Origin: Sphingobacteriales bacterium
GTDB lineage: Bacteria > Bacteroidota > Bacteroidia > Chitinophagales > UBA2359
DNA: 64,000 nucleotides
Assembly: GCA_016711295.1 (NCBI GenBank)
Contig: JADJTE010000009.1
Span: 56,919-120,918 of the forward strand
Direction of reading: 5' to 3'
Shown here: piece by piece, positions 1 to 64,000 of the stretch
Numbering within the stretch: position 1 is the stretch's first letter
Layout of the letters: the number at the start of each line of letters is the position of its first letter
Position numbers and translations under genes: made by a program
The notes under the pieces: generated by a model
Seen by the model: the letters and a program-made list of their open reading frames with translations, nothing else
Told to the model about the DNA's origin: nothing
The model's database searches: none

Positions 1-730
1 TGATGCTGATTTTGCCCGTTTTCATAAACGTCTGATTGATAAAATGAAACATCGCTCGCATTTCGCGCAGACGGTTGGCAAATCCTATGGCGGTAGTATT
101 GAAGGTATCGGCAACATGATACGGAAAATGTGTTTCCATGAGGTTGATAAACACAAATGCCTTCTCGTTGCGCCGCTCACATTCGGCAATTACGCGCCGC
201 GCATCGTCCAATATATCTCTGTGTAGCAATTGCAACCATGATTTTGTCATTTCTACGTCGGCAGTAAGTTTGCTGGCTATCATATCTTTTGAAAATAGCA
301 TCCTGCGCAAGCGCGGCTTGCCTATCATGACCAAAAATTGCTGCAATCTGTTGAACCGTGCAGGCACCATTTTCCAAGCTCTGCGCACTTCGTCAAAACC
401 GCGGTCTAAACCAAATACTTCGGTAGTGGCTATATTTGCCGTTATCTGAAAAGTGCGGTAGCCTTGTGCTTTCAGCCGTTCGGCTATGGTCGGTACGTCG
501 GTATGTATCTTGCGCGACTGCTCAGTAGCTCCGTGTTGGTGGGGCATCAATCCCGTAAATAGCGATGCTGTGGCAGGCAAAGTCCAGCAACCGCCCGACC
601 GCGCTTGGGCAAACTGCACCGAGTTGTCGGCAAGGTAAGGCATCAAAACATCATTGTTTCGATAAACGGCGTCGTAGCGCAGGCTATCGGCTACGACCAT
701 AATAATATGTCGTGGTTTGGTCGTTGTCAC
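1..730 (-). CDS. sulfatase-like (alkaline-phosphatase superfamily) hydrolase, 5' part; continues beyond window start
   Basis: From my own minus-strand translation, the frame is open from nt 1 up to ATG 699 or GTG 730. It is missing from the ORF track because it leaves the window. The N-terminus reads TTTKPRHIIMVVADSLRYDAVYRNN...SGGCWTLPATASLFTGLMPHQHG, which resembles the N-terminal metal-site region of sulfatase-family enzymes. Confidence 0.6.
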   Translation of the reverse strand, partial: MTTTKPRHIIMVVADSLRYDAVYRNNDVLMPYLADNSVQFAQARSGGCWTLPATASLFTGLMPHQHGATEQSRKIHTDVPTIAERLKAQGYRTFQITANIATTEVFGLDRGFDEVRRAWKMVPARFNRLQQFLVMIGKPRLRRMLFSKDMIASKLTADVEMTKSWLQLLHRDILDDARRVIAECERRNEKAFVFINLMETHFPYHVADTFNTTAIGFANRLREMRAMFHFINQTFMKTGKISI

Positions 731-905
731 TAAAAAAAATAGGGTGGTTGTCTGTATTATAATAACATTTTATCCTGCATATTCCAAAACGCCGTTGTTT
801 TCGGGCTGTAAGGTAAATGCCTTTCAAGCAAACACGGCAATCATAAATATACAATCCATTATCTATGCTTCTATTTTAAATTCTGATGTATGATGAAAAG
901 TAATG

Positions 906-2455
906 TCAGGATAATCCTGTTGCGCCATTTGTAGGACGTAGGGCGATTGGGCGAAACACATAATTATCGTCTTTATCTAAGGCGATATAATTAGCTTTGC
1001 GGCGCAAAAACTCGTCTATCGCGCCTCTCTTATCGCTCGTCATCCAACAAGCCTTATAATAATTGATGGGCTGAAACCGGCACGACGCGCCATATTCGTG
1101 TTCTAAGCGGTATTGTATTACTTCAAATTGCAATTCGCCCACCGTACCCACTATACGGCGGTTGCCCGGTTGTTGGGTAAACAATTGGGCTATGCCTTCG
1201 TCTGTCAATTGTTCTATGCCTTTTTCTAATTGTTTCGACCGCATAGGGTCGGTATTGAGCAATTCTTTGAATATTTCGGGCGAAAAACTCGGAATACCCT
1301 TGAATACTAAGGCTTCGCCCTCTGTAATGGCATCGCCTATTTTAAAATTGCCCGTATCGTACAAGCCAATTACATCGCCCGGATAAGCCTCTTCGACGAT
1401 GCTCTTGCTCGATGCCATGAACGAAACAGGGCTGCTAAACCGCAATTGTTTGCCCAAACGGACGTGGTGAAAAAATTTGCCGCGCTCAAATTTGCCCGAA
1501 CAAACGCGCATAAATGCAATCCGATTGCGGTGATTAGGGTCTATATTAGCGTGTATCTTAAACACAAATCCGCTAAACGTATCTTCTTCGGGCGATACTA
1601 CGCGCAAACTGCTCTCGCGAGCTTGTGGTATCGGCGATATACGCACAAAGGTATTTAATAATTCCTGAACGCCAAAGTTATTGACCGCACTGCCAAAGAA
1701 TACGGGGGCTAAATCGCCTGCCAAATAGCGCGATACATCAAATGGGTCGTACACGCCTTCGATAAATCCGACGTTTTCTCTTAGCTCATCGGCATCGCGT
1801 TGCCCCTAAGTGCGCCACCAATTCGGGGCTATCGAGGTCGCTAATCTGCACAATATCGTCTTCTACGCGCTGGCTGCCTGCCCTAAATAAGTTCAGTTCT
1901 CGGTCATATAAATTATAAACGCCTTTAAAATACGTGCCCATACCTATCGGGAAGCTAAGGGGTTGCACGTGTATATTCAATTTCTTTTCTATCTCGTCCA
2001 TCAAATCGAAGGGGTCTTGCCCGTCGCGGTCGAGCTTGTTGATGAATGCCATCACGGGCGTATTGCGCATACGACATACCGACATCAGTTTTTCGGTTTG
2101 TTCCTCTACGCCTTTTACGCAATCAATGACCAATACCACGCTATCTACTGCCGTAAGGGTGCGGTAGGTGTCTTCGGCAAAATCCTTGTGTCCGGGTGTA
2201 TCTAAGAGGTTGATGAGCAGGTTTTGGTATTCAAAAGTCATCACCGAAGTAGCGACCGATATACCGCGCTGCCGTTCTATTTCCATAAAATCGGAAGTGG
2301 CACTCTTTTTTATTTTGTTCGATTTGACCGCGCCCGCAGTTTGTATTGCCCCCGCCATAGAGCAGCAATTTTTCGGTGAGGGTAGTTTTGCCTGCATCAG
2401 GGTGGCTGATAATGCCAAAAGTGCGGCGTTTTTGTATTTCAGAGCTATATTTCAT
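906..2455 (-). CDS. prfC: peptide chain release factor 3 (GTPase); frame broken twice as assembled
   Basis: ORFs 2231-2479, 1786-2418 and 906-1754 join into one RF3: [35 protein letters not shown]|AIQTAGAVK...DTPGHKDF...NKLDR. Both breaks lie in C-runs (2349-2353 and 1803-1806). Deleting one base from each restores ...YGGAIQTAG... and ...[14 protein letters not shown]... Confidence 0.9.
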
Positions 2456-2565
2456 GTAAGGATAATAAGAGGGGGGCAAGCCTTATGCACTACTTAGGGC
2501 TACACCACCGATATTTTACCTATATATCATCGGTAGTGCAACCCTCTAAGCGCCTTAGAATAGGT

Positions 2566-3255
2566 TTAAGACTGTTTTTTGATGGTTACGCCTTGTGGCT
2601 GAGGTGCTGCGGGGCGTTGCATCGAGTTGTTGGGTGCAGCAGGCGGAATATTCGATTTGAAACTCTGCTGAAACTGCGGGAGGCTGGTATTTCTGTAGTG
2701 ATTTTCGCCGATATAGCGGCACAAGGCATCAAAAGCGGCTGCATCTTTATAGCCAGGATAGGCATCAATGCGGTTTAGCTGCTCGTCTAAGAACGCAAAA
2801 CTCGGATAACCCATACGCCCCGAAGGTTGGTCGCCCAAAATCAATTTATATGCCAATTCGCTGGTAGGTCTGCGTCCGCCTGGCTTAGAATTGTAGGTTT
2901 TTCCGTTGAATGTGACGGGCTGCTCGGTCTCGGCATTGAACTTGACAGCATAAAATTTCTCGTTCATATATTTAGCTAACTCTTCGTTGCTAAATGTAGA
3001 TTTGTCCATACGTTTGCACCAACCGCACCAGTCGGTATATAAATCGACCATTACTTTGCGCGGTTCAGATTTCATTTTGTCCTCTAATTGTTCTATCCCA
3101 ATCCACTCTACCGGTCCGGCGTAGTGGGGGTTGTCCGGTGCGTTAGCCGTAGTATTGCCCGATGCCTTTTTGTCGGCGGGGTCAGATTGGCAGGCTTGCA
3201 GCAAACAACAGCAAATGGCTATGACAGCCGATAAGATATAGCGTTTTTGAAGCAT
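2566..3255 (-). CDS. thioredoxin-fold lipoprotein
   Basis: This is a 229-aa ORF. It has a lipoprotein-type signal (LSAVIAICCCLLQAC) and a CxxC active site in a thioredoxin context (DLYTDWCGWCKRMD). Confidence 0.75.
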   Translation of the reverse strand: MLQKRYILSAVIAICCCLLQACQSDPADKKASGNTTANAPDNPHYAGPVEWIGIEQLEDKMKSEPRKVMVDLYTDWCGWCKRMDKSTFSNEELAKYMNEKFYAVKFNAETEQPVTFNGKTYNSKPGGRRPTSELAYKLILGDQPSGRMGYPSFAFLDEQLNRIDAYPGYKDAAAFDALCRYIGENHYRNTSLPQFQQSFKSNIPPAAPNNSMQRPAAPQPQGVTIKKQS

Positions 3256-3292
3256 GATTATGGGTGTTTTTATAGTGTTTTTTTATTAAATC

Positions 3293-3421
3293 GTAACTAT
3301 TTAGGGTATGGGGTTTTGGGTATGGGGTAATGGTCAATACCCATCTAATAATGCCCGAAATCATAGCATATTCGATTAGAAATAGCTATTCTTGGGGGCT
3401 GCCCCTAGGCTAAATAGTCAC
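3293..3421. mobile_element. MITE-like element, family 1 (GTAACTATTTAG terminal inverted repeats), copy a
   Basis: This 129-bp element starts gtaactatttagg and ends ggctaaatagtcac. It is flanked by a direct 8-bp duplication, ATTAAATC, at 3285-3292 and 3422-3429. It is similar along its length to 53746-53877. Confidence 0.75.
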
Positions 3422-3479
3422 ATTAAATCAATAATTCGTGCTTAAAACATTAATTTATATGATATTCATTATTCAAATT

Positions 3480-4643
3480 TTAACACATCATTTCGCGGTA
3501 TAAGTTCATCATTATTGGGGCAATAATATCGGGTCTGAACTGCTGGGCGTGCCCCCAACCATGTAATATCATGTCCATACGCAGCGAGCCTACCGTTAAT
3601 ACTTTTTCTAAGGTATGAGCAAATTGTTCGGTATCGTCGGGGTCGATATATTGGGTATGGCTGCCGCCTGCTTCTTCCAAACCCTTAGCCGCAATAACGG
3701 GCACACGGCTACACAAACCTTCGACAATAGGATAGCCCCAACCTTCTGCTATGGACGGATAAAGTACTGCGGCAGCGCAACGATAGAGCGCGGGCAGATG
3801 GGTCTGGGCTACATAATCGAGCAGTATTACTTGGCTACGCAAATCATTCTGGGCAATATATTGGGCTACGCTATCGGCATACGCGCTATCGAGCGGATAA
3901 TTGAGGGCTACTATCGGAACAGATAAGCGCGGACGCAATCGCACAACCGCTTTCAGCAGCGATAACAAGTTTTTTCGGGGCTGCATTCCGCCTATATGCA
4001 GCACATATTGGTCGGGCAATTGATAGGGCAATTGGTATTCCTGCTGCACAAAAAAACCATGTTGGAGCATCATTTGGTCGCCGTAGTCATAAAAATCGGG
4101 GTGGCAACTTGGGTTGATAACGCTTATTCGCTGGGGGTCGATACCCCAATATTGAACGATATCACTTTTAGTAGCTTGGCTAATGGCTACTATTCGGTCG
4201 GCAACACGGCAGGCGAAGGCATATTTCTGCTGGTATACGAGGCGGTCAAAGAAAGAGTATAGCTGCGGGTGGCGCAAAAAGATGAGGTCGTGTATCGTAA
4301 CAATATTTTTGGCACCGCCGCGCCGCACATTCAAGGGCAATTCGTGGCTCAAACCGTGATAGATATCTAAGCGGTCGCGGCGTATTTGGTTGCCCATATA
4401 AATACTACGCCAAGCACTGCCGCCCAAGAGGGCATCGCGGGCAGTAGGCGGTGTGCGCACCTGCATAGCATCGCTTGGTAGAAAAAGGGGTTTTTCGCCA
4501 ATGCCGATATTTGCTTTGGGTACGTATAAAAAGTAGCGGTGTTCGGGAAAATAGGTGCCAAGGCTATTGATAGCGTTGCGGCTATAATTGCCCAAGCCAC
4601 TGCGGTTAAAAAAAGCGCGTTTGGCATCAAAACCTATATTCAT
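3480..4643 (-). CDS. glycosyltransferase, GT-B fold (family 1/4-like)
   Basis: This is a 387-aa ORF. The C-terminal region YPSIAEGWGYPIVEGLCSRVPVIAA matches the EX7E-type motif of group 1 glycosyltransferases. Confidence 0.75.
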   Translation of the reverse strand: MNIGFDAKRAFFNRSGLGNYSRNAINSLGTYFPEHRYFLYVPKANIGIGEKPLFLPSDAMQVRTPPTARDALLGGSAWRSIYMGNQIRRDRLDIYHGLSHELPLNVRRGGAKNIVTIHDLIFLRHPQLYSFFDRLVYQQKYAFACRVADRIVAISQATKSDIVQYWGIDPQRISVINPSCHPDFYDYGDQMMLQHGFFVQQEYQLPYQLPDQYVLHIGGMQPRKNLLSLLKAVVRLRPRLSVPIVALNYPLDSAYADSVAQYIAQNDLRSQVILLDYVAQTHLPALYRCAAAVLYPSIAEGWGYPIVEGLCSRVPVIAAKGLEEAGGSHTQYIDPDDTEQFAHTLEKVLTVGSLRMDMILHGWGHAQQFRPDIIAPIMMNLYREMMC

Positions 4644-4743
4644 ACATCGAGGGGCGGAGCTAAAATCCTATTTTGTCATGTGTGTTTTTAAGCAAAGGGC
4701 GGCATTGAGCCTCACTACGGGGGCGAGAGGCGTAATTTTAGAG

Positions 4744-6386
<1,643 letters not shown>

Positions 6387-6405
6387 CTATTTCGCCGAAA
6401 CGCCG

Positions 6406-6413
6406 TACCTTTG
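6406..6413 (+). promoter_or_regulatory. candidate Bacteroidota -7 box (TACCTTTG)
   Basis: This matches the TAnnTTTG consensus about 130 nt upstream of the DUF58 gene start. Confidence 0.35.
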
Positions 6414-6541
6414 CTTTCGTGCAGCCAATCCAATTCCCTCGGCACCATAGCCGCCTACGCATAATAGCGCGTTTGTTGGCGGGGCAGTAGCAGCAAAAAT
6501 TTCGAGCCAGCCGCCTCTAATTGTTCAATCGGACAAGCATT

Positions 6542-7880
6542 ATGTTTAAAAAATATTATCTATCTTTTTTTCTATCCAACCGATTTTTTGTTGGCATTTC
6601 TATATCTGTACTGCTATTGATGCTCGCCTATTTTTTCCCGCTCATTCTGAGCTTGGTCAAAATGGCGGTAGTGGCTTGGGCATACTTACTTTTATAGATA
6701 TATTGCTGCTTTATCGTTGGACAGAGGGCATAGAGGCAGAGCGCGTATTGCCCGACCGTTTTTCTAACGGCGACGACAATGACGTGCTTTGGCGCGTGGC
6801 TAATCAATATCCATATACCATCAAGCTCGAAATCATAGACGAACTACCCATACAGTTTCAAAACCGAGATGCCCGACATCGCTGTCACCTGCCGAGCGAC
6901 CAATCACAGTCCATACGCTATACGTTGCGCCCCACCGAGCGCGGGCAATATTTTTTTGGCGCACTCAATATATTTGCCGCCAGCCCCTTGGGTTTAGTAC
7001 AACGCCGCTACCGATTTGCCGCCGAAGGCAAAATGATAGCCGTCTATCCATCGTTTTTGCAAATGCGCCAATACGAGCTATTAGCCGCTACCAACCGCCT
7101 GCAAGAGTATGGCATCAAACGCATTAGGCGCATCGGGCAGAGTATGGAGTTTGAACAGATACGCGAATACGTATCGGGCGACGACTACCGAAACGTCAAT
7201 TGGAAAGCATCAGCCCGCCACAACGATATAATGGTCAATCAGTATGAAGACGAAAAAGCACAACCTATTGTCAATGTGATAGATAAGGGGCGCGTAATGC
7301 GTATGCCTTTCGAACAATTATCGCTACTCGATTATGCCATCAATGCCACTTTGGTTATTGCTAATATAGCCCTGAAAAAGGCGACAAAGCGGGCTTGCTC
7401 ACCTTTTCGCACCAAATAGGCAGTATGGTAGCTCCCGCCAAACGCGGCGACCAACTATGGCGCATACAGGAAACGCTGTACCAAGAAAGTACCAACTTTT
7501 TGGAAACGGATTACGAAAAATTGTTCATAACAGTGCGCCGGCAATTGAACCACCGCTGTTTGCTCTTGCTCTATACCAATTTTGAAAGCCTCGCCGCCTT
7601 GCATCGGCAATTGCCATTTTTGCGGCGTTTGGCAAAATCCCACCTCTTAGTCGTTATATTTTTTGAAAATACCGAACTACGCCACCTCACCAACGCCCCC
7701 GCCTTAGACATAGAAGAGGTATATCAGAAAACCATTGCCGAAAAAATGGCATTTGAGAAACGGCAAATCGTCAAAGAATTGCAGGCACACGGCATTCAGA
7801 GCATACTAACTACCCCACAAAACCTAAGCGTCAATGCGCTGAATAAATATTTAGAATTGAAAGCAAGAGGCATGATTTAA
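6542..7880 (+). CDS. DUF58-family protein (MoxR-associated, vWA-like); two frame breaks as assembled
   Basis: Three pieces join. The first is 6542 to about 6690 (MFKKYYLSFFLSNRFFVGISISVLLLML..., two hydrophobic helices). The other two are ORFs 6676-7419 and 7395-7880. The motif ...REYVSGDDYRNVNWKASARHN... is typical of DUF58. Confidence 0.7.
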
Positions 7881-7900
7881 CCCGCTATCGCGCAACCCTA

Positions 7901-8687
7901 TCACCTATCAACAATAGGGACAAACTTAGCGCGGTGCGGCAATAGATAGTGCATCAATTGTCTTTCGGCTTCGCTACCCGTCTTTCGGTATTGGCGCGTA
8001 GCTACGGCAAAATAGGTTTTGTCGTCATTGCCAAACTCGGCTACGGTAGCTACTACACATACCTGCCCAGCATCAATGCCCGATTCGGCAATATGGACTT
8101 GCATAGCTGCTAACTTATCTTTTATCGTGACAGGCGCAAATTGCCCGCCACCTATCTTGTCCGAAATAGCTACAGCAGGACAGCCCGCATACACCGTATT
8201 ATACGCCATATCGTGCGTAATGACCGAACCCACCAAAGCCATAGCACGGTCGGCAATCGAGACGGGCGACACAATACAATGCCCCACCAACCAAACATCG
8301 TTGCCCACTACTAAGGGCTTTTCGGTATAAAAACGACATCCCTCCATCATATCGCCATATTTTATATGACTCCACAACTGAGAATAAGCTCCTATGCCGC
8401 AATTATCGCCTATCGAGATACCGCCTATGCTATCCAAAATACAATGCTGCCCTATCCAAGCATTATGCCCTATGTGACAGGGTTGATAGCCGTGTATATT
8501 GGTATGATGATGAATTTTGCCATAATCGCCAATCGAAAATCGGAGCAAATAATCTATCCGAATCGCCGATATAAGTATTATCACCAATAACAACCGATTG
8601 GGCATCGCCATCTATACCGCGAATAATAGCCGTATTAGCTATCACAACATTGCGACCGATTTGTAAATGACGGGCGTAAATAGGCAT
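7901..8687 (-). CDS. hexapeptide-repeat (left-handed beta-helix) acyltransferase; one frame break
   Basis: ORFs 8463-8687 and 7901-8611 join. A hexapeptide pattern recurs (VIGDNTYIG, SIGDNCGIG, VVGNDVWLVG). Confidence 0.7.
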
Positions 8688-8819
8688 ACGAATTTAATGT
8701 TCTATTAAGTGACAAGTGTTTGCTAATGTTCTGAATGATTGAAAGGTATTGCACACAAAAATTCTAATTATATTTTACCATAAAACGTTTTTTTTCTTTA
8801 ACATAAACCATATTATTCC

Positions 8820-9125
8820 ATGATTCGTTTCTTTTCTACCTTAGTTCTGCTCGCTACTGTGTTGGTCAGTTGCAATAACACGGCACAAAAGCCCGCCGCC
8901 GACGCAAAAACCGATGCTATGGGCAATGCCACCGAGCAGGCTCCTGCTGCGCTAAAAGTAGCCCCCGAACAATTGGCAACCCTCAAAGATGTAGTTTGTG
9001 GTATGAGCGTCAAAATAGATGCCATAGCCGATACTGCTGTTGTCGATGGCAAAGTATATCCGTTCTGCGCCTCCGAGTGCAAAAAGACTTTCTTAGCCGA
9101 TGTAAACAAATACAAAATCAATTAG
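8820..9125 (+). CDS. YHS/TRASH-type metal-binding lipoprotein
   Basis: This is a 101-aa ORF. It has a lipobox (LLATVLVSC) and a C-terminal VVCGMSVK...GKVYPFCASECKKTF motif. Confidence 0.65.
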   Translation: MIRFFSTLVLLATVLVSCNNTAQKPAADAKTDAMGNATEQAPAALKVAPEQLATLKDVVCGMSVKIDAIADTAVVDGKVYPFCASECKKTFLADVNKYKIN

Positions 9126-9143
9126 TGCCATGATGCTTGGCAG

Positions 9144-9195
9144 CAGTAAGCTAACCGAGGTCGCGCAAGCCCTTTGTTAGCTTACTGTCTATTTT
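9144..9195. terminator. hairpin between convergent genes (possible bidirectional terminator)
   Basis: A 12-bp perfect stem, cagtaagctaac (9144-9155) with gttagcttactg (9176-9187), is followed by tctattttt. It lies between the + YHS gene and the - mtgA gene. Confidence 0.5.
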
Positions 9196-9232
9196 TCATT
9201 TTGTTTCCGCCTTATCAGGTACTGCTACGCGC

Positions 9233-10012
9233 TTAGGACGCATCTTTGGCAGTTTTTGGTCGGGTCGGGTTGGGTTTTGGGGTCCTGATAGTAGATAAAA
9301 ACGCCGTTCCGCCCATTGCCTTTGCCTGCCGCATAATCCATTTTTTGCGGTCGTTTACGTATTTAATAGGCTTTACGGGGCTGTATAGGCGTGGGTTGGG
9401 CAAGCAGGCGGCTATTAGTGCCGCTTCGTCGGCATTGAGTTGTTGGGCTGTTTTCCGAAAATAAATTTTGGCGGCTGCCTCTGCACCAAACACGCGGTCG
9501 CCTGTTTCTGCTACATTTAAGTAAACTTCTAAGATACGTTCTTTGCTCCAAAACGTTTCGATGAGTACCGTAAAATAGGTTTCTAAGCCTTTGCGCACCC
9601 AATCGCGCCCTTCCCACAAAAAAACGTTTTTGGCGGTTTGTTGCGAGATGGTACTCGCTCCCTTAATGCGCATCTTTTTTTTGCCCACTTGCGTTTTATT
9701 GTGGGCTATTGCCTCTTCTATGGCTTTGAAATCGAAACCATTATGAAACGGAAAAGTTTGGTCTTCGGCTGCTATCACAGCCACTACTAATTGCGGCGAT
9801 AGCTGTGCGTAGGGTCTCCATTGTTGATAAATGGCTTTGTCCGAAATGCTGGGGTTACGCAGGGCGGCTACCTTGCGCTTGATAATGAGCAAAGTAGTTG
9901 GCGGGTTGATAAACGCATATAGCCACACCCATACCACCGACAAAATGAGGGCGATACAGCACCATTTGAACAAAAAAAGTGCAATGCGGCGAGGTAATGA
10001 GCGGCGACGCAT
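9233..10012 (-). CDS. mtgA: monofunctional peptidoglycan glycosyltransferase (GT51)
   Basis: This is a 259-aa ORF. It has an N-terminal TM helix and the GT51 motifs AAEDQTFPFHNGFD and GASTISQQTAKN. Confidence 0.88.
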   Translation of the reverse strand: MRRRSLPRRIALFLFKWCCIALILSVVWVWLYAFINPPTTLLIIKRKVAALRNPSISDKAIYQQWRPYAQLSPQLVVAVIAAEDQTFPFHNGFDFKAIEEAIAHNKTQVGKKKMRIKGASTISQQTAKNVFLWEGRDWVRKGLETYFTVLIETFWSKERILEVYLNVAETGDRVFGAEAAAKIYFRKTAQQLNADEAALIAACLPNPRLYSPVKPIKYVNDRKKWIMRQAKAMGGTAFLSTIRTPKPNPTRPKTAKDAS

Positions 10013-10107
10013 GGGTGGCGTAAATATATTAAATTAATTATACAAGAATAAGTAAGAAAATTTATTGCGTAGGATTTAATGCAAAGAATATTCGTATCAA
10101 TCTTTTT

Positions 10108-10467
10108 TTAATCACAACGCACCGATGTCGCTTTAAAATAAGTCATTGTTCCGCCTGGACAAACGCCGTTGGTGTCTTTCGCCTGCGTTACAGTGACATA
10201 TTCCCCTGTAAAAGTAGGGCTTTTGCAGTTAATTTCCGTTTTGTCGTCTGCAATACAAATGGCAATTTCTTCGCCCGACGCGGTGTTGAGATAGCCACCA
10301 TTATAACAAAAGCAACTCAAAGCGACCATTACGCCGCGCTTGCTCTCAAAACTCCCGCTGAGGCTTGTTGTTTTAGCAGATTTGGCGGTCGTGGGTCTTT
10401 GCGGCGTTTTGCAAGAAGCAGAACAACACAAAACCAATATCATTGATAGTAAAAATATTTGTTTCAT
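10108..10467 (-). CDS. small Cys-rich lipoprotein, unknown function
   Basis: This is a 119-aa ORF. It has a signal peptide plus lipobox-like LVLCCSASC, and its start overlaps the upstream gene's stop (ATGA). Confidence 0.5.
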   Translation of the reverse strand: MKQIFLLSMILVLCCSASCKTPQRPTTAKSAKTTSLSGSFESKRGVMVALSCFCYNGGYLNTASGEEIAICIADDKTEINCKSPTFTGEYVTVTQAKDTNGVCPGGTMTYFKATSVRCD

Positions 10468-11114
10468 ACTTTACTTGTTTTGCCAAAAATATAGTCAATA
10501 AAAATCAAAATATTGCTGAAAACAAAAAAAGACACGATAATTCCCAAGAAATTTTTCATCGCTATTGCATAGCCCAAAGCATTGACGTTGGCAAAGGGAT
10601 AAGGATAAAAATCGGTTATCTCGCCCCGCACCAGCGTATAAGCCCCATACAACAAAAGATATGAGAGCCAATAAAGGCTATGCCAATACTTCACCGCGCC
10701 CGATTTCATAAACAAAAGGGCATAAATCAAAAAGTAAGCAGGATTGATATAATGCAAAAAAATATTATAAACCATTAGCATTCCCACGGGATGGTAAATC
10801 GCCGATAATAAAAGGTGATAGGCTATTCCGATAAATAAAATATATGACAATATAGCTTTCTCTACTGTTGGTTTTTGGAAAAAAGTACCTAATCGGGAAT
10901 TGGGAAAAAACGCTACGACAAAAAAATATATTCCGACTAATATATTTGTCCATATAGTCAAAAAGCTCGATAAGTTCGCAAATCCTTCCCATACGGTATC
11001 GCCCAGAAACGACGGGACAGTAGTGGCTAATGAGTAATAACGCCCCAATACAGGAAAAGCGATGAATGTAAGACCAAGTAATTGGCAACTTTTTTGGGCA
11101 ACAGTAGCAGACAT
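10464..11114 (-). CDS. integral membrane protein, unknown function
   Basis: This is a 216-aa ORF with about six hydrophobic segments and no motif I recognise. Confidence 0.5.
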   Translation of the reverse strand: MSATVAQKSCQLLGLTFIAFPVLGRYYSLATTVPSFLGDTVWEGFANLSSFLTIWTNILVGIYFFVVAFFPNSRLGTFFQKPTVEKAILSYILFIGIAYHLLLSAIYHPVGMLMVYNIFLHYINPAYFLIYALLFMKSGAVKYWHSLYWLSYLLLYGAYTLVRGEITDFYPYPFANVNALGYAIAMKNFLGIIVSFFVFSNILIFIDYIFGKTSKV

Positions 11115-11186
11115 GAATATTATGTGCTCTTTAAAGGAGTGCTTTCGGAATCATATAATCCAAACATGACTTAGCTTTCGGCTTCA

Positions 11187-11194
11187 CAAAGGTA
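11187..11194 (-). promoter_or_regulatory. candidate -7 box (TACCTTTG on minus strand)
   Basis: The plus strand reads caaaggta about 70 nt upstream of the minus-strand start at 11114. Confidence 0.4.
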
Positions 11195-11316
11195 AGAAAT
11201 AATGTATTACGTAGGTTTCCATACTCCGAATTATATCATTTTCCAAAGCCTATCTATCAGACATTGCTTAGGGCAAAATATTCGCGAAAATACTGTTTTT
11301 TTTGTACCTTTGCGCT

Positions 11317-12684
11317 ATGAAAATAGCCTCTATCAATCCGACCACCAACCAAGTAGTGGCGCGTGTGGCACAACATAGTTGGCGGCAGATAGACCAACTG
11401 CTGCGCCACGCCGAATCGGGATTTGCCATCAATCGCACGAGTGCTTTGTCGGTGCGCAGCAAGCGCCTGTATGCCTTAGCCGATTTGCTCGATGCCCGCA
11501 AAGCCGATTATGCACAGTTGATAACCTTAGAAATGGGCAAACCCATCAGCGAATCGCTCGCCGAAATCGAAAAATGCGCTTGGGTATGCCGTTATTATGC
11601 CGAAAATGCCAAACATTTCTTGCGAGACGAAGCATTCGAAACCCAATATCGCCTCAGCCTCGTCGTACAGCAACCCTTGGGCGTGGTGTTGGCTATCATG
11701 CCTTGGAATTTTCCGTTTTGGCAAGTATTTCGCTTTGCCGCTGCCGCTCTCATGGCGGGCAATGCCGTAGTGCTCAAACACGCCCCCAATGTGCCGCAGT
11801 GCGCCGCCGCATTAGAAACCTTATTTGCCGATGCCCGCTACCCCGAAGGTCTGTTTCAAAACGTTTATCTCGACAATACCAAAGTGCATTGGCTCATCAC
11901 CGACCCACGCATACATGCTGTCACATTTACGGGCAGCGCGGCTACGGGGGCTAAGGTAGCCGCCTTAGCCGCCCAACACCTCAAAAAAACCGTACTCGAA
12001 TTGGGCGGCAGCGACCCATTCATCGTATTAGACGATGCGGCATTGAAAGAAGCAGCCCAAGTAGCGGTGCAATCGCGCATGACCAACGCAGGGCAGAGTT
12101 GTATCGCCGCCAAGCGATTTATTGTCACCGAAGCGGTAGCCCCCGAATTTATCCGCCAAATGACCGACCATATACGTGCCTTGCGCATGGGCGACCCCAA
12201 GGACCCACAAACACAGATAGGTCCCTTAGCCCGCCCTGATTTGGTGTCGCAACTCGAACGCCAAGTGCGCGACTCGCTACGCATGGGAGCGCAAATAGCC
12301 TTGGGCGGAAGCCGTCCAGCGGCTTGGGCGGGCAACTACTTCTACCCCACCCTACTGACCAACTGCCGCCGCGGAATGCCCGTATTCGACGAAGAAACTT
12401 TCGGTCCTGTGGCGGCTGTCGCCATCGTCAAAAATGCCCAAGAAGCCATTGCCTTAGCCAACGATACACCTTACGGCTTAGGTGCGTCTATATGGACAAC
12501 AGATACAGACCGCGCCAACCGCCTCGCCAATCAAATACAATCGGGATTTGTGGCTATCAATACCCTCGTACAATCAGACCCGCGCCTGCCTTTCGGAGGC
12601 ATCAAACAATCGGGCTACGGACGCGAACTGTCTGAATATGGCATACGCGAATTTGTCAATACCAAAACCATCATCGCCCGATAA
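11317..12684 (+). CDS. NAD(P)-dependent aldehyde / succinate-semialdehyde dehydrogenase
   Basis: It carries the ALDH motifs ELGGSDP and GQSCIAAKRF. The ATG is at 11317; the track start at 11302 is a TTG. A TACCTTTG box sits at 11305-11312. Confidence 0.85.
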   Translation: MKIASINPTTNQVVARVAQHSWRQIDQLLRHAESGFAINRTSALSVRSKRLYALADLLDARKADYAQLITLEMGKPISESLAEIEKCAWVCRYYAENAKHFLRDEAFETQYRLSLVVQQPLGVVLAIMPWNFPFWQVFRFAAAALMAGNAVVLKHAPNVPQCAAALETLFADARYPEGLFQNVYLDNTKVHWLITDPRIHAVTFTGSAATGAKVAALAAQHLKKTVLELGGSDPFIVLDDAALKEAAQVAVQSRMTNAGQSCIAAKRFIVTEAVAPEFIRQMTDHIRALRMGDPKDPQTQIGPLARPDLVSQLERQVRDSLRMGAQIALGGSRPAAWAGNYFYPTLLTNCRRGMPVFDEETFGPVAAVAIVKNAQEAIALANDTPYGLGASIWTTDTDRANRLANQIQSGFVAINTLVQSDPRLPFGGIKQSGYGRELSEYGIREFVNTKTIIAR

Positions 12685-12691
12685 ATAGAAT

Positions 12692-14611
12692 ATGAATTAT
12701 TTAAGTGCAGAAAACGTATCAAAAACCTACGGCGACCAAGTATTGTTTGCCGATTTTACGCTTAGCCTCAATAAAGGGCAAAAAGTGGGATTGATAGCCC
12801 GCAACGGTACGGGCAAAACAAGCCTCCTGCGCATCTTGACGGGCAAAGATAGCTCCGACTTAGGCGGTACGATGCGCTGGCACAAAGGCATACGCATCGG
12901 CTACTTGGAGCAAGACCCCGCCCTATCGCCCAACGATACCATTTTTGAAGCCGTAGTGAGCAGCGAACACCCCGCCTTCGAAGCCCTACAAGGCTACGAA
13001 AACGCCCTCGCCCTACACACCCTACACAACAACGCCGCCTCGCAACAAGCCTTAGAACAAGCAATGAACCACGTGCAAACCCTTGAAGCATGGGACTTTG
13101 AGGCGCGTATGCGCGAGATGTTGTCGCGCTTTGGTATAGACCGCCTCGACCGAAACGTCAGCCAATTATCGGGCGGCGAACTCAAACGTGTAGCCTTAGC
13201 CTCCGTATTGCTCAAAGACCCCGATTTGTTGGTCTTGGACGAACCTACCAACCACCTCGATTTGGAGATGATAGAATGGCTCGAAGAGTATTTGAGCCGA
13301 CCCAATATTACGCTGCTCATCGTCACGCACGACCGCTATTTTTTAGACCGCGTTACCGAAGAAATCATCGAAATAGAACGCGGGCAAATGTTTCGATATA
13401 AAGGCAATTATACGTATTATTTAGAAAAAAAATCGGAATGGAGTGCCAATTTCAAAGCCGAAACCGACAAGGCGCAAAAATTGATGAAAAAAGAATTGGA
13501 ATGGATACGCACCCAACCCAAAGCGCGTGGCACAAAGGCAAAAGCCCGAGTTGATGCCTTTGAGCATATAGAACAACGCGCCCGACAACAAATATACGAA
13601 AGCGACGTCGATTTTGAATTGGTCAAAATGGAGCGCATAGGCGGCAAAACCGTCGAATTTCACTACGTCACCAAGCAATTCGATGACCGATATATCCTGC
13701 ACGATTTTCACTATAATTTTAATCGCTATGACCGAATCGGCATTGTAGGTAAAAATGGCACGGGCAAAAGTACGTTTCTCAACCTGCTCACCGAACGCGA
13801 ACGACCCGACGCAGGGCGCGTTGTAGTAGGGCAAACAGTGCGCTTCGGCTACTATACACAAGGCGGTTTGCAACTGAAAGAAGACAAAAAGGTGATAGAT
13901 GTAGTGCGCAATATAGCCGAAGTATTGCCCTTAGAAAAAGGTAAATATTTGACCGCCGCACAATTGCTCTACCACTTCCAATTTGCCCACGCCAAACACG
14001 AACAATACGTATCGACCCTCAGCGGAGGCGAACAACGCCGCTTATACCTGCTGACGATATTGATGCAAAATCCCAATTTTCTTATTCTCGACGAACCAAC
14101 AAACGACTTAGACCTACTAACGCTAAATCTATTAGAAGAATTTTTAATCCACTTCAAAGGCTGTTTGGTCATCGTATCGCACGACCGATATTTTATGGAT
14201 AAACTCATAGACCACGTATTTGTATTTGAGGGAAACGGCAAGGTGCGCGATTATCCGGGCAATTATACACAATATCGCGAAGTGCGACAAGCCGAAATAG
14301 CCAGTGAGCGCGAAAAAAGTCGCATTGAGCGCGAAGCAGCTAACAAAATTATCCTCGCTACCACAGCCGCCCCTAATCACAACGAGCGCGAAAAGCGCAA
14401 ACTGACATTCAACGAACAACGCGAATACAATCATATAGAAGACGACATCGCCGCCTTAGAACACGAAAAAGCACAACTCGAAACCCAACTCTGCCAACCC
14501 AACGCATCGCACCAAGAATTGTCGGATTGGGCAAAACGCATCGGCGAATTGGCACAACAAATAGAAACCAAAACCGACCGCTGGCTCGAACTAAGCCAAT
14601 GGGCACAATAA
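12692..14611 (+). CDS. ABC-F family ATPase (two ABC cassettes, no TM domain)
   Basis: This is a 639-aa ORF. The first cassette has ARNGTGKTS, LSGGELKRV and LLVLDEPTNHLD. The second has GKNGTGKST, LSGGEQRR and FLILDEPTNDLD. The tail is charged and coiled-coil-like. Confidence 0.9.
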   Translation: MNYLSAENVSKTYGDQVLFADFTLSLNKGQKVGLIARNGTGKTSLLRILTGKDSSDLGGTMRWHKGIRIGYLEQDPALSPNDTIFEAVVSSEHPAFEALQGYENALALHTLHNNAASQQALEQAMNHVQTLEAWDFEARMREMLSRFGIDRLDRNVSQLSGGELKRVALASVLLKDPDLLVLDEPTNHLDLEMIEWLEEYLSRPNITLLIVTHDRYFLDRVTEEIIEIERGQMFRYKGNYTYYLEKKSEWSANFKAETDKAQKLMKKELEWIRTQPKARGTKAKARVDAFEHIEQRARQQIYESDVDFELVKMERIGGKTVEFHYVTKQFDDRYILHDFHYNFNRYDRIGIVGKNGTGKSTFLNLLTERERPDAGRVVVGQTVRFGYYTQGGLQLKEDKKVIDVVRNIAEVLPLEKGKYLTAAQLLYHFQFAHAKHEQYVSTLSGGEQRRLYLLTILMQNPNFLILDEPTNDLDLLTLNLLEEFLIHFKGCLVIVSHDRYFMDKLIDHVFVFEGNGKVRDYPGNYTQYREVRQAEIASEREKSRIEREAANKIILATTAAPNHNEREKRKLTFNEQREYNHIEDDIAALEHEKAQLETQLCQPNASHQELSDWAKRIGELAQQIETKTDRWLELSQWAQ

Positions 14612-14639
14612 ATTGCCACTCACCTTTTTACGCTAACTC

Positions 14640-15719
14640 ATGGATATAGCTCCTATATCGGCTTGGCACCTGCCCCGCGCACAAAAACCCATCTTGATAG
14701 CCGGACCTTGCAGTGCCGAGACCGAAACACAAGTAAATGAAACCTGCGACCGCTTGGCAGCACAAGGCATGGTGAGTATTTTGAGGGCGGGTATCTGGAA
14801 ACCCCGCACCCGACCCAATAGCTTCGAGGGCGTAGGCGCGGTAGGGCTGGCATGGCTCAAACGCGCGGGTCTGCGCCACGGATTGCCCGTTACGGTAGAA
14901 GTAGCTAACAGCAAACACGTAGAAGAAGCCCTACAAGCAGGTATCGATATTTTGTGGATTGGCGCACGCACTACCGTCAACCCCTTTGCCGTACAAGAAA
15001 TCGCCGATGCCTTAGCGGGTGTAGACCTACCCGTTATTGTCAAAAACCCCGTCAACCCCGACCTATCGCTATGGATAGGCGCCTTAGAACGTTTGGCAAA
15101 TAGCGGCATTACGCGCTTGGCTGCGCTACATCGCGGATTTTCGTACTACGAAAAAACCAAATATCGCAACAACCCACAATGGGAAATACCCATCGAACTG
15201 ATGCGCCAATTGCCACAATTGCCCGTTTGGTGCGACCCATCTCATATTTGTGGCAACCGACATTTATTGCTACACGTAGCTCAAAAAGCCTTAGACCTCA
15301 ACTTCGGAGGTTTGATGCTCGAATCACATATCAATCCCGATGCAGCGTGGAGCGATGCCGAGCAACAAGTAACCCCCGAACGCTTAGGCGAACTGTTTCA
15401 AAGCCTCGTCATACGCCAAGTAGCTACCGATAATCCGCAGTTTAAACATACCTTAGACGACCTACGCGAAAATATTGATGCCATAGACCGCGATATTATC
15501 GATATGCTCGCCAAACGAATGCGCATATCTCGCCAAATTGGTCGCTGCAAAAACGATAATCATATCACTATCCTCCAACCCGAACGCTGGGACAGCCTAT
15601 TTCGCCAGCGCACCCAACAAGGCATAGGACAAGGGCTAACACCCGATTTTATGCGCGATTTTTGCACCGCTATACACAACGAATCTATCCGCCACCAAAA
15701 CAGCGTCATGAATCCGTAA
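14640..15719 (+). CDS. bifunctional 3-deoxy-7-phosphoheptulonate synthase (type I-beta) / chorismate mutase
   Basis: This is a 359-aa ORF. DAHPS/KDO8PS-like motifs are present (PILIAGPCSAE, LRAGIWKPRTRPNSFEG, WCDPSH). The C-terminus has an AroQ-type CM segment, LDDLRENIDAIDRDIIDMLAKRMRISRQIG. Confidence 0.85.
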   Translation: MDIAPISAWHLPRAQKPILIAGPCSAETETQVNETCDRLAAQGMVSILRAGIWKPRTRPNSFEGVGAVGLAWLKRAGLRHGLPVTVEVANSKHVEEALQAGIDILWIGARTTVNPFAVQEIADALAGVDLPVIVKNPVNPDLSLWIGALERLANSGITRLAALHRGFSYYEKTKYRNNPQWEIPIELMRQLPQLPVWCDPSHICGNRHLLLHVAQKALDLNFGGLMLESHINPDAAWSDAEQQVTPERLGELFQSLVIRQVATDNPQFKHTLDDLRENIDAIDRDIIDMLAKRMRISRQIGRCKNDNHITILQPERWDSLFRQRTQQGIGQGLTPDFMRDFCTAIHNESIRHQNSVMNP

Positions 15720-15751
15720 AGAAACGCCATCTACCAAAAAACACGCCCAAC

Positions 15752-17167
15752 ATGAAAGCCTACCGCGCCCCTATCACCATTATTGTCTTGCTCGTCATAG
15801 CACAACTATTGTTTGAGCATTACCGACCTAAATCGCTCGATTGGAAACCTAACTACGAATACAAGGAGAAAAAACCACTTGGATGCTATCTCAGCTACCA
15901 AATGTTGAGCCACCTGTTCGAAGCCCATAGTATTAAAGTAGTGCAACAACCCATCTATAACCAATTAGGCGGCGAAGATAATGACCTTACGGCGAGCATG
16001 TACGAACAAGCAATAGACACAGATACTACCAATTACGAAGCAGAGGCAAATAATTATGACAACGATACGACAACAAGCATAGGCAAAAGTTATGAAGACG
16101 AAACAGCACCCCAAACAAACGAAGAAAGCGACTACACCGCGACAAATGACTTAGATGAAAACAATGGCGAAGCAACAGACACTATAATATATGACATCTC
16201 GAACCAAGACCATAGCAGCGAACAATACCTATTCGTAACTCAAAATTTAGAGGCTGATGCCTTAGACACCCGCCTGCTCCTCAACTTCGTCGACACAGGC
16301 GGAACGGTCTCTATCGCCGCCGAAACATTGAGCGATACCCTCGCCCGAACAATCGGCATAAGTACAAGCGGGCATTTTACTTGGGACGATACGAGCCAAT
16401 ACGCCATTACCCTCACCCACCCGCGTTATGCGTCCAAGCAGCAATATCATTTCGACCAACGGCATACCGATCATTATTTTGACCAATTAGACACTGCCAA
16501 CACAACTATTCTGGGCTATATCGAAGCGGTACGCCCCAATTTCATAGCACTAAGACGCGGAAAAGGAGTATTTTATCTGCATAGCAACCCCAATCTATTT
16601 GCCAACTATACCGCTATACAAGACAGCGGAGCGCAATACATAGCCCAAGTATTTGCCCATTTGCCCAATCCAAGTACTACCTACTGGGACGAACAATACA
16701 AACCCAATCGCGCTATTTATCGCGACTCGCCCTTGCGCTACATCTTATCAGTCGATGCCTTGCGCTGGGCGTGGTATTTGTCTTTGGCGGGCGTGGTGCT
16801 GTTTATGCTCATCGAATCGAAACGCCGACAACGCCCCATTCCCATTGTAGAACCCCTGCGCAACACTACCCTCGATTTTGCCCGCACCATAGGACTGCTC
16901 TATTACCAACAAGGCGACCACCGCGATTTAGCCAACAAAAAAATTACCCATTTCGGCGATTTCCTGCGCCAACGCCTATACCTACCGCCGCTACAATTAG
17001 AGCGAGATTATTACCAACTCGTTGCCCAAAAATCCGAGCAATCGCTTGCCGACATCGAAGCCATTTTTAGGCTTATCGTGCAAGTGCGCACCCAAGCATC
17101 AATAGAACCCGAAACCCTGCTCGACCTCAATCGTCGCATCGATAATTTTTATCGAAATATAGGCTAA
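15752..17167 (+). CDS. membrane protein with acidic low-complexity region (DUF4350-like)
   Basis: The likely start is MKAYRAPITIIVLLV at 15752. It has an N-terminal TM, a D/E/N/T-rich stretch and a second TM followed by ESKRRQRPIPIVEPLRNTT. The family assignment is tentative. Confidence 0.5.
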   Translation: MKAYRAPITIIVLLVIAQLLFEHYRPKSLDWKPNYEYKEKKPLGCYLSYQMLSHLFEAHSIKVVQQPIYNQLGGEDNDLTASMYEQAIDTDTTNYEAEANNYDNDTTTSIGKSYEDETAPQTNEESDYTATNDLDENNGEATDTIIYDISNQDHSSEQYLFVTQNLEADALDTRLLLNFVDTGGTVSIAAETLSDTLARTIGISTSGHFTWDDTSQYAITLTHPRYASKQQYHFDQRHTDHYFDQLDTANTTILGYIEAVRPNFIALRRGKGVFYLHSNPNLFANYTAIQDSGAQYIAQVFAHLPNPSTTYWDEQYKPNRAIYRDSPLRYILSVDALRWAWYLSLAGVVLFMLIESKRRQRPIPIVEPLRNTTLDFARTIGLLYYQQGDHRDLANKKITHFGDFLRQRLYLPPLQLERDYYQLVAQKSEQSLADIEAIFRLIVQVRTQASIEPETLLDLNRRIDNFYRNIG

Positions 17168-17188
17168 ACCTCCAAACGCAAGCCGCCT

Positions 17189-18285
17189 ATGCAACACCTA
17201 TTCATCGGCGATATAGCCACTGCACTACCCGCGTTTTTGTCCGAACGGTCATACAGCCAACTCGTCATTTTGACCGATACGGTTGTGCAGCAATATTGTT
17301 TGCCCATATCGCTCGAAAAGTCCAGCTTTGCGCACTGCCCTCGCTTATCTGCATCGAAACGGGCGAACAATATAAAAATATCGATACGTGCAGCTATATT
17401 TGGCGGCAATTGCTCGCGGCAGGAGCCGACCGCCAAACGCTCTTGCTCAATCTCGGCGGAGGTGTAGTGGGCGATATGGGCGGTTTTGCAGCGGCAACCT
17501 ATCAGCGCGGTATCGGCTTTATACACCTACCCACCACCCTATTGGCACAAATAGATGCGGCAATAGGCGGCAAACTCGCCATCGATTTTGATGGATTAAA
17601 AAACATGGTCGGATTGTTTCGGCAGCCCGAAGCAATATTTGCCGACCCTTTTTTTTTGGCAACCCTGCCCACGCGCCAATTGCGCAGCGGTTACGCCGAA
17701 ATGCTCAAACACGCCCTTATTGCCGACCCCGAACAGTTTGCTGTCCTTGACCCCGACACGCTGCCCCGCACCGAAGCCCATACTTGGGGGCAAGACCCCC
17801 GCGAAGTAGCTGCCATCAGCCGCGCCGCCGCCATCAAAATGGCAGTAGTGCGCGACGACCCACAAGAGAAAGGGCGGCGAAAAATACTCAATTTTGGGCA
17901 TACCATCGGGCACGCCCTCGAATCATGGTCGCTCGTCCGCCAACCCAATGACCCGCTACTGCACGGCGAAGCAATAGCAGCGGGCATGATTGCCGAATTG
18001 TACTTGTCGCAACAAGTAGCGGGTTTCCCTACGGCACAATTTAATCGTGTTGCCACGCGCCTGCGCAGTCTTTTTCCTCAACAAATGATAAAAACCGCCT
18101 GCCAAGCCGCCTTCAATGGCGACGATTTGTTTTGGCACGCCTTGGGAAAAGACAAAAAAAATGTGGGCAATAGCTACCGTTTTGTGCTACTCCGCCAAAT
18201 AGGTAGCCCAATTTGGGATATCGAAATCAACCAACAGGATATAAAGAAAGCCTTGGCTATTTGTCGCGAATGGGCAAGTAACTAA
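17189..18285 (+). CDS. aroB: 3-dehydroquinate synthase; one frame break near 17320-17345
   Basis: ORFs 17189-17467 and 17296-18285 join. The motif GGGVVGDMGGFAAATYQRGIGFIHLPTTLLAQIDAAIGGK is present. Confidence 0.88.
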
Positions 18286-18625
18286 ACGGAATATCCATTT
18301 AATTTTAATGGGTAGTGCATTAAATGGAATACTGTTTTCTGGGGTAAAAAGCTTATGGCGTATACGATTTAGAAGCTACTTAACCTCACATTTGATGCAG
18401 TGCTCTTGAATAGAACTACCCGAAAGACCGGACAGTTTTTTTCAAAAAATTCTCTTCGATTCATTTTGAACAAAAGTGCTAATTCGTAAAATTTATATTT
18501 TTTAATGTGCATAAAAAATTGATTTACAGCAATTTGCGAATAGTAAAAACAGAAAAAACTAATTTTTAAAACACCTTTTCAGAAAAGGACTTTTTCGGCA
18601 TACTCTATTTAATTTTGCGCTCTAA

Positions 18626-18954
18626 CTATTGGTTTGGTTTTTAAGTTTTATCCACTTACCTTGCACGAGTTTCATACCTACAACATTCTCAGGCTTGGGT
18701 CTATTAGATGTTACCGATATAATATGTTCATGTCACTTTAAAAACAAAATACATTAAATATTTTTTATAATTTATCATAAATTACTGATAATCAGCAAAT
18801 TATATCTTGTATAAATTCCACCTCTTTTAGGGGCTTAGGGAGAGTTCTTGAACTAATAACTCAATTATCTAACGCTATCTCCTAAGTCCTAACGCTTGGA
18901 AATGGATACATAATAGGCAAAATTAATACTCAAAACTTAAAAATCAGACCACTA
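18626..18954. mobile_element. MITE-like dispersed repeat, family 2, copy a (329 bp)
   Basis: It aligns end to end with 58367-58695. The imperfect terminal inverted repeats are ctattggtttggtttttaagtt and aacttaaaaatcagaccacta. It lies in a 940-bp AT-rich intergenic region. Confidence 0.65.
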
Positions 18955-19044
18955 TTCGGACACAGTCAAATGTTCAGCGAAAAAATAATATCCCAAACTG
19001 CGCTTTTTGAAACATTATGTCGCAAACAGCAATAGGAATAGTAG

Positions 19045-19084
19045 TAAAATAAAAAAGGGGTGCCGAACGAAACAGCACCCCCTT
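19045..19084 (-). terminator. orphan Rho-independent terminator-like hairpin (minus strand)
   Basis: The minus strand reads aagggggtgc-tgtttcgttcg-gcacccc followed by ttttttatttt. No annotated minus-strand gene lies upstream. Confidence 0.45.
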
Positions 19085-19226
19085 GAAGTAAAACTTCAAT
19101 CACTACACTCAACTCGACCATAAAGACGCAAGGCATAGACCAAAGTCACAAACACCTGTAAATTCTTTTTCTCAACACCACGCCCTTTCTTTCATCAACA
19201 ATTATTCACACCTATAATTTTATTAT

Positions 19227-19769
19227 ATGATTCCTGCCTTAGCGCAACGATTCGAGCAGTTCGAGCAATTGCGTACCGAATTTTGGGACGACATTGCTGC
19301 TTCAAGCCCCGAACAACGCTTATTTAAACCCAAACCCGACGCATGGTCGATGTTGCAAGTAGCCCAACACATCATAGCGGCAGAAGAAGCCACTTTGCTT
19401 TTTGTTAGCACCCGCCAACGGATAAAATCATCATTCTGGGGGCGTTGGCACAGCCGCATAAGGTCATTCGGATTAAAACTATTCCTACTATCGCCCCTAA
19501 AAGCAAAAGCACCAAATGTGCCTGGCTTGGTGCCCGACGGCAGCAAATCTTATGAGCAACTCAGCAATCATTGGGACGCTGTGCGCGAGCAATGGCGGCA
19601 GTTTTTGACCAATTTCGAGGCAGAACACCTCGAAGATGTCGTGTTTAAACATCCCATAGCCGGTAAGTTTAACCTCTTACAAACTATCGACGATTTTATG
19701 GCACCCCATATCAGCCACCACCTGCAACAACTCCAACGCATCAAAGCAAGCCCCGATTTCCCTTCCTAA
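19227..19769 (+). CDS. DinB-superfamily-like protein
   Basis: This is a 180-aa helical ORF. Its spaced His residues (AQHIIAAEE, HISHHLQQL) are typical of the DinB fold. Confidence 0.5.
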   Translation: MIPALAQRFEQFEQLRTEFWDDIAASSPEQRLFKPKPDAWSMLQVAQHIIAAEEATLLFVSTRQRIKSSFWGRWHSRIRSFGLKLFLLSPLKAKAPNVPGLVPDGSKSYEQLSNHWDAVREQWRQFLTNFEAEHLEDVVFKHPIAGKFNLLQTIDDFMAPHISHHLQQLQRIKASPDFPS

Positions 19770-19790
19770 CTGCGTATTTTAGCCTAAGTA

Positions 19791-21522
19791 ATGATGAATC
19801 GCCGCTCATTCCTTCAACGCTTGCTGCCCGACCGCCAAGCTACCCAAAGCGGGTTAGCTCCTTATACGGGCACTTGGGCTGCGCCACAAATAGCCCACCT
19901 ATTGCGCCGAACTACCTACGGCATTCGCACGGGCGACATTGCCCAATTACAAGCCATGTCTATGTCGGCAGCCGTTGATTTGTTGCTCACGCCACCGCCC
20001 GAATCGAGCGTGGCATGCCTATCAACTATTATTTAGACACCGACGGCGGCGTATTCGGTGCTACGCTCGGCAACACCTGGTATAGCCACGGAGTATTATA
20101 TCCTGGCTTTGAACCTTCTCGCATCAATTCGGTACGAGTATGGATAATGCGTCGCATGTGGGCGCAAGGGTTGAGTATTTTTGACAAAATGGCTTTTTTT
20201 TGGCATAACCATTTTGCCATAGAAGCCAACGAAATATATCATGCTAACCGCACCTACCACTATTGCATCACGCTGAACCAATATGCGATGGGCAATTTTA
20301 AGCAATTGGTGCGAGCCATTACCATCGAGCCAGCAATGCTCGATTACTTGAACGGAAAATGGAATAATGCCGCTGCACCCGACGAAAATTATGCTCGCGA
20401 ACTGCAAGAGCTTTTTACCGTAGGCAAAGGACCCGACTCGCAATATACCGAAGCTGACGTACAAGCAGCAGCCCGCGTACTAACGGGCTATGGCTACCTA
20501 AATAGTCCATTCGACAGCAGCCCCTTTGACCAATTCCAATTTGGGTGGAGCAATTATTATGGCTGGGTCGATTATAACCTGCACGATTCGGGCAACAAAA
20601 CATTTTCGGCATTTTATAACAATACCGTCATTGCAGGAATCGGCGGCGAAGGCGGCATCGCTGAACTCGATAGCTTGTTAAATATGATTTTTGACCAAGC
20701 AGAAGTAGCTAAATTTATCTGCCGTAAATTGTATCGCTATTTTGTCTATTACGACATAACGCCCGCTATCGAAAACGACATCATTAGTCCATTAGCCGAT
20801 ATTTTTCGCAATAACAATTATGAAATATTGCCCGTTTTGTCGGCACTGTTCAAAAGCGAACATTTTTATGACAGCCTCAACCGCGCTTGCCAAATCAAAA
20901 ACCCCTTAGATTTTGCCATCGGATTATGCCGCGAATTTGCCATTCCGTTTTGGAGTGGCACCAGCACCAATTTTTTATCCAAAATTGGCAAGTAGCCGCT
21001 GCCAACCGCGACCGCTGCATAGAAGCCCTGCGCCAGCATTGCGAAAACACAGCCATGAGTCCCCTCGACCCGCCCTCTGTGTCGGGCTGGCCTGCTTATT
21101 ACCAAGAACCGCTCTATTACGAGTTATTGGTCAATGCCGATGTGTATAGCAAACGTATGGAATTGATAGAACAACTATGTCAAGGCGGACTTAGTGTAGC
21201 TACACCTTATTCGTCGCCGAGCAGCCATCTCTTGCGCATCAATTTTGTCGATTTTGCCCAAACCCTATCTAACCCCTCCGACCCCAACGCCTTAGTTGAG
21301 GAGGCTTTATCCCGCTTGTATGCCTACCCCGTCGAGCAGCCTTTTAAGGATTACCTCAAAACATTTCTGCTGTCGGGTCAAACCGCCGATTATTATTGGA
21401 CTTCGGCTTGGGGCGATTTTGCGGCTAACCCCAGCAACAGCACCTATCGCGCCATTGTATCGGCGCGTTTGCAAGGCATGATACAATATATGCTATCGCA
21501 ATCAGAATATATGCTGATGTAA
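19791..21522 (+). CDS. DUF1800-family protein; two frame breaks
   Basis: ORFs 19791-20036, 20015-20995 and 20887-21522 join. The FWHNHFA signature is present, and it is paired with the DUF1501 gene downstream. Confidence 0.7.
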
Positions 21523-21578
21523 TTTATATAAATTATTATTATAAATAATATTAGGTATTTTATCCTCTAATCATTGCC

Positions 21579-23075
21579 ATGAAACGACGCGACTTTATCC
21601 GAAGCGCAGTTCCCGCAGCAGTCGTATTGCCTTCGTTAATCAACGGGCTTACGGTACGCGCTTTTGCCCATGCCCCCCAAATCGATGGTTTGTCCGAAGC
21701 CCAAATCGATACTGATAAGGTATGGGTATTGATACAATGGAATGGCGGTAATGATGGGCTACATACCGTAGTGCCGATAGACCAATATGATAATTTAGCC
21801 AATGCGCGAGGCGGCATTATCCTAAGCGAAAATGCCATTTTGCCCCTCAACGGCAGTACAACGGTAGGGCTACACCCCGCCATGACAGGCATACAGCAGC
21901 TATACGACACGGGCAAAATCTGTATTGTGCAGGGAGTTAGTTATCCCAACCCCAGTTTTTCGCATTTTAGGGCTACCGATATTGTTAGCACGGGCACCGA
22001 CTCGAACATCAGCCTCAATACGGGTTGGGTGGGGCGTTATTTAGACCATGAATTTCCGAATTATCCATACGGCTATCCCAATGCCGATATGCCCGACCCT
22101 CCTGCTATCCAAATTGGGGTGGGTTTGCCTTTATTGTTTCAAGCACCCGAAAGCAATTTAGCGATGAGCATATCGAGCATCGATTTGTTTGACCAATGGA
22201 CAAATGGCAATATAGGCACACTACCCGAAACACCCGCAGGGCACGAATTGGGCTATCTGCGTGCCATTGCACAGCAAACCCAGCAATATGCCCAACGCAT
22301 TGTAACTGCCTCGCAAAACGTAACTACGCAATGGAGTGGCTACCCCAGCACAGGCATCAATGCCCTCGCCGACCAATTGAAATTGATTGCCCGACTCATA
22401 GCAGGCGGGCTAAAAACCCGTGTTTATTTAGTATCAATAGGCGGTTTTGATACGCACGCCAACCAAGTGAGCAATACAGACCCCAATACAGGGCAACATG
22501 CCAATTTGTTGGGCAAATTATCAGAGGCAATATTTGCTTTTTCGAGCGATTTGGCGTTTTTGGGGGTCGGCGAGCGCGTAGTGGGGCTTACCTTCTCGGA
22601 ATTTGGGCGGCGCATCAAGGCTAATGCGAGTTGGGGTACAGACCATGGCACTGCTTTTCCGATGCTGTTGTTTGGGACACAGGTACAAGCGGGTATCGTG
22701 GGCAATAATCCAATTATACCTGCTGCCGCAACAGTTAGCGACAATTTAGCCATACAGTTCGATTTTAGAGCGGTCTATGCGTCGTTGCTCAAAGATTGGT
22801 TTTGTTTGTCCGAAACAGCGGTCAATTCGATTATGCTCAATACGTTCGCCGCTTTACCAGTGGTGCAAAGCCCGTGTTGTGTGCCCGTCGTCATCGGCGC
22901 GTCTAATAGCTGCGCGGGCGACATACATACGTATAGCGTAGCTCCATCGGCAGGTTCGACCTATATTTGGACTGTTACAGGTGGTTCCATCTTGTCGGGG
23001 CAAGGGAGCAATAGCATCACCGTGCAATGGGATAATGGTAGCGAAGGAATAGTAAGCGTAACCCAAAGCCAATAA
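21579..23075 (+). CDS. DUF1501-family (sulfatase-like) protein with Tat signal and a C-terminal PKD-like module
   Basis: The N-terminus is MKRRDFIRSAVPAAV. The motifs GGFDTHANQ and SEFGRR are present. The last ~65 aa are shared with the C-terminus of ORF 46382-48049. Confidence 0.75.
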   Translation: MKRRDFIRSAVPAAVVLPSLINGLTVRAFAHAPQIDGLSEAQIDTDKVWVLIQWNGGNDGLHTVVPIDQYDNLANARGGIILSENAILPLNGSTTVGLHPAMTGIQQLYDTGKICIVQGVSYPNPSFSHFRATDIVSTGTDSNISLNTGWVGRYLDHEFPNYPYGYPNADMPDPPAIQIGVGLPLLFQAPESNLAMSISSIDLFDQWTNGNIGTLPETPAGHELGYLRAIAQQTQQYAQRIVTASQNVTTQWSGYPSTGINALADQLKLIARLIAGGLKTRVYLVSIGGFDTHANQVSNTDPNTGQHANLLGKLSEAIFAFSSDLAFLGVGERVVGLTFSEFGRRIKANASWGTDHGTAFPMLLFGTQVQAGIVGNNPIIPAAATVSDNLAIQFDFRAVYASLLKDWFCLSETAVNSIMLNTFAALPVVQSPCCVPVVIGASNSCAGDIHTYSVAPSAGSTYIWTVTGGSILSGQGSNSITVQWDNGSEGIVSVTQSQ

Positions 23076-23178
23076 GCAACTTGACCATCTATACGAGCAT
23101 TTTTAGTGCATAAATGCTTGCACAATAACAGCTCTGTAAGCAATTGTAGGAAAAAAATAAATGAAAAATTGAGCTACC

Positions 23179-24771
23179 ATGGGCGTAACTTTACGTCTCA
23201 AAGGAACAGTTTATCAATTTTTCCCCTACCCTACCCTTGTGTTATTTCGTTTTCTGCGTTCAAATCCGCCATTTTCTAACGGATTCTTATTTGTTTTGTT
23301 CGGATTATGGTGTTATATAGGAATTCGGTCGGTTCTTTTATCGTTCACCCACGACGAAAGCCTGACATTCACCATCGTTTGCGGCAGCACCGATTGGATA
23401 CGAACCGCTAATAATCATTTTCTAAACACTTTTTTGACCGCCGTCAGTGCCAATATTTGGGGTTATGACGAGTGGGCATTGCGTTTGCCCAATGTTTTAG
23501 CCTTTGGTTTATACGCGCTAATGGGCTATCGCTTATTGCGCCCTCTGCCGCCGATATCCGCTATTTTGGGGATTGCAATTCTATTTTTCAATCCCTTTGT
23601 ACTCGATTTTTTTAGCCTTTCGCGTGGTTATGGTCTGGCAATGGCTTTTGAATTAAGTGCCATCTATTATTTGCTCTTATTTGTGCGCCGTAGGCAAATG
23701 CGACATGCTTGGCTATCGGCAATAGCAGGCTTTTTGATGCTGTACGGCAATTTTTCGTTTTTGGTGCCTTATTTTGCCCTACTTTTAACATTATCTATCA
23801 CCTACATATATTATCAATACAAGCAATGGCGGCGCAACTCCGAGCCACATCCGCCACTAAATGCCCAAGGACTATTGGCATTATTGGCTTCTATTAGACG
23901 AGATGTATCAATCACTCCTCTGCTGCGACTACTCGGAGCAGTGGCAATTATCTGTTTGCCTGCTGTTGGGTTTTCGGTATTGCTCAGGCAAAAAGGTGAA
24001 TTATATTTTGGAGGCAATACTGGTTTTTTTGCCGACACGGTGCAATCGCTCTTGTTAAGCACGGCGTATCAGCCACATACCCACACTTGGCTGCTTAATG
24101 GTTGGGGATACTTAGCAGGCATATTTTATATAGCAATAATTTTGCTCTTGCTGCCTTACTGGCGATATTGGTTTCGGAGTATGTTTGGGGTTTTGCTGTT
24201 GCAACTCAATATTTGCATCGTTACTTGCTTGGTGCTACATCAATTATTAGGTTTATTGCTGCCGATAGAACGTACCGCCCTGTATTTTGTACCCCTCACG
24301 GGTTTGAGTGTTGCTTATGGGCTACATACCTTGTTGCAAATAGTGCGGCGGCAAACGAGTTTATCCGCCATTATTCGCTGTGCCGCGCTATCAGTAGTGG
24401 TCGTATTGGGGCTTAATTGGGCAAGAAATGCCAATTTGTCGCATACGCTCACATGGCGATATGATGCAGATACCTACAAAGCCCTCTCCACATTGCAGCA
24501 AGACTATGCGCCGCGCTATATCTCCGATGCTAACCCTGCCAAAGTGGCTGCTAATTGGAACTTAGAACCCGTATTGAACTATTATCGCATCACGCGCAAC
24601 TTCTATTGGCTCGACCCTATTGAACGCGACGACATGCATAGTGCTACTTACGATTATTATTTCTGCTTCCAACAAGATATGCCCAATTTGGCTTGCGACG
24701 ACCGCCAAATAGCTATGGTGCGCCACTTCGATTTGGCAAAAACTTTATTGTTGGTCGAGATGCGCCAATAA
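23179..24771 (+). CDS. polytopic membrane protein, possibly a GT-C (ArnT/PMT-like) glycosyltransferase
   Basis: This is a 530-aa ORF with more than 10 hydrophobic segments. The acidic first-loop motif (FTHDESLTF) resembles GT-C enzymes. The functional assignment is weak. Confidence 0.35.
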   Translation: MGVTLRLKGTVYQFFPYPTLVLFRFLRSNPPFSNGFLFVLFGLWCYIGIRSVLLSFTHDESLTFTIVCGSTDWIRTANNHFLNTFLTAVSANIWGYDEWALRLPNVLAFGLYALMGYRLLRPLPPISAILGIAILFFNPFVLDFFSLSRGYGLAMAFELSAIYYLLLFVRRRQMRHAWLSAIAGFLMLYGNFSFLVPYFALLLTLSITYIYYQYKQWRRNSEPHPPLNAQGLLALLASIRRDVSITPLLRLLGAVAIICLPAVGFSVLLRQKGELYFGGNTGFFADTVQSLLLSTAYQPHTHTWLLNGWGYLAGIFYIAIILLLLPYWRYWFRSMFGVLLLQLNICIVTCLVLHQLLGLLLPIERTALYFVPLTGLSVAYGLHTLLQIVRRQTSLSAIIRCAALSVVVVLGLNWARNANLSHTLTWRYDADTYKALSTLQQDYAPRYISDANPAKVAANWNLEPVLNYYRITRNFYWLDPIERDDMHSATYDYYFCFQQDMPNLACDDRQIAMVRHFDLAKTLLLVEMRQ

Positions 24772-24883
24772 GTTGTGTACTTGAAATGGCATATCATTAG
24801 CACTAAAATAAACATACAGCAAGGGCGAGTGAATGTTGGCAAATTTTATTTTCAATTTTTACTGAAAGTACAGAAACTTTTAG

Positions 24884-24891
24884 TAACTTTG
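24884..24891 (+). promoter_or_regulatory. candidate -7 box (TAACTTTG)
   Basis: This matches TAnnTTTG about 85-100 nt upstream of the polyprenyl synthase start. Confidence 0.4.
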
Positions 24892-24975
24892 CGGTATTAT
24901 TCCGAACGATTGAGGTTTCATTCAGTCTTAATCAAATAAGAACTATCTTTTGCCCGTTTCTCAGTCCCTCACCAT

Positions 24976-25989
24976 TTGTTTTACCCTATGTTTTCGCTAT
25001 TTAGTTCCAAAAAAGAGCGCGATTTATCGGACATCCAAGCCCCTATCAACGATGATTTGGCGCAGTTTGAGCGGGTATTTCGTCAAGCCATGCGCAGCAA
25101 AATCACTTTGTTAGACACTATCATGCGTTACTTGGTGCGGCGCAAGGGCAAACAGATGCGCCCGATGTTTGTGTTTTTTGCCGCTAAGTTGGGCGGCGAC
25201 ATCACACCCGCTACCCATCGCGGTGCCGCCCTGATAGAACTGCTGCATACCGCCACCCTCGTACACGACGATGTAGTAGATGATGCCTACGAGCGGCGTG
25301 GCTTTTTTTCTATCAACGCCATTTGGAAAAATAAAATATCCGTATTAGTGGGCGATTACCTCTTGTCGCGGGGCTTGTTGTTGGCTATTGATAACGGCGA
25401 CTTTCAGGCTTTGCAATTATTATCGCGGGCTGTACGCGAAATGAGCGAAGGCGAACTATTGCAAATAGAACGCTCGCGTCACCTGAATTTAGATGAATCG
25501 GTATATTACGAAATTATCCGCCAAAAAACTGCTTCGCTCATCGCATCGGCTTGCGCCGTAGGCTTCGCCTCTACCAATTCGGACAAGACTTTGCAGCAAA
25601 AAGTATGGCAAATTGGCGAGAAAATAGGCATGGCTTTCCAAATCAAAGATGATTTATTCGACTTTGGCGATAGCCAACAAACAGGCAAACCTACGGGCAT
25701 CGACATCAAAGAAAAAAAAATGACCTTGCCGCTTATTTATTCTCTCAACAACGCATCAGGCAGCGACAAGCGGCGCATAATATATATCATCAAACAACAT
25801 AGTGCTAACCCCAAACGAGTGGAAGAAGTAGTAAACTTCGTACACCAAAGCGGCGGCATAGCCTATGCGCAAGAGGTGATGAACCAATACAGACAAGCCG
25901 CCTTAGAGCAGCTACGCGAATTTCCCGATAACGAAGGCAGGCGCGGTTTAGAAGAGCTTATATCGTTCACAATCGAGCGAAAAAAATAG
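24976..25989 (+). CDS. ispB: polyprenyl diphosphate synthase (trans-IPPS)
   Basis: The first Asp-rich motif is LLHTATLVHDDVVDD and the second is FQIKDDLFDFG. Confidence 0.85.
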   Translation: MFYPMFSLFSSKKERDLSDIQAPINDDLAQFERVFRQAMRSKITLLDTIMRYLVRRKGKQMRPMFVFFAAKLGGDITPATHRGAALIELLHTATLVHDDVVDDAYERRGFFSINAIWKNKISVLVGDYLLSRGLLLAIDNGDFQALQLLSRAVREMSEGELLQIERSRHLNLDESVYYEIIRQKTASLIASACAVGFASTNSDKTLQQKVWQIGEKIGMAFQIKDDLFDFGDSQQTGKPTGIDIKEKKMTLPLIYSLNNASGSDKRRIIYIIKQHSANPKRVEEVVNFVHQSGGIAYAQEVMNQYRQAALEQLREFPDNEGRRGLEELISFTIERKK

Positions 25990-26014
25990 TTGCGTCCCCC
26001 CATTTCTGCGCCGC

Positions 26015-26539
26015 CTAATGCGGTAGCTTATCGCGCAGATAGCCATAGACCCAAGTACCCGCAATGGCACTTAATAGCGTTATCAGCACTACGGTTGCGC
26101 CTGCTCCGATTTGGGCAAAGAGTGGTCCTGGACAAGCACCCGTAAATGCCCAACCTATCCCAAACAACAAACCACCAAAGATTTGCCCTTTGTTGAAGGT
26201 TTTAGGGTGTAGAGTGATGGGCTCGCCGTAGATGGTTTTGAGCCGAAACATCTTGATTAATGCTACCGACAACATACCTACTACAACAGCACTACCTATG
26301 ACACCGTACATGTGAAACGATTGTAGTCGGAACATTTCTTGTATACGAAACCAACTGACAATTTCGGCTTTTACAAATACAATACCAAAGGCAATGCCTA
26401 TGAGCGAATATTTTAGGTTGTGCCACCAAGGGTGTGTTAAGTGGCTTTCATTGACACAAACACTGTCTAATAAGCGTATATCGGTATCAATATCCGCCTC
26501 AGTAGTAGAATGGGCGGCAAATGTTTGTTGTTGCTGCAT
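26015..26539 (-). CDS. YeeE/YedE family sulfur-compound transport protein
   Basis: This is a 174-aa membrane protein with FTGACPG. It is paired with the adjacent YeeE/YedE half. Confidence 0.7.
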   Translation of the reverse strand: MQQQQTFAAHSTTEADIDTDIRLLDSVCVNESHLTHPWWHNLKYSLIGIAFGIVFVKAEIVSWFRIQEMFRLQSFHMYGVIGSAVVVGMLSVALIKMFRLKTIYGEPITLHPKTFNKGQIFGGLLFGIGWAFTGACPGPLFAQIGAGATVVLITLLSAIAGTWVYGYLRDKLPH

Positions 26540-26564
26540 GATATAAGTAAGCAGTAGCTAAGGT

Positions 26565-27137
26565 TTAGAACGACAAAATAAAGGGCAATAAAAAATTGGC
26601 GGCGATAAAACCACCTACCATAAAGCAAATAGTGGCGATGAGCGAGGGTATTTGAAGCGTAGAAAGCCCCATGATGGCATGTCCGCTGGTGCAGCCCCCT
26701 GCATAGCGCGTACCAAAGCCCACTAGAAAACCACCTACAACCGTGAGAATAAATCCGCGCAAAGTGAGCAGCGATTGCCAATTGAATAGGTCTAATGGCA
26801 ACAAATTGGTATAATTACTAATGCCATATTGTGCCAACTCTGCTTGGAGGGCGGGAGCTACGGTTATGGGATTGGGATTGCTCAAAAGAAATGTAGCTAT
26901 TATCGCACCCACAAAAATGCCTGCTACAAAAAACAAATTCCAAACTTCTTTTTTCCAATCATAATTAAAAAATGGCAATTTGGCAGGCATACAAGCCGCA
27001 CAAATATGCCGCAGCGACGAGCTGATCCCAAATGATTTATTGCCGATGAATAATAATATAGGTACGGTAAGTCCGATAAGAGGCCCCGCCACGTACCAAG
27101 GCCAAGGCTGCGATAAAAACATTAGTAATTCTTGCAT
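26565..27137 (-). CDS. YeeE/YedE family sulfur-compound transport protein
   Basis: This is a 190-aa membrane protein with the GGCTSGHAIMG motif. Confidence 0.75.
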   Translation of the reverse strand: MQELLMFLSQPWPWYVAGPLIGLTVPILLFIGNKSFGISSSLRHICAACMPAKLPFFNYDWKKEVWNLFFVAGIFVGAIIATFLLSNPNPITVAPALQAELAQYGISNYTNLLPLDLFNWQSLLTLRGFILTVVGGFLVGFGTRYAGGCTSGHAIMGLSTLQIPSLIATICFMVGGFIAANFLLPFILSF

Positions 27138-27362
27138 TGTATTTGATAATTAATTGCATCTGTGAGTTATTTCGAACAAGCACCGCCAATTACAAGTTCT
27201 ATTACGTAGTAGGTATTGCTTTTGTGTCACTTATTACATGAATTATTTTGCTTGACTACATAAATAGATGCCATCTCACAAAATTGGGCGCAATATTTGT
27301 TCGTAAATAGCTTCTCTGCCCCGAATTTATGCCAATTAGCTCATTCGCTTTCGTGTGCTATA

Positions 27363-28778
27363 CTAGGAGACTTTGGTGCTTGGGCATACCCAGTTTGTTG
27401 TGGGTACAGTGCTGAATTGATTAATGGCTGAAAATCCGCCTGCTATTTCGCTAAAATTGCGGTAGCCACGTGCTTGCAGTATCGAGGCGGCTATCATACT
27501 GCGGTAGCCTCCGGCGCAGTGCAAATAAAAATGTTGGTCGGGATTGATGTCTTTTATCCAGTCATTGATGAGTACCAGCGGTTGGTTAGATGCTCCTACT
27601 ACATGTTGGGCGGCGTATTCGCTTTCTTTGCGCACATCTATAATGGGATTTTTTTGGTCGGGAAATGTTTGGGCAAAACTTTCGGCAGTGATGCGCTGAA
27701 CGCTATCCGCTTCTTTGCCCGCTGCTACCCATGCTTCCACTCCGCCTGCCAAATAGCCCAACACTTGGTCGAAGCCTACCCTGCTGAGGCGAGTAATAGC
27801 CTCTTCTTCCTTGTCCAAATCGGCGACGAGCAAAATGGGTTGCTTTACATCAACTATCAAAGCACCTACCCAAGGCGCAAAATCGCCTGCCAAACCAATA
27901 TTGATAGATTGCGGCACATAGGATTGGCAAAACGCCGCTGCCGAGCGAGTATCTAAAATAAGTGCCCCCGATGCTTCGGCGAGTAGCTCAAATTCATCTG
28001 CCGACAAAGGGTGCAGACCGCGCTGCAATACTTCGTCAAACGCATTATATCCTTGCTTGTTCATCGCTACATTCATGCCAAAATAGCTCGGCGGTGCGCT
28101 AAGTCCATCGGTAACAGCTTGGATAAAAGCCGCCCTGTCGGGTTGGTTGAGGGCATAGTTCATGCGCTTTTGGTTGCCCAATGTATCGACCGTTTCCTTC
28201 ATCATATTTTTGCCACAAGCACTGCCTGCGCCATGTGCGGGATAGACAATTAGGTCGTCGGCGAGGGGCATAATTTTAGTCATCAGGCTATCATATAACA
28301 AGCCCGCCAACTCTTCTTGGGTCATGCTGGCGGCTTTTTGCGCCAAATCAGGTCTGCCCACATCACCCAAAAACAGCGTATCGCCGCTAAAAATGCAATG
28401 GTCTTTGCCGTTTTCGTCTATCAGCAAAAAAGTAGTGCTTTCTAAGGTATGGCCTGGGGTATGTAGGGCTTTTATTTTCACTCCGCCCAACTCAAACACT
28501 TCGCCGTCGTAGGCTATGGTAGCCTCGAACTGCGGCTGGGCAGTGGGTCCTCAAACGATGGGCGCACCTGTTTTTTGGCTCAAATCCAAATGACCCGACA
28601 CAAAATCGGCGTGAAAATGGGTTTCAAAGATGTATTTTAGCCTAACGCCGTCGCGCTCTAAGCGATTTAGGTAGGGCTGCACCTCGCGTAGCGGGTCGAT
28701 GATAGCCGCTTCGCCTTGGCTTACGATATAATACGCGCCTTGAGCCAAGCAGCCCGTGTATATTTGTTCAATATTCAT
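27363..28778 (-). CDS. MBL-fold persulfide-dioxygenase-like hydrolase fused to rhodanese domains; one frame break (~28500-28550)
   Basis: ORFs 28551-28778 (THFHADFVSGH) and 27363-28499 join. The C-terminal rhodanese active site is YLHCAGGYRS. Confidence 0.85.
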
Positions 28779-28963
28779 AAAAAAATATATTAATTAATAT
28801 TTGTTAATTTGATTTTTAGTTTTAAGGTAACGACTTCGGTGCAAAAGTCATTTTAGCAAAGTGTTTAGTAATTACAAAATGTGTAGATGACTATAAATAA
28901 ATAATTTACGATTTGAAATTAAATTTAATTTGTATCAATTTTGCTTTTTTGCACTACAGTCAG

Positions 28964-29230
28964 GTAACTATTTAGGCAACTTCGCCACTATGCTATTCAT
29001 TAGATTTCCTGCAAAAGTAAGAAATCGAAAATTTAACCTTAAATTTGAGCGTTGCGGAGATTACACCTTAATCAGTTCTTAAAATGCCGTAGGCATGTTA
29101 TATTAGTAGCATATAGCAAGTACGATTCTTAAAATGCCGTAGGTATGGCATCTAACATTATATCTGTGAGGAATAAATGCGACCTACAAACATGAATTAG
29201 AATAGAGGGGCGCAACACCTAAATAGTTAC
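28964..29230. mobile_element. element bounded by family-1 terminal inverted repeats (different interior), copy c
   Basis: It starts gtaactatttagg and ends cctaaatagttac. The interior has a duplicated ttcttaaaatgccgtagg motif. No target-site duplication was found. Confidence 0.5.
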
Positions 29231-29233
29231 GTT

Positions 29234-30055
29234 TTAAGCAGCGAAAAACAATTCCTTAGCAATTATGTATATTCCGACCAAAAGAATAAACCAACCAAAT
29301 ATGGGTTTGAGGCGTGCGCCGTCGATATATTTGGCTAAGGCAGTACCTATAACTATACCACCAATAGCAAAAAGAGATACCGAGAGCAAAAAAGTCCATT
29401 CGATAGATGTTTCGCCCATTTCGCCCAAAAACCCGATGAGCGATTTAGCAGCGATAATAGTTAGCGAAGTGCCAATTGCCATTTTCATGGGTAGTTTGCT
29501 CCAAATGACCAAAGCGGGAATAATCAAAAAACCACCACCCGCACCCACTAAGCCTGTGAGCGTGCCTACTATTGCACCCTCCGCAATAATGACGGGATAA
29601 TTGAAATGCAGAGGTTCGAGGGCAGTGTCGGAGGAGGGCGGCGAAGTATCCTTTTTTATCATACTATACGAAGCTACTATCATCAGAGCGGCAAATAGCA
29701 GCAGCAGCAAAATACCTTTGGTCATTATCCAACCGTGATAATTCAGCACATTGGCGGGTATGGCGGGCACGAGATAAGCGCGAGTAAGAAATACGGCTAT
29801 GATGGACGGAATCCCAAACACAATCGCCGTGCGAACAGACACCAACCCTTTGCGCAAATAACCTACCGCGCCTACGGCACTTGTAATGCCGACTATAAAT
29901 AACGAATAGCCCGTAGCCAATACCGCATCGGTGCCAAACAAATAAACAAGCACGGGCACAGTCAAAATACTTCCGCCGCCGCCTATCAAACCCAGCGATA
30001 CGCCGATAGCCACCGCCGACAAATAACCTATCATTTCCATAGTTTTAAATCGCAT
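29234..30055 (-). CDS. TauE/SafE family sulfite exporter-like membrane protein
   Basis: This is a 273-aa ORF with about 8 TM segments and two glycine-rich repeats (LGLIGGGGSILTVP, LVGAGGGFLIIP). Confidence 0.75.
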   Translation of the reverse strand: MRFKTMEMIGYLSAVAIGVSLGLIGGGGSILTVPVLVYLFGTDAVLATGYSLFIVGITSAVGAVGYLRKGLVSVRTAIVFGIPSIIAVFLTRAYLVPAIPANVLNYHGWIMTKGILLLLLFAALMIVASYSMIKKDTSPPSSDTALEPLHFNYPVIIAEGAIVGTLTGLVGAGGGFLIIPALVIWSKLPMKMAIGTSLTIIAAKSLIGFLGEMGETSIEWTFLLSVSLFAIGGIVIGTALAKYIDGARLKPIFGWFILLVGIYIIAKELFFAA

Positions 30056-30452
30056 TACAACAGTAGAACACTCATCAATGTGTTTTTGTTGTAGAAAATA
30101 ACTGTTTTTAACAAAAAAATCAAAACAATTTTATATAAACCATAAATACATCTAAAAATAGAGCAAATGGACAATTCTATGCGCCACCAACAATAAATGG
30201 ACAATTAAGAGGGGCATTTTGTTGCGTCATATCGCTATAAATAGCACGAATACAAAATAAATTTGTAGTTCATCGCCCGATACAACCCAAAATGCGCTAT
30301 TATTGCACTACTTTTGTGTTGTATGCAGGCTGCTTAATTGTTTGTGGTAGCTACTAAGCTATCATTTCACGCCATTCGATACTTGCATACTATCCCGCTG
30401 CTTGGCATTTGCTATCATCACACCCTAATCACATTACCAATAACCACGTTTT

Positions 30453-32442
30453 ATGAAAAAAACATTACTTGCCCTTTGTATATGGATAGCTTTTCAGCCG
30501 CTGCTATGGGCACAACAACCTTATTTTGCTGATGTACTGAACATTTTTGGTACTTATAATTGTACGGGCTGCCATGGTGCTTCGAGCGGATTGTCGGTGG
30601 GCACGTATAACAGCCTTTTGGCAGGTGGCAATAATTGTGGCCCTGCCATATTGCCTTTTAATGCCAATGGCAGCCCCTTAGTCACCAAAATAGACCCCAG
30701 TATTCCCAACTGCTCGGGCGGCAATATGCCACAAGGCGGCGGCACGGTAAGTGCGGCGCATTTAGCAACTATTAAGCAATGGATTGAGGGCGGCGCGTTG
30801 CAAAACGCCTCGTCCGACTGTGCCGACCTCACTATTTCTGCCTACGTCGAAGGCTCGAATGATAATAAATACCTCGAAATTTATAACGGCACGGGTGCCG
30901 AACGCAACCTGTCGGGCTATTCGATACGCATGTATAACAATGGCAGCAGCAGCCCAGTTGCCACTATTCCATTGAGTGGTATATTGGCTGCCGATGGGTA
31001 TTTTCTGATTGGAAACGACGATGCCACCTTGCCAGGTCTAACGCCCGATATAGTAGCCGCATCGCTCAATTTTAATGGCAACGATGCCGTAGCACTCTAT
31101 AACGGCACGACCAATATAGATGTTTTTGGGCAAATAGGCTTCAATCCGGGCGACGACGGTTGGGCAAATGGCACTTGCACCACCAAAGACCATACTTGGA
31201 TAAAAATAGATAACGGTACGAGTTGTCAATACGGCAATTTCTTGGGCAGCACCGAATTTAGCACGCCCTTGGGCACGTTATATACTTGCTATCCGCAAAA
31301 TGAAGTATCGCAACTCAATAGTTTTGAACCCAGCACCGCCGCGTGCCCAACTATCACATTCGCCGCTGGCACTACTAACCCAAGCATAGCTTGTTCGGGC
31401 AGTAGCCTCGATTTGTCAGTCGTATTAGGCGACGACACCACAGCCCAAGTCCTGTGGTACGAAAGCGGCACTATCATCGGCAGCGGCACAACCCTCAATG
31501 CCATACTCCAAAATAATAGCTGTATCAGCCAAACATTTAATATCACCGCCGTAGCCTCTAACGCCAACCCTACGTGTACGCCCGCATCGATATCCTTAGT
31601 CCTCAATCTGTTGCCCCTGCCCGACGACGGTGCCAGCGTCATAAATAACGGCTGCGAAGTATGCCTGCTTACGTCCTGCGTCGATATGACGAGTTATAGC
31701 GTCAATGGTAGCGCGGCAGTAGAAGGGTTGTGTTATACGGCATCGTCAAACGAAAATAGCAATGTCGTGTTTACGATTGCCAATCAATGCGGCACCCAAA
31801 CCTATACGGGCGATGTGTCGTGCGGCGGCGACCCACAAAATGCCCAAATATCGGGTTTTGTGTGGCTTGACGGCAATGACGATTTGCAGTATAACGCCCG
31901 GCGAAATACGTCTCAATGGCGTAGAAGTAGGCTTATTCGATGCCTCCGCTTCGCTTCTAATCTCCACAGAAACCGATTTTAACGGCAATTATGCGTTTAG
32001 CGGCCTGCCTGCGGGCAGCTATTTTTTAGCGTTCAGTGCACCAGGCATAATAGGACACCCCATTGTAGGAGCAGGAACAAATGGGCTTACCGCGCCTTTT
32101 GACTTAAGCGTCAGTCAAAATTACGAACTAAATGTAGGTTATATCATCGATCTAAGTACTGATAATATCAACGGAACTACATCGCCCTTAGCGCTTGCAC
32201 AAGTAGCCCCACAACCCGCCAGCGATTGGCTGCAAATCGACTTTTATAGCCAATATACCGAACCTACCCTACTACAAATCTACAACTTGCATGGCAGCCT
32301 ACTATACCAAAGCACGGTAGAAGCCCAAAGCGGCTACGGCAATAGCACGCGCTTAGACCTCGCCAATTACTCATCGGGCATGTATATATTATTGTTGCAA
32401 AACAGATATGCCCAACTAACCCAAAAAATTACTAAACTGTAA
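30453..32442 (+). CDS. secreted multidomain protein: Planctomycete-type cytochrome c motif + lamin-tail-like domain + T9SS C-terminal sorting domain; one frame break (~31900)
   Basis: It has a signal peptide, a CTGCH heme motif in a PSCyt-like context and an LTD-like segment (YVEGSNDNKYLEIYNGTG...GYFLIGNDD). ORF 31762-32442 supplies a Por-secretion tail (LQIYNLHGSLLYQS...GMYILLLQN). Confidence 0.7.
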
Positions 32443-32755
32443 TAATCCCCCAAACAAGCAGTAGTTCAAGCCACGGATTATACGACTTTTTTTAGTATAA
32501 ATTCGTGTAGTTCGTGGCAAAAAATAGCACCTATACCATAGGCGCGAAATCTATATTGCCAGCGGACTTGGGTACAAAAAGTTATTTTTGTAAAATGTTT
32601 ATTAATCAAAATACCTGTAAATAGTTTAAAATAAATCATTTATACATTACAAATAAATTAAATTTGTATGAATTTTGCTTTTTTGCACCATAGCCATCAG
32701 TAATCAATCATAAATCCAAAATCGTCAACCCAAAATCATAAATCAATAGAACAAT

Positions 32756-32956
32756 ATGTTTATTTGGCTGATTCGCTTTTACCAAGCCGCTATTTCGCCG
32801 CTGTTGGGTCCGGCTTGCCGCTATACCCCCACTTGCTCGCAATATGCCATCGAAGCCCTACAAAAATACGGTACGTTCAAGGGCATCTACTTGGCAGTGC
32901 GCCGCATAGCCTCGTGCCATCCTTGGGGCGGCAGCGGCTACGACCCCGTGCCCTGA
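32756..32956 (+). CDS. yidD: membrane protein insertion efficiency factor
   Basis: This is a 66-aa ORF reading [33 protein letters not shown]...[13 protein letters not shown]. Confidence 0.92.
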
Positions 32957-33144
32957 CAAAACGAGTTGGATTCCGCACAACAGCAGACATAGCACCAAAA
33001 ATGCCCTAACTATCTAAGGAATGTGATTTCGTGTATAGAATAATGGGCTATGTTTCACCAATAATGCCCCACTACATTGCGCAAAAGCACAAGTACAAGA
33101 AGCGAAAATTAGATAATTGAGATGCTAATTTGCCCACTTTTTTG

Positions 33145-33152
33145 TAACTTTG
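33145..33152 (+). promoter_or_regulatory. candidate -7 box (TAACTTTG)
   Basis: This matches TAnnTTTG 33 nt upstream of the ffh ATG. Confidence 0.45.
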
Positions 33153-33184
33153 CCGCTTAATTACCACATTAACGAACTTCCATC

Positions 33185-34549
33185 ATGTTTGAAAATTTAC
33201 AGGAAAAAATAGGTTCTGCATTCAAAACCCTTAAAGGACAAGGCAGCATCACCGAAATTAATATCGCTTCGATGATGAAAGACATACGCCGCGCCTTAGT
33301 AGATGCAGACGTAAACTATAAAACCGCCAAAGAATTTACCGAAAAAGTTAAAAACGAAGCATTAGGGCAAAAAGTGCTTACCGCCGTAGCCCCCGACCAA
33401 CTATTGGTCAAAGTCATGAACGACGAACTGACCGCGCTGATGGGCGGTACAGCCAGCGATATCAATTTAGACGGCAATCCATCTGTCGTGTTAATTTCGG
33501 GTTTGCAGGGGTCGGGCAAAACGACTTTCTCGGCTAAGTTTGCCAATATGCTCAAAACGAAGCGCAACCTAAAACCCTTATTGGTAGCAGGAGACGTATA
33601 TCGCCCCGCAGCCATAGACCAGCTCAAAATTTTAGGCGACAAAATAGGCGTGCCCGTATATGCCGAAACCGACGTAAAAGATGCCATCGGGATTGCCACG
33701 CGCGGCGTAGCTCATGCCAAAGCCAACGGTATGCAAGTCGTGATTATAGATACCGCCGGACGCTTGGCGGTCGACGAAGAAATGATGCGTGAAATAGAAA
33801 GCATCAAACGCGAAACACAACCCGACGAAACCTTGTTTGTCGTCGATGCCATGACAGGACAAGATGCCATCAATACCTCCAAAACTTTCAACGAGCGATT
33901 GGACTTTGACGGCGTAGTATTGACCAAACTCGATGGCGATACGCGCGGCGGAGCTGCTTTGTCTATCAAATATGAGGTAAACAAACCCATCAAATTTGTG
34001 AGCTATGGCGAAAAAATGGACACGCTCGACGTGTTTCACCCCGACCGTATGGCGCAGCGCGTATTGGGTATGGGCGACATCGTGAGCTTTGTAGAACGCG
34101 CACAAGCCGAATTTGACGACAAAGAAGCCCAAAAATTAGAATCCAAAATCCGAAAAAATCAACTCGATTTTAACGATTTCTTGGCACAAATGAAGCAAAT
34201 ACGCCGTATGGGTAGCCTCAAAGACCTGATGAACATGATACCAGGCATGAGCCAAGCCCTAAAAGGCATAGACCTGAACGACGACCATTTCAAGCGCGTA
34301 GAAGCTATCATCTTTTCAATGACTCCCGAAGAGCGCACCAATCCAATGTTGATGACAACTAACGCCGCTCGCCGCCGCCGAGTAGCGTCTGGTAGTGGCA
34401 ATAATATAGAATCTGTCAATAATTTCATCAAACAATTTGAACAAATGCGCCAAATGCTCAAACAGATGAGCAAAATGGGCGGTGCTATGGGCGGCAAATT
34501 GCCCCCAATGCCAGGCGGATTAGGCGGGCTATTGGGCAAAAAGCAATAG
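33185..34549 (+). CDS. ffh: signal recognition particle protein
   Basis: This is a 454-aa ORF. It has the SRP54 GTPase motifs GLQGSGKTT, DTAGR and TKLDGD, plus a Met-rich M domain. Confidence 0.97.
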   Translation: MFENLQEKIGSAFKTLKGQGSITEINIASMMKDIRRALVDADVNYKTAKEFTEKVKNEALGQKVLTAVAPDQLLVKVMNDELTALMGGTASDINLDGNPSVVLISGLQGSGKTTFSAKFANMLKTKRNLKPLLVAGDVYRPAAIDQLKILGDKIGVPVYAETDVKDAIGIATRGVAHAKANGMQVVIIDTAGRLAVDEEMMREIESIKRETQPDETLFVVDAMTGQDAINTSKTFNERLDFDGVVLTKLDGDTRGGAALSIKYEVNKPIKFVSYGEKMDTLDVFHPDRMAQRVLGMGDIVSFVERAQAEFDDKEAQKLESKIRKNQLDFNDFLAQMKQIRRMGSLKDLMNMIPGMSQALKGIDLNDDHFKRVEAIIFSMTPEERTNPMLMTTNAARRRRVASGSGNNIESVNNFIKQFEQMRQMLKQMSKMGGAMGGKLPPMPGGLGGLLGKKQ

Positions 34550-34767
34550 GCTTGTGACAGCGGCACTTACTTGGGTGTAAAATGGTGCTTTCTCGCCTGC
34601 TTTTCGTTTATTTTTGAAAACATAGCCCCACTATGCCTCCAAAAATAAACCTCAATCAGCCCAAAAATCCCTCTTTTTCCGCTCCAACCCCGCCACTGTA
34701 ACAAGTCTAATAAAAAAATACCACAAAATTATCATTTTTCAGAACAGCAAGGCTATATTTTACCACT

Positions 34768-35235
34768 GTGGATAACCGAAAAGCCCGCCTGCTGCTGCAA
34801 AACTATTGCGCCAAAGGCGAGCGATGCCATTTTGACATACGACAAAAATTGCGCGACTGGCAAATAGCACGCGACGATGCCGACGAACTCATCGCTGAAC
34901 TCATCAGCGATAATTTTTTGAACGAACAACGCTATGCCAACGCCTTTGCGCACGACAAATTTTACCTACAACAATGGGGACGCGGCAAAATAACCCAACA
35001 CCTACAACAAAAACAGGTGTCCGCAGCTTGTATCGCCGAAGCACTTAGCCGAATCAATGCCGATGATTATAGGCAAACCGCCCACGAACTCGCACAACGA
35101 AAAGCAAAACAACTCGGCAAAGAACAACTCCCGCCCGCGCGACGACAAAAAATAGCCAACTTCCTGCTACAACGCGGTTTTGAACCCGACATAGCTTGGG
35201 AAGCAGCCAAAGAGCAGAGTAGTAGAGAAAAATAG
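34768..35235 (+). CDS. recX: RecX-like regulatory protein
   Basis: This is a 155-aa helical-repeat ORF (LQNYCAKGERCHFDIRQKL...) typical of RecX in size and layout. Confidence 0.65.
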   Translation: MDNRKARLLLQNYCAKGERCHFDIRQKLRDWQIARDDADELIAELISDNFLNEQRYANAFAHDKFYLQQWGRGKITQHLQQKQVSAACIAEALSRINADDYRQTAHELAQRKAKQLGKEQLPPARRQKIANFLLQRGFEPDIAWEAAKEQSSREK

Positions 35236-35322
35236 ATAAATCCATTTAGCATATAGTCCGCTCTAATAGCCCGCAATTTAAACCGTGGGCTAACTGCCAA
35301 TAAAACCCTTGAACAAATAACT

Positions 35323-36603
35323 ATGATTAGCTACGATAAATTTAGCCTTGACAATGGCTTGCGCATCGTCGTACACCACGACCCCAATACGCCCTTAGCT
35401 ACTGTCAATATCTTATATGATGTAGGTTCGCGCGATGAAAGCGAAAGCCGCACAGGTTTTGCTCACCTTTTTGAACACCTCATGTTCGAAGGCTCCGTCA
35501 ATATACCCGATTATGACGAACACGTACACTTAGCGGGCGGCGAGTCTAATGCCTTTACCAGCAGCGATATGACCAATTATTATATAACGCTGCCCGTACA
35601 TAATATCGAAACTGCCTTTTGGCTCGAATCAGACCGTATGCTTAGTTTGGCTTTTAGCGAAGAAGCACTCGCCGTCCAAAAAGGCGTAGTCTGTGAAGAA
35701 TTTAAAGAACATTATATCAACCAACCCTATGGCGATTGGATGCACAAAATGCGTGCCTTATGTTTTACAACCCACCCTTATAAATGGCTGACTATCGGCA
35801 AAGAATTGTCACATATAGAACAAGCCACCCTATCCGATGTACGCGCTTTCTTTTTCCAACACTATCGCCCCAATAATGCCATTTTGTGCGTAGCAGGTAA
35901 TGTGACGAGCGAGCAAGTGCGCCAATTAGCCCAAAAATGGTTTGGTGATATCCCGCCGTCCGAAAAACCTTACCACCGCCAGCTACCCGCCGAACCTGCA
36001 CAAACCACGTTTCGCAGCCAACACATCTATGCCAATGTACCTATCGACGCGCTGTATATGGCATTCCATATCGGCGATAGATTAAGCCCCAGCTATCACC
36101 CCACCGCTTTTATCTGCGATATATTGTCGAGCGGCGCATCAGGGCGGCTATACCAACATTTAGTAAAAGACCAAACCCTATTCAGCAGCCTGCACGCTTA
36201 TTCGTGGGACGAACACGACCCAGGATTGCTGTATATCGAGGGCAAACTCAATAAAGGTGTGACATTAGAAAGTGCCGAAACAGCTATCTGGCACGAACTC
36301 GAACAATTGTGCCAAATGCCTGTATCGGAAGACGAACTTGGCAAAGTGCGCAACAAGGTCGAGGCGGCTATCGTCTTCAATGAAGTAGGACTGAGCGACC
36401 GCGCTTTTTCGCTCGCTTACTACGAGCTGTTGGGCGATATTGACGAAATAAACAACGAAATTGACAAATACCTGCGCGTGACGGCTGCCGACATACAGCA
36501 GACGGCGCAGCAAATTTTTAGCCGCGAAAACTGCTCCGTTCTCTATTACCACGCCCAGCCCCCCAGCGAAGCCGCCGAACAAAATGCCGATGCAAGCACC
36601 TAA
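35323..36603 (+). CDS. M16 (pitrilysin/insulinase) family zinc peptidase
   Basis: The HxxEH zinc motif is present (GFAHLFEHLMFEGS). The ORF is 426 aa. Confidence 0.85.
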   Translation: MISYDKFSLDNGLRIVVHHDPNTPLATVNILYDVGSRDESESRTGFAHLFEHLMFEGSVNIPDYDEHVHLAGGESNAFTSSDMTNYYITLPVHNIETAFWLESDRMLSLAFSEEALAVQKGVVCEEFKEHYINQPYGDWMHKMRALCFTTHPYKWLTIGKELSHIEQATLSDVRAFFFQHYRPNNAILCVAGNVTSEQVRQLAQKWFGDIPPSEKPYHRQLPAEPAQTTFRSQHIYANVPIDALYMAFHIGDRLSPSYHPTAFICDILSSGASGRLYQHLVKDQTLFSSLHAYSWDEHDPGLLYIEGKLNKGVTLESAETAIWHELEQLCQMPVSEDELGKVRNKVEAAIVFNEVGLSDRAFSLAYYELLGDIDEINNEIDKYLRVTAADIQQTAQQIFSRENCSVLYYHAQPPSEAAEQNADAST

Positions 36604-37493
36604 TATACCCACCGAGCACAAAGCGGGATTTGTCAATATAATAGGCAAACCCAACGTAGGAAAATCAACCCTGATGAACGCCTTAGTCGGCGAGCGGCTA
36701 TCTATCATCACCTCCAAAGCCCAAACTACGCGCCACCGCATATTGGGCATTGTCAATGGCGACGATTTCCAAATCGTATATTCCGACACGCCGGGCGTAC
36801 TAAAACCCGCCTACAAAATGCAGGAAGCGATGATGCGTTTTGTCTATCAATCATTTGACGATGCCGATATATTGTTGGTGATGGCTGATGCATCTGAAAA
36901 AAAAGACCGCGACATAGCCTTAGTTGCCGACAAAATCAACCGCAGCGAGGCAAAGGTGATTTTTCTGCTCAACAAAGTCGATTTGGTCACCGCTGCCGAT
37001 GCCGAACAACAATTAGCCTATTGGCGAAGCCAAATAAAAGCAACTGCCTACTTGCCCGTTTCCGCACTTACGGGGCATAATTTGACCGCGCTTTTCGACA
37101 CCATTCTATCCAATTTGCCTTTGTCGCCGCCTTATTATCCCGACAAAGAAGAATTGACCGACCGCCCCGAACGCTTTTTCGTATCCGAAATTATCCGAGA
37201 AAAAATATTGCTCACCTACCACCAAGAAATACCTTATTCGGTAGAAGTCGTCATCGATAGCTTTAAGGAAGACGACGAAATGGTGCGGATAGAAGCCATC
37301 ATTTGGGCAAATCGCGAATCCCAAAAACCTATCCTCATCGGCAAAAATGGCAAAAACTTGACCAAAGTAGGTACGGCTGCCCGAATGGATATAGAGCGAT
37401 TTTTGGAAAAAAGTCTATTTAGGCTTGCGCATCAAGGTGCGCGAAGGATGGCGCGAAAACGAAACCTTGCTCAAAAATTTAGGCTATCAATAA
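36584..37493 (+). CDS. era: GTPase Era; frame break in A-run 37407-37412
   Basis: It carries GKPNVGKSTLMN, DTPG, NKVD and a KH domain. Removing one A from the run gives ...FLEKVYLGLRIKVREGWRENETLLKNLGYQ*, with the stop at 37491-37493. Confidence 0.9.
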
Positions 37494-37517
37494 ATATTCT
37501 GCTTCGTACTATATTAT

Positions 37518-38080
37518 ATGTGGCATATAAACCAAGACCAAGCCCTATTTTTAGACCGAGACGGCGTTATCAACCGCAAAATAGAGCAAGGCTATGTGTT
37601 GCGTTGGTCCGAATTTGAATTTATGCCCAATGCCCTAAGCGCGATAGCTCATCTGAGCCGTTTGTTTGGGCGCATTATCGGGGTAACGAACCAACAATGT
37701 GTAGGCAAGCGCATGATGTTGGAAACCGACCTAATAGCCCTGCTATACCAAATGACCGATTGCGTGGCGCAACACGGCGGGCGATTCGATGCGTTCTATT
37801 ATTGCCCACATCTGGCTTACGAAAATTGTGGCTGCCGCAAACCTGCTATCGGCATGGCGCGACAAGCACAAGCCGACTACCCCGACATCGATTTGAAACG
37901 AGTCCATTATGGTCGGCGATTCGGTGAGCGACCTACAATTTGGTCCGGGGCGCGGGTATGCAGACGGTATTTATACACCACCAAGCACCCAGCTCAGATG
38001 CCGAAAATGCCCATTTAGCCCATGCACAATACGATTCGCTGGCTGCCTTTGCCGCAGATTGCCGCAGCGCGACCACATAG
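37518..38080 (+). CDS. gmhB: D,D-heptose 1,7-bisphosphate phosphatase-like HAD-IIIA hydrolase; two frame breaks
   Basis: The N-terminal part reads ALFLDRDGVIN...VTNQ...CRKP. ORF 37909 continues with MVGDSVSDLQFG. My own translation of a third frame gives the C-terminus ...GAGMQTVFIHHQAPSSDAENAHLAHAQYDSLAAFAADCRSATT*, with the stop at 38078-38080. Confidence 0.75.
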
Positions 38081-38269
38081 AACGATTGGGCGTTTCAAGG
38101 TCTAAACCCGTGGGATTTCGCCCCTAATGGGGCTTTGGCTTTGATGCTGTTTGGGTTTTCTATTAGCAGGTCGCTCCTACGGAGCTATTAGGAGGATGCC
38201 CTTAAATGGGGCGGTGGCTATCTCTTTGGCGGTCAAGCCGTAAAGCTGGCAAACCATGCAGTCTATTTG
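38064..38269 (+). repeat. ~206-bp direct repeat, copy 1 (partner 48178-48390)
   Basis: It aligns with 48178-48390 (gcagcgc..cacatagaacgattgg..cgtttcaag...gccgtaaag.tggcaaaccatgcagtctatttg) at high identity with small indels. It begins inside the last codons of gmhB. Confidence 0.8.
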
Positions 38270-38367
38270 GGTAAAAAATACTGCTCCGTAGGAGTAATAT
38301 AATAATAGCATAGCAAAGACATTAGAATAGATAGCTCCGTAGGAACGGAATTGTTTAAGGTGGTTTT

Positions 38368-38870
38368 TATTAGGATTTCGCCCCTAATGGGGCTTTGGCT
38401 TTGATGATATTTTCGTTTGTTATTAGGATTTCGCCCCTATGGGGCTTTGGCTTTGGTGATTGTTATTCTTTTCTATTAGCAGGTCGCTCCTACGAAGCTA
38501 TTAGGAGGACATCCCGATGGGGTTTCGTTTCGATGATGTTTTCGTTTGTTATTAGGATTTCGCCCATACGGGGCTTTGTTGGTGATTGTTATTCTTTTCT
38601 ATTAGCATGTCGCTCCTACGAAGCTATTAGGAGGACATCCCGATGGGGTTTCGTTTCGATGATGTTTTCGTTTGTTATTAGGATTTCGCCCATACGGGGC
38701 TTTGTTGGTGATTGTTATTCTTTTCTATTAGCATGTCGCTCCTACGGAGCTATTAGGAGGGCACCCCGATGGGGTTTCGTTTCGATGATGTTTTCGTTTG
38801 TTATTAGGATTTCGCCCCTAATGGGGCTTTGGCTTTGGTGCTGTTTGGGTTTTCTATTAAAATTTCGTAA
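38368..38870. repeat. tandem repeat array A (~126-bp unit, about 3.5 full copies plus degenerate copies)
   Basis: The motif ttattaggatttcgccc recurs at 38368, 38420, 38549, 38675 and 38801. Each unit is built from short hairpin modules (gcccc-n-ggggc, gctcctacggagc, cccgatgggg). The 175-aa ORF 38395-38922 is repeat-derived. Confidence 0.85.
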
Positions 38871-38940
38871 ATCATTTAATACCGAAAACTGCCCTTATTT
38901 CATACAATACATTCAAAAATAAATTTGTTATTTTAAATAA

Positions 38941-39426
38941 GTGTTGCAAGTAAAAATATTTACCATACCCATTACCGATGATGGTCGATTTACAGACGAG
39001 TTGAACAAATTTTTGCGTTCGCACAAAATTTTGGAGGTACAACAGCAACTAAGCACCCATGACAACGGTGCGTTTTGGTGTTTTTGTATCAGATACTTGC
39101 CCCATACCTTGACCCATATCGAGGCAGGGCGGAGCGGCAAAATCGACTACCGCGAAACGCTGAACGAGGCAGCATTCAAAAAATTTTCGCGTTTTCGCGA
39201 AATCCGAAAACAGCTGGCTGCCGAAGACGGCGTGCCCGCCTATGCCGTATTTACGGACGAAGAGTTGGCAAACCTATCTCAGCTTGCTGCGCTCGACCTC
39301 AAGGGGCTTAAAAGCATAAAGGGCATCGGCGATAAAAAAGCCGACCGCTACGGCGCAAAGATGCTCAACATATACCACCAAACCTTATTGTCGGCATCGC
39401 CCGACGATGATTCGGTACAGCCATGA
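38941..39426 (+). CDS. DGR accessory protein with C-terminal HRDC domain
   Basis: This is a 161-aa ORF with a GTG start. The C-terminal half, FKKFSRFREIRKQLAAEDGVPAYAVFTDEELANLSQ...LKSIKGIGDKKADRYGAKML, matches the RecQ/RNase D HRDC pattern. Its stop overlaps the RT start (ATGA). Confidence 0.8.
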   Translation: MLQVKIFTIPITDDGRFTDELNKFLRSHKILEVQQQLSTHDNGAFWCFCIRYLPHTLTHIEAGRSGKIDYRETLNEAAFKKFSRFREIRKQLAAEDGVPAYAVFTDEELANLSQLAALDLKGLKSIKGIGDKKADRYGAKMLNIYHQTLLSASPDDDSVQP

Positions 39427-40418
39427 AACGAGCCGGTTTTTTAGTGGGGCAAATTGCCGATATGAACAATTTGTATCTGGCATTTTGGAAAGCCAAACGC
39501 GGCAAAAGTACGCGCGAAGGAGTGCTGAACTACCAGACTGACCTGTTGCCCAACCTGCAATCACTGAGTGCCGAGATAATGAACGGCACTTTGCAACTTG
39601 GAAATTATCATTATTTCACGGTTTACGAACCCAAAGAACGCAAAATTTGTGCCGCCTCGTTCAAAGAGCGCGTGTTGCACCATGCCTTGATGAACGTATG
39701 TCACCCCTATTTCGAGCGGCGGCAAATTTTTGACAGCTATGCCAGCCGTCCCCAAAAAGGCATACACGCCGCGCTACGACGCGCGCAACAATTTGGCCGC
39801 CGATACGAATGGTATCTGAAATTGGATGTCCGGCATTTTTTTGACAGCATCGACCACGATATCGTCAAACAACAGCTATCGAGGCTATTCAAAGATACCC
39901 AATTGCTCGATATCTGGCACCGAATATTGGATAGCTACGAAGTCCAGCCCGGCAAAGGCGTGCCCATCGGCAACCTAAGCAGCCAATACATATCCAATCA
40001 TTACCTATCAGGCATAGACCGATATGCCTACCAAGTGGCCGGCGCACAAGGCTATGTACGCTACATGGACGATATGATACTGTGGCATAACGACAAAAAC
40101 GCCTTGCTATCGGCTCTGTCACTGATTGAGGGCTACCTGCACGAACGCCTGAAACTACGGCTCAAACCCGCCATAGTGGGACGAACGGCACAAGGACTGC
40201 CGTTTTTGGGCTTTGTCGTTCGTCGTTTCGACCTAGGGCTGCAACGAGCTGGAAAGCAACGCTACTACAAAAAATTGAAACGGCTTTGTTGCTGCTTGAA
40301 ACACCAACAACTAAGCCCCATTGATTTTCAACGCCGTGTGCAATGCCTTGCCTCCTTTGTTCGGCATGCTCGTTCGCTAAAATTTCGGCAAAAAACCGTT
40401 CGGAGGCTGCGTTGCTAA
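39423..40418 (+). CDS. DGR-type reverse transcriptase
   Basis: This is a 331-aa ORF. It has the catalytic YVRYMDDMILW and the DGR-diagnostic [ILV]GxxxSQ motif (PIGNLSSQ). There is no maturase or endonuclease domain. A TR/VR pair lies adjacent. Confidence 0.9.
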   Translation: MKRAGFLVGQIADMNNLYLAFWKAKRGKSTREGVLNYQTDLLPNLQSLSAEIMNGTLQLGNYHYFTVYEPKERKICAASFKERVLHHALMNVCHPYFERRQIFDSYASRPQKGIHAALRRAQQFGRRYEWYLKLDVRHFFDSIDHDIVKQQLSRLFKDTQLLDIWHRILDSYEVQPGKGVPIGNLSSQYISNHYLSGIDRYAYQVAGAQGYVRYMDDMILWHNDKNALLSALSLIEGYLHERLKLRLKPAIVGRTAQGLPFLGFVVRRFDLGLQRAGKQRYYKKLKRLCCCLKHQQLSPIDFQRRVQCLASFVRHARSLKFRQKTVRRLRC

Positions 40419-40523
40419 CCCTTAAAAAAAGTTGCCGCACCCACCAAAAAAGCCCCCAAAAGTTGCATCTATTGTTCCAGCGCACCAGCTTTCTTTGAGG
40501 ATGGGGCTATACAACAAACTCAA

Positions 40524-40585
40524 GAAAAAAACAAGCCCGGCTTTCAAACCACGCTATCCGGCAGGGCTTACTAACGGGGCTTGTT
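40524..40585 (-). terminator. Rho-independent terminator-like hairpin downstream of TR (minus strand)
   Basis: The minus strand reads aacaagccc...(about 34-nt structured loop)...gggcttgtt followed by a T7 run (plus-strand A-run 40525-40531). It lies about 95-150 nt 3' of the TR end. Confidence 0.5.
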
Positions 40586-40676
40586 CCATCAAAAAAAACA
40601 TTTCGCCCTCGCTTGAAAGCACAAGGGCAGGAAAACATCGCTGGACACAGCGGGACATCCATCCGTTTGCTTTGTG

Positions 40677-40798
40677 CTGGAAGGCAGAGCCAGCCGAAAA
40701 CCGTAGTTGTTGTTGCGGTTAGCGGGCGTGTTGTTGTTGCGGTTAGCCATCCGGCAGTTGACGGCGTTGTTGTTCCACGAGCCGCCGCGCAACACACG
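40677..40798 (-). repeat. DGR template repeat (TR), 122 nt
   Basis: It aligns with VR 41049-41170. The minus strand encodes (in frame with the VR) [39 protein letters not shown], with 12 AAC codons. The ORFs called here (40589-40795, 40507-40806) are TR artefacts. Confidence 0.88.
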
Positions 40799-40898
40799 CG
40801 GTGCAAAGGCCTTATGCGATATTACCCAATCGAAAAAACGATTTTTATATTAAAAAATATACAATATGTATTTTTTGAAAAAATTTTTTGCCTACAGG

Positions 40899-40906
40899 CA
40901 AAGCTA
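40899..40906 (-). promoter_or_regulatory. candidate -7 box (TAGCTTTG on minus strand) upstream of TR
   Basis: The plus strand reads caaagcta. It matches TAnnTTTG about 100 nt 5' of the TR in minus orientation and overlaps a small hairpin (ttgcc-tgt-aggcaa). Confidence 0.3.
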
Positions 40907-40926
40907 TCTAACAGCCCAACAGCCTA

Positions 40927-41001
40927 ACTTTTCGAACCATTGCAGCCCACTTGCAGCCGCTCCGCTTGGCTGCCACGTCGGGCTGCAATAGCTCGAAAAG
41001 T
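40927..41001 (-). other. long inverted repeat (hairpin/cruciform) 3' of the VR
   Basis: The arms are acttttcgaaccattgcagccc (40927-40948) and gggctgcaatagctcgaaaagt (40980-41001), complementary at 19 of 22 positions. An inner gcagcc/ggctgc stem is also present. It lies 48-122 nt beyond the VR end. Confidence 0.7.
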
Positions 41002-41041
41002 ATTCTTCTTTTGCACAAAGCAAACAGACGGATGAACCCAA

Positions 41042-43021
41042 CTATGCCCTGGAAGGCAGAGCCAGCCGAAAACCGCAGTCGGTGAAGTGGTCGGCGGGCG
41101 CGTCGGTGTCGCGGCGAGCCAAACGGCAGCGGACGGCGAGGTTGCCCCACGAGCCGCCGCGCAACACACGGTAATTGCCCGATTGTGGACCGTGCGGGTT
41201 GGCTTGGGCTTCGGCTTTGTAGGAACCATACCAGTCTTGGCACCACTCCCATACATTGCCGCTCATGTCGTACAAGCCCAATTCGTTGGGTTTTTTCAGC
41301 CCCACGATTTGTGTTGAGCCGCCGCTGTTGACCGAGAAATGGGCTACATCTCCCAGTTCGTCGCTGCCGGCATATTTGTAGCCCTTGCTTTTTTGTCCGC
41401 CGCGGGCGCCATATTCCCATTCGGCTTCGGTGAGCAGGCGGTAGCCCGCGGGCAGCCCTTTTTCGACTGTCTGGGCGTTTAGTTTGCGGCAAAACTCTTG
41501 GGCATTGTCCCAGCTGACGTTGTCTACAGGCAGGCGGTTGCTGCCCCCAAAATGGCTGGGGTTACTGCCCATGACGGCGTAGTATTGGGCTTGGGTCACG
41601 GGGTATCTGCTGATATAAAAGCCCGATAGCGTGACCTCGTGTACGGGTTTTTCGCTGTCGCAGGCTTCGTCGTCGGTGCCGCCCATCCGGAAGGTGCCGC
41701 CTTCTACCCATACCATGTCGAGCGGAGTGCCATTTATATCTGCCACAAAATCGGCATCTTTGACCGGGGCTTCGGGTTCTGAGGTGGGTTCAGGACTATA
41801 GTCGTAGTTTTCGAACGTGATGGTGTGGGTGTGTGCATCGGTTTGGCGGGTGCGGTAGCTTTCTTCGTAGTCCAGCTGGTGTTGCTGCTCAATGAGCGTG
41901 AGTATATCACTGACCAAAAATAGGTCATTGAAGTATCGTTTTCTGCCCTGAAGCTGCTTGTCGGTTTCGTATACGTCGTCTTTAGTGGTGTTTGTTTTGT
42001 GCGTAACGTCTGTTTTGGCTTTGCCATCAAGTGCTCCCCAAAACGCCTTGACATCGGCATCTACGTTGCTATGGTGGTCGGTGTCGTGGCTATAGTGGTG
42101 TTCGTTTTTGGTTTTGTCCACTTGAAGCTCGATTACATCGGGTTCGTAGTCTTCTTTGCTCAACTTCTCTTTGGCAATATAAGCTTGGGAACTTTGCAGC
42201 AAAACCTCTGACTCCTTGTCTATGATGTTCATAAATTTTTCTACCAAGCCACTGAGGAGTTTGTTCGATACATCAGGCCGGTCTATCACTTGCTTGACGG
42301 CAATACTCCAGCCATCTTTTGCCAGCATTAATCGAACATCTTTGCGCTGTACCATTTTGCCTGGTGCCTCGCCTTTCAGAGAATCAGAATATTTAGTGCC
42401 CGCCACTTGTTTTGCCGTAATGGTGGTATAGTTGGTCTCGAAGGTGACTATTTGGGCATCGTATTGGCACTTGACGACAATACCCTCGGCGTTTTTCAGC
42501 ACAAAGTCCGCGTCGTCTTTGCTCATGAGCAGCGTCACGATGGCTTGTTGGTGCCCTGCGGTGCTGTCGAGTTGGTTCTGCGTGCTGCTAATGGATAGGG
42601 GAAACTCCTCGCCGTTGCAGGTAAAGTTCGTAAATTGTAGGTTATAGACCGTTTGGGCTTGGAGGCGCGTGGTGCCAAGTTGGTCATTGTCTTGGGTACT
42701 GGCAGCCAACAAGTTTTTTATTGCGCGGCTATTGAACGCTTCGTCGTTGAGGACGATATACACTTTGACGAGATATTGGTCGGGCTTGCGGGTTTTGGTC
42801 ATGGCGATTTTAAACCCGCCCTTGCCGTCGTGGGCAGGCAAGAAGAGGGGCAGATACTCGTATAGGCGGATGGTGTCGTCAGATTGTCCGCTTTTGGCAA
42901 CTACCTTGTTGATGGGGTGCGCTGGTGGTAGCGGCTTGCCGCCGTTGTAGCACATCGGGCTCAGTAGGATTACGTCGAGGGTTTTGGGCAAGTCGGTGGT
43001 TGTAATAAGTTTATTGGACAT
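41042..43021 (-). CDS. DGR target (variable) protein: unassigned ~440-aa N-terminal region + C-terminal FGE-sulfatase/C-type-lectin-fold domain carrying the VR
   Basis: This is a 659-aa ORF. The C-terminal ~210 aa, MVWVEGGTFRMGG...HEVTLSGFYISRYPVTQAQY...WEWCQDWY...[38 protein letters not shown], match the FGE-like fold used by many DGR variable proteins. The N-terminus MSNKLITTTDLPKT has no signal peptide. Confidence 0.88.
   Translation of the reverse strand: MSNKLITTTDLPKTLDVILLSPMCYNGGKPLPPAHPINKVVAKSGQSDDTIRLYEYLPLFLPAHDGKGGFKIAMTKTRKPDQYLVKVYIVLNDEAFNSRAIKNLLAASTQDNDQLGTTRLQAQTVYNLQFTNFTCNGEEFPLSISSTQNQLDSTAGHQQAIVTLLMSKDDADFVLKNAEGIVVKCQYDAQIVTFETNYTTITAKQVAGTKYSDSLKGEAPGKMVQRKDVRLMLAKDGWSIAVKQVIDRPDVSNKLLSGLVEKFMNIIDKESEVLLQSSQAYIAKEKLSKEDYEPDVIELQVDKTKNEHHYSHDTDHHSNVDADVKAFWGALDGKAKTDVTHKTNTTKDDVYETDKQLQGRKRYFNDLFLVSDILTLIEQQHQLDYEESYRTRQTDAHTHTITFENYDYSPEPTSEPEAPVKDADFVADINGTPLDMVWVEGGTFRMGGTDDEACDSEKPVHEVTLSGFYISRYPVTQAQYYAVMGSNPSHFGGSNRLPVDNVSWDNAQEFCRKLNAQTVEKGLPAGYRLLTEAEWEYGARGGQKSKGYKYAGSDELGDVAHFSVNSGGSTQIVGLKKPNELGLYDMSGNVWEWCQDWYGSYKAEAQANPHGPQSGNYRVLRGGSWGNLAVRCRLARRDTDAPADHFTDCGFRLALPSRA
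41049..41170 (-). repeat. DGR variable repeat (VR), 122 nt
   Basis: There are 22 mismatches to the TR, all within 41076-41146. Nineteen are at TR-adenine positions on the coding strand. The 27-nt and 24-nt flanks are identical. Confidence 0.88.
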
Positions 43022-43188
43022 ATACAGATAGGTCTGTTTTTTTTAAAAAAGGTGTGTGTTTGAAAAAGGAAAAAATAGCGGTGTGGCAGTAGTGGTGGCA
43101 GGGCGGTGGTTTGTGAGGTATAAGACCTTATGGGCTTTTTAAAAAAAACCCATAAGGTTTTGTGCGGTAGTGGTGGCAGCGGGGCGGT

Positions 43189-43437
43189 TTATCGCCGCTC
43201 TTCGGAACGTACTTGGTTATAGTATTGGGTCGAAACCATACCCATTAGCCATAAGGCGTGGGTCTCAGCCAATTTTTGGCTCATACCTTCTGCTTTGCCA
43301 TCGGCTATGTGTTGGCGAATTCGGTTTTGGTCGGATTCGTTGAGGGCGTTGGTGGCATTGAGCAGGTACTTGCCAATTTCTCTGGCAGTAAAGAAGCGAC
43401 CTACAAAGTCTATGGCAGTAATAAATGCGTTCAGCAT
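43189..43437 (-). CDS. small helical hypothetical protein upstream of the DGR target gene
   Basis: This is an 82-aa ORF on the same strand as the target, 167 nt upstream. I see no recognisable motif, and its coding status is uncertain. Confidence 0.4.
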   Translation of the reverse strand: MLNAFITAIDFVGRFFTAREIGKYLLNATNALNESDQNRIRQHIADGKAEGMSQKLAETHALWLMGMVSTQYYNQVRSEERR

Positions 43438-43599
43438 GATAAAATAGATATTTGGGAGTGAAAAAATAAGATTAATGTTTGGTGGTGTGTTTTGTCCCTA
43501 TTAACACAATGGGGCTTGCTTAAGTTCGCCGTTTGAGCAAAATGTGAAGCAGTTATCCGCTTGGCTGGTTGAAAAATTGAGCTAAATCATCAATTGTGT

Positions 43600-44408
43600 G
43601 GCGAACCATTTTGATGCTGCAAAGGTAAATCGGAGCTACAACACTAAGGGACTTAATCCGAAAAGGATTATATTTTTTTTCGGACCCGTCAAGGTCATGA
43701 ATGACTGCTTGAAACAATGCCCTATTTGTCTATATACCGAGAGGCGAACCGTTTTGATGCTGCAAAGATAAATCGGAGCTACAACGCTAAGGGACTTAAT
43801 CCGAAAAGGATTAGAATTTTCTCTTCGGAAATGCCCTATTTGTCTATATACCGAGAGGCGAACCGTTTTGATGCTGCAAAGATAAATCGGAGCTACAACG
43901 CTAAGGGACTTAATCCGAAAAGGATTAGAATTTTCTCTTCGGAAATGCCCTATTTGTCTATATACCGAGAGGCGAACCGTTTTGATGCTGCAAAGGTAAA
44001 TCGGAGTTACAACGCTAAGGGACTTAATCCGAAAAGGATTATATTTTTTTTCTGACTCGTCAAGGTCATGAATGACTGCTTGAAACAATGCCCTATTTGT
44101 CTATATACCGAGAGGCGAACCGTTTTGATGTTGCAAAGGTAAATCGGAGCTACAACGCTAAGGGACTTAATCCGAAAAGGATTAGAATTTTCTCTTCGGA
44201 AATGCCCTATTTGTCTATACACCGAGAGGCGAACCGTTTTGATGCTGCAAAGGGAAATCAGAGCTACAACGCTAAGGGACTTAATCCGAAAAGGATTAGA
44301 ATTTTCTCTTCGGAAATGCCCTATTTGTCTATATACCGAGTGGCGAACTGTTTTGATGCTGCAAAGGGAAATCGGACACGAGCATCGGAAATCCTTTTTG
44401 GATTAAGC
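43600..44408. repeat. tandem repeat array B (7 core copies; spacing 143/114/114/143/114/114, i.e. a 371-bp super-unit x2)
   Basis: The core ggcgaaccgttttgatgctgcaaag.taaatcggagctacaacgctaagggacttaatccgaaaaggatta starts at 43600, 43743, 43857, 43971, 44114, 44228 and 44342 (the last is partial). The array ends with an inverted copy of the taatcc/ggatta hairpin at 44388-44408. The ORFs called here are repeat-derived. Confidence 0.9.
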
Positions 44409-44666
44409 TATGCAGGGTCATGGCATTTTGTTGGCTTGATGCTTAGAGCCATACCTCGCCGTCCTGCAACTATTTTTTTGAGCTGATGGCAAGCGGAGGC
44501 AGCCTAAAAGTTTTTGGGAGTCAATAGTATTACCTTGTTCGTTAAGTCTAAATAGTTTCTGTTAAGCCAAAAATGATAAATCCTTGATTTACAGACATTT
44601 GCGATTTTTAAAAAAAATGCCGATATCTATTTACAAGGTATTATAGGGGTGTTCGCAATAAATCGG

Positions 44667-44674
44667 TATCTTTG
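44667..44674 (+). promoter_or_regulatory. candidate -7 box (TATCTTTG)
   Basis: This matches TAnnTTTG 24 nt upstream of the histidine kinase ATG. Confidence 0.45.
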
Positions 44675-44697
44675 CGGCAAGCTATCCCATTTTTATT

Positions 44698-46279
44698 ATG
44701 TCAAACGAGCATACTTTCCCCACTGGCGACCAAGCCATTGTTGCCCATAATATGGTCAAAGCGTTGGAAAACGAAAGAAAGCGCATTTCTTTCATTTTGC
44801 ACGATACTATCCAGCACCAGCTTCGGCTCATCAGAGACGAAGCCCCGCACAACATAAAGCCCCAAATCGACAGCGTGATTCAAGAATTGAGTGGCATCTG
44901 CCAGAGTTTGGTGCCCAGATCGCTTGAAGATTTTGATTTGGTGGATTACTTGCCGGTCTATATCGTCACCTTAATGCAAAAAAATTATTTTTTTATTAAT
45001 TATAAAAGTAACGTAAAACGCGCTTTTCCAAAAGAAATCGAAAGTCAGCTATATCACATACTGCAAGAGGCTATCACCAACATCATCAAGTACGCCGAAT
45101 CCCCCGCCGTACTCATCCGTTTTTGGGAATACGACGATAAACTGACCCTGTCCATACAAGATGTGGGCAAAGGGTTTGACATAAAACACGCAAGTGCCAC
45201 CTCAAACGGATTGTCATCTATGCACTTTCGGGCAGAAGCAATAGGGGGCATCTACGAAATTACGAGCGAGCCGGGCGACGGTACAAAAGTAAAAGTGACG
45301 ATTCCGAAAGATAAAATACCGCTCACCGAGCCGGTATCCGTCGCCGATATACCGCCAACGCTCTCGACAATGCCAATGGTGGCAGAGGTAAGCCCCAAAA
45401 TGAGTACTACCTCCCAATGCTTCTTGCTGCTCGACAATCAAAAAGAAGTATTGATAGGTTTGGAACAGATAATCAAAATGCACTATCCAGAGGCAAACAT
45501 TTTGACCGCCACCAATGTCGGCGATGCCTTAGCCCTACTGAGAGAGCATAGTGTCGATATAGCTATCTCGGACCTAACCCTGTTCGGCCAAACCCGGCTT
45601 TCTATTTATCCAAGAAGGAAAACAGCAAACCCCCGACACCAAATTTATCGTTTACTCCATCAACAACATACCCATATATATCGCAAGAGCGGTCAAACTA
45701 AAAGCGGACGGCTTTGTATATAAAGAAGATGAATGGGAATACGACGTACATCCACTCATAAAAGTTATGCAAGAAATAGTAGAAAGCAGTAAGCGCAGAA
45801 CGGGACCACAAACTTATTTTAGTAAAAAAATGAATGAAATTTACGAAACAATTAAAGAAAAAGCCAAGTCATCTAATATCGATAAAGACAGTATTAATAA
45901 AAATGTTTTTCTTATTTACGTAAAAATATTAAAAGATAAAAATTTTAAACCAAAAGAACATAAAACATTACACAAGGAGATTTACGATGCATTCAAAGAA
46001 ATTTATGAGCTTTATTATGAGAACAAACACAGAGGATTAAAAAAACATATAACAGAAAAAGGATATGATATAAAAAAATACGAAAAATTATTAAACAAAA
46101 TGGGTAGATCAAAAGAAAGAAAAGATTTCTCAGAAAAACAGATCGAAACTTTCGGAAAATATTTTAGGAATTTCAAACTCATATTGGAGGAACTAGATGA
46201 CAACGACAGATTCGGGCATCATTCTTTGCGTGAGCTATGTGAGGTATTTTGGGCAGAACTGGGAGATGACCCAGAGTAA
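44698..46279 (+). CDS. sensor-less hybrid histidine kinase (HisKA_3 + HATPase + receiver) with an A/T-rich Lys-rich C-terminal extension; one frame break (~45585-45596)
   Basis: The H-box is ENERKRISFILHDTIQHQL and the ATPase motifs are ILQEAITNIIKYA and DVGKGF. The receiver reads FLLLDNQ...ISDL...IVYS...LKADGFVYK. By my translation the receiver frame runs without a stop into ORF 45767-46279. Confidence 0.7.
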
Positions 46280-46381
46280 TACGGCATGTATTTCGGGGAA
46301 TTGCCTCATGAGTCCATCAAACCGCCCTACAAACAGGATTAAAACAAAAGGCGCAGAGCCTAAATAGTTACAAATATAGGT

Positions 46382-48049
46382 ATGAGACCATTTATTATAC
46401 TGCTTGGCATCGTTTGTTTTGTCAATACCACTTACATAGCAGGGCAAACTCCTGCGTTCCCGGGTGCCGAGGGCTTTGGAGCCAATGCCACAGGAGGGCG
46501 CGGCGGGCAAGTTATCTATGTAACCAACCTCAATTGCAATGGGCCAGGCTCGCTAAACGAAGCCTTAGCCGTACCCGGTGCTAAATATATTTTGTTTAAA
46601 GTAAGCGGCGTTATACAATGTGCCGCCCAAGTACTATATGGCGATGTCACCTTAGCAGGGCAAACCTCGCCCGGAGGCATTATTGTTCGCGGGCTGGTGG
46701 TCGATGAAATATACGAACCCGAAGGCACAGGCAACAATATAATTGTAAGGCATTTGCGCTCGCGCCCACAAAACCCCGATACCTACCCCGGAACAGGATG
46801 GATATTAGACGATGGGCTTAGGTTAGATGGTGCCCAAGATATTATAGTTGACCACTGCTCCTTTGCTAATGCCCTTGACGAAGCCACCCAAATATCGAAC
46901 AGCCAAAATATAAGCATTCAATATTGCCAATTAGCCGAAACCATTGGCTATCATTATATTTATGGCGGCATGTTGATTAACTATTCCGAACCCGACCACC
47001 CACAACAAAACATCAGCATACACCATAACGTATGGAACAGAATTGGCGGGCGTTTCCCCGAAATCTCTTGCGAATCGCCGTACTGCAATGCTTATCCATT
47101 AAATATCGAACTATCCAATAATCTGTTGTGGGATATTAATACAACCCTATGGTACGGCGCCAATATTGACCCATCGGGCGAGGATTATAGCTTTTTTGTG
47201 CATCTCAACTTTATAAATAATTATGCCGTTGGACGAGCCACCTATACCGAGGCAATGGCTGCTTCGAGCCTACTGAACTACCCACAAAACCAGCTATTTT
47301 CTTCTGACAATAGATTGAACCTCTACCCATCTTATGCCGATTACGATTTGTTCTATTGCTGTAACGATTTTAATTTGTATAACCCTAATACCGACTTGGG
47401 CATTGCTACCATATTAAGCACACCGCACAGTTTTCCCGCCATAACTTACCAAGCAACCAATAACCTACAAGCTCATTTGTCTCAACGAGTAGGTGCTTTT
47501 CCGCGCGATTCGATGGATAGGCGTTTGTTAGCCTCTGTTCAGAACAATACCATCAACCCATCGCCATTAAGCGACTTGGAGTTTGTTACTACCAGCGATG
47601 CTTTTTTGTTAGATGCCGATACCCCGCAAGCCCCCCAAGATACGGATAATGACGGTATGCCTAATTATTGGGAAACAGCCCACAGCTTAAATAATAGCCT
47701 GCAAGACCACAACAATACCAATTTATCGGTTTCTATAACGGGCATACCGGGCTACACAAACCTCGAATGTTACCTAAACTGCCTTGCAGATGCCTTGGTA
47801 AATGGCGGTTCAAGCCCCGAATGTGGCATACAATTAGCCAATTGCACTTTTGCCCCAAACATAACAGGCACCGCCCTTGCTTGCAATAACCAATTACAAA
47901 CATATTCGGTCGAGGCTATTGCAGGCAGTACCTATGTGTGGACGGTGACAGGCGGAACTATTCTAAACGGACAAGGCACCCACCAAATCGTAGTGCAATG
48001 GAGCAATGAAACATTAGGAACGGTAAATATTTTGCAAACTACCCCGTAA
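46382..48049 (+). CDS. secreted pectate-lyase-like right-handed beta-helix protein with a C-terminal PKD-like module
   Basis: It has a signal peptide. The N-terminal PAFPGAEGFGANATGGRGGQVIYVTNLNCNGPGSL is typical of PL1-like lyases. A DTDNDGMPNYWE calcium-type motif is present. The last ~65 aa resemble the C-terminus of ORF 21579-23075. Confidence 0.65.
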   Translation: MRPFIILLGIVCFVNTTYIAGQTPAFPGAEGFGANATGGRGGQVIYVTNLNCNGPGSLNEALAVPGAKYILFKVSGVIQCAAQVLYGDVTLAGQTSPGGIIVRGLVVDEIYEPEGTGNNIIVRHLRSRPQNPDTYPGTGWILDDGLRLDGAQDIIVDHCSFANALDEATQISNSQNISIQYCQLAETIGYHYIYGGMLINYSEPDHPQQNISIHHNVWNRIGGRFPEISCESPYCNAYPLNIELSNNLLWDINTTLWYGANIDPSGEDYSFFVHLNFINNYAVGRATYTEAMAASSLLNYPQNQLFSSDNRLNLYPSYADYDLFYCCNDFNLYNPNTDLGIATILSTPHSFPAITYQATNNLQAHLSQRVGAFPRDSMDRRLLASVQNNTINPSPLSDLEFVTTSDAFLLDADTPQAPQDTDNDGMPNYWETAHSLNNSLQDHNNTNLSVSITGIPGYTNLECYLNCLADALVNGGSSPECGIQLANCTFAPNITGTALACNNQLQTYSVEAIAGSTYVWTVTGGTILNGQGTHQIVVQWSNETLGTVNILQTTP

Positions 48050-48177
48050 GCCCGCTAACAACACAGCCGCTGAACAATGTGCTGCCGAAAAGCCACCAAA
48101 TGCCTAATAGAACGCCCCAAAAAAGACCAAACAGCTTATTACAGCGGTAAAAATGGCAAAAATTTGACCCAAAAAGC

Positions 48178-48390
48178 AGCAGCGCAAGCACATAGAACGA
48201 TTGGCGTTTCAAGTTCAAACTCGTGGGATTTCGCCCCTATGGGGCTTTGACTTTGATGTTGTTTGGGTTTTCTATTAGCATGTCGCTCCTACGGAGCTAT
48301 TAGGATGCCGCCCTTAAATGGGGCTATCGCTACGGTGGCTATCTCTTCGGCGGTTAAGCCGTAAAGTTGGCAAACCATGCAGTCTATTTG
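48178..48390 (+). repeat. ~206-bp direct repeat, copy 2 (partner 38064-38269)
   Basis: See copy 1. The minus strand here also carries a gene remnant, ...KALERQIDCMVCQLYGLTAEEIATV... Confidence 0.8.
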
Positions 48391-48548
48391 CCGCTCTAAT
48401 GCCTTGGCATAGCATTCATTGCGCAAATATGCCGATTTTTTAGAAACTGTAAAAACCTATACGTTAGGTCTCCTACAAGGAAAAAGCTACCTAATAGAGA
48501 CAATCACTATTAGGTAGCACTAACCCACAAAAATAGGGGCAAAATATG

Positions 48549-48637
48549 CGGAAAAGGAGGGATTCGAACCCCCGGTGCCTATTACTAAGCACACCTGATT
48601 TCGAGTCAGGCCCATTCAACCGCTCTGGCACTTTTCC
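48549..48637 (-). tRNA. tRNA-Ser (anticodon CGA)
   Basis: The minus strand reads GGAAAAG-TG-CCAGAGCGGTTGAATGG-G-CCTGA CTCGAAA TCAGG, then a long variable arm (GTGC..GCAC), then GGGGG TTCGAAT CCCTC-CTTTTCC-G. This gives a 7-bp acceptor stem, the T-loop TTCGAAT and a class II variable arm. Confidence 0.92.
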
Positions 48638-48749
48638 GAATTTGTGTTAGGATATTTCCGACACACATTAGGTTGCAAATGTACGGCGTTTCTGAATAAT
48701 TGCCAAGCCATCGAACAAATTAATTTTGTTCTTCTTTCTTGTGTGTGCG

Positions 48750-51168
48750 TCAATAGCCTGTTTTTATCAATTTTAGCTGCTGATTGCCGCAGCGCACCCA
48801 GTAGCTACCTGCGGGTACTTGCGCCCCCCATTGCCAAGAGCTATTGGGCAATAGGGTTTGTTGCGCTACCAATCTGCCGTATAGGTCAAATATTTGTAGG
48901 GTAGCCGCGCCGTCGAGGTTGTTATTATTGGCTGTGGCGGCGGGGCGCATGATTATGTTGGTCTGTTGTTCAAAGATAGAAGGTGCGGCACTCAATTGCG
49001 GTATATTGGCAGTGGGTATATCGGCAATATCCGCGCTATTATTCGTTCCGACGATAGCAAATTTATCAAAAGCCACTTCTACTATACCCGCGCTACCGTT
49101 GTTGCGGGCTTCTATCACAAAATACGTATTAGGTGTTTCAGCAATGAGCGCGTCGAGTGGCAATACAAACGACCGCCACGCATTACTGCCATTTTGTAGC
49201 GTATCGACCAGCAAGGTCGAAAACAACAAATCGCCATTACTGCCGTTATATATATTGCAAGTAGCATCGGTGGCGTTTGCCTCGTTTGCCAAACAATAAT
49301 ATAAATCGAAATGGAGCGCAGCCGTAGCATAGCCCGATAAATCTACGGCAGGCGATAGCAGCCGTGTACTGCCATTGTCCAAATCTACGTCTTCGGGAGG
49401 GGCATATCCGTCGGCGGTCGTATAGCAATAGCCGCCCCAGTCGTCGGGCGCATCGCTATAAAACGTACAACTCGACGCGCCTTGCGTGCCCGTAGGCACA
49501 ACGCGCAACCATTGCCCCGTCATGGTGTCTGTACTCTCGACCGTCCAGCCCAAATCGGTGGCAAAATCGTCGTAATAACCATAAGGCATAACAATAGTGA
49601 TAGTAGCGTTGGCATTATTGGCAGTATCGGCAAAAGGCAAGGTAGGCAATAGCCCCCAACGCGAAGCAGATATAATATAGGTATCGTCATAAAGCCCCTC
49701 GATAGAAGCAAGCCCCGCGCTATTGGTGGTCAGCGCATAAATGCCCTCGCTACTGCTGCTCGCCCAAGAGTTGCGCACTTCAAGTACGACGTTGGGCAGA
49801 CCATTACCATAGCTGTCATTGACCTGTACTTGCAAGGCAAAGGGTGATAAGGGCTGCATCTGCACATCGAGGTCGGTAAATTGAGCTTCGTTGAGTGTAA
49901 TGCTCGATATAGTAGGGGTTGGTAGCCATATTTTTCAAACATAATATCATAAGTACCGCTATTAGCAGTACCCATTCTGTACGTACCGCCAAAACGACTT
50001 TGGTCAAATGAACTCGTACCTACGATGGAAATGCGCACACCCGCCACACCCGCACCGCTAAGGGCATCGGTAATATTGCCTTGTAGGTAAGAAGCGCGTT
50101 GGTACTGCGGTCGGGTAATGAACAAGCCCTGTTGTCGGTCGCTGGCAATTAGGTTGCCCGAAGGTAAATATTGGTATACTCCCCAACAGCCCGCCGAACC
50201 ACCACCTGTATTAGGCGAAGTGTCGTAATATTCGGTTTCGACTAAGGCATCGGGCACATGCGCATCTATCACCCTAAAACCCGCCGTATAGTACGACAGA
50301 ATGATAAAATCGTTCAAGACATGCGCATTATGAGGCATAGTATTAGTGCCTGGATAGGCTTGGTAGCGGTCTAACTCGCGAATATCGTTTAGGTCGCTAA
50401 TGTCGTATGCTGCCATCGTAGCTCCGTCTCGTTCATCGGTCGTAAATATAGTGTGGCTATCATCTGACAACCAAGCATTATGCGTAAATGCATTAGGCGT
50501 GGTTTGGGTTGCCAACAAAACGGGGTTCAATTTGTCGCTGATATCGACAATGCTCAACTGCCCTGCATAAATTTCGGATACATACATCATATCATCGCGC
50601 ACAAAACAATCGTGGGCATAGTTTCCTTTATACGTATTGATATAGGTTGGCTGCGTAGGGTCGGGGTTAAGGTCAAACATCATCACCCTCGCTCGGCAAC
50701 GGGTATATCCAATGCCATATTGTTAAAACCATTGAGGTACAAAAAGCCATTTTCGTCAATCCAAAGGCTATGCACTCGCTTCACACGCCCTTGGGCAGTA
50801 AACTGAAAAGTATCGATAGCCGTAGGCAACTGGCTTAGGTCGATAATCGTTACGCCACCGTCGACCTCGTCTACTACGTATGCATAGCTCTGCCACGTCT
50901 TTATCTCGCGCCATATATTAAAGTCGTCGGGCACAAAAAAGAGTTCGTTGGGATTGGCAGGGTCGCTAATATCGACAATGCTCGTACCACTTTTTACACC
51001 TACCAGGGCATATTCTCTGCCTTCGGAGTCGGTATAGCCCCACAAACTACTCAGTCCATCGGGATAAAATTTACTGCCCAACAAAGGCATTTCGTTTTGC
51101 GCCTGCAAAGTAATAGACGCAAAACAAGCAAATAAAAAAGGCGATAAAGCCCAAAATAAGGTTTTCAT
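48750..51168 (-). CDS. secreted LVIVD-repeat (choice-of-anchor-B-like) protein with T9SS C-terminal sorting domain; two frame breaks
   Basis: ORFs 50683-51213 (signal peptide MKTLFWALSPFLFACFASITLQAQ from 51168), 49730-50686 and 48750-49865 join. The motifs xxIVDISD and IIDLS repeat. The C-terminal tail is LQIFDLYGRLVAQQ...GSYWVRCGNQ. Confidence 0.7.
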
Positions 51169-51240
51169 GGTAGCGTACAATAAAGAGGTGGCAAATGGCG
51201 ATGAGAAGGGCACGATTCATCACGCTGGCGCCATAAACAC

Positions 51241-51873
51241 CTAAAATTCGAGGTCAGTAATATTGGGGTCTAACAACAAATCATTGGCTAATAGCTCGTG
51301 GCTGGCATGTTTGCCTACCAGCGTCCATGTACCGACTAAGGCATCGCCGCGGCGCAAAAATTTACCTTTTTCGGCGCGTAGTTTATGTTTAGCAAACAAA
51401 TCATTGTATTGGTTGATCGATGTATTATGATAGCGATAGGTGATGCGATAATTGCGCACTTCATTAGCAGCATCGATAAAACCCTCCAAGCGCGATAACA
51501 ACAACAAAATAAGCAGAATAAATGCCAATGCCACCAAAGCCAAGCCAGCATAACCCGCTCCAATAGCCATACCCAAAGCCGCTGATACCCAAATAGTAGC
51601 GGCAGTAGTTAAGCCCGAAACGCGGTTCTCTTCTTTAAAAATAGAACCCGCTCCCAAAAAACCAATACCCGTGACGACGTTTGCCGCTATGCGGTCGGGC
51701 GAACTGTTCCCAATTTTGAGCGATAAAATCGTGAATAAAGCCGAAGCTACACAAATGAGCGTAATAGTACGGAAGCCCGCTGTCTTGTTGCGGTATTCGC
51801 GCTCCGAACCAATAGCCGCCCCTACAGCCAAAGCCAATAATAATTTGACAACATCTTGCCAGATAAGTTCCAT
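51241..51873 (-). CDS. MgtC/SapB family membrane protein
   Basis: This is a 210-aa ORF with AVGAAIGSEREYRNKTAGFRTITLICV and GIGFLGAGSIFKE. Confidence 0.8.
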   Translation of the reverse strand: MELIWQDVVKLLLALAVGAAIGSEREYRNKTAGFRTITLICVASALFTILSLKIGNSSPDRIAANVVTGIGFLGAGSIFKEENRVSGLTTAATIWVSAALGMAIGAGYAGLALVALAFILLILLLLSRLEGFIDAANEVRNYRITYRYHNTSINQYNDLFAKHKLRAEKGKFLRRGDALVGTWTLVGKHASHELLANDLLLDPNITDLEF

Positions 51874-51967
51874 GAAGTAATAAATAGCTATAAAGTGTGA
51901 TAGAAGCGCAAAGGTAATTTTTACGCTCGATTAATCCAATAAAACACCAAAATTTGCCACCTATTAG

Positions 51968-51975
51968 TAACTTTG
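51968..51975 (+). promoter_or_regulatory. candidate -7 box (TAACTTTG)
   Basis: This matches TAnnTTTG 63 nt upstream of the ATG at 52038. Confidence 0.45.
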
Positions 51976-52037
51976 CGCCGTGCCTTGCGTCCATAAGGCA
52001 ATCCATCTAATACTAACCTTTAATCTTTTTCAGCAAC

Positions 52038-52696
52038 ATGCCCAAAAAAAACATTTTTGACATCTTATCCGATGCCGTAGACAATATCAATGGCAAACAG
52101 GACGATTCCGCACAGTCAGACAACAGCAACGACAAAGGCGGTATCGGCGGCATTATCGAAGACGTTATCGATGCCGTAAAAGGAAACAAAAACAAAACGA
52201 ACGCCCCCAGCAACGACAGCAATAACGACAGCAACGACAAAGGCGGTATCGGCGGCATTATCGAAGACGTTATCGATGCCGTAAAAGGAAACAAAAACAA
52301 AACGAACGCCCCCAGCAACGACAGCAATAACGACAGCAACGACAAAGGCGGTATCGGCGGCATTATCGAAGACGTTATCGATGCCGTAAAAGGAAACAAA
52401 AACAAAACGAACGCCCCCAGCAACGACAGCAATAACGACAGCAACGACAAAGGCGGTATCGGCGGCATTATCGAAGACGTTATCGATGCCGTAAAAGGAA
52501 ACAAAAACAAAACGAACGCCCCAGCAACGACAGCAATAACGACAGCAACGACAAAGGCGGTATCGGCGGCATTATCGAAGATGTTATCGATGCCGTGAAA
52601 GGAAACAAGCGCAGTACCCCTACCCCACCCGCCGACTCCAAGCCCCCCGTAGCCGACAGCAGCGGGCGCGTCCGCGTTACGCCTAAGAAAAAATAA
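52038..52696 (+). CDS. hydrophilic tandem-repeat protein (35-aa unit x about 5), unknown function; one frame break
   Basis: It reads MPKKNIFDILSDAVDNING..., then repeats of NDKGGIGGIIEDVIDAVKGNKNKTNAPSNDSNNDS. After a 1-nt loss (C4 at 52519-52522 against C5 in the other units) the frame continues to ...KRSTPTPPADSKPPVADSSGRVRVTPKKK*, with the stop at 52694-52696. Confidence 0.55.
52128..52610 (+). repeat. 105-bp tandem repeat, about 4.6 copies, nearly perfect
   Basis: The motif gacaaaggcggtatcggcggc recurs at 52131, 52236, 52341, 52446 and 52550. Confidence 0.9.
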
Positions 52697-52710
52697 GCCG
52701 CTTATTCATA

Positions 52711-53691
52711 ATGAATAGCTTCGGACGCATTTTTCGGGTCAGCATTTTTGGCGAATCACACAACCACGTGATGGGCATTGTCTTGGACGGTGTGCCTGCG
52801 GGTATGCCTTTGTGTGCCGACGATTTTGCACCTGATTTGCGCCGCCGCCAAAGCAGGTGCGCGCACCACGCCGCGCAAAGAAAGCGATTTACCCCAATTG
52901 GTAAGCGGTGTCTTTAATGGACATAGCACAGGCGCACCGCTTACTATTTTGGTGGCTAACGAAAATATACGCCCTGTCGACTACGACAAATTGCGCGATA
53001 TGCCGCGCCAGGGCACGCCGATTTTGTAGCCCGCCACAAATTCAAAGGCTTTGAAGATTATAGGGGCGGAGGGCATTTTTCGGGCAGGCTTACGGTATTG
53101 TTAGTAGCGGCAGGTGTAGTTGCCAAAAAAATATTATCTCCCTTGTGCGTCGATGCTCGTATAGCTTCGGTAGGCGGCGAAACCGACCCCGAAATAGGAC
53201 TGCAAAAAGCCATTGACCGCAAAGATAGCGTAGGCGGTATCGTCGAATGTGTAGTGCGTGGCGTGCCAATAGGCTGGGGCGAGCCTTTTTTTGACTCGGT
53301 AGAGTCTGTATTGGCACATGCCTTGTTTGCCATACCCGCCGTAAAAGGCGTAGAGTTCGGCGCAGGTTTTGCCGCAGCACAAATGTTTGGCAGCCAACAC
53401 AACGACCCCATCGTCAATCTGCAAGGCACTACCCTTAGTAATCATGCGGGCGGTATAGTGGGTGGCATCAGCAATGGCAACGACTTAGTGTTTCGCGTTG
53501 CCGTCAAACCCACTTCAAGCACGCCCCAAGACCAACAAACCATCAATCTAAGCACCCAAACAATCGATACCTTGCGCATAAGAGGCAGGCACGACCTCTG
53601 TATAGCACTACGCGCCCCCGTCGTAGTAGAAGCGGTAGCCGCTATCGCCTTAGCCGATTTGATGGCTTTGCACCGCGCCTTATGGCAGTGA
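52711..53691 (+). CDS. aroC: chorismate synthase; two or more frame breaks
   Basis: ORFs 52711-52917, 52778-53029 and 53098-53691 join. The sequence reads MNSFGRIFRVSIFGESH...GVFNGHSTGAPL...GGGHFSGR...SVGGIVECVVRGVPIGWGEP...RGRHD. Confidence 0.9.
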
Positions 53692-53745
53692 GACAAGCGC
53701 GGTATATTCACAAAAAGCATAAGCTCAATAATTATCGGTTTGGTT

Positions 53746-53877
53746 GTAACTATTTAGGGTATAGGGTTTTGGGTGTGGGGTAATGGGTTATATCTATCTA
53801 ATAATGCCTGAAATCATTGCATATTCAATCGGAAATAGCTATCCTTGTGGGCTGTTTTTACAAGGCTAAATAGTTAC
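53746..53877. mobile_element. MITE-like element, family 1, copy b
   Basis: This 132-bp element has perfect 12-bp terminal inverted repeats, gtaactatttag and ctaaatagttac. It is flanked by an 8-bp duplication, GTTTGGTT, at 53738-53745 and 53878-53885. Confidence 0.8.
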
Positions 53878-54149
53878 GTTTGGTTTTTTAATTTTGAGTA
53901 AGAAATTAACGGGAACATCTGGCTTGCGCCCTTGCTCCAATTTATAACACAGACCATTGGGATATCACCCCTACGGGGTGCCGTCTTTATTTTCTATTAG
54001 CATGTCGCCCCGAAGGGGCTTAGAAAACGGTCTTTCTATTTGTGGTTTCTAATTTGGAGTAAAAAATTAACGGAAGCATCTGGCTTGCGCCCTTGCTATA
54101 AAGCAGCATTGACCAAAATTTATGACCGAAACTTAAAAATCAAACCACT
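53878..54149. mobile_element. family-2-related repeat (shared terminal sequences, different interior with an internal ~50-bp duplication)
   Basis: The left end, gtttggttttttaattttgag, and the right end, aacttaaaaatcaaaccact, resemble the family-2 termini. The interior duplicates ttaattttgagtaagaaattaacgg.a.catctggcttgcgcccttgct. The family-1 copy appears to be inserted into its left end. Confidence 0.45.
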
Positions 54150-54521
54150 ATGACTACCGAATTTAGCAATGTGGACGAATATATCAGTTCTTTTCCTGAA
54201 AATATTCAGGTTTTGCTCAAGCAGATTCGCGCAACGATAGTAGCCAAAGCCCCCGAAGCCACAGAGGGCATTGCTTATGGTATGCCTGCCTACAAAACTT
54301 ATGGCAAGGCTTTGGTCTATTTCGCAGGGTTCAAAAAGCATATCGGGTTTTATGCCACACCTACCGGACATACTGAATTTGCCGCCGAACTTTCTATCTA
54401 TAAACAAGGTAAAGGTTCTGTTCAATTTCCGCTCGATAGCCCTATTCCGCTTGACCTCATTGGGCGAATTGTAGCATTTAGGGTACAAGAAAACGAATCG
54501 AAATCGCGCAGAAAGAAATAA
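54150..54521 (+). CDS. DUF1801 (YdhG-like) domain protein
   Basis: This is a 123-aa ORF reading VDEYISSFPENIQVLLKQIRATI...GMPAYKTYGKALVYFAGFKKHIGFY. Confidence 0.7.
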   Translation: MTTEFSNVDEYISSFPENIQVLLKQIRATIVAKAPEATEGIAYGMPAYKTYGKALVYFAGFKKHIGFYATPTGHTEFAAELSIYKQGKGSVQFPLDSPIPLDLIGRIVAFRVQENESKSRRKK

Positions 54522-54631
54522 AAATATAAAATATATATTTTATATTTAGCCTTTGCCCCGAATAGGAGTAAGGGCTAAATAAATTTAGGTATGATGCCAA
54601 GGTATGGCTTTGGGTAGCACCAAGTCATTGC

Positions 54632-55684
54632 TTGGCAATAAGCGGGTATGTCGTTACAATTATGTCAAAAATGCTTCGTACCTTTGTGGCACCGAATCAC
54701 CCAAATATCAATCAAACTTTACTTGTGGACTTAAAAGCCGTATTACTCGAAAAAATCCGTCAGAACGGCGGTTGGGTCAATGCCCACGCACATTTAGACC
54801 GTGCCTACACGCTGACAGAAGACAATTTTCGTTACATCAATGCCCATCTCAAAGACAAATGGCATTTGATAGACACGATGAAACGCGAAATGTCGGTAGA
54901 CAATATTTATGACCGCATGGCTCGCGCTACCGAGTTTTTTGTCGCACAGGGCTGCCAAGCTATCGGCACATTTATCGATGTAGATGAGGTGATAGAAGAC
55001 AAAGCCATCATTGCATCTCAACGCTTGCGCGAACGGTTTAAGGGTAGCATCGAAATCAAGTTTGTCAATCAGGTACTCAAAGGCGTTATCGAACCGCGCG
55101 CCCGACATTGGTTCGACATCGCCGTTCAATTTGTCGATATTATTGGTGGTTTGCCCGCCAAAGATGCAGGGCATGAAGGCGAGCATTTAGACGTACTACT
55201 TAGCACGGGTAAGGCACTGAACAAATGGGTACACGTACACATTGACCAATTTAATAGTGCAGACGAAAAAGAAACCGAGCTATTAGCCCGCAAAACCATC
55301 GAACACGGCATGCAAGGCAAAGTAGCGGGCGTACACGGCATTTCCTTAGCCGCCCACCCGCTGGTATATCGACGCGAGGTGTATCACCTGCTCAAAGAAG
55401 CCAACGTAGCTATGATTGCTTGCCCCTTGGCGTGGATAGACCACACCCGAAACGAACGCCTCGCCCCCAGCCACAATTCGATTACGCCTATCGATGAGCT
55501 AATCCCCGCAGGTGTTACGGTAGCCTTGGGAACTGACAATATAGCCGACATTTACAAACCTTTCTCGGACGGCGATATGTGGATAGAACTACGCCTGCTC
55601 CTTGAATCATGCCGCTACTATCACCCCGAAGACTTAGTAGAATTAGCTACTACCAATGGTTTAAAAGTATTGGGTCTCAAATAA
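54632..55684 (+). CDS. amidohydrolase-superfamily protein (cytosine-deaminase-like)
   Basis: The HxH metal motif is present (GGWVNAHAHLDRAY), with later His/Asp ligands (HVHIDQ, GTDN). The start may be the internal Met near 54662. Confidence 0.6.
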   Translation: MAISGYVVTIMSKMLRTFVAPNHPNINQTLLVDLKAVLLEKIRQNGGWVNAHAHLDRAYTLTEDNFRYINAHLKDKWHLIDTMKREMSVDNIYDRMARATEFFVAQGCQAIGTFIDVDEVIEDKAIIASQRLRERFKGSIEIKFVNQVLKGVIEPRARHWFDIAVQFVDIIGGLPAKDAGHEGEHLDVLLSTGKALNKWVHVHIDQFNSADEKETELLARKTIEHGMQGKVAGVHGISLAAHPLVYRREVYHLLKEANVAMIACPLAWIDHTRNERLAPSHNSITPIDELIPAGVTVALGTDNIADIYKPFSDGDMWIELRLLLESCRYYHPEDLVELATTNGLKVLGLK

Positions 55685-55792
55685 ACCTCTCGTAGCGTAG
55701 GACTAAGCCCACTAAGTAGCCTTTTTCCTACGCTATAGTTATATTTGCCTGAAACAAAATATCATTATTAATTTTATTTATATTTATCAGCC

Positions 55793-56350
55793 ATGCGCAA
55801 TTTTCTCAAAACCACTTTGGCATTTAGCAAAAAAGTAGCTACTACGGGTGCTTTGTTTGAGACTTCGCGGCATGTTGTGGCGGCTATTACGCAGCCCGTC
55901 ACGCCACAAACTCGGCAAGTAATTGTCGAATATGGCGCGGGACATGGCAATATCACGCGGGGCATATTGGCAAAGATGCACCCCGACTCGGTATTACTCG
56001 CATTTGAGCTACACCGCGAATTTTGCGAAGTATTGCAACAAAATGTCCAAGATTCGCGCTTGCGTGTCATCAACGATTCGGCGGCAGAACTACCTCGCTA
56101 CTTAGCGCAATACCAACTAAGTAGCGTCGATGTCATTGTATCGGCTATCCCACTTACCATCTTGCCACCCGACCTCTGCCACCAAATCATGCGCGAAGGG
56201 CACCGCCTTTTATCGCCCAATGGTACATTTATGCAAGTATTATACTCACTCCGCGCATTAGGGCGTTTCCGACAGCATTTTGCCCACGTCGGCTACCAAT
56301 CCGTATGGCGCAATATGCCGCCTGCCTGGATTTATACTTGTACTAAATAA
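55793..56350 (+). CDS. class I SAM-dependent methyltransferase (phospholipid/rRNA-adenine methyltransferase-like)
   Basis: This is a 185-aa ORF with motif I VIVEYGAGHGNITRGIL. Confidence 0.6.
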   Translation: MRNFLKTTLAFSKKVATTGALFETSRHVVAAITQPVTPQTRQVIVEYGAGHGNITRGILAKMHPDSVLLAFELHREFCEVLQQNVQDSRLRVINDSAAELPRYLAQYQLSSVDVIVSAIPLTILPPDLCHQIMREGHRLLSPNGTFMQVLYSLRALGRFRQHFAHVGYQSVWRNMPPAWIYTCTK

Positions 56351-56523
56351 TTATTCTTATTTCTTAAATGCAATATTTAAACCTTATATTGCGAACAATA
56401 GCCGTATTGTTGTAAGAAAATATCTATCGGACTAAACCTAATCATCATCATCCAAATTTGTCCTAATATTGCGCGGTATTACCTCTAATCGCGCAGTATC
56501 ATTATTTAAAGCACAAACAATTT

Positions 56524-58370
56524 ATGACCAAACAGCTACAACTATGGCTTGCAGGTGGGGCAATAGCTCTGCTAATATCCTATACAGCACAAGCCCAATG
56601 CAGTAATTATTCGGTTTATAACGTTCCTGCCGCACAATTGCCCGACAATTGCACTAATGCCATCAATGCTGGTTCGTATTACGGCAGTTGCCAAACTATC
56701 TGCATCGACAATACCGCTGCTACGGGCAGCAATACGACACCTGATTGCGCCCCCGCCACGGCACATGATATTTGGACATCGATTCAAGATGCCTATAGCA
56801 CTATTCCCGGTTTTGATGGTTCGCTGGTATTGGCTTGGAAAAAATACCCCACTTTTCCCGTTAATCAGCCTACTATGGCAACTCATCTCGACTTACAAAG
56901 AACTTTGTATATTGGTATTTTTCCGACTAATGTAAGCACTGACTGCTCTGACGGTTTTTTAGCCCCCAATATCATTTGCTCTAATTATCAAGATACTAAT
57001 CGAGATAATACCGTTGTACTTCAACCGGGCACTTTCCCAACCAATGCTCAAATAGAACAAGGGATAGAAGACAGCCCCGACCTACCCGTTACTGCTGCTA
57101 CTGTTACAAGTAGCAAAATTTGGTTTCAAATCGAAACTTTCGACAATGTACTGGCTTAATTTGTTTTGAATTGTCAAAAAAAGTAACGGGTTTTACCTGT
57201 GGCGAGCCTAATACTGTATCTTTTAGCGGTGTGGGCACTACCCAAACCCAAAATGTATCGGATTGCCTTTGTAATTCGGCAGCTAATAGCGGTTATTTTT
57301 CACAAACCAACCAACCCTGTACGCCGCCCTCTAACGGAATCAATATAGGCACGACGGCTTATTACCAAATCAATGCGCCCTATGCCTGCAACCAAATAAG
57401 CGTAAAGATAAACAGTTGGGCAGGTAGCGGCAACCTAAATGTAGCTATCTTGCGCGATATGGTATGCCCTACCGTACCCGACTCATCAACCGTACCGCCT
57501 ACGCAATATCCTGGTTGGGTAGTTGATAGTGCCGACGAATTAGCGGTCGATTGCCTCAATGCCTCGTTAAATAATAATACGGTAAGCACCTGATTGAGCA
57601 ATTGTTTGCCCGCAGGCACTTACTACGTCCTCATTTCGGGCAATACGGACAAAGACACCTTCGGCGCGGGCATTACCGTATCGGACAACACACCTACGGG
57701 CGTAGTAGTACAAGCACGTGCCTTTTTGGAGGGTTGTTATGCAGGTGGCGGCTTCATGAATACCACCTTGCGCCTCAATGGATATTTACCCTTAGCCCAA
57801 CCCTATAACCGTGTGCCTTGGCTCCATAACGGCGGTGAAGCCGTAGCTAATGCCGCCGCTATGCCCACTAATGCCGTCGATTGGGTACTGCTCGAAGTGC
57901 GAGATGCCACCACCGAAGCTCTCATCGAAACCCGCGCTGCCTTGCTGCTCGACAATGGTGCCATAGTAGATGCTGATGGCATCACGAATGGCGTGCGTTT
58001 TCAGAACATCAGTAACGGCAGCAGCTATAAATTAGCTTTGCGCCACCGCAACCACTTAGCTGTTATGGGCAGCACAGCCGTTGCTATGCCCAATGCTACG
58101 CCCTACGATTTTGCCAATACTACCCAAGTCGTACAGGGTAGCACCCAACTCAAAAATGTCGGCGGCGGCATCAACGCCCTTTTTGCAGGCGATACTAATG
58201 CCGAAGGCATCATTAATCGCACAGATTATAATAAATATGTCTTGCAAACAGGAAACACCAATCCTTATTTGGATAGCGATTGCAATTTAGACGGAACCGT
58301 CAATAGCGCAGACTTTACAACCTTGCGCCCCAATCTGCAATTATGTAATGTCGAGCAAGTTAGGTACTAA
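56524..58370 (+). CDS. secreted protein with C-terminal dockerin/EF-hand-like Ca-binding repeats; one frame break (~57140-57170) and one in-frame TGA (57591-57593)
   Basis: It has a signal peptide (LWLAGGAIALLISYTAQAQC). ORFs 56524-57159, 57120-57593 and 57594-58370 are contiguous. The C-terminus carries GDTNAEGIINRTDYNKY and DSDCNLDGTVNSADFTTL. Confidence 0.5.
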
Positions 58371-58695
58371 TGGTTTGATTTCTAAGTTTTATACACCTAC
58401 CTTACGCGAGTTTCATGCCTACGGTATTCTCAGGCTTGTGTCTATTAGATGTTACTGCTGTAATATACCTACGGCATTTTAAAGATAACATGTATTAAAT
58501 ATTTTTTAAAATTTATCGTAATTTACTGATAATCAATAAATTATATCTTGTATAAATTCCCCCTCTTTGAGGGGGTTAGGGGAGTTTTTGAACTAATATC
58601 TCAATTATCTAACGCTATTTCCTAAAGTCCTAACGCTTGGAAATGGATACATGATAAGCAAAATTAATACTCAAAATTTAAAAATTATACCACTA
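58367..58695. mobile_element. MITE-like dispersed repeat, family 2, copy b (329 bp)
   Basis: It aligns end to end with 18626-18954 and starts at the stop codon of the upstream gene. Confidence 0.65.
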
Positions 58696-58861
58696 AATAA
58701 TAGTGAGGTACTTTTTTTGATTGGTTCAGCAATCTAATGAGCATATTAGTACTAAGGCTGCCCAAGCATTCTTATCCGCAAATATGCACGTACAAAAACA
58801 CATTCGCATATTCGTAGTGTTTTGTGTAGTTATATTTTTATTTAACGCATTATCTCCTGCA

Positions 58862-59364
58862 ATGAAACGCCTTGTCTTGATACGTCATGCCAAATCGAGT
58901 TGGGACGATGGGGCAATATCTGATTTTGACCGCCCTTTGAACGCACGCGGACAGCACGACGCACCGCGCATGGGTGCTTGGCTGCGCGAAAAAGGCATTA
59001 CACCCGACCTTATCTATAGTAGCCCCGCCCAGCGTGCGCTTAGTACCGCCCGACTCATCGCCCATGAAACGGGCTACTCACTCGCCGACATCATTACTAA
59101 GGATATACTCTATCGGTTCGATAATGAGCTACTTCCCATCATCAGATGTGTAAAAAATAGTGCCGACAGTGCCCAAAGCATTTTTTATTTGGACACAACG
59201 AAACTTTTACGTATCTTGCCAACCATTTCACCCAACACCGCATCGACCACGTTCCGACCTGTGGCGTGGTCTGTTTTAGGTTTGTTACTGATACTTGGCA
59301 TAGCTTTGATAAAACATCTGCTGCCTTAGATTTTGTCCAATTTCCCAAACAACTGCCGCTGTAG
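58862..59364 (+). CDS. sixA: histidine phosphatase family protein (SixA-like); one frame break (~59175)
   Basis: It reads MKRLVLIRHAKSSW...RPLNARG. My own translation of the shifted frame gives GHNETFTYLANHFTQHRIDHVPTCGVVCFRF...LDFVQFPKQLPL*, with the stop at 59362-59364. Confidence 0.7.
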
Positions 59365-59379
59365 TTATATCGTATTTAT

Positions 59380-61542
59380 ATGGTTACATTTGTCATCAAC
59401 CTCCATTCGGGTATACCCAACTTAGCCCTCGCCGAGCCATTCTTGTATCCATTAGAAAAAGAAGGCAAATTGCAACTCATTTTTCAGGCAGCCGACAACC
59501 TGCCCGACCGCATTGCTATGGCAGCCGTATTAGTGCGGCGGCACTTAGAACGTTTGGCTTATACCCAATGGCAAGCCGTATTTCTGGTCAAAACAGGTGG
59601 CGAACAACGCCATACCTACCGCGATAGTATATCGGGGCAATTATTGCTTATTAGGCGTTTGTTTCTCGAAAACACTTCTATCAATACCAAGCCCAGCCAA
59701 GCATATATCATCGCTATTGACCAAGTAAACGAAGACGAAGCCATACCTGCTATCCAAGTAAGCGACGTATACCGCGATAGCTGGGAATTGGATACCGCTG
59801 GTTTTGTGCGCAACGAGCAGCGTTTTTTTATCACCGAAGCACAGCTGCAAAACCTCGACCAACTGTGGCGTAACCAAGTAAAAGTCAGTGCCGATACTAT
59901 CGTCAATCTTGGATTTCAACGCCTACCTTTTGAGTTGCAAGAATCAGTTAATAAAGCAACGCAAGCCATAGCCCAAGCCGCCGAACAATATTTAGACCCG
60001 CAACGCATCGATTTCAGCCATTATGCGCTAACGCGCCAAATAAACTATATCGATGCCGATATGGTGCGCCAAATATACCAAACTTTTACCCAACGCTTTG
60101 GTGCATTAAAAAATGACCCCACGCGCTATGCCAATTTTTCGCCCGCCGACCTGCTGCGCGGCTGTATATCCGAGCGTCTGGGTATTTTTACGCCCGACAA
60201 CGAACAACTATACCGCTTGCTGCGCTTCCCGCTACACACACGAGGCTATTTTTCAGCAATACCTACTGCGCCTCTCTATCCTGTGGCAATGATTGCGAAC
60301 CAAGAAGATGCCATCAAACAATTAGCCCGAAAAAACTATACCGTCGCCATCGATTTTGACAACGCCGAACTACAACAAGCTATCCGCAACTACTTGGAAC
60401 ATCTGCACAATACCGAACAACGATACCAAAACCGCGTCAATGCCTCACCGTCTGTATCGCTGCCACAACTCGACAACAAAGATTGCTCGTGTAATGTAAC
60501 CTTAGAACGCAGCGTGCCCGCACCCATCGAAATAGGTTTTCTGCGCACTAATGGCGACCTCTATGCTTGGGATACTTGGAACCAACAAATAGCCCGACAC
60601 TTAGAAGAATATAGCCTCCAATCGCGCAAAAAAATAGAAAGTTGTATCCAAGAAAACCAAACCAAACAATCGCAAGTAGTAGTGCGCGATATTCCGAACC
60701 TCGACGAACGGCACAGCGAATTAGAACGCAGCAAAACAACACTCCAAGGAGCAGTAGCGCATAGTTTTATTGCCAACCACGGCTCGGTATTTAATTGGTA
60801 TAATTTTCAGCGCGAAAAAGAAGAATTATTCAAGCCCAAATTGTTTAGCCGACCCAGCCGCAACGAAATAACTTGGCTGCTCGTTGCCCTTACTTTGGTG
60901 ATGACCTTGCCGTTCTGGAATACATATATCTATGACATCGAAATTGGCTACCAACTATTTTATTATGCCATTATCGGTTTTGTCATGCTTAGTTTGGGCT
61001 TAATCGCTTTTTGGCTCGCCAAACGCTATTACCACCGCAGTTTTATGAAACTCTTGCTGTCGGTACAAGAAAAAGCCCTTCTGCTGCGCACCCAAATCTA
61101 CGACGATTTTGAACGCCGCAAAGATTATATCAAATCGCTGTGCCAACTCAATATCGTGCGCTATAACTACGAACAACTACAAAATGCCCGTCAACGACGC
61201 ACCGAAACTAATGTCATACTGACTATCACCGCCGCAAACTCGCCGGAACACAAAGATATTGCCCGCCAAATTATGCGCATATTTAATACCGACGAGCAAA
61301 GCATGACCGCTACCATGCGCCTCGACGAAGCTACCACCGACCCCAAACCCGAACTACCCGTGTACGAAAATGCCGTCTATACGCCCACTACATTCCTATC
61401 AGCTAAAATGCCCACCGAAGGTATCGAAAATGTCCGCATCGAAAATATACCTATTGCCATCAAACATCCATTAGCCAAATTAGCCACTCGAATTGTGCTT
61501 GATCGCGATAAAATTTACCAGAAAAAAAACCTAACTGCTTGA
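59380..61542 (+). CDS. large hypothetical protein with two C-proximal TM helices
   Basis: This is a 720-aa uninterrupted ORF. Hydrophobic segments are ITWLLVALTLVMTLPFW and YYAIIGFVMLSLGLIAFWLA. I see no recognisable catalytic motif. Confidence 0.5.
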   Translation: MVTFVINLHSGIPNLALAEPFLYPLEKEGKLQLIFQAADNLPDRIAMAAVLVRRHLERLAYTQWQAVFLVKTGGEQRHTYRDSISGQLLLIRRLFLENTSINTKPSQAYIIAIDQVNEDEAIPAIQVSDVYRDSWELDTAGFVRNEQRFFITEAQLQNLDQLWRNQVKVSADTIVNLGFQRLPFELQESVNKATQAIAQAAEQYLDPQRIDFSHYALTRQINYIDADMVRQIYQTFTQRFGALKNDPTRYANFSPADLLRGCISERLGIFTPDNEQLYRLLRFPLHTRGYFSAIPTAPLYPVAMIANQEDAIKQLARKNYTVAIDFDNAELQQAIRNYLEHLHNTEQRYQNRVNASPSVSLPQLDNKDCSCNVTLERSVPAPIEIGFLRTNGDLYAWDTWNQQIARHLEEYSLQSRKKIESCIQENQTKQSQVVVRDIPNLDERHSELERSKTTLQGAVAHSFIANHGSVFNWYNFQREKEELFKPKLFSRPSRNEITWLLVALTLVMTLPFWNTYIYDIEIGYQLFYYAIIGFVMLSLGLIAFWLAKRYYHRSFMKLLLSVQEKALLLRTQIYDDFERRKDYIKSLCQLNIVRYNYEQLQNARQRRTETNVILTITAANSPEHKDIARQIMRIFNTDEQSMTATMRLDEATTDPKPELPVYENAVYTPTTFLSAKMPTEGIENVRIENIPIAIKHPLAKLATRIVLDRDKIYQKKNLTA

Positions 61543-61690
61543 TAATCAATACATCTAACGCATTCTTTTTTTCGGTAAAGTGCCAAAAATGTTATGGCGA
61601 AGTGCCGTGCGTAAAGCGTATTTTTGTATCTATAAAGTTAAAAAGCCTAAATTTTACTGTATAAAACATGTTCAAAAAGAAAAAATACCT

Positions 61691-61698
61691 TACCTTTG
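61691..61698 (+). promoter_or_regulatory. candidate -7 box (TACCTTTG)
   Basis: This matches TAnnTTTG 67 nt upstream of the ATG at 61765. Confidence 0.45.
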
Positions 61699-61764
61699 TA
61701 TCGATAAAATCATTCTCCTTCCCTTTTCTACTTCTTAACAAATAACCCATCTATTTTTATTACA

Positions 61765-62469
61765 ATGATGAAACAATTCTTACTTACTGCTATATTGGTA
61801 GTAACAAGTATCACCGCTGTTTGGGCACAAGCATTAGTAGTTCAGCCTGCTAATATGCCTATCACGATACAAGGCTATTATGACGAAAATGAAATTGTAG
61901 CCCATGCTACAGTACTCAATAATACGGGCAGCACTGTATCGCTCAAATGGCAGCGTACTGTCAACAACCTATCGCAAGATTGGTCGGCACTTATCTGTGA
62001 TGCCGAAACCTGCTGGGGTCCTAATACCCACACCAATACCGTCGTACTACCTGCAGGGCAAACAAGTTTAATGGACTGCCACTTCCGTCCCAACGACGCG
62101 CCTGGCGTAGGAAATGTAACCGTCAAAGCCTGGGTCGTTGGTGATAGCGCAGCAACCGTACAAACTATTGAATACGAATGTAGCGCGCTCATCTTAGGTA
62201 TCAGCGAACCCTACCCGCGTGGCACTATTAGCGTGTATCCCAACCCCGCTAACAATTATACCAATATTACGTTTAGTGCCTATGACCAAGTGCGCAGCAT
62301 CGAAATCCACAACATTATCGGCAATCGTGTAGCAAGCTATACCATACCCGCAAGTACAGAAACTTATTACGTCAATACCGAAGAACTACAAGAAGGATTA
62401 TACTTCGTAAGCCTATATAACGAACAACGCAAACGGGTAAGCACCAAAGCATTTTCAAAAGTGCGCTAA
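61765..62469 (+). CDS. secreted protein with T9SS C-terminal sorting domain
   Basis: It has a signal peptide (ILVVTSITAVWAQA). The C-terminal tail is VYPNPANNYTNITF...IHNIIGNRV...GLYFVSLYN. Confidence 0.7.
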   Translation: MMKQFLLTAILVVTSITAVWAQALVVQPANMPITIQGYYDENEIVAHATVLNNTGSTVSLKWQRTVNNLSQDWSALICDAETCWGPNTHTNTVVLPAGQTSLMDCHFRPNDAPGVGNVTVKAWVVGDSAATVQTIEYECSALILGISEPYPRGTISVYPNPANNYTNITFSAYDQVRSIEIHNIIGNRVASYTIPASTETYYVNTEELQEGLYFVSLYNEQRKRVSTKAFSKVR

Positions 62470-62572
62470 GGTTTCCTAAGCAGCAAACTCCTTTCTTAGC
62501 AATTAGGGAGCATTCTCAATCGCCAAATTACTGCAATTGAGGATGCTGTCGTTCATTTTCTAACAGTTTAGC

Positions 62573-63698
62573 CTAAGCAGTACGCGCCTTTTTGCGCTTG
62601 CCATATTCATAAGCCACCTGAAATAAGATGAATAGCAGAATCATATACGCTATTAGCAACAAGGTATAGGCGGGTTGCCAAATAGGAAACAAATATCGAT
62701 GTACATAATACACCAAACAGAGGTGTAGGGCAGATAATGCCACAAAAACCAATGCTACTTGCGCGTCGCTCAAACCACAATAAGCTAAATGGTGTGTCGT
62801 ATGGTCGCGACCACCGACAGAAGGCGATTGACCACGCCATAAGCGGCGCACGGTTACGGTAGTGGTATCGATAATTGGCAACAAAACAATAAAGCGGGCA
62901 GCAATAATTGGCGCAGGACCAATGCCGTATTCCGTATCGCGAAAATGCCACACATATATAATACTTAGGGCTGCAAACAATACGCCCAATAGTTGGCTGC
63001 CTGCGTCGCCCATAAACATACGCGAGTGCTCATTTGTGCAGGAAACCCAGTAATCCGCCCAACATAGCAACTGCTATTACACAAAAAGCAAGTGCCATTT
63101 GTCCGTCCAAGGCGGCCAAGGTCAAAATGCCCAATAGTATAAATAACGATACAGAAGCCGTAATTCCGTCCATATTATCTAACATGTTCAGCGAATTCAT
63201 GATACCCACTACCCAACAAATAGTAAATAACGCATTTAACGGCATTATATCGCTGATGGGAATAACTATACCGCCCATAAGGAGCAGTACCGCACATAAC
63301 AATTGACCCGCCAATTTATAACGTGGGCTAATTTGGCGCATATCATCTATCAACCCCACCAAAAAACCAAGCGCACACGCAGCAATAAAGCTATACCACT
63401 GTTGCCAATTGGGTATTTCGATGCTAATGCCGCATTGTAGCAGCAAAAAAATGGTCAGCAGCCCCAGCAAAAAAGCGATACTAAACCCTATACCGCCTAT
63501 GGCAGGCTTGGGTACTGCTGCCCAGCGCACCCAATCGGCGGTTTGGTGGTTGGCTTGGGGCATACCTACATGTCGGAGGCTTTGCAGTAGCCACGCATTG
63601 AAGGCCATACAGCAGAATGCAATTGTAATAGCGATAACTTTGTAGGCTATCAGCAAATCGGCATAGTGCTGCCATAAATAGCGGAAGTCGTTTATCAT
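62573..63698 (-). CDS. polyprenyl-phosphate N-acetylhexosamine-1-phosphate transferase (MraY/WecA family); one frame break (~63030-63070)
   Basis: ORFs 63030-63698 and 62573-63070 join. The motifs NSLNMLDNMDGITASV and FMGDAGSQLLG are present, and the protein is polytopic. Confidence 0.8.
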
Positions 63699-63738
63699 AC
63701 AAATAAAAATCCATTGGTCAGTTTGTCTATCTTTTCTA

Positions 63739-64000
63739 TCAAGGCTTCATCACATAACCGCAATAGCTTCGGCGCAGCGCACCATCAATTGCAGCCGAGA
63801 CTATGCCACCCGCATAGCCTGCCCCTTCGCCGCAGGGGTATAAACCGCCTACTTGGGGGTGTTGCAAGGTATCGGGTTGGCGTGGAATGCGCACAGGTGA
63901 AGATGTGCGCGACTCAACGCCGACCAATATGGCTTCGTCGGTATAGTAGTGGCTTGCGCGGCGGCAAAAAGCAGCCAAGCCGCCGTGTAGGTGTTGTGCT
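63739..64000 (-). CDS. FAD-dependent oxidoreductase-like protein, C-terminal part; continues beyond window end
   Basis: The C-terminus GGLYPCGEGAGYAGGIVSAAIDG is typical of COG2509-type FAD proteins. The frame stays open to the window edge. Confidence 0.5.
   Translation of the reverse strand, partial: AQHLHGGLAAFCRRASHYYTDEAILVGVESRTSSPVRIPRQPDTLQHPQVGGLYPCGEGAGYAGGIVSAAIDGALRRSYCGYVMKP

Follow-up and report, generated by a model that had tools for sequence, protein, structure and literature searches.

An HRDC-type diversity-generating retroelement with an antisense template repeat in an uncultured member of the Bacteroidota

In the 64-kb stretch of DNA analysed here (the window), a reverse transcriptase (RT) gene lies close to two similar 122-nt repeats, one of which ends a 659-aa gene. 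This raises the question of whether these elements form a complete diversity-generating retroelement (DGR) and whether it has been at work. The first-pass annotation had proposed a complete DGR, and every defining part was found to be present. We consider it highly likely that the locus is a chromosomal, recently active DGR of the HRDC-accessory clade, which is widespread in Bacteroidota. The features are as follows.

38941..39426, plus strand: HRDC-domain accessory gene, 161 aa (Pfam HRDC, 1.9e-14)
39423..40418, plus strand: DGR reverse transcriptase, 331 aa (Pfam RVT_1, 4.3e-18)
40517..40679, minus strand: conserved structured RNA domain of ~160 nt, immediately 3' of the template repeat
40677..40798, minus strand (its sense strand): template repeat (TR), 122 nt, with 12 AAC codons
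40799..40886, minus strand: AT-rich spacer upstream of the TR, the presumed site of a separate TR promoter
40887..40902, minus strand: terminator-like hairpin and T-run past the target gene
40927..41001, no strand assigned: 22-bp inverted repeat with a 31-nt loop, 41 nt beyond the target stop; candidate terminator or cruciform
41013..41048, minus strand: 3' flank of the variable repeat, an inverted copy of the first nucleotides after the TR; candidate target-site address
41042..43021, minus strand: target gene, 659 aa, with an FGE-sulfatase/CLec C-terminus
41049..41170, minus strand: variable repeat (VR), codons 618–658 of 659, with its variable core at 41076–41146
41060..41719, minus strand: C-terminal FGE-sulfatase/CLec domain of the target, residues 435–654 (Pfam, 8.2e-53)
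41732..43021, minus strand: rare N-terminal domain of the target, residues 1–430, with only 5 homologues among 1.84 billion representatives

The HRDC stop codon overlaps the RT start through an ATGA (read directly: ...CCATGAAACG), and the coordinates, motifs and overlap annotated earlier were all reproduced. The RT translation contains both YMDD and IGNLSSQ, the YxDD and (I/V)GxxxSQ motifs of the DGR lineage. Its top match in the PDB was the RT of BPP-1 (bRT, 8ub7; E=1.5e-38), in which IGSLTSQ aligned with IGNLSSQ and YMDD with YMDD; a group II intron RT reached only 2.9e-14, and none of the retron, DRT and group II models reached its cut-off. With bRT as the best solved structure and HRDC-RT loci as the 80 nearest relatives, the expected placement within the DGR clade was borne out. 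Among the accessory genes known to adjoin DGR RTs (Avd, HRDC, MSL or CH1), HRDC is the one found here; a Pfam scan covering only the four cassette ORFs (HRDC, RT, target and an 82-aa ORF) gave no match to Avd. The cassette is flanked by housekeeping genes (SRP54, RecX, M16 peptidase and Era), not phage genes. In public annotation, its genes are labelled 'group II intron RT domain protein', 'HRDC protein' and 'formylglycine-generating enzyme family protein'.

A repeat search paired 40670–40798 with 41042–41170 (129 nt, 81%). Base-by-base comparison of TR 40677–40798 with VR 41049–41170 returned the 22 mismatches and the 11 of 12 recoded AAC codons reported earlier, all mismatches lying within 40704–40774. 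Nineteen of them sit at a minus-strand adenine of the TR, the exceptions being 40716, 40721 and 40751; given 28 adenines in the 122-nt TR, this enrichment is highly significant (Fisher p=1e-12). The count of 19 held, but the change at 40750 (Met to Leu) proved to be a TR allele difference and not adenine mutagenesis. The final 27 nt of TR and VR are identical, with 0 mismatches, an invariant IMH-like shared 3' end. Downstream of the VR only, this end is followed by inverted-repeat elements, namely the inverted copy of the TR flank (41013–41034) and the 22-bp hairpin, the two arms of which have their sole copies within the window there. The VR occupies the last 41 codons of the target, in a CLec/FGE-sulfatase domain, which like the Ig domain is a fold that tolerates variation, as the annotation had it; its codons were given as 617–657, which recounting corrected by one. 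No further VR-like copies were found in the 64-kb window.

Natural alleles were compared. The RT is nucleotide-identical in 8 other assemblies. The window TR differs from the population TR allele at 40716, 40721, 40750 and 40751, and in six independent assemblies with nucleotide-identical RT, the TR allele bears the VR bases at the three non-adenine sites. With this allele, 18/18 mismatches fall at adenines, which accounts for the three apparent blemishes of the first-pass annotation. Three VR alleles were found on contigs sharing the identical RT and the same TR, with 18/18, 13/13 and 13/14 mismatches at adenines, or 44 of 45 pooled; the single non-adenine change, carried by one allele, counts against our explanation. 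Thus, the wider TR/VR decay named earlier as a refutation was not seen in related assemblies, and the predicted restriction of VR variation to TR adenines held between natural samples, one base excepted, with TR and RT constant. The differing VR alleles across assemblies are natural evidence of DGR activity. Short-read contigs repeatedly break at or close to VR and TR.

The four substitutions clustered in the window TR are absent from its VR; hence, the last rewriting in this lineage would predate them, or the assembly is wrong there. They would count against present-day activity in the source genome, the activity being that seen between assemblies. There is a sizeable chance, somewhat short of even, that they arose in assembling or polishing a long-read metagenome bin and do not represent a biological allele. 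Relative to three short-read assemblies that are identical to one another, the window shows homopolymer and other indels typical of long-read consensus errors (37407, 37903, 37945, 38915, 42314/42317 and 43045), and no gene product with the window TR allele is recorded elsewhere. However, all four are base substitutions rather than indels, and the bases they introduce are absent at those positions from every observed VR allele, so that mis-mapped VR reads cannot be their source.

The 80 closest RT relatives (L001–L080) are Bacteroidota sequences of ~50% identity. An HRDC ORF immediately precedes the RT, in the same orientation, in 80/80, and an adenine-biased TR/VR pair was detectable in 66/80. 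Both flanks were available at 65 loci, and in their 76 TR/VR pairs TR adenines accounted for 1330 of 1393 mismatches (95.5%). The clade has hundreds of members (532 confirmed matches), whose order is fixed as target-VR / HRDC / RT / TR / RNA domain; the window deviates from this order. DGRs of the HRDC type are common and already catalogued, and the one described here is an ordinary member.

Immediately 3' of the TR, the relatives revealed an RNA domain with three covarying helices, a GUAGUA/CGAA internal loop and a terminal U-run. Compensatory changes occur at 18 of its 20 consensus pairs. The domain is present in 76/80 relatives and had no match in Rfam (Rfam 15). A covariance model (R1) built without the window gave a single match in the 64 kb, full length and directly after the TR (55.2 bits, E=6e-14). 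By sequence, the window therefore belongs to the HRDC clade, though its layout is rearranged. The domain is likely an RT-binding/priming scaffold. In Avd-type DGRs, stem-loops just downstream of the TR recruit the RT complex and set cDNA start and stop (bioRxiv 10.1101/2023.10.23.563531). The position just 3' of the TR is shared, whereas the HRDC-clade domain has its own consensus (GCCGGAUGGC hairpin, CUGAACAG, GUAGUA...CGAA loop); that survey covered only 278 DGRs with Avd.

The R1 matches lie on the RT strand, downstream of the RT, in all 76 relatives with a match, but on the opposite strand in the window and the near-identical L081–L083; here TR, VR and target are all antisense to the RT. 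Because the TR is antisense and downstream of the terminator-like hairpin, it needs its own start or read-through, and a sigma-70 scan upstream of it found no match, which counts against our explanation. TR and RT on different strands have already been noted for DGRs (Wu et al., 2018, PMC5758913). These observations bear on a further alternative, a decaying or silenced element that diversified its target in the past and is now non-functional, with a drifting TR uncoupled from RT expression by the inversion. The antisense TR, the silent promoter scan, the four differences uncopied into the VR and the occurrence of the same VR allele in five assemblies all fit this view. In contrast, the HRDC, RT and target ORFs, noted earlier as intact despite frame breaks elsewhere, are indeed so, as is the RNA domain, in an assembly with frequent indels elsewhere; with four substitutions in 36 nt and two in the remaining 4.7 kb, the pattern does not fit neutral drift; and the inverted layout is common to assemblies with three different VR alleles, indicating that this layout has been active. 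We regard decay as improbable. The antisense TR of the window also indicates that the RNA can work without co-transcription with the RT.

Under the reading of a recently active DGR, the intact, ATGA-coupled HRDC-RT operon on the plus strand would supply the enzyme, and a separate minus-strand transcript would carry the 122-nt TR and the ~160-nt domain recognized by comparison. By homology to BPP-1, the RT with the HRDC protein would bind the RNA domain, begin cDNA at the TR 3' end and place random nucleotides opposite the 28 template adenines. The cDNA would then replace the VR within the final 41 codons of the target, recoding the 12 AAC and three other codons on the putative ligand-binding face of the C-type-lectin-fold domain, for ~8e15 possible proteins (15^12 x 4^3).

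How the VR, and not the TR, is chosen as recipient may be indicated by its flank. In the window, 41013–41034 is complementary to 40656–40677 at 20 of 22 nt, a match equalled by 0/100 shuffles; the part nearest the VR (41035–41048) matches the TR flank poorly, which counts against our explanation. Across the clade, the inverted copy spans the first 18–36 nt after the TR. Complementarity exceeded the 95th percentile of non-cognate pairs in 58/76 TR-VR pairs, compared with 1/76 in a same-sense control; locus-specific flank bases were shared at 57%, compared with 25% for permuted partners; and at multi-VR loci the inverted copy was found in 17/20 TR-VR pairs. We tentatively propose that the recipient site in the HRDC clade is set by an RNA address, in which the 18–36 nt after the TR pair with the inverted DNA copy after the VR. 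Much like an Okazaki fragment, the RNA–cDNA hybrid would anneal as a single continuous strand to the sense strand of VR and flank, and the VR would be chosen since the RNA segment directly after the TR recurs, inverted, behind every VR.

A related proposal exists for BPP-1. The RNA between TR and priming site remains covalently linked to the cDNA, and its pairing with DNA at the VR 3' end was proposed, which would account for the VR as recipient (Naorem et al., 2017, PMC5703328). The geometry is exactly the same, TR flank then cDNA forming the antisense strand of VR flank and VR. However, the BPP-1 version is speculative and involves a few extra base pairs with the IMH, whereas the complementarity here covers 18–36 nt, falls outside the TR/VR homology and co-varies over dozens of loci. 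DGR cDNA integration and VR-vs-TR discrimination were still described as unknown in 2026 (PMC12875486); if the address model is correct, this co-variation would be the first comparative evidence on the integration step of mutagenic retrohoming, and elements could be retargeted simply by moving the VR flank. The clade permits a simple compensatory-mutation test of RNA pairing.

The inverted copy could instead act as structure, forming a cruciform at the VR flank whose antisense strand would present a DNA counterpart of the RNA hairpin bound by RT/HRDC, or that just keeps the DNA open. In the consensus RNA structure, the flank segment forms a hairpin. In BPP-1, function depends on the structure of the stem downstream of the VR but tolerates changes to its sequence (PMC3240598), which speaks against sequence pairing in that element, and the 2026 reconstitution study favours a function in maintaining a single-stranded target (PMC12875486). 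Yet a purely structural role needs no shared locus-specific bases between the hairpins, contrary to the excess over permuted partners, and recognition of a specific loop predicts the reverse of what was seen, namely TR-flank/VR-flank identity peaking in the 5' arm with its minimum in the loop. A structural role has a fair chance but is less likely than not.

Compared with the BPP-1 DGR (mtd-avd-TR-brt), the window shares a homologous RT, adenine-specific TR-to-VR differences, a VR located C-terminally in a C-type-lectin-fold protein, a 3' stretch that is free of A and identical between TR and VR, an inverted repeat downstream of the VR and structured RNA downstream of the TR. It differs in having HRDC rather than Avd and a chromosomal rather than phage-borne location; the TR follows the RT in the HRDC clade (antisense in the window) but precedes it in BPP-1; the RNA domain differs in sequence and fold; and the VR-side element is a 20–36-nt inverted TR-flank copy instead of an 8-bp GC stem. 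Similarity between the BPP-1 spacer and VR hairpin was marginal (score 23, null 14.9 +/- 2.5).

The locus adds one more well-documented naturally active DGR, from an uncultured member of the Bacteroidota (Sphingobacteriales/Chitinophagales). Of broader value is the clade, which combines a fixed HRDC-RT-TR order with a strongly covarying RNA domain outside Rfam and locus-specific flank complementarity. The HRDC DGRs of 'Architecture C' (Wu et al., 2018, PMC5758913; e.g. Treponema denticola) likewise have HRDC adjoining the RT and a CLec-type target, and their gene order varies. That survey held just 14 HRDC-type DGRs (4%) in 11 layouts, whereas the relatives described here form one coherent Bacteroidota clade.

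The first-pass annotation had described a diversity-generating retroelement (DGR) with an HRDC ORF, a reverse transcriptase (RT), a template repeat (TR) and a target gene bearing the variable repeat (VR), and this observation of the parts stands. The three genes, taken from a six-frame ORF list and compared with Pfam, are as follows:

38941-39426, plus strand: HRDC ORF, 161 aa (Pfam HRDC, 1.9e-14)
39423-40418, plus strand: RT ORF, 331 aa (Pfam RVT_1, 4.3e-18)
41042-43021, minus strand: target ORF, 659 aa (Pfam FGE-sulfatase, 8.2e-53, residues 435-654)

The reported ATGA overlap of the HRDC and RT ORFs was read in the sequence. A repeat search returned 40670-40798 and 41042-41170 as the sole long direct repeat of the region, and base-by-base comparison of the TR (40677-40798) with the VR (41049-41170) reproduced the 22 mismatches counted earlier, all within 40704-40774. 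As had been claimed, 19 of these correspond to adenine on the TR minus strand, the remaining three being 40716, 40721 and 40751 (Fisher p=1e-12 for adenine enrichment, with 28 adenines per 122 nt of TR), and 11 of the 12 template AAC codons in the target frame are recoded. The VR covers codons 618-658 of the target, so the earlier numbering (617-657) was off by one codon. No further VR-like sequence was found in the 64-kb window.

Among all chains of the Protein Data Bank (PDB), the best match of the RT was the reverse transcriptase of Bordetella phage BPP-1 (bRT; 8ub7, E=1.5e-38, residues 2-286), with IGNLSSQ aligned opposite IGSLTSQ and YMDD opposite YMDD. Group II intron and retron RTs ranked below bRT, at 1e-14 or worse, and none of the NCBIfam and PADLOC models for group II introns, retrons and defence RTs matched at cut-off. 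The exact protein is on record at NCBI, from a Sphingobacteriales MAG, as a 'group II intron reverse transcriptase domain-containing protein'. A scan using one genome per species yielded 532 confirmed RT relatives, the best 80 of which share 45-53% identity with the window RT and belong nearly all to Bacteroidota, many to Saprospiraceae. An HRDC ORF lies immediately upstream of the RT on the same strand in all of these best relatives (80/80), and a TR/VR scan detected adenine-biased pairs in 66/80; in the 76 pairs (65 loci) for which both flanks were available, template adenines account for 1330 of the 1393 mismatches (95.5%). These results place the RT in a clade of HRDC-type DGRs that is both large and coherent. 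Its earlier identification as a DGR RT was borne out, bRT being its nearest relative in the PDB and the best 80 relatives being HRDC-RT loci. We conclude that the window element is a genuine, complete DGR of the HRDC-type 'Architecture C' (Wu et al., 2018; PMC5758913).

An identity look-up added eight other contigs that carry a nucleotide-identical RT gene; their sources are two NCBI assemblies and six runs. The sequencing runs containing the element are SRR30641127, SRR30303872, SRR17347220, SRR30503393/4 and SRR17332001. The TR of all six contigs that reach it differs from the window TR at exactly four positions (40716, 40721, 40750 and 40751), at each of which this common TR allele carries the base of the VR; the three non-adenine mismatches therefore represent a change in the window TR. 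Relative to the common TR allele, every difference of the window-type VR is at an adenine (18/18), and differences at adenines account for 13/13 in a second VR allele (L084, a short-read contig of the same locus) and 13/14 in a third (L085, and L095 from another run). The possibility named earlier, that the three mismatches are part of wider TR/VR decay in related genomes, is not supported by these counts, and the common TR allele rules out sloppy mutagenesis or decay as their source. Of the 19 adenine mismatches, 18 were upheld, and the one at 40750 (Met to Leu) belongs with the window TR changes. The three VR alleles sit on an otherwise 99.8% identical background and differ almost only at template adenines; they are direct natural evidence of mutagenic retrohoming. 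On this population evidence, the DGR has been recently active.

Short-read contigs end repeatedly within or beside the VR and TR, as expected if the population is heterogeneous. The contigs concerned (L084-L087 and L096-L100) end inside or just beyond the two repeats; L096 ends precisely on the first variable base, and L097-L100 stop ~90 nt upstream, near the polymorphic site 41281. These ends suggest within-sample heterogeneity. The 26-nt IMH, the invariant 3' end common to TR and VR, had 0 matches when the JGI metagenome collection was scanned.

TR and RT share one sense in every relative with a detectable TR/VR pair. The TR mostly lies 10-60 nt past the RT stop codon, in a few cases farther (L007 and L009, for example), and the most frequent gene order is target-VR, HRDC, RT, TR. 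In the window, TR and RT occupy opposite strands: along the minus strand come target-VR, a gap of 243 nt and the TR, a unit that converges on HRDC-RT. Since TR and RT on different strands have already been recorded (Wu et al., 2018; PMC5758913), the window layout is rare in the clade and not a new kind of element. The TR cassette of the window is complete but, being antisense to the RT, must be expressed apart from it. Two features precede the TR:

40902-40887, minus strand: terminator-like hairpin
between this hairpin and the TR, minus strand: AT-rich stretch of 88 nt, position of the candidate promoter

We infer a promoter in the AT-rich stretch. An RT 3' remnant upstream of the inverted TR, as a trace of rearrangement, was sought by tblastn of 120 RT relatives against 40419-41041, which gave only noise.

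Tens of thousands of DGRs have been catalogued, so the window DGR is ordinary when taken alone. The added value lies in a clade-wide RNA domain and in a co-varying complementarity of the TR and VR flanks; the two open the integration step to testing. The consensus of the RNA domain reads AGCUCA..GG.AA.GCCGGAUGGCU.CC.CUGAACAG..UGUCC-hairpin and continues with GGGGCAAA-variable hairpin-GCAGU.UUAGUAG...CGAA.GUUCUGC-U run; the CUGUGUCCAG region of the window RNA is the counterpart of the clade's CUGAACAG. RNAalifold predicted three helices, with compensatory double changes in 18/20 pairs. A covariance model trained on 43 relatives, with the window excluded, gave a single match in the 64-kb window (40517-40679, minus strand, full length, 55.2 bits, E=6e-14), which directly adjoins the TR on its 3' side. 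This model located the domain in 76/80 relatives, on the RT strand in 76/76, and antisense placement was confined to the near-identical assemblies of the window. The single-sequence fold of the TR RNA was not stabler than shuffles (z=-1.1), so support for the structure comes from covariation only. Rfam 15 gave no match in the TR region at gathering and permissive thresholds, and the survey published on RNA elements of DGRs covers Avd-type DGRs only (bioRxiv 10.1101/2023.10.23.563531). The only Rfam match in the window is a long-arm tRNA of 89 nt (48549-48637, minus strand). A Nitrosomonas MAG (L072) carries the RNA domain ~4 kb upstream of the RT (365-517), and a Bacteroidia locus (L076) carries two copies (52-186 and 7142-7276).

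A repeat search also revealed a 22-nt inverted repeat (40656-40677 vs 41013-41034; 20/22 complementary), one arm of which is the start of the RNA domain directly after the TR, while the other lies 14 nt past the VR; in relatives, the VR flank element mostly adjoins the VR directly. The best complementary flank segment beat at least 98 of 100 shuffles in 37/43 TR-VR pairs of the clade. When each TR flank was locally aligned with its own VR flank in reverse complement, scores averaged 31.7; non-cognate pairs averaged 14.2 and the same-sense control 12.3, and the cognate VR was the top-scoring partner in 28/41 loci. Across all 76 pairs, 58 scored above the non-cognate 95th percentile, compared with 1 in the same-sense control, and loci with several VRs carried the inverted flank copy in 17/20 pairs. 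Departures of the TR flank from the family consensus were matched in the VR flank in 57% of cases, against 25% (maximum 31%) with permuted partners. Flank identity peaks over the first ~18 nt and is lowest in the hairpin loop. Continued direct TR/VR homology was rejected as an explanation of the VR flank by the same-sense control (mean score 12.7 vs 31.9). The inverted repeat as the marker of an invertible TR cassette was discarded for want of evidence, the six assemblies that cover it all having the same orientation.

On the antisense strand at the target, the order is 5'-(TR-flank sequence)-(antisense VR)-3', which is collinear with an RNA-cDNA hybrid joining the RNA just 3' of the TR to cDNA. 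Such hybrids have been demonstrated in BPP-1, and the RNA part was proposed to pair with the VR IMH, which would explain directionality (Naorem et al., 2017; PMC5703328); the integration step was still called unknown in 2026 (PMC12875486). Target-primed reverse transcription by the antisense strand was rejected, because this strand has the sense of the TR flank and not its complement. In BPP-1 (L092, 2846-2866 vs 3418-3442), spacer nt ~22-41 (CTTGGCGGGCTGGCCTTTC) are similar to the VR stem-loop in reverse complement, with a score of 23 (null 14.9 ± 2.5, maximum 25 over 300 shuffles), only a marginal echo of the flank rule of the Bacteroidota clade, and the BPP-1 stem sequence tolerates change (Guo et al., 2011; PMC3240598). 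The BPP-1 system has been reconstituted in E. coli. We therefore take RNA-DNA pairing as the leading but unproven account of how the flanks may function, with a structural role of the VR flank as its rival.

A span of 36 nt contains all four of the window's TR substitutions; over the remaining 4.7 kb of the comparison there were two substitutions and several indels. The four changes do not fall at adenines. Two of them produce GCCGGAUGGC, which coincides with the clade consensus for the RNA domain's first hairpin. They may be a true allele, the product of gene conversion by another DGR of this genome, or a consensus error. A look-up of the 68-aa ORF spanning the window TR allele found no record, and one via the alternative HRDC start found only short contigs without the TR. 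Mis-mapped VR reads were rejected as the source, as no introduced base is present in any VR allele. Upstream of the cassette, the Era GTPase and GmhB-like hydrolase genes (36584-38018) are frame-broken relative to the near-identical assembly L081 by indels at 37407, 37903 and 37945; the window indels, these among them, have the look of errors in a long-read consensus, and the frame breaks fit such errors better than pseudogenes.

The C-terminal 225 residues of the target form a C-type-lectin-fold (CLec)/FGE-sulfatase domain common to the targets of 75/80 relatives. No counterpart of its N-terminal 430 residues (41732-43021) was present in the 80 related loci, and a word-indexed homologue search returned only the domain itself. 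An exhaustive search of 1.84 billion representative proteins recovered five homologues, two with a CLec ending and two with a Phage Tail Collar domain instead; these endings suggest that the N-terminal part is a carrier for swappable binding modules. Its AlphaFold2 model, on a shallow alignment, was poor (pLDDT 49.9, pTM 0.34). An 82-aa ORF (43189-43437, minus strand), which shares the target's strand and lies upstream of it, is present on 17/17 contigs with the locus; the 80 related loci lack it, and Pfam gave no match for it. The neighbours of the cassette are cellular (SRP54, RecX, M16 peptidase, Era, histidine-kinase-like, PKD-domain and TauE proteins). Two unrelated tandem arrays flank it, on the left at 38387-38831 (126-nt units, x3.5) and on the right at 43600-44376 (114-nt units in two blocks), with partial copies at 38113-38196 and 48226-48305, and spurious long ORFs cross both arrays. 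The left array aligns between the window and L081 solely as overlapping, shifted segments, which suggests a difference in copy number.

What the first reader, a model, noticed from the sequence alone, without database searches (positions are those of the whole stretch)
40419..41170. Atypical DGR geometry: TR is antisense to the RT and sits just 3' of the target gene, with its own putative promoter and terminator
The TR adenines are on the minus strand, the same strand as the target gene, while the accessory and RT genes are on the plus strand and converge on it. On the minus strand the order is target gene with VR, then the inverted repeat (41001-40927), then a candidate TAGCTTTG -7 box (40906-40899). 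Next come an AT-rich leader, the TR (40798-40677), a spacer of about 95 nt, and a hairpin plus T7 terminator (40585-40524). The TR RNA therefore cannot be co-transcribed with the RT as in the canonical avd-TR-RT layout. It would be either a stand-alone RNA of about 370 nt or a 3' extension of the target mRNA. The tail between the TR and the T-run (about 150 nt) is similar in size to the spacer (Sp) region that primes cDNA synthesis in the Bordetella phage DGR.
Basis: partly seen in the sequence, partly recalled or inferred. Interest (0 to 1): 0.6.

Follow-up and report, generated by a model that had tools for sequence, protein, structure and literature searches.

The report
Active DGR with template convergent to RT
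This is a working protein-diversifying retroelement in a Saprospiraceae bacterium whose template-RNA gene lies on the strand opposite its reverse transcriptase; that layout is rare but already described, so the finding is a well-documented new example and not a new kind of system.

Summary
HRDC (38941-39426) and RT (39423-40418) lie on the + strand. The target gene with its VR, a long hairpin, the TR and a hairpin plus T7 lie on the - strand and converge on the RT.

The element is active in this layout. Other assemblies carry the same arrangement with three VR alleles, and 22 of 23 variable positions are TR adenines.

None of 168 other DGRs that I could score has the TR antisense to its RT. 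These were 108 from this HRDC/Bacteroidota clade and 60 distant phage DGRs. [quoted passage not shown]

The tail after the TR is not just a terminator. It belongs to a conserved template RNA with covarying helices:
- a duplex that clamps the TR;
- a stem-loop directly after the TR;

A covariance model built without this genome hits only 40677-40526 on the - strand.

The proposed -7 box overlaps the target gene's own terminator, so the transcription start is unresolved.

The stem-loop after the TR recurs as its reverse complement directly after the VR. This scan had already noted that pairing, here and in another genome.

The parts
38941..39426 (+). HRDC-domain accessory gene (161 aa); its end overlaps the RT start
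   Evidence: Pfam HRDC E 1.9e-14. An ORF of at least 100 aa ends at the RT start in 61 of 70 relatives, and 8 of 8 tested match Pfam HRDC.
39423..40418 (+). DGR reverse transcriptase (331 aa)
   Evidence: RVT_1 E 4e-18. The clade-invariant PIGNLxSQY motif is present. The identical protein occurs on 14 contigs. The nearest homologues are 50-54% identical and come from Saprospiraceae/Bacteroidota.
40525..40585 (-). Terminal stem of the template RNA, with internal UUAGUAAG...GAAAG motifs, followed by U7. This is the likely 3' end and terminator of the DGR RNA.
   Evidence: Helix 4 of alignment A3: 95.4% of cells paired, 9 of 10 pairs with changes on both sides. Covered by covariance-model hit 40677-40526. 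Also present in the single-sequence fold.
40604..40629 (-). Internal Sp hairpin (P2), followed by GAAA and a T8 run at 40598-40591
   Evidence: Helix 3 of A3: 83% paired, 5 of 5 pairs with compensatory changes. Flagged as terminator-like.
40630..40641 (-). 3' strand (GCGAUGUUUUCC) of the long-range duplex that brackets the TR
   Evidence: It pairs with 40827-40816. The same duplex in 45 elements is 92.1% paired, with 9 of 11 pairs compensatory.
40643..40677 (-). Stem-loop SL1 directly 3' of the TR. It ends in GUCC, the local version of the conserved GAAC, whose C is invariant. The 22 nt at 40677-40656 are 91% complementary to 41013-41034; the pairing continues more weakly over the rest of SL1.
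   Evidence: Helices 1 and 2 of A3. The window's GCACA/UGU-GUCC is a compensatory variant of the consensus GCUCA/UGAAC. Inverted repeat I3. Cognate against non-cognate complementarity score 20.0 against 9.2.
40678..40811 (-). Template repeat. The A-to-N part runs 40798-40678. Homology with relatives' TR starts extends it to about 40811.
   Evidence: and the nhmmer alignment.
40816..40827 (-). 5' strand (GGGUAAUAUCGC) of the TR-bracketing duplex. This sets the minimal 5' limit of the functional RNA.
40828..40886 (-). AT-rich leader between the target terminator and the template RNA. An alternative promoter could lie here.
   Evidence: Sequence. No sigma-70-type match. No other TANNTTTG match on this strand.
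40877..40906 (-). TAGCTTTG (40906-40899) overlapping the hairpin TTTGCCTGTAGGCAAA (40902-40887), followed by AAATTTTTT. This is the target-gene terminator by position and possibly also a -7 box.
   Evidence: In relatives the terminator-like hairpin ends a median of 145 nt after the VR; in the window it ends at 155 nt.
40927..41001 (-). Long hairpin 3' of the VR, with an inner hairpin whose loop reads AAGCGGAGC
   Evidence: I4. Relatives show long hairpins with similar loop motifs at the same place. This is an analogue of the BPP-1 hairpin/cruciform (PMC3240598).
41013..41048 (-). Element X: the reverse complement of SL1, starting directly after the last shared CAG of VR and TR. The strong part is 41034-41013.
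41049..41170 (-). Variable repeat at the 3' end of the target gene
   Evidence: Three alleles occur among the assemblies, and 22 of 23 variable positions are TR adenines.
41042..43021 (-). Target gene, 659 aa, with the FGE-sulfatase/C-type-lectin-fold domain at residues 435-654
   Evidence: Pfam PF03781 E 8e-53.

Best explanation
This is a functional HRDC-type diversity-generating retroelement that has been rearranged into two convergent units.

Unit 1 (+ strand) encodes the HRDC protein and the RT.

Unit 2 (- strand) is the target gene, followed by a self-contained template-RNA gene of at least about 300 nt (40827 to 40525). In 5' to 3' order the RNA holds:
- the 5' clamp strand;
- the TR;
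- stem-loop SL1;
- the conserved GAAC-type motif;
- the 3' clamp strand;
- hairpin P2;
- the terminal stem and a U-run.

The RNA is transcribed from the minus strand, independently of the RT mRNA. The RT and HRDC proteins bind it in trans.

By analogy with the Bordetella phage DGR, cDNA synthesis is cis-primed from the region just after SL1 and copies the TR with errors at adenines. The RNA-primer/cDNA chimera is then collinear with the bottom strand of the target (SL1, then IMH, then VR). It can therefore anneal to the VR and to the adjacent element X and replace the old VR.

Shown: the layout, the conservation and covariation of the RNA, the SL1/X mirror, and natural VR diversification.

Inferred: trans assembly, the priming site, the integration route, and how the RNA is transcribed. 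For transcription, an own promoter and read-through of the weak target terminator are about equally likely.
For: Strand logic:
- Mismatches sit at adenines of the minus-strand TR.

Activity:
- Three VR alleles occur on otherwise 99-99.8% identical contigs that all carry the convergent layout, and 22 of 23 variable sites are TR adenines.

The RNA gene is complete and belongs to the clade's family:
- A covariance model built from 30 relatives, without this genome, hits only 40677-40526 on the - strand at 48.3 bits, E 6.6e-10. Nothing is found on the + strand.
- Over 60 sequences 89.8% of cells are paired, and 24 of 27 pairs show changes on both sides. The slid controls give 30-47% paired.
- The TR-bracketing duplex is 92.1% paired, with 9 of 11 pairs compensatory.
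- The single-sequence fold of the window recovers the same helices.

Modularity:
- A profile of the canonical RT-end/TR-start junction splits in the window. The RT part matches + strand 40323-40395. The RNA-start part matches - strand 40839-40795.

SL1/X mirror:
- Cognate complementarity averages 20.0 against 9.2 for non-cognate pairs.
- The junction is sharp, directly after the shared CAG.

Literature:
- The RNA primer linked to the cDNA was proposed to pair with the VR IMH and to be processed like an Okazaki fragment (PMC5703328).
- Cis-priming, a clamp ('cPRT Stop') duplex and a stem-loop directly after the TR are described for BPP-1 (10.1101/2023.10.23.563531).
- The TR RNA of Trichodesmium is a stand-alone ncRNA with its own start site (PMC4143802).
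Against: - There are no transcript data for either strand.
- No convincing promoter was found. TAGCTTTG lacks a -33 TTTG and overlaps a terminator hairpin.
- A T8 run follows hairpin P2 inside the Sp region and might terminate part of the transcripts early.
- The window deviates from the nearly invariant GAAC (it has GUCC), although the change is compensated in helix 1.
- This assembly's TR carries 4 substitutions not yet copied into its VR. In this particular strain no homing event covering those sites has been fixed since they arose.
- The priming site and the role of HRDC are inferred from an Avd-type element.
Confidence: 0.8

Rival explanations
1. The template RNA has its own promoter at or near TAGCTTTG (40906-40899). 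It starts inside the terminator hairpin and gives a stand-alone RNA of about 370 nt. It is a sub-variant of the main explanation, not a contradiction of it.
For: - This is the only TANNTTTG on this strand between the VR and the TR, and the motif is 1.5-fold enriched in the window.
- A start about 7 nt downstream would lack the 5' arm of the hairpin, so such transcripts would escape that terminator.
- The Trichodesmium TR RNA has its own start site.
- Some relatives carry an exact TANNTTTG 7-9 nt before the RNA's 5' clamp strand.
Against: - A single 8-mer match has roughly a 6% chance expectation in this interval.
- There is no -33 TTTG.
- The box coincides with a structure that in relatives is simply the target terminator.
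- It lies 72 nt upstream of the first conserved RNA element.
Confidence: 0.35
2. The template RNA is a 3' extension of the target mRNA, made by read-through of the weak terminator at 40902-40877. It may be processed afterwards.
For: - The terminator is weak: a 6-bp stem with 3 G-C pairs, and AAA between the stem and the T-run.
- In relatives L055 and L120 the TR also follows a VR on the same strand, and no terminator-like hairpin lies between them.
Against: - A terminator-like element is present here.
- Coupling template supply to target expression is not the pattern in the 102 of 108 clade relatives whose TR lies within 170 nt downstream of the RT stop on the RT's strand.
Confidence: 0.35
3. 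The adjacent RT no longer serves this TR. Either the genome's second DGR RT on contig C7 (50% identical) supplies the activity, or the element is a decaying relic.
For: - A second complete DGR with its own RNA is in the genome.
- Both RNAs match the same family model.
- This assembly's TR substitutions are not reflected in its VR.
Against: - The adjacent HRDC and RT ORFs are intact. The RT protein is identical on 14 contigs.
- VR alleles differ among near-identical genomes that carry this layout.
- SL1 and the clamp duplex differ in sequence between the two elements, which suggests each RNA matches its own element.
Confidence: 0.1
4. The convergent layout is a mis-assembly, or an invertible segment caught in one state. 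In the second case the 22-nt inverted repeat 40656-40677/41013-41034 would act as a recombination site.
For: An inverted repeat does flank the hairpin-leader-TR segment.
Against: - Three independent contigs span the whole unit in the same orientation, and four more reach the TR or the VR.
- The inverted repeat is a clade-wide feature. Its arms lie about 1.7 kb apart in the canonical same-strand elements.
- Flipping it would separate the TR from its Sp region.
- No inverted repeats lie at the ends of the HRDC-RT block.
Confidence: 0.02

Closest known systems
'Inverted' DGRs of Schillinger et al. 2012 (DiGReF Group 4: Shewanella baltica OS155, Vibrio sp. RC586, Photobacterium angustum S14), and the statement of Wu et al. 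2018 that TR and RT can lie on different strands
   Same: The RT is on one strand and the TR, VR and target gene are on the other. All other DGR hallmarks are kept. The conclusion is also the same: RT mRNA and template RNA need not form one transcript (PMC3521204; PMC5758913).
   Different: The host phylum differs (Bacteroidota/Saprospiraceae) and the accessory gene is HRDC. The origin appears independent, because all 108 scorable relatives of this RT clade have the TR on the RT's strand. Here the layout also comes with direct evidence of natural activity and a defined template-RNA structure.
Bordetella phage BPP-1 DGR (mtd-avd-TR-brt) and its DGR RNA (TR plus 140-nt Sp)
   Same: - A-specific mutagenesis.
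- VR at the 3' end of a C-type-lectin-fold target.
- A hairpin downstream of the VR.
- A structured RNA of about 150 nt 3' of the TR.
- A stem-loop directly after the TR, and a duplex pairing sequences upstream and downstream of the TR.
- The RNA next to the priming site is complementary to the VR flank, as Naorem et al. 2017 proposed for IMH.
   Different: - The accessory protein is HRDC instead of Avd.
- In the clade the TR lies after the RT, not before it. Here it is convergent with the RT.
- The complementarity between the RNA after the TR and the DNA after the VR spans a whole stem-loop of 22-35 nt instead of a few IMH positions.
- The VR hairpin is much longer (22-nt arms) and lies further from the VR.
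- The priming nucleotide has not been determined.
HRDC-type DGRs (Architecture C of Wu et al. 2018; Treponema denticola, cyanobacteria) and the Trichodesmium TR ncRNA
   Same: An HRDC accessory gene is present. In Trichodesmium the template RNA is a separate, abundant 265-nt ncRNA with its own start site, downstream of the RT (PMC4143802).
   Different: In Trichodesmium the TR lies downstream of the RT and was not described as antisense to it. Wu et al. had only 14 HRDC DGRs, in 11 layouts. The large Bacteroidota clade seen here (more than 500 RT-homologue loci in each of the genome and metagenome collections) and its RNA structure are not described in the papers I could read.

Membership tests
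Diversity-generating retroelement (DGR) | Reverse transcriptase of the DGR clade | tested here: met
   RVT_1 E 4e-18. The PIGNLxSQY motif is invariant in the clade alignment, window included. More than 5000 homologues were found, and the relatives with scorable repeats are all flanked by TR/VR pairs.
Diversity-generating retroelement (DGR) | TR/VR repeat pair whose differences fall at TR adenines | tested here: met
   21 of 25 mismatches fall at adenines against this assembly's TR. The figure is 20 of 21 against the TR of six other assemblies.
Diversity-generating retroelement (DGR) | VR at the 3' end of a target ORF with a variable-ligand-binding fold | tested here: met
   FGE-sulfatase/C-type-lectin domain, E 8e-53, residues 435-654 of 659.
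Diversity-generating retroelement (DGR) | Ongoing or recent diversification | tested here: met
   Three VR alleles occur on near-identical contigs, and 22 of 23 variable sites are TR adenines.
Diversity-generating retroelement (DGR) | Template RNA transcribed and reverse-transcribed | not testable with these tools
There is only indirect support, from the conserved RNA structure and the VR alleles.
Inverted DGR architecture (Schillinger 2012 Group 4; noted by Wu 2018) | RT on one strand; TR, VR and target on the other | tested here: met
   The same layout is found in independent assemblies.
Inverted DGR architecture (Schillinger 2012 Group 4; noted by Wu 2018) | Membership of the same RT lineage as the Shewanella/Vibrio/Photobacterium elements | not tested
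   Those RTs were not fetched. All 108 scorable nearest relatives are Bacteroidota-type HRDC elements with the canonical orientation. I therefore infer an independent origin.
HRDC-type DGR (Architecture C, Wu 2018) | HRDC-domain accessory gene in the cassette | tested here: met
   Pfam HRDC E 1.9e-14. The relatives carry it too.
BPP-1-like DGR RNA (Handa et al.) | Stem-loop directly 3' of the TR, and a duplex between sequences upstream and downstream of the TR | tested here: met
   Covariation counts, and the fold of the window. Equivalence to the Avd-binding stem-loop and the cPRT Stop is by position only.
BPP-1-like DGR RNA (Handa et al.) | Template:primer duplex with a priming adenosine in Sp | tested here: inconclusive
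   Helix 1 (GCUCA/UGAAC) covaries; the window carries GCACA/UGU-GUCC. The inverted homology to the VR flank ends at the GAAC motif. The primed nucleotide cannot be read from sequence.

The most novel reading that the evidence does not exclude
In this large HRDC-type clade the template RNA may be an autonomous gene. Its first stem-loop would serve both as the cis-primer and as a guide. After priming, the RNA stem-loop joined to the cDNA would reproduce the bottom strand of the target (SL1, IMH, VR). That would explain why every VR is followed by the covarying reverse complement of SL1.

The window's natural split, with the RNA gene convergent to HRDC-RT yet still diversifying, would then be in-vivo evidence for two things. 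First, RT and HRDC load the RNA in trans. Second, target choice is written in the RNA flank. Read-through of the RT mRNA, which has no visible terminator, could additionally produce antisense RNA that damps template supply.
Probability: 0.4. Interest if true: 0.6.

Novelty: new member of a known kind. Interest (0 to 1): 0.35.

Why it matters
The element is a natural experiment. An Avd-less, HRDC-type DGR keeps diversifying its target although the template RNA cannot be part of the RT transcript. The RT-RNA complex therefore assembles in trans.

It also delimits a compact module of about 300 nt, the template RNA with its clamp and both stem-loops. That module, together with a flank of about 35 nt after the VR, seems to be all that has to accompany a target. 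This is useful for anyone who wants to reconstitute or engineer an HRDC-type DGR.

The geometry itself does not change current understanding, because it was described in 2012 and 2018.

Tried and rejected
- Invertible switch or inversion scar at the 22-nt inverted repeat 40656-40677/41013-41034. Rejected: the repeat is a clade-wide feature of canonical elements, and every assembly that spans the segment shows one orientation.
- Known RNA family. Rfam gives nothing. The only hit is a sub-threshold MIR439 match on the long hairpin: 27 bits against a gathering score of 90.
- Sigma-70-type promoter in the leader. None was found.
- A clade-wide internal Bacteroidota promoter just upstream of the template RNA. 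Only 10 of 93 relatives have an exact TANNTTTG within 32 nt, and my anchoring of the RNA start in that script was imperfect. The result is suggestive for a subclade only.
- Inverted repeats at the ends of the HRDC-RT block, as a trace of the rearrangement. None is convincing.
- A remnant TR or Sp on the + strand after the RT. None: the covariance model finds only the minus-strand copy.
- Nucleotide-exact priming site from the SL1/X junction. An ungapped 10-nt match was too strict because of small indels. Among the clean cases the junction falls on the first or second A of GAAC in 13 of 20. This is indicative, not decisive.
Full report
**What is there**

Window 38941-43021 holds a complete diversity-generating retroelement.
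- On the + strand an HRDC-domain ORF (38941-39426) overlaps the start of a reverse transcriptase (39423-40418).
- On the - strand a 659-aa gene (43021-41042) ends in an FGE-sulfatase/C-type-lectin-fold domain.
- Its last 120-130 nt (VR, 41170-41049) are repeated 372 nt downstream as the TR (40798-40670): 129 nt, 81% identical.
- Of the 25 mismatches, 21 are at adenines of the minus-strand TR.

The template strand is therefore the minus strand. The RT and the template converge, with 106 nt between the RT stop (40418) and the T-run that ends the template unit (40525).

**The layout is real and the element is active**

The identical RT protein lies on 14 public contigs. Three of them span HRDC through the target gene with the same convergent arrangement and 99.8% identity: two NCBI MAGs and one Logan assembly. 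Four more reach the TR or the VR.

Two contigs carry different VRs. There are three VR alleles in all, and 22 of the 23 variable positions are TR adenines, although the TR has only 32 adenines in 129 nt. These alleles sit on almost identical backbones that all have the convergent layout. The simplest reading is that diversification went on after the rearrangement.

The four non-adenine TR/VR mismatches in the window are substitutions private to this assembly's TR. Six other assemblies share a TR that matches the VR at those sites.

**How unusual is the geometry?**

The organism is a Saprospiraceae-like member of Bacteroidota, judged from the source names on the nearest RT homologues, which are 50-54% identical. 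I fetched the 80 best RT relatives from each of three collections and scored each locus for TR/VR pairs on both strands.

| Collection | Loci with a scorable TR/VR pair | TR antisense to RT |
|---|---|---|
| Species-representative genomes | 68 | 0 |
| Metagenomes | 40 | 0 |
| Viral contigs (30-38% identical RTs, a distant outgroup) | 60 | 0 |

- In the clade the standard order is target-VR, HRDC, RT, TR, all on one strand. The TR starts 8-170 nt after the RT stop in 102 of the 108 scorable clade loci.
- In the phage outgroup the TR precedes the RT.
- An ORF of at least 100 aa ends at the RT start in 61 of 70 relatives, and 8 of 8 tested match Pfam HRDC.

So the window is an outlier, 0 of 168. 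But the arrangement is not new.
- Schillinger et al. 2012 described 'inverted DGRs', with the RT on one strand and the TR, VR and target on the other. They drew the same conclusion about separate transcription (PMC3521204).
- Wu et al. [quoted passage not shown]
- A stand-alone TR ncRNA with its own start site is documented in Trichodesmium (PMC4143802).

**The tail is a conserved template RNA, not merely a terminator**

I aligned the region after the TR from 60 elements. It shows conserved blocks: a GGAU-looped hairpin, CUGAACAG, a hairpin followed by CAAA, and a terminal stem enclosing UAGUAG...GAAAG, followed by a U-run.

For the RNAalifold structure, the pair counts were as follows:
- 89.8% of cells are paired, against 30-47% when the partners are slid.
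- 24 of 27 pairs show changes on both sides.

A second, long-range helix joins a motif just upstream of the TR (window GGGUAAUAUCGC, 40827-40816) to the segment right after the GAAC motif (GCGAUGUUUUCC, 40641-40630). In 45 elements it is 92.1% paired, with 9 of 11 pairs compensatory. The single-sequence fold of the window recovers it.

A covariance model built from 30 relatives, excluding this genome, hits the window once, at 40677-40526 on the minus strand. The hit is full length, 48.3 bits, E 6.6e-10, and nothing is found on the plus strand. In the whole genome the only other hit is the RNA of the second, canonical DGR on contig C7.

By position these elements resemble parts of the BPP-1 RNA: the stem-loop directly after the TR, the 'cPRT Stop' duplex that pairs sequences on both sides of the TR, and the 3' stem-loop (10.1101/2023.10.23.563531). 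That survey covered Avd-type DGRs only. The equivalence is an inference.

**The rearrangement cut between the two modules**

I built a profile of the canonical junction (RT 3' end, RNA start, TR start) from 87 relatives. In the window it splits.
- Its RT part matches + strand 40323-40395 (E 3e-08).
- Its RNA-start part matches - strand 40839-40795. This match is weak (E 0.015) but agrees with the covariation evidence.

The template-RNA gene thus behaves as a separable unit.

A few relatives have the TR next to a VR instead of next to the RT (L120, L055, L052). An L120-like order (target-VR, TR, HRDC, RT) followed by one inversion of the HRDC-RT block would give the window's layout. I found no inverted repeats at the ends of that block, so the route remains conjecture.

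**How is the RNA transcribed?**

This is the weak point. TAGCTTTG (40906-40899) fits the Bacteroidota -7 consensus. However, TANNTTTG is only 1.5-fold enriched in the window (98 observed against 64 expected), and there is no -33 TTTG.

The box overlaps the 5' arm of a hairpin plus T-run (40902-40877) that ends 155 nt after the VR. In relatives, 63 of 108 have a terminator-like hairpin plus T-run at a median of 145 nt after the VR. By position this structure is therefore the target gene's terminator.

Both readings can hold together. A start about 7 nt after the box would fall in the hairpin loop, and such transcripts would escape the terminator. Alternatively, the weak terminator (6-bp stem, AAA before the T-run) is read through. 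The two relatives whose TR follows a VR on the same strand (L055, L120) have no terminator between them.

I rate own promoter and read-through as about equally likely.

On the plus strand no terminator is visible after the RT. RT transcripts may therefore run antisense through the template gene. The consequences are unknown.

**The mirror between the template flank and the target flank**

The 22 nt right after the TR (40677-40656) are 91% complementary to the 22 nt shortly after the VR (41013-41034).

The same relation holds in nearly all relatives, with different sequences. The mean local complementarity score is 20.0 for cognate pairs and 9.2 for non-cognate pairs. It spans 30-35 nt.

On the VR side it begins at the first nucleotide after the last shared CAG. 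On the TR side it ends at the conserved CUGA/GAAC. In other words, the whole stem-loop SL1 is present in reverse complement after each VR.

Suppose cDNA synthesis is cis-primed at the end of SL1, as in BPP-1, where Sp A56 primes on TR G117. The RNA-primer/cDNA chimera would then read SL1-IMH-TR(complement), which is collinear with the bottom strand of the target. Naorem et al. 2017 proposed this idea for BPP-1: the cDNA-linked RNA primer pairs with the VR IMH and is then processed like an Okazaki fragment (PMC5703328). Here the complementarity is far longer.

The window adds a three-way compensatory case. GCUCA becomes GCACA, its Sp partner UGAAC becomes UGU-GUCC, and the end of X changes from TGAGC to TGTGC.

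Another agent of this scan described it for the clade in another genome (e1-4684014). I found it independently and confirm it. It is not part of the finding scored here.

**Verdict**

It is unproven on the promoter, and it is not novel as a geometry.

The element is a new, independently arisen and demonstrably active member of the known class of 'inverted' DGRs, in the HRDC/Bacteroidota clade.

Its main value is as a natural demonstration that the template-RNA gene is an autonomous module, and as a well-delimited starting point for reconstitution.

Noticed in passing
window 40716, 40721, 40750, 40751 (TR): This assembly's TR differs at four non-adenine sites from the TR shared by six other assemblies, while its VR still matches the others. 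Two of the changes turn CCGTTTGG into CCGGATGG. This creates GCCGGATGGC, the same hairpin motif as the consensus SL1 of relatives. The cause could be chance, a strain variant or an assembly consensus effect; I could not tell which.
   Followed up: partly
G000 contig C7:47985-49985 (locus L031 7985-9985): The same genome holds a second HRDC-type DGR (RT 50% identical) in the canonical one-strand order VR-HRDC-RT-TR, with its own template RNA (52.5 bits with model R1). Cross-use of RTs between the two elements is not excluded.
   Followed up: partly
window 40591-40629 (- strand): Inside the Sp region, hairpin P2 is followed by GAAAUG and a run of eight U. This looks like an intrinsic terminator about 65 nt before the conserved terminal stem. 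Most relatives have an A-rich stretch there instead. It might yield a truncated RNA.
   Followed up: no
window 38920-38927 (+ strand): TAAATTTG, a match to the Bacteroidota -7 consensus, ends 13 nt before the HRDC start codon. It is a candidate promoter for the HRDC-RT unit.
   Followed up: no
window 40419-40930 (+ strand): No terminator-like site follows the RT on the + strand before the template gene. The terminal stem of the template RNA is preceded by an A-run and not followed by a T-run on that strand. RT transcripts could therefore run antisense across Sp and the TR.
   Followed up: no
loci L092, L101, L105, L152, L086 (RT 3' ends): A subset of relatives has an exact TANNTTTG 7-9 nt upstream of the 5' clamp strand of the template RNA, inside the RT's last codons. 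In those elements the RNA may have its own promoter even when it follows the RT.
   Followed up: partly
locus L052 8794-9462: In a Spirosomataceae MAG the TR lies 366 nt after a second VR and 2.3 kb from the RT. The sequence in between starts like the N-terminus of an accessory ORF. This may be a cassette that lost its HRDC-RT by deletion, which would be another route to a detached template gene.
   Followed up: no

Follow-up and report, generated by a model that had tools for sequence, protein, structure and literature searches.

In the mechanism of diversity-generating retroelements (DGRs), the main step yet to be solved is how the mutagenised cDNA locates its target and enters it; this has been called an unanswered question (Naorem et al. 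2017, PMC5703328) and was still described as incompletely understood in a 2026 PLoS Genet study. For phage BPP-1, base pairing over ~9 nt was proposed between the cDNA-linked spacer RNA primer and the DNA of the IMH, which lies at the 3' end of the variable repeat (VR) (Naorem et al. 2017, PMC5703328). We verified this match, in which the reverse complement of ...GGUGGUCA56 in the spacer RNA equals TGACCACC in the VR. A stem-loop located after the VR works by structure and not by sequence in BPP-1, the only system in which this was tested (StRev rescue; Guo et al. 2011, PMC3240598), which counts against models of target choice by a guide. GC-rich stem-loops downstream of the VR are found in 34% of DGRs, and recognition was noted to have to reach further downstream in DGRs whose IMH and IMH* are identical (Wu et al. 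2018, PMC5758913). Directly after the template repeat (TR), a protein-binding stem-loop of ~9 bp with bulges was described in work that concerns cDNA priming and termination (Handa preprint).

Long complementarity between the flanks of TR and VR is not described in Guo 2011, Naorem 2017, Wu 2018, the Handa preprint, or the 2026 reconstitution study. The original prediction from which our analysis started had pointed to such complementarity at the locus presented here and knew of no complementary flank in the described mechanism, which is inaccurate in view of the ~9-nt pairing of primer RNA and IMH proposed for BPP-1 (Naorem 2017, PMC5703328). In BPP-1 itself, we found an extended colinear match of the reverse complement of Sp1-56 to VR118 onward (2831-2886 vs 3397-3459) with a score of 21.75 that was reached by 0/3000 shuffles. 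Among 60 loci of the BPP-1 clade, extended complementarity exceeded the shuffle threshold in only 4, and just the invariant 7-9-nt TGACCAC was conserved. A long duplex as a universal trait of DGRs was therefore rejected, and a long and variable duplex is a property of the HRDC-type clade described below and perhaps of others.

An HRDC-type DGR with its template unit opposite the reverse transcriptase

The window that we analyzed is a stretch of 64,000 nucleotides from a Sphingobacteriales bacterium (assembly GCA_016711295.1, contig JADJTE010000009.1, positions 56,919 to 120,918), and the coordinates given below are those of this window. It contains a complete HRDC-type DGR. On the plus strand, the gene for an HRDC-domain accessory protein (38941-39426, 161 aa; Pfam HRDC, E 1.9e-14) lies upstream of the gene for the DGR reverse transcriptase (RT; 39423-40418, 331 aa; Pfam RVT_1, E 4e-18) and overlaps its start. 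The RT motifs IGNLSSQ and YMDD, read off the sequence, fit the DGR-type [LIV]GxxxSQ and YxDD. On the minus strand, TR (40677-40798) and VR (41049-41170) are direct repeats of each other, with the VR forming the 3' end of a target gene of 659 aa (41042-43021) that encodes a C-terminal FGE-sulfatase / C-type-lectin-like domain (Pfam FGE-sulfatase, E 8e-53, residues 435-654) and has its stop codon 5 nt past the VR end. Over the 122 nt of the repeat, read on the minus strand, TR and VR show 22 differences of which 19 fall on TR adenines, and the element has therefore been active. In having an HRDC gene beside the RT and a target of the CLec/FGE-sulfatase type, the locus resembles the HRDC "Architecture C" DGRs like that of Treponema denticola (Wu 2018).

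The layout of the cassette differs from the usual one, in which the TR lies beside the RT on the same strand. Here, the TR is found 260 nt downstream of the RT gene on the opposite strand, a variation that is permitted among DGRs (Wu et al. 2018, PMC5758913) and thus does not exclude the locus from membership. The TR-spacer unit and the target gene (40590-43021, minus strand) converge on the HRDC and RT genes (38941-40418, plus strand), which is the sole such case among ~115 related loci with a TR/VR pair; all others share the canonical order target-VR-F-HRDC-RT-TR-spacer on one strand (F and F' are defined in the next section). An RT search of 41 related genomes, 185k species genomes, and metagenome contigs, with identities of up to 53%, found no closer relative with the same inverted layout.

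Read 5' to 3' on the minus strand, the order in the window is target, VR, F, a long hairpin, a terminator-like hairpin, an AT-rich stretch, TR, F', and a second spacer hairpin with a T-run. The terminator-like hairpin with its own T-run (40887-40902, minus strand; terminator-like match) follows the target gene between F and TR, and the AT-rich stretch between this terminator and the TR (40810-40886, minus strand) would presumably hold the promoter of the TR RNA. Pattern scans upstream of the TR matched neither a sigma-70 consensus nor the Bacteroidota -33/-7 consensus (TTTG/TAnnTTTG). At the other end, the second spacer hairpin (stem 40629-40604) and the T-run behind it (together 40590-40629, minus strand; terminator-like match) mark the probable 3' end of a free-standing TR RNA. 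This hairpin aligns with a conserved CCC...GGG hairpin in the spacers of relatives, but the run of eight T that follows it is a feature of the window locus only and has no counterpart there, so that the hairpin seems to double as an intrinsic terminator. The T-run that relatives lack suggests that the TR-spacer unit is a separate transcript. Lying on the strand opposite the HRDC and RT genes, it would be a separately transcribed template RNA that acts in trans, and it would work in trans on the protein too. The second spacer hairpin is situated ~170 nt past the RT stop codon on the opposite strand.

An ORF of 175 aa (38395-38922, plus strand) immediately precedes the HRDC gene and has only sub-threshold Pfam matches (Dit_C, ROQ_II). 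The neighbours at 35323-37618 and 44698-45723 are of chromosomal housekeeping types, i.e., an M16 peptidase, an Era-like GTPase with a KH domain, and a histidine-kinase-like ATPase. No phage or recombinase genes were found among the neighbouring ORFs tested.

Complementary flanks of TR and VR in the window

We use F' for the ~35 nt of spacer RNA that come first after the TR and F for the 36 nt directly after the VR. F' (40642-40677, minus strand; GCACAAAGCAAACGGAUGGAUGUCCCGCUGUGUCC) contains a fold-back hairpin with a GGAU-containing loop, whereas its complementary arm F (41013-41048, minus strand; GGCATAGTTGGGTTCATCCGTCTGTTTGCTTTGTGC) includes the final codon of the target gene and its TAG stop. 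The observation behind the original prediction, that plus-strand 40660-40677 (CATCCGTTTGCTTTGTGC) equals the reverse complement of 41013-41034 save for a 4-nt offset, is confirmed by the sequence. A better register is free of gaps and matches 40656-40677 to 41013-41034, with 20 of the 22 nt complementary and both mismatches being G.U wobbles when read as minus-strand RNA. If bulges are allowed, the predicted duplex extends to ~34 bp between 41048->41013, starting from the first base after the VR, and 40677->~40642, starting from the last TR base, with a 1-nt ambiguity of the register at the TR/F' junction.

The claim that this match is unlikely to have arisen by chance holds: Local alignment of the reverse complement of the TR flank with the VR flank gave a score of 18, which was reached by 0/5000 dinucleotide shuffles. 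A dispersed repeat, the condition under which the observation was to be discarded, was rejected as well, given that the 18-mer occurs with up to 2 mismatches only at the two DGR copies in the 4.78-Mb genome, while the 4 matches with 3 mismatches are no commoner than those of a reversed control pattern. Co-folding, proposed as a check along with the initial observation, recovered the F:F' helix of 34 bp in both the minimum-energy and the centroid structure when a 466-nt stretch was treated as one RNA (z = -7.5). Shuffled and cross-locus controls, too, received implausibly low predicted duplex energies (about -42 kcal/mol), and we instead used local-alignment scores with controls throughout.

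Past the shared ...CCTTCCAG, the two flanks are without direct similarity (alignment scores at background), and the TR carries the complement of the VR flank instead of an imperfect direct copy of the IMH* kind. F starts at the repeat boundary, and the complementarity sits exactly where DGRs place their directionality determinants, as had been noted at the outset. No Rfam family was found for the region, with the lone match (MIR439, 27 bits against a threshold of 90, on the hairpin at 40927-41001) being spurious.

Conservation and covariation of the flanks in related DGRs

RT-based searches provided 80 loci from species genomes and 80 loci from metagenomes with 45-53% RT identity. These relatives are mostly Bacteroidota, including many Saprospiraceae, and most of the more than 160 RTs adjoin TR/VR pairs, which we detected by their adenine-specific mismatches. 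The HRDC gene was found at the same place in 5/5 tested relatives. In the genome set (68 loci with 79 distinct TR/VR pairs), 66 pairs scored above the 99th percentile of shuffles when the reverse complement of the TR 3' flank was aligned with the VR 3' flank, and the same was true for 39 of the 46 TR/VR pairs of the independent metagenome set. Related DGRs of the HRDC type thus do not lack the complementary flank pair, an outcome that would have spoken against the original prediction. Across the 79 pairs, the mean score at the own locus was 18.5 compared to 9.3 for cross-locus pairs, 7.6 for shuffled flanks, and 8.5 for the direct, non-inverted comparison, which is at background level. No significant match was seen within the fixed flank windows for 13/79 and 7/46 pairs, some of which are artefacts of repeat boundaries or insertions.

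What is conserved is the complementarity and not the sequence itself, a check that had been proposed with the initial observation, because the sequence of F and F' differs from locus to locus and changes in a compensatory manner. We aligned the outer 16-bp helix of 29 distinct loci and found that 97% of cells are paired, that 15 of the 16 pairs have changes on both sides, and that there are 121 compensatory cells compared to 32.6 in shuffles (0/500), though this alignment leans towards structure since it was built from loci already aligning without gaps, a weakness that the unselected score test does not have. In controls with a slid register, pairing falls to 31-44%.

The position of the two elements is similarly constrained. 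F starts 0-7 nt after the end of TR/VR homology in most aligned loci, and 0-4 nt after it in about two thirds, whereas F' starts with the last TR base. For 23 sequences including the window, the F' fold-back hairpin has a consensus of UCA:UGA closing pairs, GG:CC, AGC:GCU, and a conserved GGAU loop, and RNAalifold gave a consensus of 8 pairs of which 7 show compensatory changes. F mirrors this covarying hairpin of F', and its own fold is weak in the window (about 9 bp with bulges).

Two further observations concern the relation between one template and its targets. In 11 of the 13 loci that have two or three targets, F is retained at every VR, regardless of whether the VR is located upstream or downstream of the TR and at distances of up to ~4 kb. 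In five genomes with 2-4 such DGRs, the best-scoring partner of a TR flank was its own VR flank in 12 of 13 cases (18-24 vs 6-15). The genome of the window is one of these five: Outside the window, its contig C7 carries a second DGR of the same clade at about 46156-49900, in canonical order and with an RT that is 50% identical, which has its own, different F/F' pair (GCTCAACAATAGTAGG... / ...CCTATTATTGTTGAGC).

Strands that engage in pairing

The mismatches that remain between F and F' carry information on which strands pair, since a pairing of the sense VR flank with RNA of the sense TR flank should let transitions survive as G.U rather than A.C. Mismatches of the G.U type outnumber those of the A.C type by 72 to 13 in the genome set (p 5e-11) and by 50 to 6 in the metagenome set, i.e., 122 vs 19 overall, and the excess persists at positions that are unpaired in the predicted fold of each arm (41 vs 10, p 1.5e-5), though these p-values overstate the independence of the loci, which are phylogenetically related. 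The bias shows that the sense TR-flank RNA pairs with a sense strand, and its presence at intramolecularly unpaired positions shows that it does not merely come from the stems of the hairpins. This agrees with the statement that a TR RNA would be able to pair with the sense strand or the mRNA just 3' of the VR.

No adenine bias was found among the mismatches of F and F' (48/279). We had considered whether F might be written by the mutagenic DGR RT, but rejected this candidate because the mismatches are not concentrated at F' adenines as expected for a signature of adenine mutagenesis.

A proposed guide model for retrohoming and its alternatives

The best explanation of these data, and in our view probably the correct one, is that F' on the spacer RNA stays joined to the cDNA and pairs with F, docking the cDNA at the VR. 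F' would fold back as a hairpin that places its own 3' end beside the last TR nucleotide, and by analogy with spacer A56 of phage BPP-1, cDNA synthesis would be primed at this 3' end; the conserved CUGA-ACAG directly after F' is a candidate for the priming site. Priming at this position would leave the spacer RNA attached to the 5' end of the adenine-mutagenised cDNA, and the joined molecule 5'-F'(RNA)-cDNA-3' would be colinearly complementary to the sense strand 5'-VR-F-3'. F' could then anneal to F and the cDNA to the VR at the same time, probably where the DNA is transiently single-stranded. In agreement with this, the strand to which the cDNA is complementary preferentially serves as lagging-strand template, i.e., is single-stranded (2026 PLoS Genet study). 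The pairing of F and F' would dock the cDNA at the right gene and also set the direction of transfer, because the TR carries F' and not F and is therefore not a target itself. F and F' would thus do the job assigned to IMH and IMH*, but as a long and locus-specific address. We infer that the cDNA is primed at the position given above, that the partner of F' is DNA and not mRNA, and that the pairing is needed for integration, with the sequence fitting RNA-DNA and RNA-RNA pairing alike. The reading of the complementary flank as a possible guide, which had been raised for this locus initially, is the one best supported by the covariation, the strand bias, the register, the conservation at multiple targets, and the orthogonality within genomes.

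The same duplex could also form in trans between the TR-spacer RNA and the 3' untranslated end of the target mRNA, where it might tether the RT complex or affect the stability or termination of the mRNA. RNA-RNA pairing agrees with the sense-by-sense orientation and the G.U bias as well as RNA-DNA pairing does, and F is located upstream of the terminator-like hairpin of the target gene so that it would be part of the mRNA. However, a purely regulatory duplex gives no reason for F to start exactly at the repeat boundary with spacer RNA and cDNA being colinear with VR-F, and it does not account for why the TR itself is not a target. Overall, we consider this alternative unlikely.

If target and TR were co-transcribed, F:F' could instead close a loop that contains the TR and shape the template RNA by a long-range fold in cis, a possibility that had been part of the original prediction. 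It would be compatible with the helix obtained by co-folding of the 466-nt RNA and with the location of all parts on one strand in canonical relatives. But the two arms are separated by the terminator-like hairpin with its T-run (40902-40887) and by the AT-rich stretch in the window, and they are about 1.7 kb apart across two genes in relatives. Furthermore, the 11 of 13 multi-target loci in which each VR, at distances of up to ~4 kb, has retained an F of its own argue against it, given that only one F could pair in cis at a time. A fold in cis can therefore not be the conserved function and is not favoured, and we judge it improbable as an explanation although the arms in the window would pair if they were co-transcribed.

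We assign a similarly low probability to the idea that F is a by-product of retrohoming that was never selected for pairing and entered the target, repeatedly, through copying of the cDNA-attached RNA primer into DNA. Building on Naorem 2017, the complement of an RNA-cDNA molecule primed by snap-back would read "TR then reverse complement of the spacer", which is exactly the layout of VR-F, and apparent covariation would be expected from such copying, too. Yet the differences between F and the reverse complement of F' are biased to wobble-compatible types (122 vs 19), unlike copying errors, and recurrent indels set the two apart in many loci (e.g., TCAGTTGG vs TCAG-NGG). The lack of an adenine bias among the mismatches and the presence of the target's stop codon within F also speak against it, and marker transfer in BPP-1 stops upstream of the IMH (Naorem 2017, PMC5703328).

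Just as doubtful is the possibility that a stem-loop of one shape, present both in the spacer RNA and in the target DNA (as a cruciform, on the bottom strand), is read by the RT/HRDC complex without any mutual pairing of the two. Stem structure and not sequence matters in BPP-1 (Guo et al. 2011, PMC3240598), the stem-loop just downstream of the TR binds protein (Handa preprint), and both F' and F fold into a hairpin. But the intermolecular complementarity of ~28-34 bp greatly exceeds the ~8 bp within each hairpin, and covariation and G.U bias reach positions that are unpaired in either hairpin. Recognition of shape would, moreover, require co-evolution of the protein at each locus with 15 freely varying positions.

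Finally, a DNA inversion switch, in which the inverted repeats recombine and flip a 335-bp segment carrying the TR and its promoter, is highly improbable: Invertons are common in Bacteroidota, the inverted repeats flank an AT-rich segment, and this is the sole locus of ~115 with the TR opposite the RT, but the same arms flank the accessory and RT genes in relatives, orientation is constant in ~115 relatives, the neighbouring ORFs that were tested yielded no recombinase domain, and flipping 40678-41012 would not restore the canonical order.

Implications for target choice in HRDC-type DGRs

If the guide model applies, it may extend to the HRDC-type clade of Bacteroidota as a whole, though we advance this broader proposal tentatively and give it slightly less than even weight. 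Retrohoming would then be RNA-guided in the sense that a freely evolvable spacer address of ~30 nt, and not TR/VR homology or a motif read by a protein, picks the target gene and keeps co-resident DGRs orthogonal. A long RNA-target complementarity with covariation would be comparative evidence that the cDNA finds its target by base pairing. It could also explain the directionality of DGRs with indistinguishable IMH and IMH*, a problem that had been raised by Wu 2018, as well as the coexistence of several DGRs in one genome without cross-talk. The free-standing TR-spacer transcript of the window would be a natural trans-acting "template plus guide" RNA, and a joint change of F and F' would retarget a DGR, which could be a simple handle for DGR-based diversification tools.

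Group II introns use the pairing of exon-binding and intron-binding sites to select their DNA target. The proposed role of F' shares the logic by which the RNA of a retroelement picks a DNA target by pairing beside the site where the reverse-transcribed sequence enters, but the similarity ends there because the element described here has neither a ribozyme nor reverse splicing nor target-primed reverse transcription.

Relation to described DGR elements

Compared to BPP-1, the F:F' duplex is best read as an extension of the 9-nt primer-IMH pairing model. Like the IMH, F is located at the 3' end of the VR, is absent from the TR, and would set directionality, and in the window as in BPP-1 the spacer RNA 5' of the (in our case presumed) priming site is complementary to the VR end or flank and colinear with the cDNA. 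In contrast, the match in BPP-1 and its 60 relatives spans 7-9 nt, is invariant, and lies inside the imperfect TR/VR repeat, while that of the HRDC clade covers ~30-36 nt, starts where the repeat ends, varies from locus to locus with compensatory changes, and includes a hairpin. On this reading, the element would be a DGR with a directionality determinant in the form of a long and locus-specific RNA-target duplex, and not of a short and invariant IMH match.

The F' hairpin also resembles the stem-loop of the Handa preprint in being positioned directly after the TR and in having a conserved GGAU loop and covarying stems, and it may by analogy bind protein. The accessory protein is, however, of the HRDC type here and Avd in that system, and the stem-loop was not linked to the target flank in that work.

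A further conserved hairpin past F

F may resemble the stem-loop/cruciform of Guo 2011 in that an imperfect hairpin can be drawn within the ~35 nt that follow the VR, but the element of Guo 2011 is defined by structure alone with no reported relation to the TR flank, while F is the reverse complement of the TR flank including unpaired positions. A second, long hairpin follows F in the window (40927-41001, minus strand; inverted repeat and predicted fold), beginning 47 nt after the VR and composed of 22-nt arms that match at 91% with GCGGAGC at the apex. This second hairpin may be the true counterpart of the BPP-1 stem-loop. In relatives, the corresponding element is found 43-92 nt after the VR with the motif in the hairpin loop, and 86 of 118 distinct VRs are followed within 160 nt by GGGACGA or GCGGAGC/ACGGAGY, compared to an expectation of 0.01-0.02 per 160 nt.
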